From Haplodiscus bocki (taxonomy: Eukaryota), in assembly GCA_965655095.1 (NCBI GenBank), contig CBFHFQ010000351.1, forward strand, positions 1 to 64,000: a stretch of 64,000 nucleotides of DNA, written 5' to 3'. Positions 1-64,000 of this stretch are shown piece by piece; position 1 is the first letter of the stretch, and every line of letters starts with the position of its first letter. Below the pieces are notes generated by a model, which was given only the letters and a program-made list of their open reading frames with translations, was not told where the DNA came from and ran no database searches. The position numbers and the translations under genes are program-made.

Positions 1-2550
1 ACGTATCCTAAAAATGACGTCTATGTTCTATATGTATGAAGCTACTATGGCGAATAAGATCCTAATGCAAGTTCAGTAACTGAAAAATGCATAACGGTAT
101 AATTGCAACTAAGTCATATCACTTCCCTCGTCCCCCGATATGAAAGCGACTAAATATTACATAACACACTATATAGTATGTCAGAACAAGTATTGCTGAG
201 CATTTGATAAATTAACAGTTACATCTAACCAAAACCAATAGTGCAGATTTTACCTGAAATCCCAAAACTGACCAGCACTAGATTCTGACTGAATCTCAAA
301 CATGGAAACACTTCTTAAAAGACTTAAAGACAGCGGTAAACTTCGGCCGGAAACCTGCAATAAATATATGTGCCCTCTGTAATGCACTCAATTGACTAAA
401 CAGACTTTTTTGAGCTAAATCTACGCCACATAAGAAAACATCCGTCGAGATGTTTTCACTGCAAAATCCAATTTGCAGTAGGCAAATGAGAAAAATCTCA
501 AAAAGAGAGAAATAACAAAAGATTAGCAGTGGACAAGAACGAGCAGAATTTATTTGAGACATTAAAGATCTACATCGTTTTCCATCCATCCGAGATGGAA
601 AACGATGAGGACTGACTCTAAAGCTGGACTACAGACAGAAACCGATCGATTGAACACGCATGAGTATTCACAAAAGAAACACATCGGTTTCGGTCAGAAG
701 AATAGCTTGCAACAGACCTTAGATTTTTTCCGAAGTCTGGGAATGAACAATAAACAACCATGACTGTGCAGCGCAAAATATATTGATTACATGTAATCAG
801 ACATTTTCTGATGTCTGAACAGCGAACAATTCAATGCATCAGCCTTAAGACTTTTTGCGACGTCCCAGATGAACAGTAACTGCATACATAGTAGACCATA
901 CCCGAACTAGCTAATAGACCGGGAGACAGACATTTTCCTATGTCCTAATTAACTTAACCGCCTTGTCGATTTAGTGCGCAGACATTGTCCGATGTAAACC
1001 AGAAAATGTCCCGAACACCCCCAATGAGTATTTTGACGTATTTTATTTCATAAATGTCATATTAAAATCGTATTTCAATGTTTTACCATATTTTAACGCC
1101 ATATTTAATTTATGCGATTCTTGCGCTATAAATTGCATGAATTTAATGCATTTGTCACTCTAGCGGCAGAATTTTGCGTCACTCACTAATTATGCAACTA
1201 GCACCTAAGCCGACGAGCCAATAAGAACCCACCAGTGGTAAAGTTTAAGCCTACCAGAACTTTTTTTTAAAACTGAATAAAATACCAAATGAACAAAAAT
1301 ATCGGCTGGATATCTAAATTAGCCTCTTCGCCGATTGCATGAGCTTTTCAAGTACATGACACTGATGAATGGAAATACTCACAGTTTACATGCACTACCG
1401 GAAATATACACTCATGAAGAACAAATGACAGTAGCGTCCGAGATGAACGAAATCGAGCAGAACAAAAAAACTAGTGCAGGATTCTCTCCTGACATGATTG
1501 AGGAAGAAAATCAAAGCGAACCTGGAACCCCTCCATGCCCAAATCTCTGCCCTAACGCAAATGATGGGCAAATTAATCCAAGGCAACTCGGCCAGAGAGT
1601 TCACGACGGCAAGTACCTGCGAGTCCCAATTTCCGTCCGAATCGTCAGTCACAGACGGACCCTGAACCTCTAGAACCCTACCGATAGTGCCGATGACAAC
1701 CGTGGGATACGCGCCCGACACACATATATTCATACAACCACAAGATTTGAGTTGCAGGGCAGTTAAAAAGGTGTACAATTCAACGTCAGCAACCTTGAGG
1801 ACGAATTACTTCCATTCGGAGAAATCCCCCTTTGATCAACATTATGGTTGAAAGCCACAAACGGAGTTGAACAAACATTTAGATGTAGACACGAATAGAA
1901 AATAAATCAGAAGTTAACCTGGTGTTACATTTCAGTGATGGCGGATACGCGCCAAGTGAACACACTCAGCGGACACAGCTGGAAACCGAGAAACTGATCA
2001 TGAAAGCAAATGTTATCAAGGAATGTCTCTTCCGTTTTCCTGAGAAAACGAGGATTATCCAAGTGAAATAGCACGTATGAATGAAATCCACTGCTGGCGA
2101 TCTCGGTGACTGACCACACGGTGGACACGGATGCGATTAAAATAGTACTTTGAAGGTTAAATGGAAAGGCCATTTCTTTCAATTGGATGTACCTTGAGAA
2201 AAGGAGCCAGCCCACCTGCAAAAAATGGCGGACTGGAAGCGAGAGTAACCATAATACGAGAAGACGATATGATAGAGTACGATAAAGGAAGACGTGGCGA
2301 CTCAATAAAGTCTCCGGTTTGGGGAAGCGGAAAACGAAACAAACAAAATCTTCGTCCAAAAAAGCTAATTAACCGAATAAAGACGGGACAAACCATACGG
2401 GTAGACAAAATGTGTGCAAGCCCTGTGAACAGCAGAACCTTGTGAACTGGGCAGTTTGTGATTAACACAGACTGCCCTGGGAGTTCTTCAGAGAGGAACA
2501 TCGACCTACTAAGCATGACACCCGAACAATTTTTGGAAGCAAGAATTGAT
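1..2550 (+). pseudogene. Decayed ORF remnants of unknown origin (possibly the accessory region of a retroelement)
   Basis: Short, stop-interrupted, protein-like frames (1335-1673, 2161-2445). No recognisable motif. Ends at the LTR start at 2551. Confidence 0.25.
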
Positions 2551-4587
2551 TGTCGCAGGCTGCCAGTCGCTAGCCAACCCGTCACCCTTGTTTCAAGACT
2601 AAAACATTGGTTAATTACCTATTTGAATACATAAGTGTTAGAACAAAGATGCTCCTTTATTTTTAAATGAAAGCCACCCCGCTTAAATATAATCCTACAT
2701 ATATACATAAATATTTAGTTAATATATTTGTGCGTAATAAAATCCATTCAGCCGACAAGCACCCAGTAGTATACGGAATATCACTCGGACACAATATTTC
2801 CAGTGCTCTTCTATTGCGCAGTATTGTACTTTCAACTGATTAGTTCAATTAATTGAATCCACGAATTTTTTTTTGATCCAATAGTAACGACGCAAATTTA
2901 GAGTAGTCAAAGTTGGTCAATTAGACCTACTTCTGACCAGTTTGTTCAAAACTGATGGTCGTCTCGAAACAATAAAAAACGGCCAAAAACCAGATATTGA
3001 CTGGCATGAACAAATGATGGTGATAGTGCTGTTTATATATGAAAATAAAACTTAAAATTATTTCATACAGCGATAAATGATTATAAAGATGGAGTTACGG
3101 TGCCCAACTAACCAGTGCTTACAATCATTTGCGATAAGTATAATCATTCACGAATATTCTCATAGGTCACATGTTGGTCCTGGTGATCGTTTTAAAACAA
3201 CAAACTATGAGTGTTCATTAGGTCTCAGTAATGTTAAATGTAGCTACTGGTGCCACGAGTATTACCTTGCTATATTTTTGAGCAAAAACATGTAAATAGT
3301 TTGATTATGTTTCAAATAAACAGGCTACTATCACGTGAAACCCACCGTGAACAACTCAACAAGGAAAATTTGTTTGGTATGTGTTCTTTACAGGTCATTA
3401 CCACCCGCTTTTCAAAATGTGGAACTATATGTATGTTTTTTGGTCAAGAGCAGATCATTGAGCCCCAACAAAACCATGATCACTATCAAAAATTCAAAAA
3501 TTGCAGTAAAAGGACCATAACCATTCTTCTGACCGTACCAATACGCACATGTAAATCGATCTTTCAATTGCCGTTTTTAGCAAAATCATGCCCTTCGTAC
3601 CGAATTTCCATACAATGACACTAATGCTTGAAATCATACTTTTCACCTTAATTCTTTTGAGCACATGCGTTAAAACTTTTTATAGCCTAACCTTTCTTGT
3701 CATGATTTATTGACATTTTCCCGGCTTTGAACTATCAAACATTTGCTATTTTTGGCTTTAAGACCTGATGACGTCATGTAATTGCTTTGTTCTTCGTTTC
3801 AACTTCTATTCATAGTTGCAGTTACATGTATGATGTCAACAAAGCGAATACCCTGATTGCCGGACGAAGTTAGCGGCTAGCTAGAAGCGATGCAACCTGA
3901 TCTTGACCCGACGTTCGAACCAGAATCTTCAGAGTATCTCCACAAATCATCGCTCTAAACTCTCCCCAAAAACTGAAAACTTCTGATTTGTTCTGTAGAA
4001 CTACTTTGTTGCCATTTGTTTGTTTTGTAAAATGTTGTTGCCTAAAGTGATTGATTTAGCAAGAAGTGGAATTCAGTTGTTATAACTTATTTGGTTTCGA
4101 CTCGAAAGATTAAGCAGCGAAAAAGAAGGCTCCATGGCCAATTAGATGATTCAATTAGATTTTTTTTTGTCAGAATAGCGAATTTTGAAAGGCAGAAGGT
4201 TGCAGATACAGACGGTCAAGCTTTGAATGAATTTGCCTCCGATAAGATTAGCGGAGCGCAGCCAACCAGCGAAAACCTCAATAACATTAACATTTTAGAA
4301 AAAAATGGACTTTCTGATAGAATTGCTAGGGAAATGGGTAATGTTTCTGAAACAGTTGAAGTTAGCATCCAGAATGATCTTCTGGCCGCTGTGATTGAAT
4401 AATATTATTGCACCTAAAACTGAATTATCAGTTAAGATAAGGAGCGCATCATCCGGACAAGACGCTGCAGGGTTATGACTAACTCAGAACGTGGGCAACA
4501 AGAAAACAAGAAAAGAACACTGCCTCTTTTGAGATCGTATCCGATAGGAAGAGGTGATTTCATGAATAAATCTAACTGATGGGGCTC
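2551..4587 (+). mobile_element. LTR family B copy, 3' end cut off by the family-A LTR at 4588
   Basis: Starts TGTCGCAGGCTGCC, identical to the minus-strand start of the TSD-bounded solo LTR 38971-40894. Internal blocks align with it (e.g. ~2896-2970 vs reverse complement of ~40441-40515). Carries the homologous MVSTRK ORF. Confidence 0.85.
4091..4587 (+). pseudogene. LTR-encoded ORF of family B (MVSTRK..., putative Gag N-terminus), frameshifted
   Basis: MVSTRKIKQRKRRLHGQLDD...IAREMGNVSETVEVSIQN aligns with the minus-strand translation from 39532, (I)VSKRTKKQSNRRLVSQLDD...IDREMGNTVNTVKDRIQN. Confidence 0.75.
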
Positions 4588-5646
4588 TGTCATGACCAAC
4601 TTCTGGGCCAGAGTTTTTCAGTACAGTCAACTGATAATCAAAGTGATAATAAGTATCTGTTTTTTAGTACTTTCATTTCTCCTATTTAAACCTTTTCCTG
4701 ACCGGAAACATAATTGTTTACATTCCAAGTAAAGGTACAAAGTAGGGAAAGGTACTTTAATAATAATAATTACAAAGGAAATATTCCAATTCTGGCGGGG
4801 AATAAACGTCTTTCCCTCCATTTCGTCCTTTACAGATCGCGTCTTTTCCATCTTTCGACGGAAAATATACGGGTCTGATCAGTCGGAAATGGATATGAAA
4901 GTGCTTATTCCCGTGCCGACACAATAAATATTTAACATAAATAAATGATCAAAAAGATTTTCCATAAAGAGACAGTATTGAAAAATGCACCAAAATTAGG
5001 TAAAATACACTGAAATAATCATAGAAATCCATAATTACATGCTTCGAAATATTATTGCATCGATTAAATCCATTTTTGGAACGAAACTAGGCTTTTTCCT
5101 AGTCCGTTCCTCCGTACTACAGGCCGGTTCCTCCTTTTGGCCAAAGCGTTCCGTAAGGACTACGTAGCCGCTTCTAGCACTGGTCTCCGCAGTGCTACTG
5201 AGGAGAATGATTCTGGTGGCTATGTAGACGTTCCGTGTTCGTCCAATTTGACACAGCTTAAAAACACATCGGATTGGTTGAATTTATAGTGACGTCACCA
5301 GATCGGTAGCGACGGAAAGCGTGCGGAACAAATATTCACTCCTAGCCTAGTGTAGCTAATAGGTACGTACGTGTTCGTTCCGTTAATGAGCCGTCCCAAT
5401 CTGGATCAGTACACGGGAGTGCTGCGTAAAAAATAAAAAGAAGTTACATGAATTTTTACTAGGGAGTGATACGTTTTTGATACGTATCAAAAACATGGCA
5501 AGGCGTTGAAATATTGCTGCAATAATATTATATGAATGAAAATGAAAAAGTCTAAAGTTTCAATACAGTTTCTTTTAATTTTCAGGTAATCTGGGGATGT
5601 GCTTTTCTTTCTGTATGCCCGTAGGCTTCGCGGATATACTGCGACA
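4588..5646 (-). repeat. 3' LTR of the family-A element, with an internal deletion removing the LTR ORF
   Basis: TG...CA termini. Homologous to solo LTRs 10636-12497, 16904-18484 and 43000-44643, but ~1.06 kb rather than ~1.6 kb and lacking the MATLRNK ORF. Confidence 0.85.
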
Positions 5647-5659
5647 CTCCCCCTCTTTT
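5647..5659 (-). other. Polypurine tract (PPT)
   Basis: Plus-strand CTCCCCCTCTTTT is minus-strand AAAAGAGGGGGAG, directly abutting the TG start of the 3' LTR. Confidence 0.85.
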
Positions 5660-5699
5660 GTGAAAGGAAATTCCCATGGTCAATCTGCTTTTCTGTTTT

Positions 5700-7950
5700 C
5701 GATGCGCTCTGCTCCTCGGTGATTGTTCCACAAAATCACAATTTCAAGAGTTCATAAGATGACCAATCGCCAGTAATAATTGAAATCATAAATGAAAATT
5801 TATGCTTCCGATGACAGCTAATGAATTCAGCAAGAGTACTGTCAAGTGACGGAGTACTTACGTAAATTCTCCGTAGTTCTCTTTTCAGGTGGGAATTTCT
5901 TTGTAGTTTCCGTAAGGAACGGTAAATTTGCTGGAGTTAAGTAATAGTGAGTAGAAAATGAAGGTGTTACTGCGTAAACAAGTCAAGGAAAGCAAAGTTT
6001 TGAAATGAGGAAACTTTTAGTTTTGTTGCTCAACCTATCCTTGAAATATCATGCTGGCGTCATTGCTGGCAGACAAATTCATCAAATTAGAAGGAGTAAG
6101 TGATAAATTAATAACGTATGCAAATCCACCAGTTGATAGTCAAATCTTGCTATTCCATGGAATGTCTGAGAAAAGTGTGATCCTGCATGAGGAGATCACT
6201 TTATTTCAAGCAGATACTGCGTCAATTGTAGGTTCTGCCAGAACTCATTTAGCCATCAAAATCCATGTGCCATTGAAGAGAATGTACTTTTAAAGATGGG
6301 CGAGGAGAGTCCGGGTGGAGTTCTGGAACAGCTTGTTGTTTGAGATCATGGTGAATCTGATGTAAATGCGAGGGAAAAGCAGACATCGAGGGTGAGGATG
6401 TCGATGTTGTTTGTGGTGCTGCCGCATTAGCAATATCCTGGTTTGAGTTTCAGGGTTCCATTTTTCTGAGATTATCTATGAAAAGGACTGGAGGGACAGA
6501 CTTTGTCTGAGGGTGTTGTTAAACCGCTCGACCTCCGCAATGCGACTTTTCAAATCTTCAAAATCTACCATTAACCTTTCTATTAGAATTTCTTTGCTGG
6601 CCAGTCATTGAATTCTATTAGGCTAGTTCTGCTGCGCGCGCTGAAACCTGATATAGCTTCGTGAGGCTATTGTGTTTTAGTGTATATTGTTCGGGGGAAC
6701 CATTTGTTCATCCGGATTTTTCCGTGACCTCTAGGATTAACGTGTTGGTATCAGAGTTTGAAGTAGTTGCTCCCAATTAGGAGGAGGATGTCCAGAAAGG
6801 GGGCTCTAGAAAAGATCTCTCATGGTTGCACTTCAGAATTAGATTCTCTCTAATCTACATTGTGGATTTGTTTATGGGGCAGTGGTTTGTTATCCTCGTT
6901 TTAGCAGGTGATGCCGAATTTGCTCCAAGAGTTTCCGGAAGAGATGACGTACCGACTGGTGTAGAGACTGATGGTCAGCCGAAAGTGCACCGCTCCGTTG
7001 TTACCAGACGCCTGGTGTCGCTAGTTGCGGGCTTAAGTCTGACATATCTGAAGCTGTCCACAGTCGGAGTCGAGGTTGGGAGCTAATGGAGCAGGCTTTT
7101 GATGATGGTAATAATCATATTCAAATGAGGAATTTACTAGTATTGTTCCTCATTGGTTCCGGGTTTAACCTCATTTTGCTTTTTTGAATAACTTCCTCAC
7201 TGATCCTGCTGCCACTGTTGTGCATGCCACCGGGCATCAGACTGTTTATTTGTGTCGCTCCGTCAGTGAGGTTGAAAAGGCTGAGTTGCTGAATCCTCTA
7301 ATGAATAGAGGGCATTCCCGTTGGATTTGTATTTGGGCAATTAGCAGTATGTGTGTGTAAAGTATATTTTATGTTGGCAGAGTTGAATGAAGTACTGGAT
7401 CAGCTGCGACACTTTGGTGGTACGTTCCGTAGAATTTCCGGAATTGTTCCGTATCACTCGTTGTCTTTTCCTGGGTGGAATTAATAATGTCGTTGATGTC
7501 GCCCATAATGGGGTTATATGGGGCTGTTCCTAGGTTTTGCTCATTCAGTCTATTCATTGCCTGTATTGTTTGACATGCACACAATATCGTCGAATTGCAG
7601 TCGGAGAGAGAATGAGTAGGAAATTAGTCAGTCCACAAGGATTATCCTCAGAAAACTAGACATAACTTGTTTGTATTCTGTATTGTCTCCGAAATCATAT
7701 TTGGGGAATTTCTCGAAGCCGTTCCCCGAGGTGCTCCGTGGAGCAGATTAGGGTGTACTGGGAATATGTTTCGAGATATAAGAAATTCACTATTGCAATA
7801 ACCAATATCCATTGAAAAATGGTAGTCAAAACATCGTATTTGTTCCAGGTGAACTGTTAGGAGCTTCCAGTAATAGGTACGTATTTGTTCCGTCAGTTCC
7901 ATAACACGTTCCTACGATTTGCGAAAGGTTCCGTGGAACATACTAGGACA
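5700..7950 (-). pseudogene. Decayed extra ORF(s) upstream of the PPT (env-position accessory ORF)
   Basis: Minus-strand protein-like fragments 7648-7902 and 7369-7584, plus a heptad-like stretch near 6490-6600 (LASKEILIERLMVDFEDLKSRIAEVERFNNTLRQSL). Confidence 0.45.
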
Positions 7951-9736
7951 GATTCAAAAATTCAATGTCTTTAATTTTCGTTGCAGTTAGGTTTCAGTTG
8001 GTGACGTAGATTTTATATTGTGCAGCGGGGGTTGTTAGAATCTTGTTCTGATGCTTCTACTTCGTGTACCGTTTGTAGATAAAATGTTGGTAGAAATCCA
8101 CTTTGTCATATATCCCTTCTTTTATGGAGACTTTTTGGGCAAACTTATCGTATTGTGCCTAGTATACTACTAGTCAATTGGGTTGTGTATTTAGATAGTT
8201 CACGAAATCCAGAGGCTGATACACTTTTCACGAACTACGATGGAGGACACTGATATATACAGCTCGTCCATGTCCCATCTCTCACAAGCGTATCCCAAGC
8301 AGCGTTGAAGATGTCTTTCTGAGAAAGGAAAAATTGTCATCTCCATCACATTTCAACTGTGATGCCGTTAGTCGTTCCTTGGGTTTCATTTTGACAGTTC
8401 TGGGAGTTATTGAGGCACAGTACTTGTTTGCTAGTCGTTTCATGTTCTCGGAACTGTTCCGTAGCGGTTCCGGATGTTGAAGTGATGTTTCTTTTAATGA
8501 CGTCGTTTGTGACTCTACAACATTTCTCTGTTTAAGTCGGGGAGTATGCGTGTTTTCATTAATTTCAGCAGTAGAGTCATTCTGAATAATAGCTAACTTG
8601 AACTCTTCACAGATATCTCCAGAGGTTGCTGCCAGACAACACATGGGATTGGTGGAATTTTCTTTTACTGTCTCCGGTGTGTCAGTCACTGTTCCGGAGT
8701 GAAAATGTGGCATTTCTAGTCGAGATGATAGGCTGTAGCCCGAACACAACCAGTTATACTGTCCTGTGCTTCCTGTTGTTGAGGTTTGCTCTTCCAGGGA
8801 AATGGCCTGTTTACTGCATTGGCTGCAACATAACATCTCTCTGCTGAGTGGTTCTTTCTGCCACATGTCTCACAGGGTGGGTAGACAGCTCTAGATTTTC
8901 TGTCAAATTTATATTTGTTGGGGCTAGAGTCATTTGTGTCACTGTTGATATTTCAGGCATTATCTTGGTTGCCTTCAAATTGTCGTTTGTGCGTCAAAGT
9001 GTTCACCTGACGTTCAACAGGAGATCCAAACTGCTTAGCTCTACTTCCTTCTCGATGTTTGTCACAATCTGTTCATACGTGCCGTTCTCCAAGTGGGCCT
9101 AATATGTTGATTTCTTCAGGTTAGCAGGCATCTTGGCATATATGAGTTGTTCAATGACTGCTTGGGCAGCAACTCCAAACGCATATTGTGCCAATTTCTG
9201 GAGTTCGTCCAAAAAATCAATTAACTTCTGGTTGGCTGGATTGAACACTAGTTGTTGAAATTTATGTTTTGCCGTAGTCATTGACTGGGGTTTCACGTAT
9301 TTTCTACGGAATACAGTCAGAATTTCTGTCAGATTCTCTCGGTTCGGGCAGCTGATATTTTTGAACGTCTGCAGCGCAACACCACGCATTAGAGAGTGGA
9401 ATTAGTTTATTTTGTCCTCTTCTGTGAGCTGATTGTGGATTTTTAAACTCGTTTGGAGTACAGCTTCAAACAGTTCAAAGTTCTTTGATTTCCCGTCGAA
9501 GGTGGGCATTGCTGTCGTGAGGGATTTAGACAGTTTTGAAATTTTGTTTACGTTGTTGTTGATGTTGGCGGAGATGATGTTGCTCGCCAACTGCTGAGGG
9601 GCCAATAAAATCTGGTCTGCTTCAATTGTTGCAGAGGTGTTCTCACTGCGAAATGGTGGCTGACTTGTGGAGCGTGTCTTCTTTTGTTTTCCTGACGAAG
9701 TCCCAAGGGAGCAGTAGGGAATGTTTTCTTGAATTT

Positions 9737-9962
9737 CTGTCACCATGTCGTGGCGATTGCGAATCTGTTCTGTAACTCCCGTCACCATGTCGTGACTATT
9801 GCAAATGTCTTCTGTAGCTCCTGTCATCATGTCCTGACGATTGCAAAGTTCTTCTGTAGCTCCTGTCACCATGTCGTGACGATTGCAAATTTCTTCTGTA
9901 TCTCCTGTCACCATGTCGTGAAGATTGCAAATTTCTTCTGTAGCTCCTGTCACCATGTCATG
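9737..9962 (-). repeat. In-frame 42-bp tandem array of the LTR-end/PBS junction (six junction copies; peptide HDMVTGATEEICNR)
   Basis: Plus-strand CACCATG (CATCATG in one unit) at 9741, 9783, 9825, 9867, 9909 and 9951, an exact 42-bp period. Confidence 0.92.
9944..9955 (-). other. Primer-binding site TGGTGACAGGAG (possibly tRNA-Leu type)
   Basis: Begins with TGG directly after the LTR-terminal CA and is complementary to a tRNA 3' end ...CUCCUGUCACCA. The tRNA identity is an inference. Confidence 0.75.
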
Positions 9963-10440
9963 ACCAACTTCTCGGCCACAGTTTTGTGTAATCTGGCTGC
10001 GGAAGATGGCCGCTTCAGGATGAGGATCACTCTGGGAGTCGTCCCCATTTGTGCCCTGGTTTTCCACATTTGTGTTCCGGTATGTTCCCGGAACGGTTCC
10101 GGAGTGCGTCCGTATCTTTGGGTTCAAGAGAAGTTCGTCTGATTTAGACAGAGCACCCAAATGCGAGACTCTGTCCTGCTGAACTCCTGGGACAGTTTTC
10201 AATGACTCTGCCTTCAATCTCCTCAGAAACTTGTGTGATATATTCCTCGTTATTTCTAGGAACCGACGTGTTTCGTGACTGGCCGTTCCTAGGATGTTCT
10301 TCTTGTGTTTCTCTTGTAACGGCTGCCAACTTTCGTTTGTTTCTCAATGTTGCCACTTTTTGAAAGGAAAATGCTACGCAGTTATGAAGACTGAATTAAT
10401 TTCTATTTGTTAATCAAGTTGAGATAATAACAAGAAAAGC
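9956..10440 (-). repeat. Retained 3' part of the 5' LTR of the family-A element
   Basis: Shares its terminus with 4588 and is highly similar to ~43100-43500. Homology stops near 10440, where repeat C begins. Confidence 0.8.
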
Positions 10441-10635
10441 AACTGGACTTTTGGATGTCAAAAAAGACAAAGAATTAACAAACAAGTCAACCTTTCTGTA
10501 TTTCGGTATGAAAATCAAGTGTCATGTTTATCAAGTTTATACAAGTAAATATCAAAAACAGAATAAAAAAGACAAAACGGAAAAGTGGTGAAATCTCCCT
10601 AGTTTGATATAGTCTATGAGAAAACGAATGGACTA
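10441..10635. repeat. Dispersed repeat C, left part (continues at 12498-~12550 after the solo LTR)
   Basis: Aligns with 41461-41655 (ATGTCAAAAAAGACAA.GAATTAACAAACAA ... TTTGATATAGTC.ATGAG.AAACGAATGGA). Confidence 0.8.
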
Positions 10636-11038
10636 TATCACGTTGGTCTTCTTGGCCAGAGTTTCGCATCGTCTGGTTGGCGAAGGTGCCTGCTTCAGGA
10701 TTAGGATCACTGTGGGAGTCGTCCTCATTTGATCCTTGGTTTGTACTAAATGCGTTCTGGGACGTTTCCCGAGCGGTTCCGGAGTGGCACTCGATTAGCG
10801 GGTACATGAGAAAGTTATCTAGACGTGCTAACGCGTCTAATTTGCGATTTTCCGTCATACTGAACTCCTGAGACAACTTCTTTGTGACTCGTCCCTCAAC
10901 TTCTTCAAAAACTTGAGTGATGTAGTCTCCTTGTGATCTAGGAACATTTGACTTTTGTGCCAAGTTGCGCCTAGGATGTTCCTCACAATTTTCTTTATTC
11001 AAAACTGCCAGCTTTCTTTTATTCCTCAGAGTTGCCAT
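10487..11038 (-). CDS. Chimeric ORF: LTR-encoded Gag N-terminus (134 aa) fused to 49 aa from flanking repeat C
   Basis: Open ATG-started 183-aa ORF MATLRNKRKLAVL... that crosses the LTR end at 10636. Expression unknown. Confidence 0.4.
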   Translation of the reverse strand: MATLRNKRKLAVLNKENCEEHPRRNLAQKSNVPRSQGDYITQVFEEVEGRVTKKLSQEFSMTENRKLDALARLDNFLMYPLIECHSGTARETSQNAFSTNQGSNEDDSHSDPNPEAGTFANQTMRNSGQEDQRDIVHSFSHRLYQTREISPLFRFVFFILFLIFTCINLINMTLDFHTEIQKG

Positions 11039-12497
11039 TTTTATGGGAAAAGTAATGATCAGCCGTTAACACTTGTTTCTCTTCTGCTGAAGGAAAATCA
11101 ATTTCGGTATTTTAACAGTTTTGATTAATACAACGAAGGGAAATAACAATACTGGTAATTATCATCAGTACTTCAAAATAATAATAACACTTGTGTTTTT
11201 GTACTTTCATTTCTCCTTTTCATTCCTTCTCCTTGGCGGGAAACATAATTGTTTATACGCCAAGTCAAGATACAAATAGGGAAAATTATTTATATTATTA
11301 AAACATCAAAGTTTGAATACCCTCTCTGGCGGGAAATAAACAACCTTTCCATCCATCGCTTCCCTCATAGGACGCGTCCTTTCCATCTCTCGACAGCAAA
11401 TAGACGGACCTACTCCGTCAGAGATGGATATCAAAGTGTTTATTCCCGCGCCGACATATTGCTTACAAACGAAATAATGTTTATTCCATAATTGGAGCAA
11501 TTGAATGATTCCTTAATTGGGAATCTGACAAGATTTTTAAAATTAAAGTAGCATGTATGGAAAACTAAAAATGATGGTAAATATAAAATATTCATGGTAA
11601 TTCATGCACATATTATCATTTTTCACTCAGTAGTTCTTAAGTCTTTACTCTCTAGAAATGAGGAAAAACTAGTAGCACTATTAGTTTATTCCTCATTCAT
11701 ACGAGTAGCGAATAGTGGTTTTCAGATAATTCCGTAGCCACTAGTAGTAGTATTTGTCTTCAGAAATGAGGAGAAACTAGTAGCAATACTAGTGTACTCC
11801 TCGTTTAGACGAGTAGCTACTAGTGGTTTCCGGATAATTCCGTAGCCACTAGTATTAGTATTTGTCTTCAGAAATGAGGAGAAACTAGTAGAAATACTAG
11901 TTTTACTCCTCGTTTAGACGAGTAGCTACTAGTTGTTTCCGGATGTTTACGTAGCCACTAGTAGTTGAGGCAGGCTGTGCTCAAATGAGGAGTGATTCCG
12001 GAATCAATCCGTATTCACCACAGCACTGCAGCACAGTATAATTATGGGAATGATTGTGACGTCACCACACTAGTAGCGACGGAACGCGTACGGAACAAAC
12101 ATTCACTCTTGGAGTCTTTCACGCTTTACTGCAGTAGCATTATTCTAGTAAAATCACAGCGTCAATTGGATAGCACTTTAGCACAGTAAATCTAATCAAT
12201 TTTACCTGAGTGGTAATTTTATATCGGATGAAATGAATAGACTAGTACAAATGTCGCACCTTCCAGAATGAAAAGCTCTGTGAATATCTGTTTGTTCCCT
12301 AACGGTTCCGTATTAGTCCGGATCAGTTCACTATGGTGATCCGTATAAGATACGGATCAGTAATATCAAAATTAGGAGGAACACGAAGTATGAAGTTTAT
12401 TGTGTTTTATATACAGTTCATCAACTCCCTTGATGGTCTAGGAATGTTCTTTTCTTCTGCAGTTCTTATCCGCAGGCTTCGCATGTATGCTGCGGCA
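10636..12497 (-). mobile_element. Solo LTR, family A, TSD GACTA/GAATA
   Basis: Minus-strand start TGCCGCAGCATAC, end CGTGATA (decayed terminus). TSD matches 4/5. An empty-site homolog is present near 41650. Confidence 0.9.
11654..11965. repeat. 108-bp tandem repeat x~3 inside the solo LTR, each unit with an internal inverted repeat
   Basis: AGAAATGAGG at 11654, 11762 and 11870. Hairpin GAGGAG-AAACTAGTA...TACTAGT-GTA-CTCCTC. Confidence 0.9.
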
Positions 12498-12578
12498 GAA
12501 TATATATTTGGAAAGTAGTATTGAAACCTACAACACTGCTCATCTCTAGCGAAAATGGCTGCGTTTTGTGTATATCTG

Positions 12579-12582
<4 letters not shown>

Positions 12583-12628
<46 letters not shown>
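12583..12628. repeat. (AG)23 microsatellite
   Basis: Direct observation. Confidence 0.98.
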
Positions 12629-12633
<5 letters not shown>

Positions 12634-15309
12634 AAAAGAGCTGCATTCAACTCAAATAATATATAATAATGAAAATTTTAGAGTACGCGAAAAAATTCTC
12701 AAAATTATAGCCTTCAAAAAATGAATAAAAAACAAGTTTTTCCTCAATCAATATGTGTTCTTCCGTCAAAATATGGTTGTTTCACTTACTTTTATGCCGT
12801 GAATATTTTTAAGGACATTTTTTTGCTACAAAAAAACTTTGATTCTTTTAAGAGTAAAAGCATATACACGCTTGATGATGTGTATCTTTCCGTTATATAA
12901 ATTTTGCACCAGTGGTAAAACAAATTATGTTTCACTATGTATCCTGTACGATTGCAAGCGCACTTTTTATGTTGTGTAAATTTTGACCTATGACTTCACA
13001 AAATAAGGATAGATACGCAAAAACCATGGCAATTTTTTACAAACGTCAAATAAATATAAAGCATGATTACATTAAAAAGCGCTCTATTTTTGCCTCCTAT
13101 AGCGTAATGGTAATGTCATTGACTAAAGTTAGGACTTTAAGCCGGAAGGTTTGTGGTTCCTTCCTAGGAAAGTTCTTTGAGCTGTCCAACGTCCCACTGT
13201 CTTTGACTTTGATATTTGCGGTTACTGTTGGAGGATAATCACCAAACTCAGAGTTCTTAAGAAGGATGATCCATGCTGCGAAGGTATAAGTGGAATGAAC
13301 TCCCGTTGGGTTTATATCTCCTGTAACTTGATCAATAAACTGAGTTGGTAGGTAACAAAAACTTGAAGTGTATTTTCGTGTGCACTTTTTCCGACTTCCC
13401 CTAAAACTCGTCGACTTTGCCATCATACTTGTATGAAGCAAGAAAAGGTACAATTAAAAAATTTATAATGTACCATTAACCTGTTTCAGTTCACTAAAGA
13501 AGAATCCAGGCGAGCAGCTGAGCCAGCAAATATTTCTCGACTTCTAAACAAAGATTCTAACGTTGAAAACAATCTATCAATTCTTCTTTTAGGATTGAGA
13601 AATCTACATACATTGGAAAAAATATCAGGAGCTCTGCTAGAAAAACCTGAGTGAAAAATACCATTTTTTAATGATCTTGTGTGTGCTCTTTTGAATTCTT
13701 TTGTTTTCTGTATTAAGATGAATATCACGAAACTTGCAGAAAAAAGAAGTTTTCTCCGACGAAATCAAGTAAACTTTATGCACAGCCATTTTCAGATAAA
13801 GCATGATGGGCCATAGGTTGGCCAATTAGAACCTTATTACAAAGACTACAAAAAACAATCCATGGAGTTTTTCTCAAAACCTTTTCCATAAACTAATTTT
13901 CCATTTTTAGATTAATCAGTCTTAGATTTACTTCTTTGACTTTCGGAATGTTACACAAATTTCTTTCCAATGCGGAAAGCTATACTCTTTTCCGGAAATA
14001 ATACCCAACATGTTTTGAAATAAACACCAATTTATTTAATTTTTTTGTATAGGAGTGTAGCAAATATTACAATATTACTTGAAGAAAATGTTACATATCA
14101 CGAAGTAATTCTTAAAAAAACAATGCCCAAATCAAAGAAGTTTTTTTTCTGTTTTAGAAAACGTCTTCAGCTTTTTCCTTTTGAATTCTTTCTCCGAAAT
14201 AGAAAGTAAAGGCTTAAATTCAATATTACGAATATACAAATTAAATTTAATGATAAAATTAATGAAGAAAACTAATCAGCCAAATTATACACCGAAACAA
14301 ATAACAAAAGAATTATGTTGCTCTGATTCAACAAGTTCAAGGACTTGAAATGATCTAATTATGGATAGCCCATGTAAAATAAAGGAGAAGAAGAAGAAGA
14401 GTTCCAACTCTTTGTACTGAGCTATAGTGAACTAAACGGAGATACAACTACAAAAACCGAAAAATGGTGACTGTTTTATAGAACATTTTGGATGAAAATC
14501 ATGCAAAAAGTTCAAAAAATTAAAAATGGACCTAGCATTACATCTAGCATCAAATGATAAAATTATAGCAAGAGAAACAACACAAAATTTTAAAAGTTTT
14601 AAATGCCAATCATTACTAACACAAGCTGAAAGAGCTGAAGAATTAGTACCATGTTTACCAGCTATTGAAAAAGGATATAGTAGATTGGGAGATGAGATTA
14701 TGGAATTGAATTCTTAATAAAATAGATTTGAAAAAAGAAAAAAGTGAATTTCATGGAAATTCGTCACAAAAAAATACAAGAAAAACAACTAAGAACAATA
14801 GGTGATGAGAAAAGGTCTGAGTTTTTTATAGCTGTAATGAAAAAACTTTTATCAAAATCTTAAATAATAAAAAACGAACTGTATAAATTATGAAAATTTT
14901 GATGGAGGTGCAGTTTGATAAACAAATTACAAAAAAAACAAGAACGAATCAAAAATGAAATTCATCAGAAAAACGGAAAAATTGAAGTTTATAAAGGTGA
15001 ACAATGTTTTTTGAAGAGGTTTATGGATTTCAAAAGATAAATGATTTTACATGAGATTACGTTTCTGAGAGAAGTTAATATTTTAATAAAAGAAAGTGTA
15101 GAAGGATCTTCGAAAGCGTTTGATATGTCTCTAAAAAATACAAGAAGATTACAATTTTTCCATAGATAATTCTGTTAAAACCACAATACAATTTTTTTAT
15201 GATATGAACATATTTTATGGTTTTGGTAAGGAAGATGAAATACTTAAGGGATAGATTACTGTTAATTTCAAACGAAGAGGGGCATTGGAAAAGATGAAGA
15301 ATAGCGGCA

Positions 15310-15690
15310 CTACCTTTCACTGAATTTTTTAGTCATCTTGATCTGAGAATTCAAGCAAGGTCGAAAATGAAAATACAAGAAGCACTAAACAAATTAGGAT
15401 GAAATACAAAAAATTACAAGAGAGACGGCAAATTTTGAATAAAAGATGGTATTTTTAATCTACACGCATTTAGAGAGGTACACTGGATAGCATACATAAG
15501 TATAGATTTTTTTCATTCTTCAGGTTTCTCATTATCTGATTTTAACAATAAAAGAAATGGGAATTGTATTTTTTTCTGAATATATGTTACAAAGAATGTT
15601 TAGTCACTGCGCTTCCGTTGTTTTAACACTTTTTACGTAGCAAATTCTTAGAAATGGACTTTATAGCAGCTGTATTAATTTTATATTACA
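15310..15690 (+). pseudogene. Adenain-like (Polinton) cysteine protease remnant
   Basis: Across frameshifts: GIFNLHAFREVHWIAYISIDFF...KRNGNCIF...SHCASRC...MDFIAAVLILYYK. His-Trp motif at 15481. Homologous to the copy at ~31 kb. Confidence 0.65.
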
Positions 15691-16459
15691 AAAAACCTGA
15701 CAAAGAAACAGAAATAATTCGAAAGACACACTCGTAGATGAAACAGTGATTGAGTCCATTCCAGAAGTTACAACGAAACGTAAATTTGTAAGAAAAGTTG
15801 ACCGACTGTTCCGCGAACCCATACGAAAATTGATTAAAATAAACAATAAAAAGTTTTTAAATGAAGTAACTGCTAAAGAGTTTAAAGATATTAACAGGTC
15901 TTTAAAACGTCAAAACAGTTTCACTTATTGTTTAAAAAGAATACTAATACATTAATTGAACAAAAAAAAGACCACATGAAACTTTTGAACAGAAATTAAA
16001 GAGATCAAATCCAACAATCTCATTAATTATAGCTTCAGCACTCGAAGAAGACTAATGGGTGACGGGGAAGAATTATATTAGACATATTTAACTCTATTTT
16101 TATTATAACGAAAAAGAATAACAAATTCATAAAATTTTCTCCTGTTTAATACAACGATAAAACTAGAATTAACAGGATGAAATAGCTACTTGCAACAAGA
16201 AGTGAGATTGAAGCGGAAGATGCCATCAAACATGATGAAACGAGATGAAAAAAAAAGCAAACCACCCTATTATTTTCTTTATTTGATCCTGAATTTGATC
16301 ATAAAGTAAAAAAGTTAAACAAACTATTCAAAAGACCTAAAATATAACCTAAAATCAACAACTTTTATTCCTGCTAGAAGTGGCGGTGATCTCAAATCAA
16401 AACATGCACACTACTGACATGAACATGAACTTGACGACTGTATTAAAAGAAAAACAAAA

Positions 16460-16580
16460 CAGCTCGATTTGTATGACAAGCGAGTTCACTGCTCCGACTG
16501 GAAACTGGAGTGTGAATCACAAATTTTGTGGAGTCTTGCCAGAAGGAATAGAAAGGTCCCAATTGCCCTTTTCGGTTGAT
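16460..16580 (+). pseudogene. Degenerate RING-finger remnant
   Basis: SICM...NHKFCGV(fs)CQKE*KGPNCPF resembles a RING C3HC4 cysteine pattern. Confidence 0.35.
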
Positions 16581-16903
16581 CTGAAATCGATGATCTCATT
16601 GAGTCCTATGATGAAGCAGATCAGGAGATATTGATTCCGGTTCCTAGGTCTCTGCAAAAGCGATGGACATTATTCTTATAGCGTAGTTAAAATTGAAAGT
16701 TATGAGACGTCGTGAGTTTATTGCAGGCTACATCGAAGCTTCTGTCCCGGCTAAATGATACCGCTGTTTAAATAATACTGTTCTTACTGACGAAAATTTA
16801 GAACGTCAGAATCGCGAAAACGATTTTATTGGAATCATGGGATACACGATACCACTTGTTATGAAAACGATCTTCCAAAACTTTAGGAAATCATCAAACT
16901 TGG

Positions 16904-18484
16904 TGTCGCAGCACTTTTGTGAAGCCTGCGGTCAATACCGCCCCGAACAAAAGACTACCCAGGATCCACAATGAAAATTAAACTTGCAATGAAGTATAAA
17001 TCTTTATTACATATTTTTAATCAGTGTATTCAAAAGTATACTGATGCATTTATTACACTGAGCACTTTAGTACACTGATCCGGACTTAGAATGAACCTTT
17101 ATGGAACAAATGAGTAATCACAGGGTGTTTTTACGTGAAAAATGCTGCTTTTAAATCAGTTCATTTTTTTCCTCTAATTAACAACAAATCCATCTTTTCA
17201 GTCTAATTATTTTGATTGATTGCGATGAGTGCAGTTCAAATATTGCCTCAAGTAATTTGGTGCTACAAGTAGCTGGCTTGTCTGAATTACAGTATATTGA
17301 CTTTCGCAGTGATTATCTGTTCCGTACTTGTTCCGTCGCTACTAGTGTGGTGACCTGACTTCCAATCTACTAGCTACATTGTGCTGCAGTGCTGTGTTGG
17401 AAACGGCGAAAGTTGAATGAGTACAGCCTGCCTCATTCCACTGCTACCGGAAACCAACACTTGCTATACCTATGAAAGAGGAGTAAACTAGTAGTGCTAC
17501 TAATTTCTACTCATCTCTGACAATAAAAATCAATGCCTTTATGTTATATGAATGAATGATGAATTGAAGTAGCTATTATGACTACAAAGGCGAGAGCTTG
17601 AACACTTTTACTTTTTACTTTTAGTTTATCTCATTTTTCTTTTTTTTCCAATATTTGAATTGGAAATATTCACTTTTCCAACTATGGAATTATGTTATTC
17701 TATTTGTAAAGGGAATGTCGGCGCGGGAGTTAGCACTTTGTTATCCATTTCTGACGGACCACATCCGTCCATTTTCCGTCGGAAGATGAAGAGGACGCGT
17801 CCCTGGAGGGAAAAATTGGATGAAAAGTGTTCAGACCCCGCCAGATTCGGCATTTCACCCTTTGATGTTATTTGTTGCGAGAGCATTTTCCCCCATTTGT
17901 ACCTTGACTCGGCTTGCAAACAGTTATGTTTCTCGCCAAGGAAAAGGTATAAATAGGAGAAATGAATAAGTGAAAGATTCAGTCATTTGCATGATGCCTA
18001 CAATTTTTTCGACAGCCAATAAGTTGATTTTCTCTATGAAATTGAAAAGTAGTCCTAATTGCTGTTCATTAATTCTCCCGTAGAAAATGGCAACTGTGTG
18101 GAACAAGCAAAAACTTGCAGCATTTGACAAGGAGAAATGTGCGGAACATCCTAGAAATAACTTGGCACGAAACTCAAAAGCTCCCAGATCACAAGAGGAC
18201 TATATGAATCAAGTTTCCGAAAAATTGAAAAGTGACAAAAAAGTTCTCCAAGGAGTTCAGTACGACCGAGAGCTGCATTTTAGGTGCTCTATCGCGACCT
18301 GATGAGTTTTTTCTCAACCCGCTAATACAGGGCCACTCCGGATCCGCCCCAGAGACATTCCGGAACGCATTTGGCACAAACCAAGGATTGAATCATGACA
18401 ACTTCTAGTGTGATCCTCATTCTGAAGAAAGCGTCTCTCAGAGTCAGACTACGCGAAATTCTGGCCCAGATGACTTTTACGACA
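16904..18484 (+). mobile_element. Solo LTR, family A, TSD CTTGG/CATGG
   Basis: Starts TGTCGCAGCAC, ends TACGACA. Carries the frameshifted MATVWNKQKLAA ORF from 18087. TSD matches 4/5. Confidence 0.85.
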
Positions 18485-19749
18485 CATGGCAGGAGCTAAA
18501 CGGCAGATAATCTCCATTACGAAGGCCAGTGGTGCAACTTCAGGAAAGAAAGACATGCCACTGGGTTTACTTTTGAACAGCCAAGAAATTTTAGCACTGC
18601 TTTGATATACATACCAGTAAATAAACTGAAAGAGTCAACGCAAATGATGCGCAAAAAAGAAATTGGAAATGAAAACGGCAGAAAATTGGAGCAGTTTCTC
18701 AAAGGTTCTGGAGATGAAGACTTGACAACACTTTGAGCGTGGAAAGCAGTCGGCACTTCACGTCTTTTCTGTTCACGGTAGTCCCAGGAAATGTCTAGAT
18801 CCGATGAAGCATCTTTTTTTGCATATCATCGAGTTACTCTTTCAAAATGTGGGTGTTTGAAATGAAGTCACCTGCATAAGTAGATTTAGCTTCACACAAG
18901 GTGTTTTTGGTTGTTTGATATTTCTGACGCTTCATACTTCCATAACCATCTGATTGAGTTGCCATCTAAATACGATCAAATCCTTGAGAAAACGTCCAAC
19001 ATTGTGACTTCTCAAAGTTTCAGAAATCTTGATCGAATCAAGTTTCGATTTTTGAGCAGATATGAATCTGCTTAAATTTTATTTTATTCAACATAATTTG
19101 TTACAGTTAAAATACTACTTTTACATCGCGAAAACAAAGCGGGAAAGGTCTGATATTCTGTAAAATTTAGCAAACAACTTATTTGGAATTGTGATTAAAA
19201 AGGCATTTCTGAAAAAGGGACTCACATTTTTTTGAACCATAGGATGTTCCAACCGCTCAAAACATTGCAACATTAGTTTGGCCCATCAATTCAAACAGGT
19301 TAAAGCATCTGTATAAGACGTTGAAAAGTAGTCTCAATGGGATTATTTTCCTTGTAAATTACCTGATGGTGTCCTCTGGAGAGAAAGAAACTGAACCTTA
19401 GCATTTGTCCAGCCTGTGATTTGACGCAAAAAAAGTTGTTGTTTATTTTATCAAAGTTCATTATCTAGATGAGGAAAGATCAAGTTAAAGAAGTATCAGG
19501 CAAATCCCCATCCCCCGAAATTGCCCTCCTTGGGCATTCTTAGTGAGGCAAAAATAGGTCCAGAATAACAAAGATAATTTACTACGGCCCCAAAGATGCA
19601 TTCCTGGGGCCGTAGAAAGTTATTTCTGGGCCCACCTCTGGGCTTCAGTAAGTTATCCAAGATTTTCAAACGCGGGATCACACATAGAATTTTTGCGACA
19701 GCGCTTGATAATTTATACAGTTCACGAAGTTATCAATCTGCAGAACGTA

Positions 19750-21450
19750 GAAATCTGGAATTGAAGAATTTTCTATAGGTGGATCTAGAAAAAGAACGAT
19801 AGCGATTACTACTTAAAGAAAACTGTGAGAAGATCTAGAGTTTCTCCGTTGAATATGAATTTCAATGTGTCTTGAACGTGATGGAGTTTGATTGGAGTTG
19901 AATTCTACATCGCGACAACAAAATCCAGAACGAAAATTTCCAGTTGATTGGCGTGATATTGAAATATATGTAAAACGAGAAGATCGTTATGGAGAAAATC
20001 GATTTCTTGAATTTGAGCGATTACGTGAATGAAAGTTTATAGGATAGGCTGAACGTTGTTCATTTGGATGACTTTGTTTCTGGTAAGTTTTAAAGTATCG
20101 TTTCAAGGATAACAGAAGTAGTTTCGATCGAGAATGACAATTCCGTTTTCTTTGTTCATCTTCGCAATGTTTGCAAAAATAGTTTGAAACAGAGTGATTG
20201 GATTTATGACAATAATTACAGTTATTGCGAAATTGAGGTTTAGTCTAATTATTCGGATCAGTTGTTTAAGTACACATGATTTCAGGTTTTGGATGACAAG
20301 TTTCAGCATATAACTTTTGAGATTCCAGTTTTGATGATACATTATTAATCTCCAGTGGTAGGTCAAGAGTACGAAGTTTTTCTTAAGTAATATTTTCAAT
20401 ATCAACAAGTTTAACCAGTTTATGAATTAGAAGTGAGGGTTCCATAACAGTAGATGTATGTTTAATTTGCCGTTCATGAGCCTAATCTTTCAGTTTTTTG
20501 GGTAGTATTCTGGTGGAAATTTCCTTTTACTTGAGGTTAATAGTTGCAGCAGATTCATTACGCCAGCCCTTTTCAACTAATTGTTGAACTTTCAGAGCAT
20601 AATGACGTACGTTTTCAATTTCTTCTTTCATTAAAACCTGAGCTTCAATTTGGGCGTAAATTGAAGCTTTCTGTGAATAATTTGCTTTTCAAAAGCATAT
20701 ACGAAAGCAGACCAGTCATTTTTGTAAGTTTCATTAAATCGCAAAAACCAGCTTAAAGCGATTGCAGATAAAGAACCTTGTAAAGATTCCATCTTTTCTT
20801 TGGGTCATTGACTATAAGCTAAAAGATCGAGAAGTTCTTTTCTCATAGTAAACATCATGTGCGCATCAACTCGATGTAAATATTCTTCAGAAGTATATAC
20901 ATGGTCAAGTCCATGAACAGTTTTCACAGATTTGTTCATCGAGACAATAGGTACAGTATAGTTCTGTGTGTTTACAGAAGAAAAGTTCATTGGATTGACA
21001 GTGGAAGATGATCAAGATGAAATTGCAGGGAGATTTTTCTGCATGTTAGGTGCAGTATGTGGCTGATATAACGTTCAACATGGGTTTGCAGTGGCGTTTA
21101 ACTTAGTATTTGCTTGAAACGGATTATTGTTGGTACTGCTTAATGACAAAGTTTCAATATTAATCAACTGAGCCAGAGAAGTCATTGACAGAATAGGAAC
21201 AGTTGTAGTTTTTGTTTTTAGGATAAATATTCGATCATTTGATCTCTTCGGTTGTGTTGCTACAGTTTGGTTTTTTTGAATTTGATTAATATAATGAGTA
21301 AATGAAATATACATTGTTATATTCCTTTCGGTTTATTTATATTGAGGAAATGGTAAATTTGCAGTGTTGTGAATGTGAAATTGATAACAAGTTACACCAG
21401 AAAAATTATCTTGAGCTGTAAACTTTTCAGATGTGTTTGGTTCATTATGA
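19750..21450 (-). pseudogene. gag: gag fragment of another Gypsy-like family
   Basis: Capsid-like start (VHGLDHVYTSEEYLHRVDAHMMFTM, 20805-20990), decayed knuckle CNYCHKSNHSVSNY (~20180-20220), Ser/Arg-rich tail. Confidence 0.6.
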
Positions 21451-24400
21451 ATATCAGAATTGCTTCGAGCGATTCTTGTGAGAATTGGTGATTTTGATTC
21501 AAAGAACGTGTAGACAGTTGTCGATTTCAAAAGACCACTTTTTTGTGAAAATCTTCCAACTCTCTTTAGAAATAAAGCTTCAACTTTGCAATGTACCTTT
21601 TTCTCCATTCATTAAATAACCAAACCAATTACCGTTGGCATCACCATACAGTCGATTATGACTTACATTTTCTGCTTTGATGAAGTTAGCTAATGTTTAT
21701 ATTAAATATCGATCAATTGTCCCATTTCTTTCATCATTACTGAAACCATTACATAGACGGTTGAATCCTTAATTTCCTCAAATTCTTTTGTTGCTGATTG
21801 GCTTTCTTCAGGTAGCTTTTGATTTTTGTCGTCCAAAGCTTTAGTGGTTGACTCAAAATTTTTTTGTGAATCATAATAATAATTCTATTTACCCAATTTT
21901 TCTTGTAAACTTTCATCATTTACTTGCGATTGTACTTCTTCTAAGTTTCTTACCGTCTTCTAGAGTATCTTTGCTTTTGATTGAACATAACATCTTAATT
22001 TTATTCGTAAACAGGTTTTGTTTCTCGAAAACGCTTTCTAATTGTGTAACATTTCAAGGGATAATTATAATTATAACTAAACAGACAATTTCCTCCTTTT
22101 TATCTAAAGAGGTAACTTTGCTATTGTTTTTAGTGAAAGTTTGTCTCAGGTGTACATTCAGTGATAGTATTTTTGTTTTCGTTGCAAATACAGTGTTTAC
22201 CTTCACTTTTCTTTTTAGATTACGTCAAACTAAAGGTATTTCGCTTCTTCGTTTTTCCATTTTTCACTGCAAAAGTCCTTACATTCATCGTAATTTTAAA
22301 CTAACCCAGCAAAAACTCTGCAGATGTTTTCTACGTCTTTTAAAGTTTGCTTAAAGAAAATAAATATATTGCTGTTGTTTCTTTTTGTTGTTTTTGATAG
22401 TTTGAATTTTGATTAGAAAAAAATTATCACACTTTTAAATCCTTATGTCTCTATATTGTATGAAATTGATAAATTGTTTTTTGGTTTTTTTCTAACATAT
22501 CCTCAAAAAAATTAACACCACCTTCATTTTCACCTATTTTTTGATTTTGATCTTCAATTTTATAATATGTGCGATACTGCTCAGGAGGTTTTCGTACAAA
22601 AAAACTTCTCTATCAACGACTTTATCTAATTTTTTCTTTATCAGATAAGTTTTATCTGAAAATGATGGCCCTACACTTTAGGTTTGATTCTCTCTAACAC
22701 ATTTCTATTTGTAGTTGCCAGATTGAACCACATTTTCACATTTCTGTTTTGGTAACCGTTTTTGACTGAATGACTTTTCACAAAAGTGGCATTTGTTTTT
22801 TTTCTCGGAACAAACACTTTTTCTTACTATAGAACTTACCAGATTCTAATTTTCTTTTACACCTTTTACAAAAAAAGATAATCATACAAATGGAAATAGA
22901 AAAATGTTTATTTTGCTGATATATTCTCGGAAACTTCTCGAAGCCCTTCTTGGAAAAATTTCTCGGAAATCAACTTCTATTTGTATAAAATTTGAGTTCC
23001 TTTTGGTTGTTCGTTAACAAAATTTATGTTTAGTACTTTACAATCGGTGTAGCCGACTTTTCTCAAAAGAATCAATCTAATTCTCGGAAATGTTTTTAGT
23101 AGAAACGTTAAATAACGATTCATATTCTATTTTGTCAAATGCATTGTCTTGTAGGCATTTCCTATAAAGTAAAAAGAATTAGTCGTCTGTTGTGCTTTTT
23201 CATAATGCTTTTTGTATTTATTCAATTTTTTTTTAAAAATCAACTCAAGAATTACTTTTTCAGTTGAAGTTAAAGCACAAGCATCACCAGAGGAAATTGG
23301 TATCACAATTAGTAGAAGACCAGTGTTCGAGACAATAGGTACAGTATAGTTCTGTATGTTTACAGAAGAAACGTTCATTGGATTGACAGTGGAAGATGAT
23401 CAAGATGAAATTGCAGGGAGATTTTTCTGCATGTTAGGTGCAGTATGTGGCTGATATAACGTTCAACATGGGTTTGCAGTGGCGTTTAACTTAGTAATTG
23501 CTTGAAACGGATTATTGTTGGTACTGCTTAATGACAAAGTTTCAGTAATAATCAACGGAGCCAGAGAAGACATTGACAGAATAGGAGCAGTTGTAGTTTT
23601 TGTATTTAGGATAAATATTCGATCATTTGACCTCTTCGGTTGTGTTGCTACAGTTTGGTTTATTTGAATTTGATTAATATAATGAGTAAATGAAATATAC
23701 ATTGTTATATTCCTTTCGGTTTATTTATATTGAGGAAATGGTAAATTTGCAGTGTTGTGAATGTGAAATTGATAACAAGTTACACCAGAAAAATTATCTT
23801 GAGCTGTAAACTTTTCAGATGTGTTTGCTTCATTATGAATATCAGAATTGCTTCGAGCGATTCTTGTGAGAATTGGTGATTTTGATTCAAAGAACGTGTA
23901 GACAGTTGTAGATTTCAAAAGACCACCTTTTTTGTGAAAATCTTCCAACTCTTTTTAGAAATAAAGCTTCTACTCTGCAATGTACCTTTTTCTCCATTAA
24001 TTAAAAAACCAAACCAATTACCGTTGGCATCATCATACAGTCGATTATGACTTACATTTTCTGCTTTGATGAAGTTAGCTAATGTTAATATTAAATATCG
24101 ATCAATTGTCCCATTTCTTTCATCATTACGGAAACCATTACATAGACATTTGAATCCTTAATTTCCTCAAATTCTTTTGTTGCTGATTGGCTTTCTTCAG
24201 GTAGCTTTTGATTTTTGTCGTCCAAAGCTTTAGTGGTTGACTCAAAATTTTTTTGTGAATCATAATAATAATTCTATTTACCCAATTTTTCTTGTAAACT
24301 TTTATCATTTACTTGCGATTGTACTTCTTCTAAGTTTCTTACCGTCTTCTAGAGTATCTTTGCTTTTGATTGAACATAACATCTTAATTTTATTCGTAAA

Positions 24401-27400
24401 CAGGTTTTGTTTCTCGAAAACGCTTTCTAATTGTGTAACATTTCAAGGGATAATTATAATTATAACTAAACAGACAATTTCCTCCTTTTTATCTAAAAAG
24501 GTAACTTTGCTATTGTTTTTAGTGAAAGTTTGTTTCAGGTGTACATTCAGTGATAGTATTTTTGTTTTCGTTGCAAATACAGTGTTTACGTTCACTTTTC
24601 TTTTAGATTACGTCAAACTAAAGGTATTTCGCTTCTTCGTTTTTCCATTTTTCACTGCAAAAGTCCTTACATTCATCGTAATTTTAAACTAACCCAGCAA
24701 AAACTCTGCAGATGTTTTCTACGTCTTTTAAAGTTTGCTTAAAGAAAATAAATATATTGCTGTTGTTTCTTTTTGTTGTTTTTGATAGTTTGAATTTTGA
24801 TTAGAAAAAAATTATCACACTTTTAAATCCTTATGTCTCTATATTGTATGAAATGGATAAATTGTTTTTTGGTTTTTTTCTAACATATCCTCAAAAAATT
24901 TAACACCACCTTCATTTTCACCTATTTCTTGATTTTGATCTTCAATTTTATAATATGTGCGATACTGCTCAGGAGGGTTTGTACAAAAAAACTTCTCTAT
25001 CAACGACTTTATCTAATTTTTTCTTTATCAGATAAGTTTTATCTGAAAATGATGGCCCTACAATTTAGGTTTGATTCTTTCTAACACATTTCTACTTGTA
25101 GTTGCCAGATTGAACCACATTTTCATATTTCTGTTTTGGTAACCGTTTTTGACTGAATGACTTTTCACAAAAGTGGCATTTGTTTTTTTTCTCGGAACAA
25201 ACACTTTTTCTTACTATAGAACTTACCAGATTCTAATTTTCTTTTACACCTTTTACAGAAAAAGATAATCATACATATGGAAATAGAAAAATGTTTACTT
25301 TGCTGATATATTCTCGGAAACTTCACGAAACCCTTCTTGGAAAAATTTCTCGGAAATCAACTTCTATTTGTATAAAATTGGAGTTCCTTTTGGTTGTTCG
25401 TTAACAAAATTTATGTTTAGTACTTTACAATCGGTGTAGCCGACTTTTCTCAAAAGAATCAATCTAATTCTCGGAAATGTTTTTAGTAGAAACGTTAAAT
25501 AACGCCTCATATTCTATTTTGTCAAATGCATTGTCTTGTAGGCATTTCCTATAAAGTAAAAAGAATTAGTCGTCTGTTGTGCTTTTTCATAATGCTTTTT
25601 GTATTTATTCAATTTTTTTTAAAAAATCAACTCAAGAATTACTTATTCAGTTGAAGTTAAAGCACAAGCATCACCAGAGGAAATTGGTATCACAATTAGT
25701 ACAAGACCAGTGTTCGAGACAATAGGTACAGTATAGTTCTGTATGTATACAGAAGAGAAGTTCATTGGATTGACAGTGGAAGATGATCAAGATGAAATTG
25801 CAGGGAGATTTTGCTGCATGTTAGGTGCAGTATGTGGCTGATATAACGTTCAACATGGGTTTGCAGTGGCGTTTAACTTAGTATTTGCTTGAAACGGATT
25901 ATTGTTGGTACTGCTTAATGACAAAGTTTCAGTAATAATCAACGGAGCCAGAGAAGACATTGACAGAATAGGAACAGTTGTAGTTTTTGTATTTAGGATA
26001 AATATTCGATCATTTGATCTCTTCGGTTGTGTTGCTACAGTTTGGTTTTTTTGAATTTGATTAATATAATGAGTAAATGAAATATACATTGTTATATTCC
26101 TTTCGGTTTATTTATATTGAGGAAATGGTAAATTTGCAGTGTTGTGAATGTGAAATTGATAACAAGTTACACCAGAAAAATTATCTTGAGCTGTAAACTT
26201 TTCAGATGTGTTTGGTTCATTATGAATATCAGAATTGCTTCGAGCGATTCTTGTGAGAATTGGTGATTTTGATTCAAAGAACGTGTAGACAGTTGTAGAT
26301 TTCAAAAGACCACTTTTTTTGTGAAAATCTTCCAACTCTTCTTAGAAATAAAGCTTCTACTCTGCAATGTACCTTTTTCTCCATTCATTAAAAAACCAAA
26401 CCAATTACCGTTGGAATCATCATACAGTCGATTATGACTTACATTTTCTGATTTGATGAAGTTAGCTAATGTTTATATTAAATATCGATCAATTGTCCCA
26501 TTTCTTTCATCATTACTGAAACCATTACATAGACATTTGAATCCTAAATTTCCTCAACTTCTTTTGTTGCTGATTGGCTTTCTTCAGGTAGCTTTTGATT
26601 TTTGTCTTCCAAAGCTTTAGTGGTTGACTCAAAAAATTCTGTGAATCATAAATATAATCCTATTTACCCAATTTTTCTTGTAAACTTTTATCATTTACTT
26701 GCGATTGTACTTCTTCTAAGTTTCTTACCGTCTTCTAGAGTATCTTTGCTTTTGATTGAACATAACATCTTAATTTTATTCGTAAACAGGTTTTGTTTCT
26801 CGAAAACGCTTTCTAATTGTGTAACATTTCAAGGGATAATTATAATTATAACTAAACAGACAATTTCCTCCTTTTTATCTAAAAATGTAACTTTGCTATT
26901 GTTTTTAGTGAAAGTTTGTTTCAGGTGTACATTCAGTGATAGTATTTTTGTTTTCGTTGCAAATACAGTGTTTACGTTCATTTTTTTTAGATTACGTCAA
27001 ACTAAAGTATTTGGCTTCTTCGTTTTTCCATTCTTCGCTGCAAAAGTCCTTACATTCATCGTAATTTTAAACTAACCCAGCAAAAACTCTGCAGATGTTT
27101 TCTACGTCTTTTAAAGTTTGCTTAAAGAAAATAAATATATTGCTGTTGTTTCTTTTTGTTGTTTTTGATAGTTTGAATTTTGATTAGAAAAAAATTATCA
27201 CACTTTTAAATCCTTATGTCTCTATATTGTATGAAATGGATAAATTGTTTTTTGGTTTTTTTCTAACATATCCTCAAAAAATTTAACACGACCTTCATTT
27301 TCACCTATTTCTTGATTTTGATCTTCAATTTTATAATATGTGCGATACTGCTCAGGAGGTTTTCGTACAAAAAAACTTCTCTATCAACGACTTTATCTAA

Positions 27401-28046
27401 TTTTTTCTTTATCAGATAAGTTTTATCTGAAAATGATGGCCCTACACTTTAGGTTTGATTCCGATTTAGGTTTTGGTAACCGTTTTTGACTGAATGACTT
27501 TTCACAAAAGTGGCATTTGTTTTTTTTCTCGGAACAAACACTTTTTCTTACTATAGAACTTACCAGATTCTAATTTTCTTTTACACCTTTTACAGAAAAA
27601 GATAATCATACATATGGAAATAGAAAAATGTTTACTTTGCTGATATATTCTCGGAAACTTCACGAAACCCTTCTTGGAAAAATTTCTCGGAAATCAACTT
27701 CTATTTGTATAAAATTGGAGTTCCTTTTGGTTGTTCGTTAACAAAATTTATGTTTAGTACTTTACAATCGGTGTAGCCGACTTTTCTCAAAAGAATCAAT
27801 CTAATTCTCGGAAATGTTTTTAGTAGAAACGTTAAATAACGCCTCATATTCTATTTTGTCAAATGCATTGTCTTGTAGGCATTTCCTATAAAGTAAAAAG
27901 AATTAGTCGTCTGTTGTGCTTTTTCATAATGCTTTTTGTATTTATTCAATTTTTTTAAAAATCAACTCAAGAATTACTTATTCAGTTGAAGTTAAAGCAC
28001 AAGCATCACCAGACGAAATTGGTATCACAATCAGTACAAGACCAGT
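20939..28046. repeat. Tandem triplication of a ~2.39-kb unit
   Basis: Units start with TCGAGACAATAGG at 20939, 23327 and 25714. The units are near-identical; unit 3 is ~50 bp shorter (deletion near 27460). Confidence 0.95.
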
Positions 28047-28619
28047 AAGTGGTAATGCTACAGATTTTGAAGATGTAGCAAAAATATCAAAAGCATTAAA
28101 GAAAGGTTTCTAATATAGATAATACTTCATGTTTATCGTATTTCCTTTCCATTTACGAATTTCATACTCAAAATATGATATCATTCCTTTAAATTTATAC
28201 AAATTTAAATCTATACAAAGTCTCCAACAGACGATCCTTTACCAGTGTGATAAAAATTGATTACATCTGGAACTGAAGATGAAACTGCCTTAGGATTTTT
28301 AGATACAACTGCACTACCAATTTTCGCCCACGCCACCAAAACTCCAGCAGGATTTCTAGATACATTTGTAGCCTATTTCTTTCGTTTTTTTTAAAACGTC
28401 TTCCTAAGTTTCTGAAAAAAATTCCTATTATTTCTGTTTGTATTATATTCTCACTAACCAACATTGATTTCTTTCTATTACGATTATCACTTTTACCAAA
28501 CAGCATTTTTCGACCAGTTTTAGTTACTTCAGCTTCTATATTTTTTGTACTACAATAAGGCCGTTCACCAGGACAATATGAATTAATTTTGAATTTTGTG
28601 CCAGAGGTTCTTTAGAAAG

Positions 28620-29700
28620 ACATCAATGCTAATATATATTTTCATCAAAGTAATTTCGAATATCATAGTTTCACCATCGAAGTCAACTTTGACTTTATGT
28701 TGATCTTCCAAATAAAAAACAAAACCAATTGATACAGCTTCGTTTATTTTTTATGTTGCATTGTTTCTGACTCATAGAAAATTCTGGAACCAGGAGGCTG
28801 GTTTACACCAAAGCTAAAAATTTTGTTCTTCTAACACCATCTAAAAATGATCCATCTGTGCAATCACACAATAAAGGTTTTTATCTTTTGGCAATATGTC
28901 TATAAATTCTTCACTAATAAATTCTTCATTTGGTTTAGATTCCTAATTCGGAGCCAGTCCCAATATTACGTGAAAAAAAATTTTCATTGAAAGGTAAGTT
29001 GTTATTCAATTTCAACATTGCATCCATTGTTATACTATCTGCTTCAATTGTGATAAAACTAGTTTGAAATGAAATTTTAATCCCTGATAGTTCATACACA
29101 CCTGGTGGTGCCTCATAAATAATGGAATCAGAAAGATAGTTTTCCAGGAAAAAAATGTCTTCCTCCGGTACTCTAATTAGAATCAAGAGACTATCGAATT
29201 TTTGTAGTATGCATTGTTTTTAATCCTCAATTACTTCATTGTAATCGTTTTTATCTGAAATCATGACTCATATTTCTTCGAATTTTACTTCCGACATCAT
29301 TCATAACATTTTCTAGATACAACCTATTTTCTCTCAATCTATTGATAACAGCTGGTATCAATCTTTCATCTTCACCAAATTAAAGTCGACATTTCCTTCA
29401 TCCTCGTCTTCAAAAGGCATAGTTTCAATCCATTGACCTTTTTCTTCCATATCACCATCAAAAAAGAGATTAAAGGTATTATACACTTCGATTTCTTGGA
29501 AACAGAAATATTTTTTTCACAACTAGTTAACCTTAACATCAAATCATCTTCTAATTCCAAACGAGTGTCCATGGAAAAAGCTTCCGATGGTTGTGTCCTT
29601 TTATAGTTCAATGATTCTATTGGTTTTGTTTTTGTTTGTTTATTCAGTAAATCAGTGTTTTTTGTAAATAAAAGAAATATTTCTTCTGCCATATTATTCG
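28620..29700 (-). pseudogene. Minor capsid (penton-like) remnant, copy 1
   Basis: APPGVYEL (~29100); CDCTDGSFLDGVR...PPGSRIFYE...FYLEDQHKVKVDFDGETM (DFDGETM at 28664-28684). Confidence 0.6.
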
Positions 29701-29749
29701 GGGTAAATCTATGTATATCTATTTCAAATATATAATTTCTTTTTATCAA

Positions 29750-30600
29750 TTACACAGTGAATTGCATAGTTTCACCATTAAAGTCATCCTTAACAATCTT
29801 ATCAAACTCCAAGTAAAATGTTATTTCATTTAAGTGAGGCTTGTCTATTTTGTGTAATCTTTATTTCTTGGAAAGTTGATTATTCCGTATCCAGGTGGTT
29901 TATTTAATGAGAAACTAAGCACAATTTGCTCTAAAAAACCGTTCAAAAGACTTCACTTAAAGCAAATACATTTTGAGTGCATTCTCTTTTTTCCAGCAGT
30001 TATAGGACATTTAAAAATCTTAGAGGTTCAATCATTGTATGAACTTCTGATAAACCCAATTACTGAATTAAAAAATGATTTTTCGTTAAATATTTTTTCT
30101 TTGTATTTTGTTTTTTGTGTTGTTAGGACTGTTCTCATTGTAATATCAAAAATTGTGATATCAACCAATATATTTGATGGTTAAATTATTATCAAAGTAT
30201 TGTTGAAATCTGCTACTTCATAAACACCTGGTGATAATGTAAGAAAAACCTCCGTAGACCTAATATATTTTATTCTTTTTATTGATATTATTTCATCAAA
30301 CGTCAAATTCAATCCAATTGTCATATCATAGATTCCGAATAAACAGCTCCATATGTCTCTTCATTGAACTTTTGATTTATAACTTCTCTATGTACTTCAT
30401 AGTCAAGAACTGATAAAGTATAGCAATAATCTTCCACCCATTTTCTATACTTTTTTCAATTCCTCTACTTTTAAATTGCGTTGTGAAAACGATCAATCCT
30501 GTTGTTTTCACGAGGTTGAAAATTTCATTTTTTTTGAATAGTTTTAGCAAGCTCATAACAACCGGGGATCTAAAACGAAACACTATCGTTTTGTTCACTT
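29750..30600 (-). pseudogene. Minor capsid (penton-like) remnant, copy 2
   Basis: LSPGVYEVADFNNTL (~30195-30240); LSFSLNKPPGYG...EITFYLEFDKIVKDDFNGETMQF (DFNGETM at 29765-29785). Confidence 0.6.
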
Positions 30601-30989
30601 ATATTAGAAACAGAGTTAAAAACTTTTAAATTATTCCAAATGCCAAATACCCTCTATGTTTCCATAACATTTACTTAAATTGAAATCCAAGATTTCTCAA
30701 GGGTTTCTTTTCGTTTGTTCAATGAGTGTGTTAGTATTTTTTCAGTCAAAAGTAATACCTTTTCTGATTTTTTTGAAAACATTCAAAAACATTAAATCTT
30801 TTACCAGACACGTTCTTTGTAAAAGTTTTTGTTGTGTTCGCGTAGCCATAGGTCAGCTTTGTTTTTCGTGTATAGATGCGTTTGATTTCGTTTTCACTTG
30901 TGATGATATCAGTTGGTGATATACCTGGTTTTTCAATGACAGATCTCTCACTGTTACCAATTTTCATTTTTTTCAGTGTCATTATTTAT

Positions 30990-31330
30990 TATAATATAAA
31001 TGTAATACAGCGATTATAAAATATATTTACATTTTCCTAGTTAGGTAAAGAATTTATATAAGCAATAGGCAGCACAGTATTTATCTCTTTCTTGAATTTT
31101 GGACTCCAAAATTACATTTTTTATTTCTTTTAATGATAAAAGCAGGTAAAATCTTTGGTAGTGGGAATCAATAGAAGTCAAAATAGAATTCATTTGTAAA
31201 TAATGGCCAATGTGTGCCCTTGTTGGGTGTATATTTAAACTTCAATCTCTTGCTGTGAATTGAGAAACTCTCATGTATATAATAGTATGTATATTCAATT
31301 TTTTTAGTACCTAAATTTTTTTATATTCGT
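30990..31330 (-). pseudogene. Adenain-like cysteine protease remnant, copy 2
   Basis: GTHWPLFTNEFYFDFY...FIIKRNK...KIQERDKYCAAYCLY. GTHW at 31207-31218; catalytic-type Q..C region near 31062-31100. Confidence 0.75.
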
Positions 31331-33093
31331 TCTAGCTCCATTTTTCAATTTTTTTTTAACAAATTCATTCAAAAATAATCTCATTATTGTTTCCTACCTC
31401 TAATTCTCCTCTTCGTATATCATTAAAAGTAACATAATTGTTAAAGATTTCACCTTTGTTATCAAAATTATCAAATGGACCCGCATCATAAAAAACTTGT
31501 ATTGTAGCTTTAACAGAATTTTTCACAAGATAATTTTATTCCAAATGTAAATTTTTCAAAGACGTACCAAAAGCTTTCAAAAATGCTTCTACACTTTCAT
31601 TTAATGAAATCTTTGCTTACCTCAATTGTTTAACCTCCTTTATTTTTTTTCTTTTTCAAAGTCCCTTATAATATTTTCTCGAAAATTTCTTCTACTATTT
31701 GTTTTTTAAATTGTTTTGACAATGCATATAATGAAACATCAACTTTCTCAATGTTTCTATCTTGTCGTTTTTCTTTTCAAGATACATTGAAAAAATTCAC
31801 TTCCGCCAAATTTCGTATAGCTCATAAAACTCATTCATGAATGGTGCTCTGTACCAAAATAGAACAGCAATTAGAGAAATACGACAAATTTCTATTTACA
31901 TACGAAAATCAAAAAAAATGTGAACAAGTACTTTCAGTTAAAATTGCTGCTCGTTTAGTGAAAAATTTGTTTGCGTTTTTTGAGAGTTTTACATAATAAT
32001 TTTTTAAATTTATCTGTATTATCCAAAATTTCAGTTATATTTACTTGTTACATTCCCTGTTGAATTTGTTCGTCTTAACTTTTAATTTAATAGCTGAAAA
32101 CTTAATTTGTTGTCTTTAAGTTCAACTTCTTTATCCATAACTTCAATGGTCTCACCCATTATTTCTATTGCTTGTTCATAATTTCCCCTGTAAGGTTATG
32201 CCTTTAGCTCTATTTGAGATTGAGACCTATATGATTGATTTATTTATTCAATAACCTTTAGTACTATTTCTTGTCGTGTTTTTGGATTGTTTTTTTTCGA
32301 TTCTACGAAGTCACTCAATTAGTTAATATTAAAAGCTTAATCAATTAAATATTTTCCAGAAAGAATAATAATCTCACTTTTTTACTGCCTTTAAATCCAG
32401 TGTTCACAGAAGACTCCTGGGTGTTCATATTTCTTCTGTTGGATCTCTTTCTGTTATAAGGACTAGACATGTTTATTTGATCTCTATATCTTTTAATTGT
32501 ACAAACTGCATAACCTAAGTATTGTGCTATCTGTTTTTGGGTTTATTTCGAATTGTCAGGTTTTATCTCAGAAAAGCGAGACAATATTTCTGGTTTATTT
32601 TGTCGTAGTATCAAGTTAGCGTCAAGATTTCCTGTTTTTGATTTTTGTTCCAAAAGAAAAGTAGCTGCTCTGAACTTAACGGAGCTCATTTAGCATGTTA
32701 AAGAAAACTACAAACTAGATATATTTTGAATAAAAAAATGAAAACGCATGTAATTCAACATAACTATTGTAGTCGTTAGCTGCTAACTCTTGATTATGAT
32801 GTAAAAATTTAAAAATATGAAACAAAAAACCTTAAAGAACCGTTTGTTAACTTAAAACGTACAAAAATGTTTGAAAAAAAAACCAAAGTCGTGAAATGAC
32901 AGAAGCATTATGTGCTCATGAAGATCCTGGTTCCGATGGAAGTGCAATTTTGCTTAATTCAGAGTCGCATAATATTCTAAAGCTAAATAAATGCATATTT
33001 CAGGATATGGTATTCATACTTTCACCAAAAAAGAAATATTTTCAAATAACATATCTAATACGGGTAACAGTTTGATATCGTATCCAATAGCTA

Positions 33094-33500
33094 TTGGAGA
33101 CAGCAGTACATTTTTCCTATACGATCTTTTTGATTTTATTAAAAACAAAAAGAATTGAGAAAGGCACCTGGTTATTTTCAACCATTGGTTCTTTTGAACC
33201 TTATGATGACCATGTATCAAAATGTGGAATAACTTCTCTTATGAAAATACGGAATGAAAAAATACATTCATATTATGCAGCAGATGATAATGGTGACAAC
33301 ATTCCCGAGGAGAATTCAGACAGTGAAATTGAAGAGGAAAATTGTAATAAAACGATTGAAATAGTGAAAAATTTCAATGAGAAATGTGTCAAATTTTTGG
33401 AGCAGCCAAGTGTGTATGCCTTTCGTCAAAGTGGTAAGCAATATTTATAAGAGAGTTGTTACAGTTCACTTGGTCGGAAACTGAAAAGTGTTTTTTGCAA
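33094..33500 (+). pseudogene. Acidic protein with a decayed C-terminal RING finger
   Basis: ...EKCVKFLEQPSVYAFRQSGKQYL*ESCY...SVFC fits an eroded CxxC...CGHxCxCxxC...CxxC RING pattern. Confidence 0.45.
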
Positions 33501-33988
33501 GAGAAAGAATTTTTCATAAATAAAAAACTTCTATGAAATTGCCTTTGCCAAAATATTTATAAAATTAAAATTGAATGGTTTTTTGATATATGGAAAAGAT
33601 GATATTATATTCAACAGAAACCATAGAGTTTAAACAACGGGAGAAAAACTAACTATTAATCAGAAAATTAAGGAAATAAATCCAAACTTCATTGATATAA
33701 TATAGAAATTATTTTGTGGAAAAACGTGTTGATAAAAATTTTATGAATTGTTTATTTTGCAGTTTTTCCAATTAAAATGTAGTTAGTCGTTCTTGTATGC
33801 CTTCTAATGTTTTATCTAAGGGATATATTGCAGAAATCAATAGATTTGATTAGAAAACTTTTTGTATGGGTACATTTTCTGATACTTATGTTGATAAAGA
33901 ACATAGGCAAACCCATCAAAGTACACAAGGTCAATATGGAAATGCTAAAACTCACTTAGGTTTTTGTGTTAATTTCGTGATTTTTTCT

Positions 33989-34188
33989 NNNNNNNNNNNN
34001 NNNNNNNNNNNNNNNNNNNNNNNNNNNNNNNNNNNNNNNNNNNNNNNNNNNNNNNNNNNNNNNNNNNNNNNNNNNNNNNNNNNNNNNNNNNNNNNNNNNN
34101 NNNNNNNNNNNNNNNNNNNNNNNNNNNNNNNNNNNNNNNNNNNNNNNNNNNNNNNNNNNNNNNNNNNNNNNNNNNNNNNNNNNNNNNN
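33989..34188. other. Assembly gap (200 N)
   Basis: Run of N. Confidence 1.
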
Positions 34189-34199
34189 ACAATTCATTC

Positions 34200-36100
34200 T
34201 TTCATCTGAGAATATTCTGTCAAACAATCATTAGTGAAAAGTCCGGTAACATTCAGAACCTAAAAGTTACTTTTTGACAAATATGGAATACCAGCTATAA
34301 AAAAGTTTCGGACGGAATAGAATACGCAGAGATGTTCAACTGCAACTTTTCAAAATTTCCATGCTCCAATTTCTAAACGACTTCCCACACTCACCCTTAA
34401 TCACTGTTTTAGTTTCCCAACAGGACCGTTGAGATTTGATTGGACGTTTCGTTGAGAAGAGTCAAGTGCTCTTGAACAATTAACCTCTCCATGAAGCTGG
34501 AGTTTGTTTTGTTTCAAGTAACAAATTACCAAGTACCGCTCAAACATTTTTCACCCTAGTATTATACCAAGTAAACTTTGTTAGCTTGAGCGTCCAGACT
34601 CTGCTTCTTGGACCGGTAAGAACACAAAATGTACTACTTTCAAGTTATGTGGTGCAAGTTGGTCGGCTTGATATCTATGTATAGAAGCAGTATCTTTTCC
34701 CAGTTTAAAGTCTAACTTTTTCAAATACTTCGTGACGATGTGGTCAATCCACGCTTTTCTCGCTGTACGTTTTTAGTATCTTGCTTCGAAACGGAGCTGG
34801 TTTTTCTTACATGTTTGATACCTGTGAATCAGTTTTCCAAAACATTTGGAAGGCATTAGTCTGGAAAAGTTGATTTTATGGTAAAGATTTGACCTTTATG
34901 CCCATATATGTACATTTAGGTAAAAGGTTGTCGGTTTGTAATCCAACCAAAACTTTAATCGATTGAGTATCAATTCAAAGACAATGTTAAAATGAAGATG
35001 GCTGTTTTTAAGCTACAAATAGGGTTCACTTTCGAATCAAGGTACTCCGAGTTGTTTCTGTTCATTCCAGCAGATCAATATGGATTTTTATCTAAGTTCT
35101 GATTACTTTTGCGTTGTAACCCACACTCCAAAGAAACTGATTTTTATCTAGCTTTCGCTACCAGATTTTACTCATTGCAAAAAATTGTGAAAACTAGTTG
35201 TCTGACAGGATGAATGACGCTCAGTTCAAGTATCAGTGTGTGAATTGTCTCTGCAACGTGTTCATATTCAGTTTCATTGGGAGGGTATGTGCAACAAAAG
35301 AACAATTTTTGGATGTCGTGTTGAAAGTTGTTGAAATCAACCAACACTTCAATGGAACTGAATGAATGCCAAGTGTTGCTGGGAAGACTATGTAGGAAAC
35401 ATTTCAGGAGACAGAGACAGATATGTTCAAAATTGAAAGAAGACAAACGTAAAGAAAGCAGGAGCGATGGAGTTGTTGAAAGTTATTGCAGTCATCAAGA
35501 AAAGTCAGCATCCTGCTGATTTGTTGGGATCAATTGATATTTTCTCTGGGGACTTGGTAACTTTGAAGGTGCTTTTGTGTCACTTAGAAATATAAACTGA
35601 ATTTAGCTACTTTTTAAAACGCTCAAGTCACACTATTGACACAGTAAACACCTGTCTCAAATTTTTTTGTATGCTTGCTTGTCCTCATTTCCAGGATTTG
35701 GTTAGACAACCCGAAGAAAACATGGAAACACAATTTTTCTGTCAACATCCGCAAAATGGTTGTCGCATGTTATAGTAATGCACACTCTGTTGCAGTGCCT
35801 TGAAACTATTTTTGTTTGTTATATAGGTTACTTTCCGCCACAAAACACTGCTTAATGGTCTTGCTGTAACGCAAAACCATGTTTTTGTAGTTACTCAATC
35901 AGAAGCAACTAAAACCAATTCCCAACAAAAATTGATGATCATGTTAAAGTGAGAATAATCATGATAAACTTTATGCAAATTGGAAAAAACTGCCAGCTAC
36001 GTGATATATATGTCTGACTGTACGATTGGAATCAGCAACACTCATACAGTCACTTTTGGTAGTCGAAAATTGTTTTTCTCACGGTTTACTGGTAAGTTGC
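34200..36100 (-). pseudogene. Possible protein-primed DNA polymerase B (Polinton) remnant, extremely decayed
   Basis: Collinear weak motif echoes on the minus strand: TKTW...SNL (~35850), YPPNETEYEHV (~35270), LVFTI..AMSKIW, and a motif-A-like region near 34850-34900. Recognised by eye only. Confidence 0.35.
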
Positions 36101-36830
36101 ATTGACCATGTGATGTTTTTGATTGTTTAGGCCGAGTATATTGACCAGGATTGATGACAGTGAAGATCGGAACAAGAGTTGCGACAGTGAACATTGGGTT
36201 TTCTACTTCAATACTTCAAACAATCCGCCTTTATATGAGAGTAATGGCTTAGAGTACACGAAAATGTCAATAAAACTCTATCATTGTACATTAGAGCGAA
36301 ATAAAAGCCCATGACTGTACATTATCAAACGTCTTTGGTTGTTTCAATACATTGCGCCGACCGGAAACAACTCCCAAAGCTGGACTCGCTAGCAAAATGT
36401 GAGAGTAAGACGTTGCACACATGTATTAACCTAGGGTTTGAGTATCTGCAGGCATGAAATATAAGCACACGCGAGACAAAGTATCCTAGTTAAGGTCTGG
36501 TATATTGTGAATTTGCAGGTTTTAAAATTTTTTGGTTTTAATTTGTACTCTGTAAGTAACTTTTTTGAACTTCAATTCAATCTTTTTGCATTGCATTAAT
36601 TTACGACAGTATAATCAGGTGCAAAAGAAAGTGATTAAAAGCTCGTGTGGTATTTCTTTTTATATCTGGACTTTCTTTTTTTGGTCTTTCTGTATTTGGT
36701 ATTTTGTAATGGCTAACACTTGCTACCTTTTTTTCGCCATTATTTCTTTTGCGTTGCTACAGTTAAATTGCTACATTTTTTCTTTTATTGCAGTTTTTCC
36801 AGGTAAACTAATATTCCGCAGGTGTCACCC

Positions 36831-36970
36831 AACTATACCCTGTCTTAAAACATTGCGGAACTATACCCTATCTTACTACTCTGCCGAACTATTCCCTTTC
36901 TTAAGACATTGCCGAACTATACCTTATCTTAATACATTGTCGAAATGTACCCCATCTTAATACATTGCTC
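36831..36970. repeat. 28-bp tandem repeat x5 (consensus AACTATACCCTATCTTAATACATTGCCG)
   Basis: Direct observation; a further unit near 37205-37232. Confidence 0.9.
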
Positions 36971-38970
36971 AGGTATCTTTCCTCATCGCATTAAGACATA
37001 ACAAAATCCGCAGGCGTCATAAATAGTCCACGCCCTATTAATTAAATTATCCGCGCGGGCGGGCATGCAAGATAAAAACAGTTCAAAAAATTTTTCGAAT
37101 GAGTCTCACAGTGAAGAAAATGAGTCATTTAACCCGACTTCCTCTTTTTATTCATTTAAAAACTTATACTTATACTTTACTTTACTTAATTATACACTGC
37201 CGATTACCATTCCCTATCTTAATACATTGTCGTCGGCTCGTTTCCAAAATCAAAAAGTTGTCGGCAGTCAGTCAGAAACGAGCACGAAAAACCCTAAACT
37301 TCGTCAGCAGATCAGAATCAAGTATGACGTCACCCAAAAACACCCGAGAGTTCTGGGCTAGGGTGCAGGTCCCTTCTCGGATCTCGGCTCCATTCGACTC
37401 GCTGTAGCCCATGCTAATACATAGGGATCGACACCCGCCCCCCCCCACATTTTTTGCTCACTCTTCAACTCCTTAGATCGTCTTCTACACTATGTCCTCT
37501 AACTAGTCCACAACTAGCCCATTGACGTCCTTTTATGAAAGTCCACCCTTATTAGTCACCCGGTTGGGACCAGTCCTAGTGAATGAAAACTTCTCTCAAT
37601 CACTTGGTGTTTTAGAGTACACTGTGAGGATGACTAGACCCCTGTGGATCGGTCTTTGTATTGCATATGAGAAATAAAGCCGGAACTTCAGTAACTTCGG
37701 ATGCTGATTTCATTTTGGTTTTTGCAGAAAAGGTTGAAATTCGTAAAACAATTCGAGATAAAGCGAGTGCAATTGGAGTGTTTCGGATGTCATAAGTCAA
37801 GTTCAAACTGAGTTTGCATCAGAGGATAAAGTTTGGATTGGTTCAGAGTCGAAGGAACTTCCAATGGACTCTTGATTTAGGGAAAGGCTTTCACAAAATC
37901 GGAAACTTACTGAAAGCACGATCCTTGCATCGTCAACTGATGAAGGAATATTTTTATTGGATACAGACGGCAGTGGTATGGAATTGTCCGGAATGACTCA
38001 GCGATCACAGAAACGGAAAGGACGCAAAACATTATCTCCTGCCTATCCTGGCATCAAGTCTCGTCAACGGAAATTAAGTAACGAGCACTCAAGTTGGGAA
38101 TGTTTGCCACGTTAACCTTCAAAAAAAATTCAACCTTTTACTTAGCAGCAGAGAAGCTAATCTTACGCATTGGGGAAAATGCGTTCCCCTGATTTAAAAT
38201 CTACTCTAAGCATGAATCTGTATTGGGCCATTGGATCTTGGTCGTGTACTAATATGACATGGAGACCATTGCTCATCTTCGTGCCAAGTAAGCCACAGCG
38301 ACAATACTCAACAAGCCAACAAAATAATATGTTCACAGAGAAAAAGAACTCGTGTAGATGGCAGGAAAGAAGCTCCGATTTCGCTTTCGTTCACAAGAAC
38401 ACTATGATTTCATGAGTTTGTGTCCTGTAATAGGTAGCCGTTCCTGTGAACGCAAATGGCAGTCTACTCATGAGTCCAATGTTGATGATCATGTACAATA
38501 AAAATCAACTCTTGAAACCGAATCCGCACATTAGGAAATCGGAAATGGCGGAAATTTCGTCGGCCCCGGGTAATTAAAACTCGAGCACACAGCAATTCTT
38601 GAATGAAACAGGAATTTGAGCTGAACAGTCAAACGAAGGACTGTAAGAACGTTTGTGACTAGCAGACACTCCTGCTCTTCGTGGTCTGACCCTTGAAAAG
38701 CATGTAACTAAAAAATAATTACAGAGAGCATTTCAAAGTCTCAGAAATAATTTCTCAGGTAATTTGAAAAAAAACATAAGAGCAATGCGAATTCAATCGG
38801 AGAACACAGAACCAACGAGCAATTCTTGTCATTAAAGCAATTTCTTCGCTAAGGGAACGAAAATCAACAAAGATCTCAGTTTTTTGAATTTTATTCTTTG
38901 GCCGAAGCGAATTGAGAACAGAACAAATAAAATCTCTTCAACGTTAAACATGACGTTTTTTGAGCATGTT

Positions 38971-39532
38971 TGTGATGAGAGTGTGGTTGCCGGTCAAAAT
39001 GTGTTCCAGGGACGGAAAATTCACTTAACTCGTCCGGAATATAATTTCGAGTCTCATCATTCGTATTTAACACATGTTGTGTATTATTCCTTTCGGATAC
39101 GTTTCAAGAGGGAAGTGATCCTTATGTGCTCCCCAAATTCTTAATTCGCTGTGACACTGGTCGCATCTTGTGCAGAGGACGCGGTTATTGACTTAATTGC
39201 TAATTCAATTTTAGGAGCAATATTACTATCAAGTGCTGTCAAAATTGCGTTTTGAATCCTGTCTTTGACAGTGTTAACAGTATTACCCATTTCCCTGTCA
39301 ATTTTTTCATTAAAACATTTTCCAAGGTTTTCACATTCACCGCATTTTCATTAGCCGTTAAACTACTGCCAGGATTATCAACCGTAAATTCCTGGTCACC
39401 GGTACCTTCATTGACTGTAGCATTTCCTTGTTTATCGCTCGCAGTGTTGCCAATAATTTTATCTTGGTGGAAGTCATCTAATTGGCTGACAAGTCTTCTA
39501 TTTGACTGCTTTTTCGTGCGTTTGGAAACTAT
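38971..39532 (-). pseudogene. LTR-encoded ORF of family B running to the LTR end
   Basis: (I)VSKRTKKQSNRRLVSQLDD...PGTHFDRQPHSHH, with frameshifts and a stop. Homologous to 4091-4587. Confidence 0.75.
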
Positions 39533-40894
39533 GTTTGTTTTAGTAGGTGTAAAACAACTGAAATATCAACATTAAGTCAAACAATTGATGAATCTTATGA
39601 TGAAAATAGAAAAATAATAGAACAAAAAGACAACTTTGAGTTGAAAGTTTTCAGTTTGGATGAAGAACTTGAGCATCTATTTTGCAAGAATGTTCGGAGG
39701 GTTTTCAATCGGTGATTTCACACAACTGTTTCGTAGAAGCGTTAGATTTGTCTCTGATTTCAACTTCAGATCAAATTCGGGTTGCGGCTCCTTTTCGTGA
39801 CCTCATGTTCATCAGCCAATCGGGAAGGTCAACATCCTGACGAGATAACTATAACTCTCACCGAATTAAAACATCAAAGGACTTATTCCGCGTATTACAT
39901 TGCGTCAATGTGATGTCAATACAAAAATAGCAACTGGGTAAAACATCAAAGGGGGGAGATCACGAACAATCATGACCAGCAAAATATAAATGTAAAAATA
40001 TGAATGGAAATTGAAGATTATTAAAAACTTAATTACACGTGTGATCCATAACAAATGGATCTCGGGTCAAAGGATTCAAAATTCCTTGTGGGTTGTGAAA
40101 AAATACTAGGGTTGTTCGTAGTCAGGCATGAGGGGGAGTTCTTGATTATCATTTTCTAAGCCTACATTATGTGATAATGTAAGAATATGACACAAATGTT
40201 TTCATCAAACTTCATGCCTTGATTGCTTTAATTTTAACGTTAAGTGATCAAAAGATGGCCACTATGACCGCCTTGTGACCAAGTGATGATTTGACTGGAA
40301 TTTCACTCCTGGTAAGCGCTGCATAACTTGGGGTAGTATAATAAATAGTTATATGCCTATATAGTACATAGCGACATCGTTTAACTAATCATGGTCAGAT
40401 TTTAGTAGCTGTGACTATTTTTTGCCGTACTTCGCTTTTTACTCAAAAGCGACAGCTTGCTTTCATCAAAGTGGTCAAAAGTCGGTCTTTGTGACCAACT
40501 TTTCATCACTCTCTAGAAGTGCTGCTATTTGGTCAATCATTTGGCAAATGTGATTATTTTGACCAATCAGGGTTGAGTATGATACTGCGCGTCAGTTGAG
40601 CCCTGTAAATAATTGTTTATCCCAGTTTGCGATTAATACTAGCGTATTCTTTAAAAATATGGATCTTGCGCGTCGATATATAAATATACCTAGGATTATA
40701 TATGTACATGTAAATAGGTATAAGTATATCATATTTTGTAAAATAAGGATTGAATTTTATCCAGCATTCTATTCAATCAAAGTTTCATTAGTTTTGATCT
40801 TCAAATAGGGGCAACGGGTATCCTTGTACGTCCGAGTTTTGAGTGTTGAAGTTGACGGTGTAGATTGGGCCGTCACAGGCGGCAGCCTGCGACA
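38971..40894 (-). mobile_element. Solo LTR, family B, perfect TSD ATGTT
   Basis: Minus-strand start TGTCGCAGGCTGCC, end CATCACA. ATGTT at 38966-38970 and 40895-40899. Confidence 0.93.
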
Positions 40895-41460
40895 ATGTTG
40901 ACTCCTCTAAAGTCAATCAATCTCGTGTTTTCGATATTTGATTGCCAATTGACATACTATAGATGTTTCTATATCATGAGCCGTCATGATGAAACAAGCC
41001 ATGGTGGATTAGACAAAAGGCTAGATATTCTTTGTCATTTTCATGGTCCATGAGACTTACAGCGTGAAGCCACCAAGTGGATTGCTTCCTGTCATACCTA
41101 AAATGAGAAAAGTTTCTCAGGAATGCTTGACAATTTCCTGTGCAAAACATTGATAGCAGGAACTTCAATGAGTTGTGACACATTGATCATCTGAAAAACT
41201 TCAAAACTAAAGCTGGTCATACTGGATGTATGATCATCATTGATCATTTTGCGGTGAACGCAAAAGCAGCGCTTTATAGTGCTGATGAAAAAACAGCCGA
41301 AACAATGTGTCAGTTTTGGACTCTTTGGCATGCGTATCATCGCAAATATTCAAAACTCTAGTCTGAGAAGGGCACTGAGTTAACTGCCCAGATGATTCAA
41401 GAAACTGTGCGCCTGTTTTGATTGATCCAAATTGTCTCCCAATGACGTACACCCAAGCTA

Positions 41461-41700
41461 ACGGACTTTTTCAATGTCAAAAAAGACAATGAATTAACAA
41501 ACAAACCATAATTTTTTGTTGTTCGGTATGAAAATGAATTTGCATATTTATTGAGTGTTTACAAGTAATTAGCAGTAACAGAGTAAAAAAAAACAGTCAA
41601 AACTATAAACCAGTGAATTTTCTCGGTTTGATATAGTCGATGAGGAAACGAATGGAATTTATACTCGGAAAAAAATCTCGGAACCTACAACAGTACTCTT
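41461..41700. repeat. Dispersed repeat C, uninterrupted copy
   Basis: Equals 10441-10635 joined to 12503-~12545. Confidence 0.8.
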
Positions 41701-42035
41701 CGGCAAAAAGGGATGCTTATTGTTCATATCCAAGATAGTAAGAGAGAGCTGTATTCCACTTACGTACGTCTATCTTGAGTAGAGGGGCTCAATTTTGTGA
41801 ATTTCAAATTTAATGTGTCGTATATTCACTCCAAAAGCAGCAACAAAACACGCGTTTGATAGAGAGAACTCGCGCCGGGCTCTAAACTGTCAGAGGCGCC
41901 ATCTCAAGGGCACGGTAAACCGTTGCAGAGCTGGCACGAATTTTTTATCGTGAACATTTCAAACAGAAAGGTTGATGATATATCCCCTCCCAAGGCAGCA
42001 AAGTCGTTTTGTACTGTTTGAAAACGCAAACCGGT

Positions 42036-42832
42036 NNNNNNNNNNNNNNNNNNNNNNNNNNNNNNNNNNNNNNNNNNNNNNNNNNNNNNNNNNNNNNNNN
42101 NNNNNNNNNNNNNNNNNNNNNNNNNNNNNNNNNNNNNNNNNNNNNNNNNNNNNNNNNNNNNNNNNNNNNNNNNNNNNNNNNNNNNNNNNNNNNNNNNNNN
42201 NNNNNNNNNNNNNNNNNNNNNNNNNNNNNNNNNNNNNNNNNNNNNNNNNNNNNNNNNNNNNNNNNNNNNNNNNNNNNNNNNNNNNNNNNNNNNNNNNNNN
42301 NNNNNNNNNNNNNNNNNNNNNNNNNNNNNNNNNNNNNNNNNNNNNNNNNNNNNNNNNNNNNNNNNNNNNNNNNNNNNNNNNNNNNNNNNNNNNNNNNNNN
42401 NNNNNNNNNNNNNNNNNNNNNNNNNNNNNNNNNNNNNNNNNNNNNNNNNNNNNNNNNNNNNNNNNNNNNNNNNNNNNNNNNNNNNNNNNNNNNNNNNNNN
42501 NNNNNNNNNNNNNNNNNNNNNNNNNNNNNNNNNNNNNNNNNNNNNNNNNNNNNNNNNNNNNNNNNNNNNNNNNNNNNNNNNNNNNNNNNNNNNNNNNNNN
42601 NNNNNNNNNNNNNNNNNNNNNNNNNNNNNNNNNNNNNNNNNNNNNNNNNNNNNNNNNNNNNNNNNNNNNNNNNNNNNNNNNNNNNNNNNNNNNNNNNNNN
42701 NNNNNNNNNNNNNNNNNNNNNNNNNNNNNNNNNNNNNNNNNNNNNNNNNNNNNNNNNNNNNNNNNNNNNNNNNNNNNNNNNNNNNNNNNNNNNNNNNNNN
42801 NNNNNNNNNNNNNNNNNNNNNNNNNNNNNNNN
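42036..42832. other. Assembly gap (797 N)
   Basis: Run of N. Confidence 1.
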
Positions 42833-42928
42833 TTTCTGGGTGCCTCTGTATGTGCACCAATTTAATCGTTTAACCTATCTCTTCCAATGGCCATGACGAA
42901 TCAATAAAAAAAATCACCCTGTGGTGAC

Positions 42929-43426
42929 CTAGAAACATGGCACTTCTGATACGTTTGTTTCTAATGTTGCGGATCCTTGCTTCCTACAGCTATGAATTCT
43001 GTGAGGAGCCTCTTCTGAATCTGAATCAATTGAATGACGAGACCGATAAATGGAGGATCCCACTTCAGGATGATCATTTTTCTGGGAACGGTCCCCATTT
43101 GTTTCCTGGTTTTCCACGTTTGTGCCCAAGGCTGTTCCCGGAAGGGCTCCAGATTGCATCCGTACCTGCGGGTTCAAAAGAAATTCGTTTAATTTAGACA
43201 GAGCACTTAATTTAGACAGAGCACCCAAAAAGTGGGACTTTATCCTGCTGAACTCCTGAGACAGTTTTTTAGTGAATCTGCCTTCAATCTCCTCGGAAAC
43301 CTGTGTTATATATTCCTCGTTGATTCTAGGAACGGACGTGCTTCGTGAATGGGCGTTCCTAGGATATTCTTCTTGTGTTTCTCTTGCAACGGCTGCCAAC
43401 TTTCGTTTGTTTCTCAATGTTGCCAT
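42929..43426 (-). CDS. Intact LTR-encoded Gag N-terminus (142 aa) plus 23 aa from flanking DNA
   Basis: Uninterrupted 165-aa ORF MATLRNKRKLAAVARE... that crosses the LTR end at 43000. Expression unknown. Confidence 0.45.
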   Translation of the reverse strand: MATLRNKRKLAAVARETQEEYPRNAHSRSTSVPRINEEYITQVSEEIEGRFTKKLSQEFSRIKSHFLGALSKLSALSKLNEFLLNPQVRMQSGALPGTALGTNVENQETNGDRSQKNDHPEVGSSIYRSRHSIDSDSEEAPHRIHSCRKQGSATLETNVSEVPCF

Positions 43427-44643
43427 CTTTTGAAGAGAAAAGGTTCAGCAGTAGTGAAGACTGAAATATTTGTATTTTTAAACAAACTTGAGAGTACAAC
43501 AAAATGTAACTCTTCGAAATAACAAATAGTATCAATATTGACAGTCAATTGAATATTATTGTGATAATAAGATTCCTAAATATTAGTATTTTCGTTTCTC
43601 TTAATTATGTCTTTTCCTTGGCGGGAAACAATTGTTTACACGCCAGGTCAAAGCAAAACTAGGGGAAAACAATCTCATTATATTCTTTACAAATACAAAA
43701 TGCCGACTCTGGTGGGAAATGAACACCTTTCCCTTTTTTTTTCTCATAGGCCACCTTTTTCCATCTTTCCAGAGAAAATGCACGGGCCTAATCCGTCAGA
43801 AATGGACATCAAAGTGCCGACACAATAAATATTGATATAAACAACAAACTAAAAGGAATTTTTCGTCAGTGCCAAATATTAGGAAAATTCATTGGACAAA
43901 GTAAAGTTATTATAATGAAAACTCAGTATTTTATCTTTAAATGTGTAAAAAAATGAACGTCAGCTTACTGCGCTTCATTTGAGGTGGAAACTAGGCTGGA
44001 AATGGGAGTGTCCTTAGTCTGTTCCTCATTTCTATTAGTTGGTTCCTCATTTATACCAGGCCGTTTTGGAACGCTTCCGTACCTGCTGGTAGCACTGCTT
44101 GTAGCAGTTCTGCTGAATTAGTGAAATGAGTGAATACAGAATTGTTCCGTAATTGGCCAAAACGGCACAGAATCATAGGGCAGTAATTGGAATGATTTCT
44201 AGTGTGACGCCACAAGATTGGTAGCGGACGGAACACGTACGGAAAAAAATATTCACTTTTAAAATCACCTATTCTTCGCTATAGTTGCTATTTATCGATC
44301 TCATTGACAGTGTCAAAATAACTGAATTACTGCACTCTAGTTCTTTTGAAAAAGGTGGATTTACATTAATTAAATACCAAATAGTATAAGTATAGCACCT
44401 TTTAAGATCTAAGTGGACTATTAGGCGACTACTCGTTCGTTCCGTAAGGGTTTCGTCCCAATCTGAATCAGTACACTAGGATGATACGTATATACTACGG
44501 ATCAGTTACTTGACATGAATTTAATATATACATAAAACATAAAGTTCATTGTTTTATTTAATTTTAGTTAATCCCTTGACGATCCGGGGATGTTCCTTTT
44601 TTAGGCAGCACTTGCCCACAGGTTTTGCTGATATGCTGCGACA
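43000..44643 (-). mobile_element. Solo LTR, family A, TSD AATTC/AAGTC
   Basis: Minus-strand start TGTCGCAGCATATC, end CCTCACA. TSD matches 4/5. Length 1644 bp. Confidence 0.9.
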
Positions 44644-47600
44644 AAGTCCACTGATCTTGTGACTTGGAGCGACCGTAGCGATGTTTCATTTGAATGCTAC
44701 AACCAACGATCCGAGCACACACTTGATTTTAACGATGACCGATTCATTGAGTTGTTCCGTCGAGTCGAGAGTTTGCCAGAGTGGTTTCCATTTTTGTCAG
44801 ATGGAGTTACTTCCGCCCGGCTTTCACTTAATTGAAGAATTCAGTTTCATAATGTAATCTACACTCGCAGTTGAGCCTACAATTGTCGATCAATTGCCCG
44901 TTGTACTAACCACTCAAGTTCTGTTGCGCGACGGTCTGCGGACTCAATACTATGAGGACTACTCCTAGGTTACTAGTAAAATTTCATTCAAAAAGCATCT
45001 TGTTTACCAAATCCAAGATGAGAAGCTTCGGACCACTTTTCAGCGATTTGGTTGCACGATGACCAGGTGGATCAAGACCGTAAAGTCTGTGAGAAAACTT
45101 TTAAAATGCTCGCATTTGGCAATATTCTACGTCTTAGATTTTGTAATAACCCCTGGAGAATTGACAGTTTTTCCTTCGTTACACGTTCGGTACACCCGGA
45201 TGCTTGCCATTGCTCTTTTGATGGATGTCAGCGTAATGAATGTCCCAAAATGTGTTGTATGCGAGATTTTTGGCCACGCCAATTATTCCAAAGATTCCAA
45301 CATTTCATGCCTCGAAGGGGATGACCTTGAAGTTGATACTGCAAACCCGAAGCATACGCCTTACGAGCAATTTCCGGCAATTCGGAGTTCGGCCGGAACA
45401 TTGCCAAGATAATTAATTAAAGTCTGTTGTTTTCTCTGCTCATTTAACGTCTCATAGCAAGGGTAAACAATCAACCATGACGCAAGAAGGGGTGTTGCAT
45501 GCAATGCAAGCAGAGAAATCTCTCTGATCACTTGTGTCAGGTTCCAGGAATGGCGTGAAAATGCCACAGAGCTGATAAACGAAACCTTGGCACCATTTGA
45601 AACATCAGGAATGTTGTTTCAATCGGAGTTTCTTGCTGAAGGCTGAGACAGCAGTGTAATCTGAGTGATTAGTGAAGCGTTGGTATATGCCGAAGAAAAT
45701 TCTGGATAAGTAGGATAAACTTGTGAGGCCAAGAGGAGCTTCTAGATTATGATCATTGTACCAACAGATCGAGATTTAATGCTCCCAGAAGCAAATTTTA
45801 GTGGGATTGGAGACCTTAGCTAGGGAAATACTGACTAAAAAACCGAGTTTTCCTTGGTTCTATCAAGGTTGAGTAAAATTTTACTTCCAAAATTAGCACC
45901 TTCTAGTCAAGCTATTCCCGACCAACAAAATCCAATATTGTCTTATGATGTAAAGATAATCAAATGACGTAACTTAATTTTTGTGAAAGAATTCTTGGAC
46001 CACGTGAAAAGACTCGGTAAGTTGATCTCGTATGCTCCCCATTCAAAGAAATATGTGGGTTGATAGTACGGTCATCCTGGGAAAGCACACCGCCACTTCC
46101 CTGAACCAGGCAACATCGGTAAATAAACTGGGCAAGAGATCCTAGAAACAGACCCAATCTCAAAGGATTCATTTCGTAAGAAGTTACAGACATCTCAATG
46201 TTGCGACGAAGTATTGAAGCAGCTAAATCTGCTTATCTGTGATGGACATCCCAGATAATCAGGTCAATGATCAGTGATTTCGGAAAATTTTGTTAATTTC
46301 GAAGAAAGCCTAATGTTGGAAAAGTTGTGAGACTGGTACCCGAAGGTACTGGAGAACATTTCAGCGAGGTGCTTTTGCTGATCAATACGGCTTTCACATG
46401 AAAGGAGAAGTTCTTGGAAAGTGTTAAATGGTGTTTGAACAATCTGAACGGGAAATGGACGATATATATGATATATTGATCAGAGAGAGGCACTTTCACA
46501 AAATAGACTTCGAGCAATTTGTACCAGTGGTACAAGCATCAAGCAGCGTTCTTTGAGCGTACCAGGCGTCATTTTTACTGCATGACCGCGGACACCTCAC
46601 AATAGTCCCCATATGATGGAAAGAACCGGTAAAATACTTAATTCCACGAACGAATGGAAGACGAGGATATGATGAGGAAATGCACCAGGAATGCTCCGCC
46701 TAAATGTTTGGTTGACTAACTTTCCGTGTTCTGGTCCGTCTGTTGACATTGAAAAACTCTGTCAGAAATGATAACATTTCAACGTACTTCTAAGCTGAAA
46801 GCAACGTCAAAGTGTGAAAACTGCAATGTTATTGATTGATTGTGTTTTGTGTCATAGAGCACAAGCATGAAGACAGCCCCGGAAAACGCCGCAGATCCAC
46901 TTGCTCTAGCGCCATCCTGTTTGCACCCATGAATAATTTTGCTACCACCTTGAAAAAGAAGCAAAACTTCCCAGAGTATCAACAGCAGAGCAGAAGAACT
47001 TTGAAAACGGCAGGGCAGTAGACGTTCATATTAGGACGCAACACAGCTGGGGTAATCACATTATCGCAGTTGGACGCCACCATTAATGTGACCATACAGC
47101 CAAAAGTAGACACACAGGCTGCAACTGGTTCTCGTTTCGTGTTGTGTAAATCATCGCGACGAGCCTGAGAAACAAAATCTTTTTTTTTCAATGTTCACCA
47201 AAGAATGGGGCGATTGTCATAAAAGAGGTTGGTATCCCTCTCAATCGGAAAAAGAAGAAAAGAGCCTGCTGAGACTTATGCACCCATGGAATTACAAAGA
47301 ATGTTGAAGTCGTGCGATTTTGTCCAAGAGCTGGATGTGAAATTTCCTAGCACCCCCTTGCCTCCGACAGGTCTCAGTAGTAAGAGTAGAAATCCCATGC
47401 CAGAGCACTAAACAGTCATGGAATTGGAAGAGGTGCATGAATCTGCCATTGCGCCACGTACCACGCAGTGTGACGTGACACCTCAGAGTTTCCACATCGA
47501 CTCAGAATTAGAAGTCTCAACTTCGCAACCTTCTCGCCCTCACCCGTTTGTGAAGCACACTCCTGCTCATGCCAACGGAAGGCAAAATTATCTTTTCTTA

Positions 47601-48150
47601 TCTGAAACACTGCGGAGAAGCTTCTCTGAAAAATGAGCGTATAATTTTAGTGGAAAACAGCTGCCCAATTTTCGGCCACTCAGTCCCAACTTCGACCTAG
47701 TCCAATCACCATTGAGAGAATCTTGCTGCTTGTTTTGATACGCTTTTGCCATCTAGCCTCAGGACGAAATTTTTGTGAGTCATCCCAGGAAAGACCAAAA
47801 ATTCATCGCGTGGTATGAGCGGTATGAATAAATGGAACGGAAGAAAGTGTACGGATAAGTGCCGAAGTAGCACAATTCAAATGTCCCTTGTTAGCTCAAT
47901 GGCATCATGAATATCAACTGAGAGCATCCCACTACCTGCCTCGTCATAATGAACACCGACTCGAGAATGTCGCCAGAGAACGAGCATCCTAAGGTCCTTA
48001 ACGATGTGTCTTGTGAACTTTTTGACATAAAGAAGATGGTGAGCACTGTCTTGAAGGTGTTTTCATGGAGCTTGTGTCGTGTTACTTTGTTGTGTCCCGA
48101 AGTAGTTGGGAGCCAATTTCAAGATAATGGATAGGCGGTTGGTGGTCGTC
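44644..48150 (-). pseudogene. Decayed Ty3/Gypsy gag-pol
   Basis: RT-like YEMNPLRLG...GVLSQDDRTI (45960-46193; eroded YxDD). Downstream integrase-like SHTTHFG...IAKCEH (~45100-45270). Confidence 0.55.
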
Positions 48151-51100
48151 AACACTAAAATTCTATAAAAGAGTCAAATGACTCTTTATTCATCATTTCG
48201 TTTCGAATAGTATAAGTGCAAAGTTTGCCTAACAACTTCTTTCCGTTGATATGTCAGCTTTCCAATTCGTATCGCACAATCGACTGCTGGCACAGACAGC
48301 GATTAAAAAGTCCTTCCTAAGCAACTACATCATAAAATTCATGCAAAAACAAATGTCCAAAAAAATGTGTAACATTTGTTTAAAATCAAAAATTGATTGG
48401 GTCTCTCATAAACGCCGGGTGTACAAAACGAGCACATCATTACACGAAGTTTTTGATGTAGTTTGTGGCAATGAATACTTTGTTCTGGTTATTTTCATCA
48501 TGCATGGTCGAAAATTGCGATTTTCTGCAAGTAGTCAGGTTTCCATGTCGATTTTGAGGTCACTCATCTCAACGTATAATTTTTTTCCTAGAACGGGAGT
48601 TTATTTCTTGTTATTAAATATTTAATTTACAGAGTAGTATTCCAATGAAAAGATGATCTTTGTAGCCGGTCTCAACAAAAAAAATTTTGCAAAAGTGCCG
48701 ATTTTGGCCATTTTTGGCTATCTAGGTCCAGCTTCAAAGTCATTTTCCTCAATGTACAGGCAAAATTTCAAAAAAAAACCTACAACCGATCCTAAGAGAT
48801 GCTTTTAGGAACATTCTGTTACTCTTTGAGTTTAACTTGCGGAGGGGCGTAGGCGTTCTGCAAGTCGATTCTTTCCAAACTCCATTATTTTAGCTACCTG
48901 TGATTGGAGGAGGCGTCCATTTGAAGCTAGTGACGCTTGTTCTATTGTAACTTTTCGCTTTTCCCATTCCTGGGCTTCCATATTTGTACAACGGTTGATT
49001 TCTATTGGTTTTTTTGAAAAATACGCAAAGAACTGCGAGTTTTTGACAATTTTGTGCTATTTTGGGCATTTTTAGGCAAATATTTCCATAGTTCTCCAAA
49101 ACGAGACAATACAAATCATTTCATTTTCTCAGGGACATTAATCAGTCCAAATATATCTATTTTAAGACTGTTCCTACCCATTTCTGTTGCGTGGTTCACT
49201 CGGAATAAATTCCTAACTGAACTCTTTCCAACAGTTTCTTCACTACACATTTCGTTTGCAACAATTTTTCGCTATCTTATTTTTGTCCCAATTTGCTCAT
49301 ATACCAAACATACGCGTTGCTTAGGACGTTTTTCTGAATAATGAAAGTAGCTTCTTGCTATATTTTTTCACCTTCGAGAGTTTTGAATGCAAACATTCGG
49401 ATCTATTTAAAAGAATCTCTATTTTTGGGACGCGGCAGCGTAAATATGCTTATATGTGGGGTAGTGCCGGCAGTGCGCGTGGTCAAAAATCATTCCAATT
49501 TCGTTTTTATTGTTTGCTTTTGTATTCACAACCACTTGTTTTCACTCCACTTACGCTTTTATGCACTTCTAAATTTAAAACTAATCTGAGAATACACACT
49601 TTTTACTGTTTTCCAGACCGTTTTCCAGACCGTTTTCGTTCTTATTTCTCGACCAGTGTTAAAAAAGTGATCGTGAAGAACATCACTCAACATGTTTCTG
49701 TGAAATGTAGTTTTCATTTGTGGAAACTATTTCGCTGTATCTAGTATAGTCTTTGAGAAAAATTACGTCAAAGTTTGACTTCGAAGTAGAAAGAATTTTA
49801 AAGTTGATGCTGCGGTAGCTGTGCCAGTGTTACTAAAGGTTCCAAATATGCCGTAACCCTTACCTTTTCAATTTATATTCAAGCCGATAGCGATTTCCGC
49901 TACTGTTTATCCCATAATGTTTCAATGATCGAGTATTTACTAGTTGTAAGGGATAATAGAAAAAAAGCCCGTGGCTCACTTTCGCTCATACGGAAATCGG
50001 TGGCAGCACTTCTTTTGCTTTATCAAACAAAACAATAAAAATTCGGTGTGTTTTGACTTCATATACCAATTCACGCATCTTCGAACGTTGCAGCCACGCC
50101 CCTTGAAGGTTTTGAAAAATTGATACACCGCGGTCCACGTGAACGTGAGGCTCGTTATTTACATTCTTCTATTCAATGTCACGGCGATTTAATTTACATT
50201 CCACATATTCTCGCTCATGCCACTTTAACTTTGGATACCAGTTCGCTGAAAAAATTATCAAGATGAGACGTTCTTACTACTACTAGACAACAAACTTTTT
50301 TTTAAACTTTGGATGAGTAGACTTCAGGTGTGTGCCGTGGTAAATGGCGGGAAATTTTCCGTACAAAAGGTATAACCTCATTATGGGAGTGGGTGTTCTC
50401 TTTCAACAGGCCCTCAAAAAAGTAAGGAAAAGCTACAAAACAAATGGAACTATTGGCAACAGCACTGTCTTAGTTTGTTATCGCCCTTACACGTCGAGGA
50501 GGAGGTTCCCCATAAGGTTAAAAGTAATCGAATTCCCTCTTTTAGGTCATCTAAATTCCTTTGCCAGCAAAAAGTGGGCTATTAATGTAGGGCCCTCTAC
50601 GTAAATATATTTGTTCATCGGTCTTTTTTTCAGCTCTTCATCCTCTTCGAGTAATTATTTATTTAACTCTTTACAGCACTTTGTAAAATAGTTGTTCGAT
50701 AATATAGATGATTGTTAAATATGAAAAACCACAAAAATGTTCTTTGAAATTTTCACGCTACTGAACGAAGTTTTTGAGATTCAGTGCGACTCAAACTCGG
50801 TGCAATATGTCGTCTTTCACCCAGTTATTCGTTTCATCATGAACTAGTTCATTTATGTGACATACTCTTCGCATATGGTATAATCATCGTTTTTCATATT
50901 TTTTTTCGGAAAAAAGTAGAATGAATGTCAATTTTTTCTCAAATAGTTAATGCAGTGTACCATTATATGGCACACTTGAGTAGCCTTAAAGGAAGTTACG
51001 CCTCCAATTTGCCGAGTCAGCAAAATTGAACGAAGATTACACCAGAAATATAGTTCTCTTCTGTGAATACCAGATAGCAAGTTCTTACTTAACAACTTAA

Positions 51101-51298
51101 CAAAAGTTTCAATATAAGATACATATTACAGCTTTTTGGTATTTTTGGTAATTTCGAATTTTTTGCACAGAGATACATTTTCCTAAAAAAGTTTCGGGTA
51201 ATTTCTGATGTGTTCATTCAACATGTTCCGCGTTAATAAGTAACGGACTACCACCTGGGTAGTAATTAACAAAGTTGTTTTACTAAATAGTATCCGGA

Positions 51299-51495
51299 CT
51301 ACCTTATGATAACGGCAATGGTCACCATGGCATGATCATGCTAGTTTCCATGACGGCCATGCGATGATCATGGTATATTTCATGATGACCATGCCATGAT
51401 TTTGCCATGATCATTCTATGGCAGTATGAATCACCATGATCATACCATGTCGTAGCATGATCGTCATGTTTGACCATGGCTGTCAACCCGGGTAG
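51299..51495. mobile_element. Palindromic CATG-rich MITE
   Basis: Imperfect terminal inverted repeats (CTACC...ATGGTCA..ATG..ATGATCATG vs reverse complement of the right end); many internal CATG palindromes. Confidence 0.6.
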
Positions 51496-51884
51496 CGACT
51501 GATAGGAAAAGCAAAATCTGATGATTTAAGTTTTGATATGTCAATCATTGATTGTATTCAGTGTTAACTCCTCCTCATCTTAGATAGTTAATATTTTTTT
51601 GATCATAATGGCGCTATTGTGGTACACTCATCACATTCAGTTGCCGTTTAATCGTGCGAAATTTACCGAATGTGCAATCCTTTATTTTTGGACTTCATGT
51701 ACTAGAGAATCATAGCTTTTAGCTTTTCGATCTCGTTAGTTCCATAGCTTTGTCATGTCTGGTTAAATGTTTCCGTCGTAATATTTTACGAAATCAAAAT
51801 CAGTTCCTCAGTATGTAGACTTTTTCTCCGTGATTTGCTAATTCGGAATGAACATGTTCACGTTTGCAGTTTTTTAAACCTCAA

Positions 51885-52150
51885 AATGTTCCCCTGAACA
51901 CGTAGAATGCAGTTTTGACAACCCTGTCTAAAAGTTTTTGCTAAAAGTCCGAAAAACGTTCGCTCACAGTCCAACAAAAATTTTTTCAAAAAAATTGATT
52001 TTTCCAAAGTGTTCTTCTGGACGCGTAGAATGCAGTTATGACAACTATGCCAAAAATTTATGTCTCAATTTCGTTATAAAATTTCAAGTTTTGTATCTCT
52101 AAAAAAATCGGAATTGTTCCTCTGTACACGCAGAAATGAGTTTTGAGAAT
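51885..52150. repeat. Three copies of a TGTTCCTCTGGACACGTAGAATGCAGTTTTGACAAC-type motif (~105-125 bp spacing)
   Basis: Copies near 51887, 52010 and 52115. Confidence 0.7.
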
Positions 52151-52779
52151 ACGAATTTTTGCCTAACATTGTACTTATTGTGCTAAGAGCTGGCCTTTTC
52201 ACACCCTGAGTTGTCTATTATTTTCATGAAATTTTCAGCCATTTCATTTTGAAGCTATTTCTTACCCACGGAAAATATCGCTGCCCTGCTGATCTTCTTC
52301 TGTTATTATAAGTTCTCGAGGTCATTGTATTGCGTAATACCTTTCGACTGATTTGTTCCCTACCAGTCAGATTTCATCATTCATCAATGCTACATAACCA
52401 ACAGCCTATGAGAAACAAAAAATGTTTCACGACTTAGCCAGAAAAGAAATTTCAACTTTTATCCCATTTCTACCATGAGTCGAAAAGCTTTCAGCCTTAA
52501 AAAACACGTCTTCCCATTGTTTTGGGAGAGTTGCAAAAAAAATTACCTGAGGTCCAAAAATGAATCGAGAAAAGGTTTAACACACAAAGCACTTCAGTTC
52601 AAAATGAAACAAGACAAAGAAAAACAATACAAAGAGCGCAAACGAAAAAAAAACAAAAATGTGAAGACACTGAGGGGAGATGTCAAACCATATTCTGATG
52701 CCATGGAACTTAAATTGGTTATGTAATTTTTTTAGAATATTGCTAAGCAAACATTGACTTGACTCTGGTGCAAGCATCT

Positions 52780-54160
52780 CAGTTAGAATTATTGCTTCCT
52801 AGTAAAAGCGTTAAATGAGCTGCTTTTTTCTTGGGTAAAATTTCAAAAAGTTGCAAAACATCATTTTCGCAGATAAGATGTGGGCAAATAGTACCAAAAG
52901 CTGACGAAACACGTTTTCGGAGGGAAGGTAATTGAGACTTTGGAATTGGCGCAGGAAGAGACAATTTTGGTTCCACTTCGATAGCAAATAGTATATAGAT
53001 TTTACAATAAGTTTACAATTTAACTGCCCTCTGCTCCTTCCAATTTTAGCTGGGGCCGCAGGTATTTCGAGTGTGTTCTGCGTGAAGTTTTTGCGGCGTA
53101 GACGCTGGTATATTTACCTGTTTTGCATGTAATTTTTCACGCTCCTGTTTTACAACCCTAGATGATCCTGCAGAAATATCTTGCAAGGATCTTGCAAGAA
53201 TCGCTTACATCAGAGAATACTTTCAAGAATCTTAGAAGAACGGAGTTATATTTCAAGTGCAGAAAAATCTTGCAACTTTTTTGAAAGAATCTTGCAAGGA
53301 AACCTCTGATCTACTAAACAAACACTTCTTTCAAGAAAAATGAACAAATCAGACATTTTTTGCAAGAATCTTGCATTTCTTGCACTTTTTGAATAATGCA
53401 TTATCTTGCAACATCTTACAAGAAAATTTCAAGAATCTTGCTTGCAAGTTTTATCTGAAAGATTAACTAGGGAATGTACTGAAAACCTCTGAACAGCATT
53501 GATTTACCTCTGATCAGCGCTGAAAACCCCTAAACCACTTTTTCTACCAAAAATTGGCGGTACAAAATTTGTGCGTCTCGGTGTAAGATTAGCTTATTCC
53601 ATCGTTCATTTCTTCCAATTTGCACTCTGTATCTCTCGTTTCTCGGCAAGGCCCAAGAAAACACTGGAACCCCCCACAGCATCTGCCCGTCATACCAAAT
53701 TTCTGGACTTTTCTTCCAGCGTTTTCTCCCAGGGTGTACCAGACGAAAGCATTTCAAAAATCAAGACTTAGGATGGCAGGGAAAATAATATTTTGTGGAG
53801 GTATTCAATAAATAGGGAGAAATTCATCTCTGTCTATCTTTGTAAACTTTCCCATTGGCGGGAAAGCTGTTGTCGAGATCAACCGTCAAAGCGTACATGT
53901 AGTCGCGGTTCTGCTTGTCGAATTTATGCATAAACGTTCAGCATTCAGGTATGAGCAATTCGTGGTATGGTGAAAAAAAATTCAAGCAACCAAGGTAGTT
54001 ATTGTCAGATATATCTATAGTTAATACCTACAGCACAGTACCTTTGGCATGTGTCTGATCGTTTCTTGTCTGTTGCATCTCTTTGTGCCTGCGTTCATGC
54101 ACGATTCCCAGCAGCATGTCTACGCTATTGGAACTGTATATAAGCGTGTTTACCTCGCTA
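52780..54160 (-). pseudogene. Possible Polinton-type rve integrase remnant, interrupted by the MITE
   Basis: RLYTVPIA (~54140); FMHKFDKQNRDYMYALTVDL (~53880-53935); KKSPEIWYDG (~53690-53720). The order fits Polinton integrases. Confidence 0.4.
53156..53472. mobile_element. MITE with CCCTAG...CTAGGG TIRs and internal TCTTGCAAGA palindromes
   Basis: Left end CCCTAGATGATCCTGCAGA vs reverse complement of the right end, CCCTAGTTAATCTTTCAGA. Confidence 0.75.
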
Positions 54161-55629
54161 GACTACATTTTTTATCTCTTCTCCGTTTGTACTTTTGCAT
54201 GTCATTTTCTTCACTGCCGCCATTTCTGGTACAATATTTTTTAATCCCGCGTTTCTTCCCCCGATCTATGCCTCGAATCATCTTAAATTCCAAAGTTTCC
54301 ATTCCTGCTTTCTAGAAAAACAAAAGTCATTTTTTGTAAAAATATTTCCTATTATTTGCCACCCATATTTATAATATGTAAGAAAAATCATCCTCTCAAG
54401 ACGGTAAAATCCGGTTTTTTTACGCTGTTGATGATGTCCGATTTTGACTGTTTCAGACACTTTCTGACCGTGAAAATGTTTTTCACCAAACTTTAGCAAA
54501 TTTGCCGTAGAATGCGATTGAAATAGTAAGATTGCTCGAAACTTTCAAAATATGGTTTTTTTAAAAAAAACCGATGGTTCTTTTCTCAAGGAAAACTTAA
54601 TTTTTTTCCAAAATCGCTGAAGGTGGCAAATTTTCTGTATAATGCGTATCAATTGATGATATTTTTTAAAAATGTCTTTTCCACGTTTTTTTTTGAATTT
54701 GGAGAAATTGGGAAGTATGATGAAGAAAGAGAGTATTTACGCTTTCGACCTTTTGAAAGGCATCTTCAACAAAAATTCAGGGCGAAAAAGATGCTGGTAG
54801 TAGATGGCCCTTTTGTTCAATTTCTTTCTAAACTTGGTAACAACTAGCTTCCAAAGTTGACAACTCATCGATCGTCATTGATAATTCTTCTATGACCCAT
54901 GGATCATCATGTCTTTGATCATTCTAATTTTTATCCATGTTTAGCAAAATTTCATGCAAGATTCATGGACGATTTGATTTTTTTCAAAGTATTCAGATGG
55001 CTTGGTTTAAGTATCTCCAATTCTGTAAAGAAATCTCCTAGGTCTAATATTTACCCGAATTTATTAGATTGCATGCAACGGAATTTTTTGATAATCATAT
55101 AGGCTTATATGATTATATAAATTTATGAATATAGGCTTAGATGAAATGGTACATTTTTTTAACCAAATGATCCACTAGGATTCAAAAATACTGAGTTTTC
55201 ATCGTTTTTGTGCCGTGTTGATTGAAGTCGTGGTGCTTTCAAACAACGCACAAAAACATTCCATCTTTTTTGAACATTTGGTAACTTCTCATCATGCTAC
55301 ATCTGTGCTGCCTCTGTTCACCGCACAGAAAAAGTGCGACACCATTGGCTTGTTTTTTCCACGTTGCCAGATGGTTAGCAAGCGACTTCATCACACTGTG
55401 GCTGCATTGCCATAAAAGTTTGCAGGAAAACAGAAAAAAACATACACAAAAGACGCAACCATAATGCAATACTTTTCGTCAAAAGAGCGCGGAAACTGTT
55501 CATCGAATATACAACAAATGATTTTCAGAAACACATTGACTAAAGAAATTGTCGATTCAGACTTTGCTACTTGCTAGAGAATTCAAGCCAGTAATATTAG
55601 AAAATTATGAGCTTAAACATCGGCAAAGA

Positions 55630-57420
55630 GTAATTTTAGTTGAGTTTTTTGCCATTCTAGGCCTATCAAAACAAATCCTGATGCTTGTGAAGAAATCAAA
55701 GATTTTCAACTCGAAGTCTTCACCACTGGTGAAAAACTGTCAATTTACACTTTGATGGAAGAATTCAAGCCAATACCTAAGGAGAAACATGCAGAAAACA
55801 TGGAGAATAAACAAGGAAATGGGTCAAAATTACAAACGCTTTCTTGCATTTTTGGACTATCAGGGTTCCGATGCAAAGAAAAAATCGATCGAAGAAATTT
55901 CACTTGTGACGTCCTCCTCAAGTAGAAAGATGTGGATTGAAGTTAAAATGCACGAAATGAAACTGGAATTATCGGAGGAATGTGAGTTCGAATATAAACA
56001 CGTAACAGTATTGACAGCAGTTCTCGCATTCTTTGGACTATAAAGATTCCCCTTCAAGAAAAACACCAATGATCTTCTGGTCGAGCAGTTCTATAAAAAT
56101 ACCAAGCTGGTGATTCGGACTAAATAGATGAGCTAAATCAATTATTTGAAGAAAAAATAATTCGAACATGGAGATATATCAAAGCCACAAGACTTTTTTG
56201 CTATTTCGTCGTATCAAAATTCCCAAGCCAAGAATTTAACCAACAATTTTTCTGCGTCATATTCTTTCTCAAGTAAATTGTTTTCGATTGACACCTTGAT
56301 AGAAGAAGTCTAGCGAGAAAAAATAGAAAACCGAGATCTAAAACATTTTTTAACCTTCAATACCTTCTTTGGAAATTTCTACCTATCAGAATACCAACGG
56401 AAACAACAGATTTACTGATTTAAAAATTATATAGTCCGCCTGATGAAAAATTTGTTGATTAAAACTTTTGCAGAAAGAGAGAAACAGATGGTGCTGAAAG
56501 AATAAAGATCTGAATTTCGAGTTGTCTAAAAATTTAAAAGAATATCATGTTTCAGACCTTCCCACGTCCACAGAAAGACAACACACATGAGTTCTCAATC
56601 GCATAATCGTCCAGAAAGGGAGGTTGCAGGTTAGTAGTTTTCGAGAGAATTGAATATTAAAACAAAATTTCTGAATGCAAGTGGTTTTTTGACATTTTTC
56701 TGCTGCCAGAATTCCATTACAGAATCAAATTTCACTACTTTTTCTGCTGCAAAACGTTTTTCAATAGAAAAAGTGTCTACTAAATTCTTAATAGAAGACG
56801 TCAGCTGGTAATATCCAAAAAAAAGAGTTCCAATGACAGAATTGATCAGTAGCAAAACCAGTTTTTTCAAGTCTCGGATTTGCAGAATTCCACCAGAAGA
56901 ATAACTTTCATTAGTTTGCGAAGGCAAAATCTTCAATAGGCACAACGCTCCCATTTGGGATTCTGATCAAGGACGTCAATTCATTTTCTTAGAGGAAAAA
57001 CTATTTGAAAACAGATATAGGTCAATTTTTCAGTTTTAGTAGCCTTTTGGGCCTTTTCGGACAATAAGGATTCCGACGCGAGGAAAAAATTGACAATTTT
57101 CCAACCGAGCAGCCCTCCTCTAGAAGAAAGCTGTCAATTGACACCCTGGTGGAAGATGTTAGGCTAGTACCTTTGGTGAAATTTGATATTGAATATGTCA
57201 TCTTCAAGAGACGCTTTTGGCCTCCGGAAGTATTCTTTCAATTATTTAGTAGTCCTTCTTTCCTGAAGTGAAGAACTGTTTTTTGAAAATTGAAGCTGAA
57301 ATTGTTGAGCTAACAAGAGGATATGAGAAAACGAGATAAGTTGGAGTCATTTCAGTTTCCACAGTTTTCGACTTATCAGGATTTCAACGGAAGAAACCAA
57401 GACAACCATTTTCATTTTGA
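55630..57420 (+). repeat. Highly diverged ~170-190-bp tandem repeat (~10 units), apparently once protein-coding
   Basis: Recurrent peptide motif KLSIYTLMEE (~55735), LFSIDTLIEE (~56280), KLSIDTLVED (~57130); F..F..YQ-like unit starts. Confidence 0.55.
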
Positions 57421-60249
57421 AATTCTGTTCTAAAGTAAAAGGTTGCCTTTTAAGACATCCATGAAAAACATTAAACATGCAGTTTTAACAGAACGTGCGT
57501 TTCTGTGTCAAGGAAAAAATATATTGATTCCACTTTTCAGTGATTCCGCATTGTGGGGATAAGAAAACAAGGCTGTCATACGAGAAAACAATTGAAGTTT
57601 GCTCATTTTTTTTCTTATTTCAGAGAAACCGGGATAGCGAGAAAAAGCGTCATACTGAAAGCTGGAAAAAACCAAATATGTGTGTCCTTAATTAAAGTTT
57701 GGAAGACAATTTTATAAAGTTGTCCGGTTTCTTTTGGAAAACCGAAGTTGATGCGGAAATTTCCTTATGCTTTTGGAAACTTCTGACTTATTTCAGTTAC
57801 ATCAGAAGAAGCGTTTGTGATAAGATAAACTGGTCATGAAAGAGTTTAGGAAGTTGTCGGAAAAAACTTTACTTTTTCAGTCCTTAAAAAACTGCGAAAG
57901 TGCTAAATACCGGTGAATTGAAAATGTAGAAAGGCGGGGGTTGTAGTATTATTCCGACTGGCTACCTGTAGCATGCCTAACCGTGGTGTCACCTCATCTA
58001 TTCAATATGCCAGCCAGCAACAGTTCTGCAACGCAAGTTTTGCTAGTCATAGGCACTTTCAGGAAAAAGAACAAAACTCTAATGCTGAAATGAATGAACA
58101 AAACTTGCGAAAACATGTTACAAATTGCAGAAAGTCAACGGAAGCAGCTTGGTTTACGGAGTTTAAGGATGCAAATCACTAGATTTTCTTTTTACGAATC
58201 TGTTGAACTTCAACAACACCAATCTTCTCAGCACTTTGAGACTTGATGGAAATCATTGAAATCTGAAAAAAATTGAAAGTACTATAATTCAAAAGTTTCA
58301 ACGCAAGGAGTTTATGTTTTATTACTTACTTTTACAGATCAAACAAAATTGATTTCGGCAACATGACGAAACTGTAACACTTCCGCCACTCCTGTCAAGG
58401 TGAGACTTGATGTGGACAAATACAGACAGCGCAAATAGCGAAACCCAGTTGCGGTTTGACAACTTAGACATACAGAATTTTTTGCAGTATTTAAGACTGC
58501 AGATAAGTAGAATCAGTGAAAGCATCTAATGAGAAACGTAAACGAATTTTTATTAGATTAAGACTCGATGAGAAAAGATCAGAACAATAACAGCTGTGAA
58601 AACCTGTTACAAGTTGACAGTTTTCTCGTAAGGAACTTCATTTATGGATCAAAAATGCTAATGCGTTGATTTTCTGCTTGCAAACATATCCAACTGAAAC
58701 ATTTCAGGAGGTGAATTATTTGACGACGAAAATGAAACCGGCACGAAATTTAAAAAGTCTCCTGCAAATTGAAAATTTGATCACAGGGAAGTAGAATCTG
58801 ATAAATAGAAGATATACACAAAGTTTTAAGGAACTGGAAAATTAAAAGTGTGGTTCTCCGGCTTGATTAACATATCGTAATATTTCTAGAGATTTACTTA
58901 TGTGTGGCACTTTTAAAATATTCTGGTCCATAAAATTTGCTCGGAAAATACGTTAACAAAGAGTTTCGTTGGATTTTTCCTAATTTGTATTTTGCAATTA
59001 TCAATTTCGAAGAATTCAGCTATGCTTTACAGGCGAATATCATAACCAAAAAAGTATCTCATATGGACTTGAAACTTTTTTATTGTTATTGTTCCTCCCG
59101 GCACTGCAGTCTTACAACGAAATTTCCGAAATTTCATATCTTAGCGTCTTTCTACTAGGGTAATGTTTTTTACTAACAAAATTAACTTTTTGCAGCAAAA
59201 TGATAACTGAAGGAAAAATCTATGCAAAACTGAAAAAGACGCTCTTTTTTGCAATACAGTCAGGAACGTGAGACTACTTCCAACTTTCCGAACGGAGTAC
59301 ACGAAGAGCTGAAGATTTTTTTGGGACGTTTTTATGGAGAAAGTAGAGGTTTTTTATAGTTACATAATTACCTCTTCAAACGAGTCACGAGTATCATTCT
59401 TCAAACCGATCATCAGCAAGAGGTCCTTTTTTATATTAAAATTGTATAGCTGAGGAGAACCGATGGCGCCCCTTCCACTCACTCTTCTCCTGAAAGAACA
59501 AAATGATGACTTTCTTCTCAATTCCTTTGGGCAGCATCCCGATATTTTGGAGATTTTGTTGTAATTCAGCAACAACTTTGAGAAAAAAATGTAATTCTTA
59601 TGAAGAAGCAGCTGGTTTCAGCTCCTAGCCGTGACTGTCACCAAAGTCCGCTTTGACGATTGCTTTGACAAGCTTGTTGAACTTCTTGCGACACTGTTCC
59701 CATAACACATCACCAACAACAGGTCATGATTAGCCTCAGTGAGGAGTTGTGTAAATTGAACAAATAGTAGACTTAATCATGCCGGTATCAAATCGAGGAC
59801 TTTGACGACGCAGCACCAAAATAAAATGACTGCACCTCAGAATCAACTGATTTGAATTTTAAAAAAATGACTGCACATAAAATACTGTTCTTGAAACCTC
59901 TCAGAGCAGTTGAAACCACCGAAAGTGTCCAATTAACCACAGACGGAAGAAAATGAGTCGAGACGTATTGAAGACTTCCAAGAAAGAGTACTTTCCAATA
60001 TTTCACTGCCTTGAACTATAAGAGAAGAAATATGCTATTTTACGTGTCAATTTTTTTGAGCCTGGTAGCTGCACTAACAAAAAATCAATGCTTCCAACAT
60101 TATTCACTTTCAAAAATTACAGGTAGGAGAAACAACTTCAATTACATGTTTCCAGGTAGCATGACGAAACCTTCTTTTCGCAATCCTAATTCAGTCATAA
60201 GTACTCTTTCAAAAGACTTTTTCGAAAGAATCGTTTTTATGGGAATAGT

Positions 60250-63200
60250 GTAAGTCGGGATATTTCTGAAAAAAGTTCGATTTCGTTGGAATTTCTGTCG
60301 GGAATATGCAGTGCGACAATTCATTGCTGACAAGAAGCATTTCCAAATTATTGCAATGTGAGCAAGGTTTTCTCATACCAAGAATGAGCATTTACTTGTG
60401 AGACCTTGTTTAATACTGATTGGAATTTGAAACGGTTTTGGAATTGAAATTGGAGTTTCAAAATGTTTCGGTTTTTTGAAGAGTATTGGTAAAACCCTCA
60501 TGCCGAAGTAGAAACAATTTGTAGACAAAAAAACTTCCATAACTTGAGCTACCGTTACTTTGAGATTATAGTAGGCTGATGAATTGTACCGCTAAAAAAC
60601 ATACCATGAATTATGAAAACAAGCCATTAATCAAAAACTTCAACAAAACAGGAAACCTTTTTTCAGGGATTTTCAGGGACACAAGGTTTAATATTATGAA
60701 AAGGCTCAAACCGTATTTCTCCCAAAAAGGCCCGCCAATAATAATCATTGATGATATACAAGATTCATCTGTTTTTTCGACAGACAGGTACTTCACGAAC
60801 AGGTTCAGTAACTGTAGAAGTTTTGGATTCGTGCATTTGCTCTAATCAGCTACTTGTTTCTTTGTTTTTGAAACACTGTCTCTTTCTTTTTCCAAGTTCG
60901 AGGAATCAATTTGACTCTTTATTGTCCAGTGATTGAAATAACAACAGTCTTGCATTTTATGCATCAACGCCAATTGAAAAACTCTGATGTCAAACGCTTC
61001 TCGCAAATTTTGTGACAATTTCCTACTCCAGAAGAGACAAATAAACTTTCAGACGCAAGTTTCTGATTGTCAGTGGTCGGTTTATTAGCTCATATATTTG
61101 GCATTGAGCTTCAACGGAAACATGAATTCAGTAGTAGCAATCAACGGAAGTGAAAAAAGCTCCGCAGAAAAAGTAATCAAGTCTAGAACGACAAGTGTTG
61201 GCATTGCACACATACAGTGAAAAAACCTAGCCTTCATTTTTTACAGCGATAACTCATATTCACAAAACCGGATGAAAAAGGCAAATACATTTTTCAAAAT
61301 TTGATACAGAACTAGCTTTCATGGGCAGTGCTCTCGCTTACCATCTATACAACTTTGTGATGACTGATTTCGATCGAAGTGAGTGTGGGCGTACTGAGTT
61401 GGTGGCAAACAGACACATTCTGATTTCCATCAGCATTTTTTTCAGACAAATTGTTTACAATTCGATTTATTACCTGTCAAAGCAGAAAAACGATGAAAGC
61501 ACAATTTTTCCTCGTACAAAACAACGATCAGTCGATACATTTCAAATGTTGATGGCTTTAATCAGCAAAATGCAATTCAAATAATGACAAAAAAGCCGAA
61601 TCTGTATAAAAACCTCTTTGACTAATGCTTTTACTCCTCCTGCCATCGAGGTTTCAATTGAAAACGTTTTTGTGGAGCACAAAAGGATTTTAAAATGTCA
61701 AAACTGTTGCTCACAGTGAAGTCCTGACAGTCCGAAACTTCCGGAAATCTGTAAAAACTGGGAGATCGTCCCACTCACACTTATACTCTCTCCAACTTAT
61801 GACATGACTTCATCCGCCACTGTCTCAGTCAGTAACTTCTTACTTGTGGAACACATTGTGACTAGGGAGACATCGATTTTTTTCCTTTCTTCGAAATCCT
61901 CGAACTTCCAACAGTGCCAGAATTGATAGCAAGAACCTGATTTTCTTGATTTTCAATCCCATAAGTCTTTGGGAACAGTTCTGTTTACGCCGCACACCAA
62001 AATCCCAAGCAGATGATTTCTATTTCTCAACAACAATGCTACCAGCAATCATAAAGATTGTCGCATCGAACGAAAAAATTACAGCCCAGAAAAGTAAAAC
62101 ATGTATCCACTGAAATCACAACTCGCGACTGAAACCCATACTTATTCGAAGCTGCCCGGTTCACTTCTTTTCCAAGGATCTCAATCAACTACTTTTTCCA
62201 TGGGTAAGATTACACTGCTGAGAAGAAAAACATCAAAAATTCTCTGCCTTTCAATAATTACAGGACAAAAAAAGCACAACAAAGCTCTCAAAAAAACAGC
62301 TATCTATGTTTTCACTCTTTTTTCCCAGAACTTCCAGTTGACTGCTTCAAGGGAAATAAATTGACATCTTTTTACTTGAAAAGCGCCATTCAACGCAAAA
62401 CCGATCCAATTATTCTACTTACGAGAGAATTTTGATGTTTTTAAAACTGCAGAATCCATTGTTATTTTCGACAAATCTCGTGTTTGAAACTCGTGAGTCT
62501 TCAACATTACCTGCCTTATTACGCCTGTGAAATTCTCAGTCAACAGATTTTCACTTGAAACGAGGAGAGTGTAAAAATGAAAAAACAAAGGTTTTAAAGG
62601 ATTTTTTGCTTAGGAATTCTAATGGGACGAAAGTGCCGAGCAAATCTACATAGCAGTATAGATCTCTTTGTTGAAACTCATACTTCTTCATAATTACAAA
62701 TTTCATTCCTTCCATAAAAGTTTCAATCGAAAACTTACGATTCAAGGGATGTAGTGTGTGTGGGAAAAATTTTCGAATAAAATTTTTGCGTCGGAATCCT
62801 GATCATCAACCGAGGCCAAAAAAAATCCAAATTGTCACAGTAACAACAAGATTGTCAAATTCAATTTTCTCACAAACTATTGGGTTGAATTCTTGGGTCA
62901 CAATCTGAATCTGCAGACAAGCTCATTCAACATCGATAATGTTCTTACAAACGTCGGAACCGTGACAGTTTGAAAACTCGAAAAATTTGGAAATCAGATG
63001 TGTCAGTAATTGCTGGCACGACTTATTCTAGCAACGTTGCGGCTCAGCGGCTTCATATTATTACCTCTGGGTGTCTGTACAGACAAAAACTTAACGGAAT
63101 TTTTCCTTCGGTAAATGATGGAACCAGTTATCTTTCTTCGACACTGTTCTCTTGATTCCTCCTGTAACGGTCTCAATTGACTTTTCGTTTCATAACGAGG

Positions 63201-64000
63201 ACACATACAAAGCCAAATCTTCAGTCTTCTTTTTCTGTCACAAATTTGATAGGCTGGTACTGCCAAAACGTCTTTTAAATAATTTTCAAAATTGGTAGTC
63301 CAGCTGTTGTTCCTCCAAAACTACCAGCTTGAGATTTTCCATAGAGACTCAAATCGAAAAAGTTTAACTCGAGCAAAACTATGCAACAAAAAAATCATCG
63401 GATTTTTTCCTTGCGTTGAAAACTTGATAACACACAGGCGCCGAAAAAGCTATTTTTGAGGAATCTAGATACTCAAACTTAGTTTTCACCATCACTAGTG
63501 AATAGGCTTTGAAAACTCAGGTCTCAATTCAATCACCAGTACCTCACTTAGGCATGCTTTTTGTTTCCAAAGACTCCAATTAAAGCTGTTTATAATTTTG
63601 AAAATCATAATATTCAAGTCCATGTCTCCTCATGGAACTTGAATTGACTCCCTATTCCATCAAAATTTCAATCTGCATCGTTTTTTAAGGAGGACTATTG
63701 CATTTAAAAAGTAATCCACTTTGTTCCCTGCGAGAAAAACGTAATAATGCGACAATCTTAAAAAACAGGCTGATATTTTTGACATATCTCTATATCCAAT
63801 TTGCAAATTCACGATACCCATCGAATCAATTTGTTCCGTCAAGGTATCAACCGGAAGTTTCCTCCTTGTGGAGAACAATGCAATACTAGAACACCGACTT
63901 TATTCATTCCGATGCATTTCTGTAACTTTGAATGTTGTGTAAAATGATATCATTTTGGGTTGATTTTGTTTTTCAAACTGATAATTCGTCTGAACAACTG
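60250..64000 (-). mobile_element. Decayed Polinton morphogenetic module: penton-like (~62850-63950), major capsid-like (~61000-62480), ATPase-like (~60250-60800)
   Basis: Motif echoes in collinear minus-strand order: DTLTEQIDSMG (63660-63878 ORF), FVCTDT...KPLSRN, MDSAVLKTS...FQVKRCQFISLE, LVVLDL, IIIGGP...RHEG...WYEKT. Recognised by eye only. Confidence 0.45.

Follow-up and report, generated by a model that had tools for sequence, protein, structure and literature searches.

A tandem array of LTR-end/primer-binding-site junctions inside the gag gene of an abundant retrotransposon family

Introduction

An LTR retrotransposon is expected to carry a single primer-binding site (PBS), and genomes with several such sites are known mainly from engineered vectors. 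The locus examined here raises the question of what a retrotransposon does with more than one. In a 64,000-nt stretch of contig CBFHFQ010000351.1 (assembly GCA_965655095.1; hereafter the window), the first-pass annotation described six in-frame copies of the junction between an LTR end and a PBS inside gag, and proposed either that these were redundant or decoy priming sites, or that the array arose by repeated slippage during reverse transcription and survived because it is frame-neutral. We therefore asked whether the array is real, whether it belongs to the family or only to this copy, whether a host tRNA fits the PBS, and whether the inner sites have left any trace of use. The description was confirmed, and the reading as redundant priming sites was supported.

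The array and its element in the window

Tandem Repeats Finder reported a 42-nt period with 5.4 copies, 88% matches and no indels at 9737-9964. On the minus strand, six junction motifs ACATGGTGACAGGAG, each containing the last bases of the LTR followed by a 12-nt PBS (ACA|TGGTGACAGGAG), lie exactly 42 nt apart. Three are exact (plus-strand coordinates 9944-9958, 9902-9916 and 9860-9874), two carry one change (9818-9832, TGATGACAGGAG; 9776-9790, TGGTGACGGGAG) and one carries two changes (9734-9748, TGGTGACAGAAA). PBS 1 (9944-9955) abuts the LTR end, and PBS 2 (9902-9913) and PBS 3 (9860-9871) are also exact, so that the positions 9951, 9909 and 9867 given by the first-pass annotation for the exact copies fall inside these three sites; PBS 4 to 6 lie at 9818-9829, 9776-9787 and 9734-9745. 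The exact 12-mer occurs nowhere else in the window. The array is in frame within ORF 9402-10217(-), which passes through the LTR end and the whole array and reads ...HDMVTGATEEICN... six times (14-aa repeats HDMVTGxTEEIxNx). The opposite strand is also open at 9729-10142(+) (137 aa, with repeats ...CHHVVTIANFFC...), which is probably a by-product of a stop-free repeat. At every junction the last A of the LTR and the TG of the PBS form an in-frame ATG (for example at 9953-9958(-)), so the array offers up to six internal start codons, and one database protein (P0175) starts at such an MVTG. In addition, the LTR terminus GTGACA recurs inside the PBS (TG-GTGACA-GG).

The window copy is an old, broken member of its family. 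Only the last ~480 bp of its 5' LTR remain (9956-10436, minus strand), the first ~1040 bp being missing, and this LTR ends ...GGTCATGACA at 9956. The start of gag (MATLRNKRKL...) lies inside the LTR at 10144-10356(-), but in this copy the start codon reads GTG and the frame is lost before the array. A piece of the gag capsid domain at 9099-9389(-) gave a weak Pfam Retrotrans_gag match (E 0.0015). The 3' LTR at 4588-5646(-) lacks LTR positions ~1017-1496 but keeps the canonical end ...GGTCATGACA at 4588, which is followed by unrelated flank. A related LTR directly upstream, at 10487-11038(-), is not part of this element; it has its own MATLRNKRKL frame, its LTR ends ...CGTGATA at 10648, and the frame then runs on into flank to give a 183-aa ORF, an example of a solo or 3' LTR acting as an ORF starter. 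The window also contains a 108-bp tandem unit (86-90% identity) at 11649-11963 inside older LTR-like DNA and, unrelated to the array, a unit of about 2.39 kb repeated three times in tandem at 95-99% identity at 20939-27758.

The LTR boundary and the nature of the family

The genome was searched with 751 nt around the array. This gave 5850 candidates, and all 40 that were scored matched over essentially the full length at 81-85% identity. Around eight of them, 18 kb was taken, and each contained a pair of direct repeats of about 1.39-1.69 kb (mostly ~1.53 kb) with 96-99.5% identity. In six the repeat stopped at ...GTGACA|TGGTGACAGGAG; one (copy c4) ran six bases further, which fits a chance match with its target duplication, and one (copy c3) was cut off by an assembly gap. 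The LTRs run TGTCGC...GTGACA, the polypurine tract aaagagggggag abuts the 3' LTR in seven copies, and 5-bp target-site duplications (TSDs) were found (ACACT, GCAAC, GTAAC and CTGAT). Copies elsewhere align to window positions 10436-9956 with the last 485 nt of their LTR (positions ~1042-1526). The boundary at 9956 given by the first-pass annotation is therefore right.

In copies with an open frame, gag starts about 400 nt inside the LTR, runs through the LTR end and the array, and ends after a CX2CX4HX4C knuckle, giving 505-567 aa. An uninterrupted relative matched Pfam DUF1759 at 31.2 bits against a cut-off of 25.4, and Retrotrans_gag weakly. No reverse transcriptase, RNase H or integrase domain was found in the remaining ~4 kb of internal sequence of a full copy (locus L031), although short ORFs there (L031:8238-8516 and neighbouring ORFs) showed weak immunoglobulin-domain similarity (E about 0.01-0.03) and may be captured host sequence. 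Thus, as a correction of context to the first-pass annotation, this family has gag but no pol, which implies mobilisation in trans. A gag relative at 42% identity lies next to a 1701-aa product with RVT_1, RT_RNaseH, Integrase_H2C2 and rve, and no Pao peptidase was seen among the relatives examined. The family is therefore probably a gag-only derivative of a Ty3/gypsy-type clade and not an autonomous member.

The primer tRNA

The pattern GTTCRANNCNNNCTCCTGTCA had 893 matches in the genome and none in the reversed control, so that about 890 loci end ...CTCCTGTCA, many of them in large tandem clusters. At C1:161.07-161.14 Mb of the genome (G000), hundreds of 3' ends lie at ~424-bp spacing, and some have an extra ~18 nt (possible intron); at C11:13.12-13.38 Mb, 82-nt genes lie 0.5-1 kb apart. 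A second pattern requiring the TGGCCGAG D-arm of leucine tRNAs returned 78 genes, most of them 82 nt long, with a long variable arm and CAG, AAG or TAG anticodon loops. These genes were identified as tRNA-Leu by reading their sequences and not with a tRNA finder, and position 2 is not A. The window itself has no tRNA gene. With CCA added to genes ending ...CACTCCTGTCA, as would be expected in a eukaryote, the 3' end ...CUCCUGUCACCA is the exact 12-nt complement of TGGTGACAGGAG. The next tRNA base would pair with T, which 47% of units have, and complementarity ends after that. A search for PBS copies matching the tRNA beyond 13 nt found none in the loci searched. However, a single 39-nt unit elsewhere (G000 C3260:6568-6612) matches the tRNA over 17 nt (TGGTGACAGGAGTGGGA) and may be a trace of copying further into the tRNA primer.

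Copy number and conservation of the units

The array is family-wide and is not a slip in this dead copy. Six junctions were present in each of 30 sampled copies, but this sample was biased towards six units by the query used, and copy number was therefore taken from protein lengths. More than 3000 gag proteins were found, with lengths stepping by 14 aa. Among 54 of the best 120 that could be parsed and lay on the 14-aa period, the junction counts were 3 (8 proteins), 4 (14), 5 (13), 6 (12), 7 (4), 8 (2) and 10 (1). The ten-unit copy has seven near-identical units, which points to a recent expansion, and a canonical 3' LTR end. Of the six odd unit lengths seen among the 30 copies, four are multiples of 3 (30, 39 and 51 twice) and the other two are 40 and 47, which is consistent with slippage kept because it is frame-neutral.

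The units are not conserved evenly. Over 180 units, positions -3 to +9 (ACA|TGGTGACAG) are 95-99% identical and +10 to +12 are 73-92% identical, while many spacer positions fall to 38-60%. The capsid part of gag shows the usual codon signature, with diversity 0.07/0.06/0.14 at codon positions 1/2/3, but the array does not (0.18/0.19/0.17). A direct test of nucleotide-level against protein-level constraint at four-fold sites was only suggestive: mean diversity was 0.072 in the core, 0.175 in array spacers (p = 0.026) and 0.123 in the rest of gag (p = 0.11).

These data bear on the possibility that the repeat is kept for the protein, with a D-M-V-T-G peptide acting in Gag assembly or as a cleavage or docking motif and the likeness to a PBS being secondary. 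The array is always in frame in open copies, in-frame length variants occur, and the core is conserved at all codon positions. However, gag relatives at 42-48% identity have a single MVTG, preceded by D, H or N, in otherwise unrelated sequence, and one relative that was checked at the DNA level (locus L049) has a single ...ACA|TGGTGACAGGAG. These facts indicate that MVTG is the primer site translated (GAC A|TG GTG ACA GGA = D-M-V-T-G) and not a protein motif. Furthermore, copy number is unconstrained (3-10) and the surrounding repeat residues change mostly at first and second codon positions. A Gag structure model from 23 sequences gave no confident fold for the region (mean pLDDT 32) and cannot say whether it is disordered. 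A protein role was thus considered improbable. One pol-bearing relative (L050:8563-8690) has four junction-like copies at irregular spacing (30, 42 and 33 nt), the last being the best PBS, so arrays may have arisen more than once in the clade.

The array also has a clear polarity. The share of exact 12-nt PBS falls with unit index from the LTR (0.86, 0.66, 0.76, 0.41, 0.28 and 0.00). The seven bases before the terminal ACA of the true LTR end match the ends of units 1-3 of the same copy (0.85, 0.80 and 0.77) better than those of other copies (about 0.66), with a permutation p of about 2e-4, although the copies are related. Spacers of units 1-3 resemble each other within a copy (0.79-0.82) more than their counterparts in other copies (0.70-0.74), whereas unit 5 does the opposite (0.64 against 0.81). 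Turnover is therefore concentrated next to the LTR, and distal units are old and decayed.

Extended right ends and use of the inner sites

In the standard scheme of reverse transcription, the right end of the DNA copy should be the base just upstream of the PBS on which the tRNA sits. Priming at PBS k should therefore give a right LTR extended by k-1 whole units, an extension that would not be inherited because U5 of the 3' LTR is not transcribed. The genome was searched for a junction, then 28 nt, then TGACA followed by three bases that are not T, not G and not G. This gave 13 hits, 12 of them with family-type spacers and varied following bases, against 1472 normal unit pairs, and the same search with the break placed 3 nt later gave 0 hits.

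Four insertions flanked by perfect 5-bp TSDs have a right LTR longer by exactly 42 nt (three cases) or 84 nt (one case). One genome hit (C8:26922477) lies 6679 bp downstream of copy L025, in a tandem LTR-internal-LTR-internal-LTR structure (L025/L026, G000 C8:26.907-26.923 Mb) with a 6679-bp period, whose two repeats differ at 2 of ~3400 positions and whose last LTR carries one extra unit. The 5 bp before the leftmost LTR are AAACC, and a search for the unit end followed by AAACC found exactly that place (C8:26922521). The other three were recognised because several short products in a representative-protein search consist of the LTR-encoded gag start plus one or two units and then unrelated residues. 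Locus L052 is a complete element with an LTR pair 98.97% identical, a 3' LTR 42 nt longer and ATAGC on both sides; L053 is a solo LTR plus one unit, flanked by GCAAG; and L051 is an element whose 3' LTR carries two extra units, flanked by GCGAC. These three come from a public assembly whose species could not be named, so that the four events represent two assemblies. Contigs of four public sequencing runs gave only short fragments of a high-copy repeat and nothing on the array.

The inner sites are nevertheless a minority route; all eight other readable 3' ends are canonical. In one subfamily, 163 LTR ends are followed by TGG and 267 by non-PBS bases, and there are about 2.07 exact pairs per array, which suggests that about 2% of right ends are extended. 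The protein list, which favours long matches, suggests up to about 15%, and the estimate is rough. One copy (c2b) remains unexplained, as its 3' LTR runs 157 nt into the array, stops 11 nt short of a junction, has no TSD and is followed by unrelated DNA; internal priming does not explain it.

It is possible in principle that the extended ends arose after insertion by gene conversion, unequal crossing-over or assembly error. The C8 case sits in a tandem structure on which recombination has acted, and such repeats are hard to assemble. However, conversion cannot add a unit beyond the LTR without homology on the far side, the ends fall exactly after ...ACA and never 3 nt later, and the TSD follows the extended end directly in four independent loci. 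This alternative was regarded as very unlikely. Another alternative is a passive coding minisatellite, in which a slip once duplicated the junction, the copies persist only because 42 nt keeps gag in frame in a tolerant region, and the inner sites do nothing. The array does fit the description of a coding minisatellite, as copy number varies freely from 3 to 10 among open frames. The spacer codons show no purifying signature, and distal PBS copies decay. However, insertions ending exactly at an inner unit boundary and the conserved core contradict the passive reading for units 2 and 3; it could still hold for distal units, but as a whole it is unlikely.

[quoted passage not shown] Each unit is a complete right-end module, namely an LTR-like terminus (...GTGACA) followed by 9-12 nt complementary to the 3' end of host tRNA-Leu. 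Reverse transcription normally starts at the first PBS, and in a minority of cycles (roughly 2-15% of right ends) at the second or third, so that the DNA copy ends at the ...ACA of that unit and is integrated normally with a 5-bp TSD. That the extended ends come from internal priming is inferred from the rule that the primer position sets the right end, and it is likewise inferred that integrase accepts the unit terminus because it mimics the LTR end. The birth of units next to the LTR by reverse-transcription events is also inference. One route that fits the polarity is that reverse transcription initiates at PBS 2, the minus strand is completed on a template that still reaches PBS 1, and the plus strand is then transferred onto PBS 1, which duplicates the proximal unit; the reverse misalignment deletes units.

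It has been reported that 3'-tRNA fragments repress active mouse LTR retrotransposons through PBS complementarity (PMC12853362), and the host has very many tRNA-Leu genes, so the array might be a decoy that soaks up such fragments or spares the functional site. This idea remains open without small-RNA data but seems unlikely; more target sites on the same RNA would, if anything, attract more silencing, and the match of 12-13 nt is shorter than the 18-22 nt fragments described in mouse. A more far-reaching and only tentative possibility is that the array is a self-renewing, selected priming platform, whose redundancy protects a trans-mobilised, gag-only element against loss of its primer site by mutation or by host tRNA-fragment targeting. 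Because each use of an inner site would leave a countable scar (LTR + n units), primer-site choice could then be read straight from genomes.

Comparison with known systems

The family has thousands of copies in a 1.5-Gb genome and offers a natural experiment on how reverse transcriptase chooses among primer sites, how much of the LTR terminus integrase needs, and how reverse transcription itself can build and renew tandem repeats. LTR annotation tools that assume one PBS and identical LTR lengths will misplace the boundaries of these copies, and every solo LTR of the clade also carries a gag start that can read into host DNA. No natural tandem PBS array was found in the literature searched, which is not proof that none has been described, but several related arrangements are known.

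In yeast Ty1 (Ty1/copia), gag (TYA) appears likewise to open inside the 5' LTR, with the tRNA-iMet PBS in coding sequence, so that the PBS is under both coding and priming constraints; Ty1, however, probably has one PBS and no tandem copies, belongs to a different superfamily and uses a different primer tRNA. In engineered retroviral vectors with two primer-binding sites (Voronin and Pathak, J Virol 2004), reverse transcription can seemingly start at either site, and a start at the downstream site would make the right LTR carry the intervening sequence, as do the +42 and +84 nt ends found here. Those vectors are artificial, with two sites and no coding role, whereas the present array is natural, has 3-10 sites and is in frame in gag, and each site also brings its own LTR-like terminus, so the product has a normal-looking end. 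Non-autonomous elements that keep gag but lack pol, of which barley BARE2 is a likely example, probably share the open gag frame, the absence of reverse transcriptase and integrase, young LTR pairs and high copy number, but no PBS array seems to be known for them. Finally, tandem repeats just downstream of the 5' LTR occur in gypsy-like elements, for example Mag-lineage elements of Culex that use tRNA-Leu or tRNA-Ser (PMC3286476); those repeats are described as 5' UTR repeats and not as copies of the LTR-end/PBS junction, and they are not reported as coding or as alternative primer sites.
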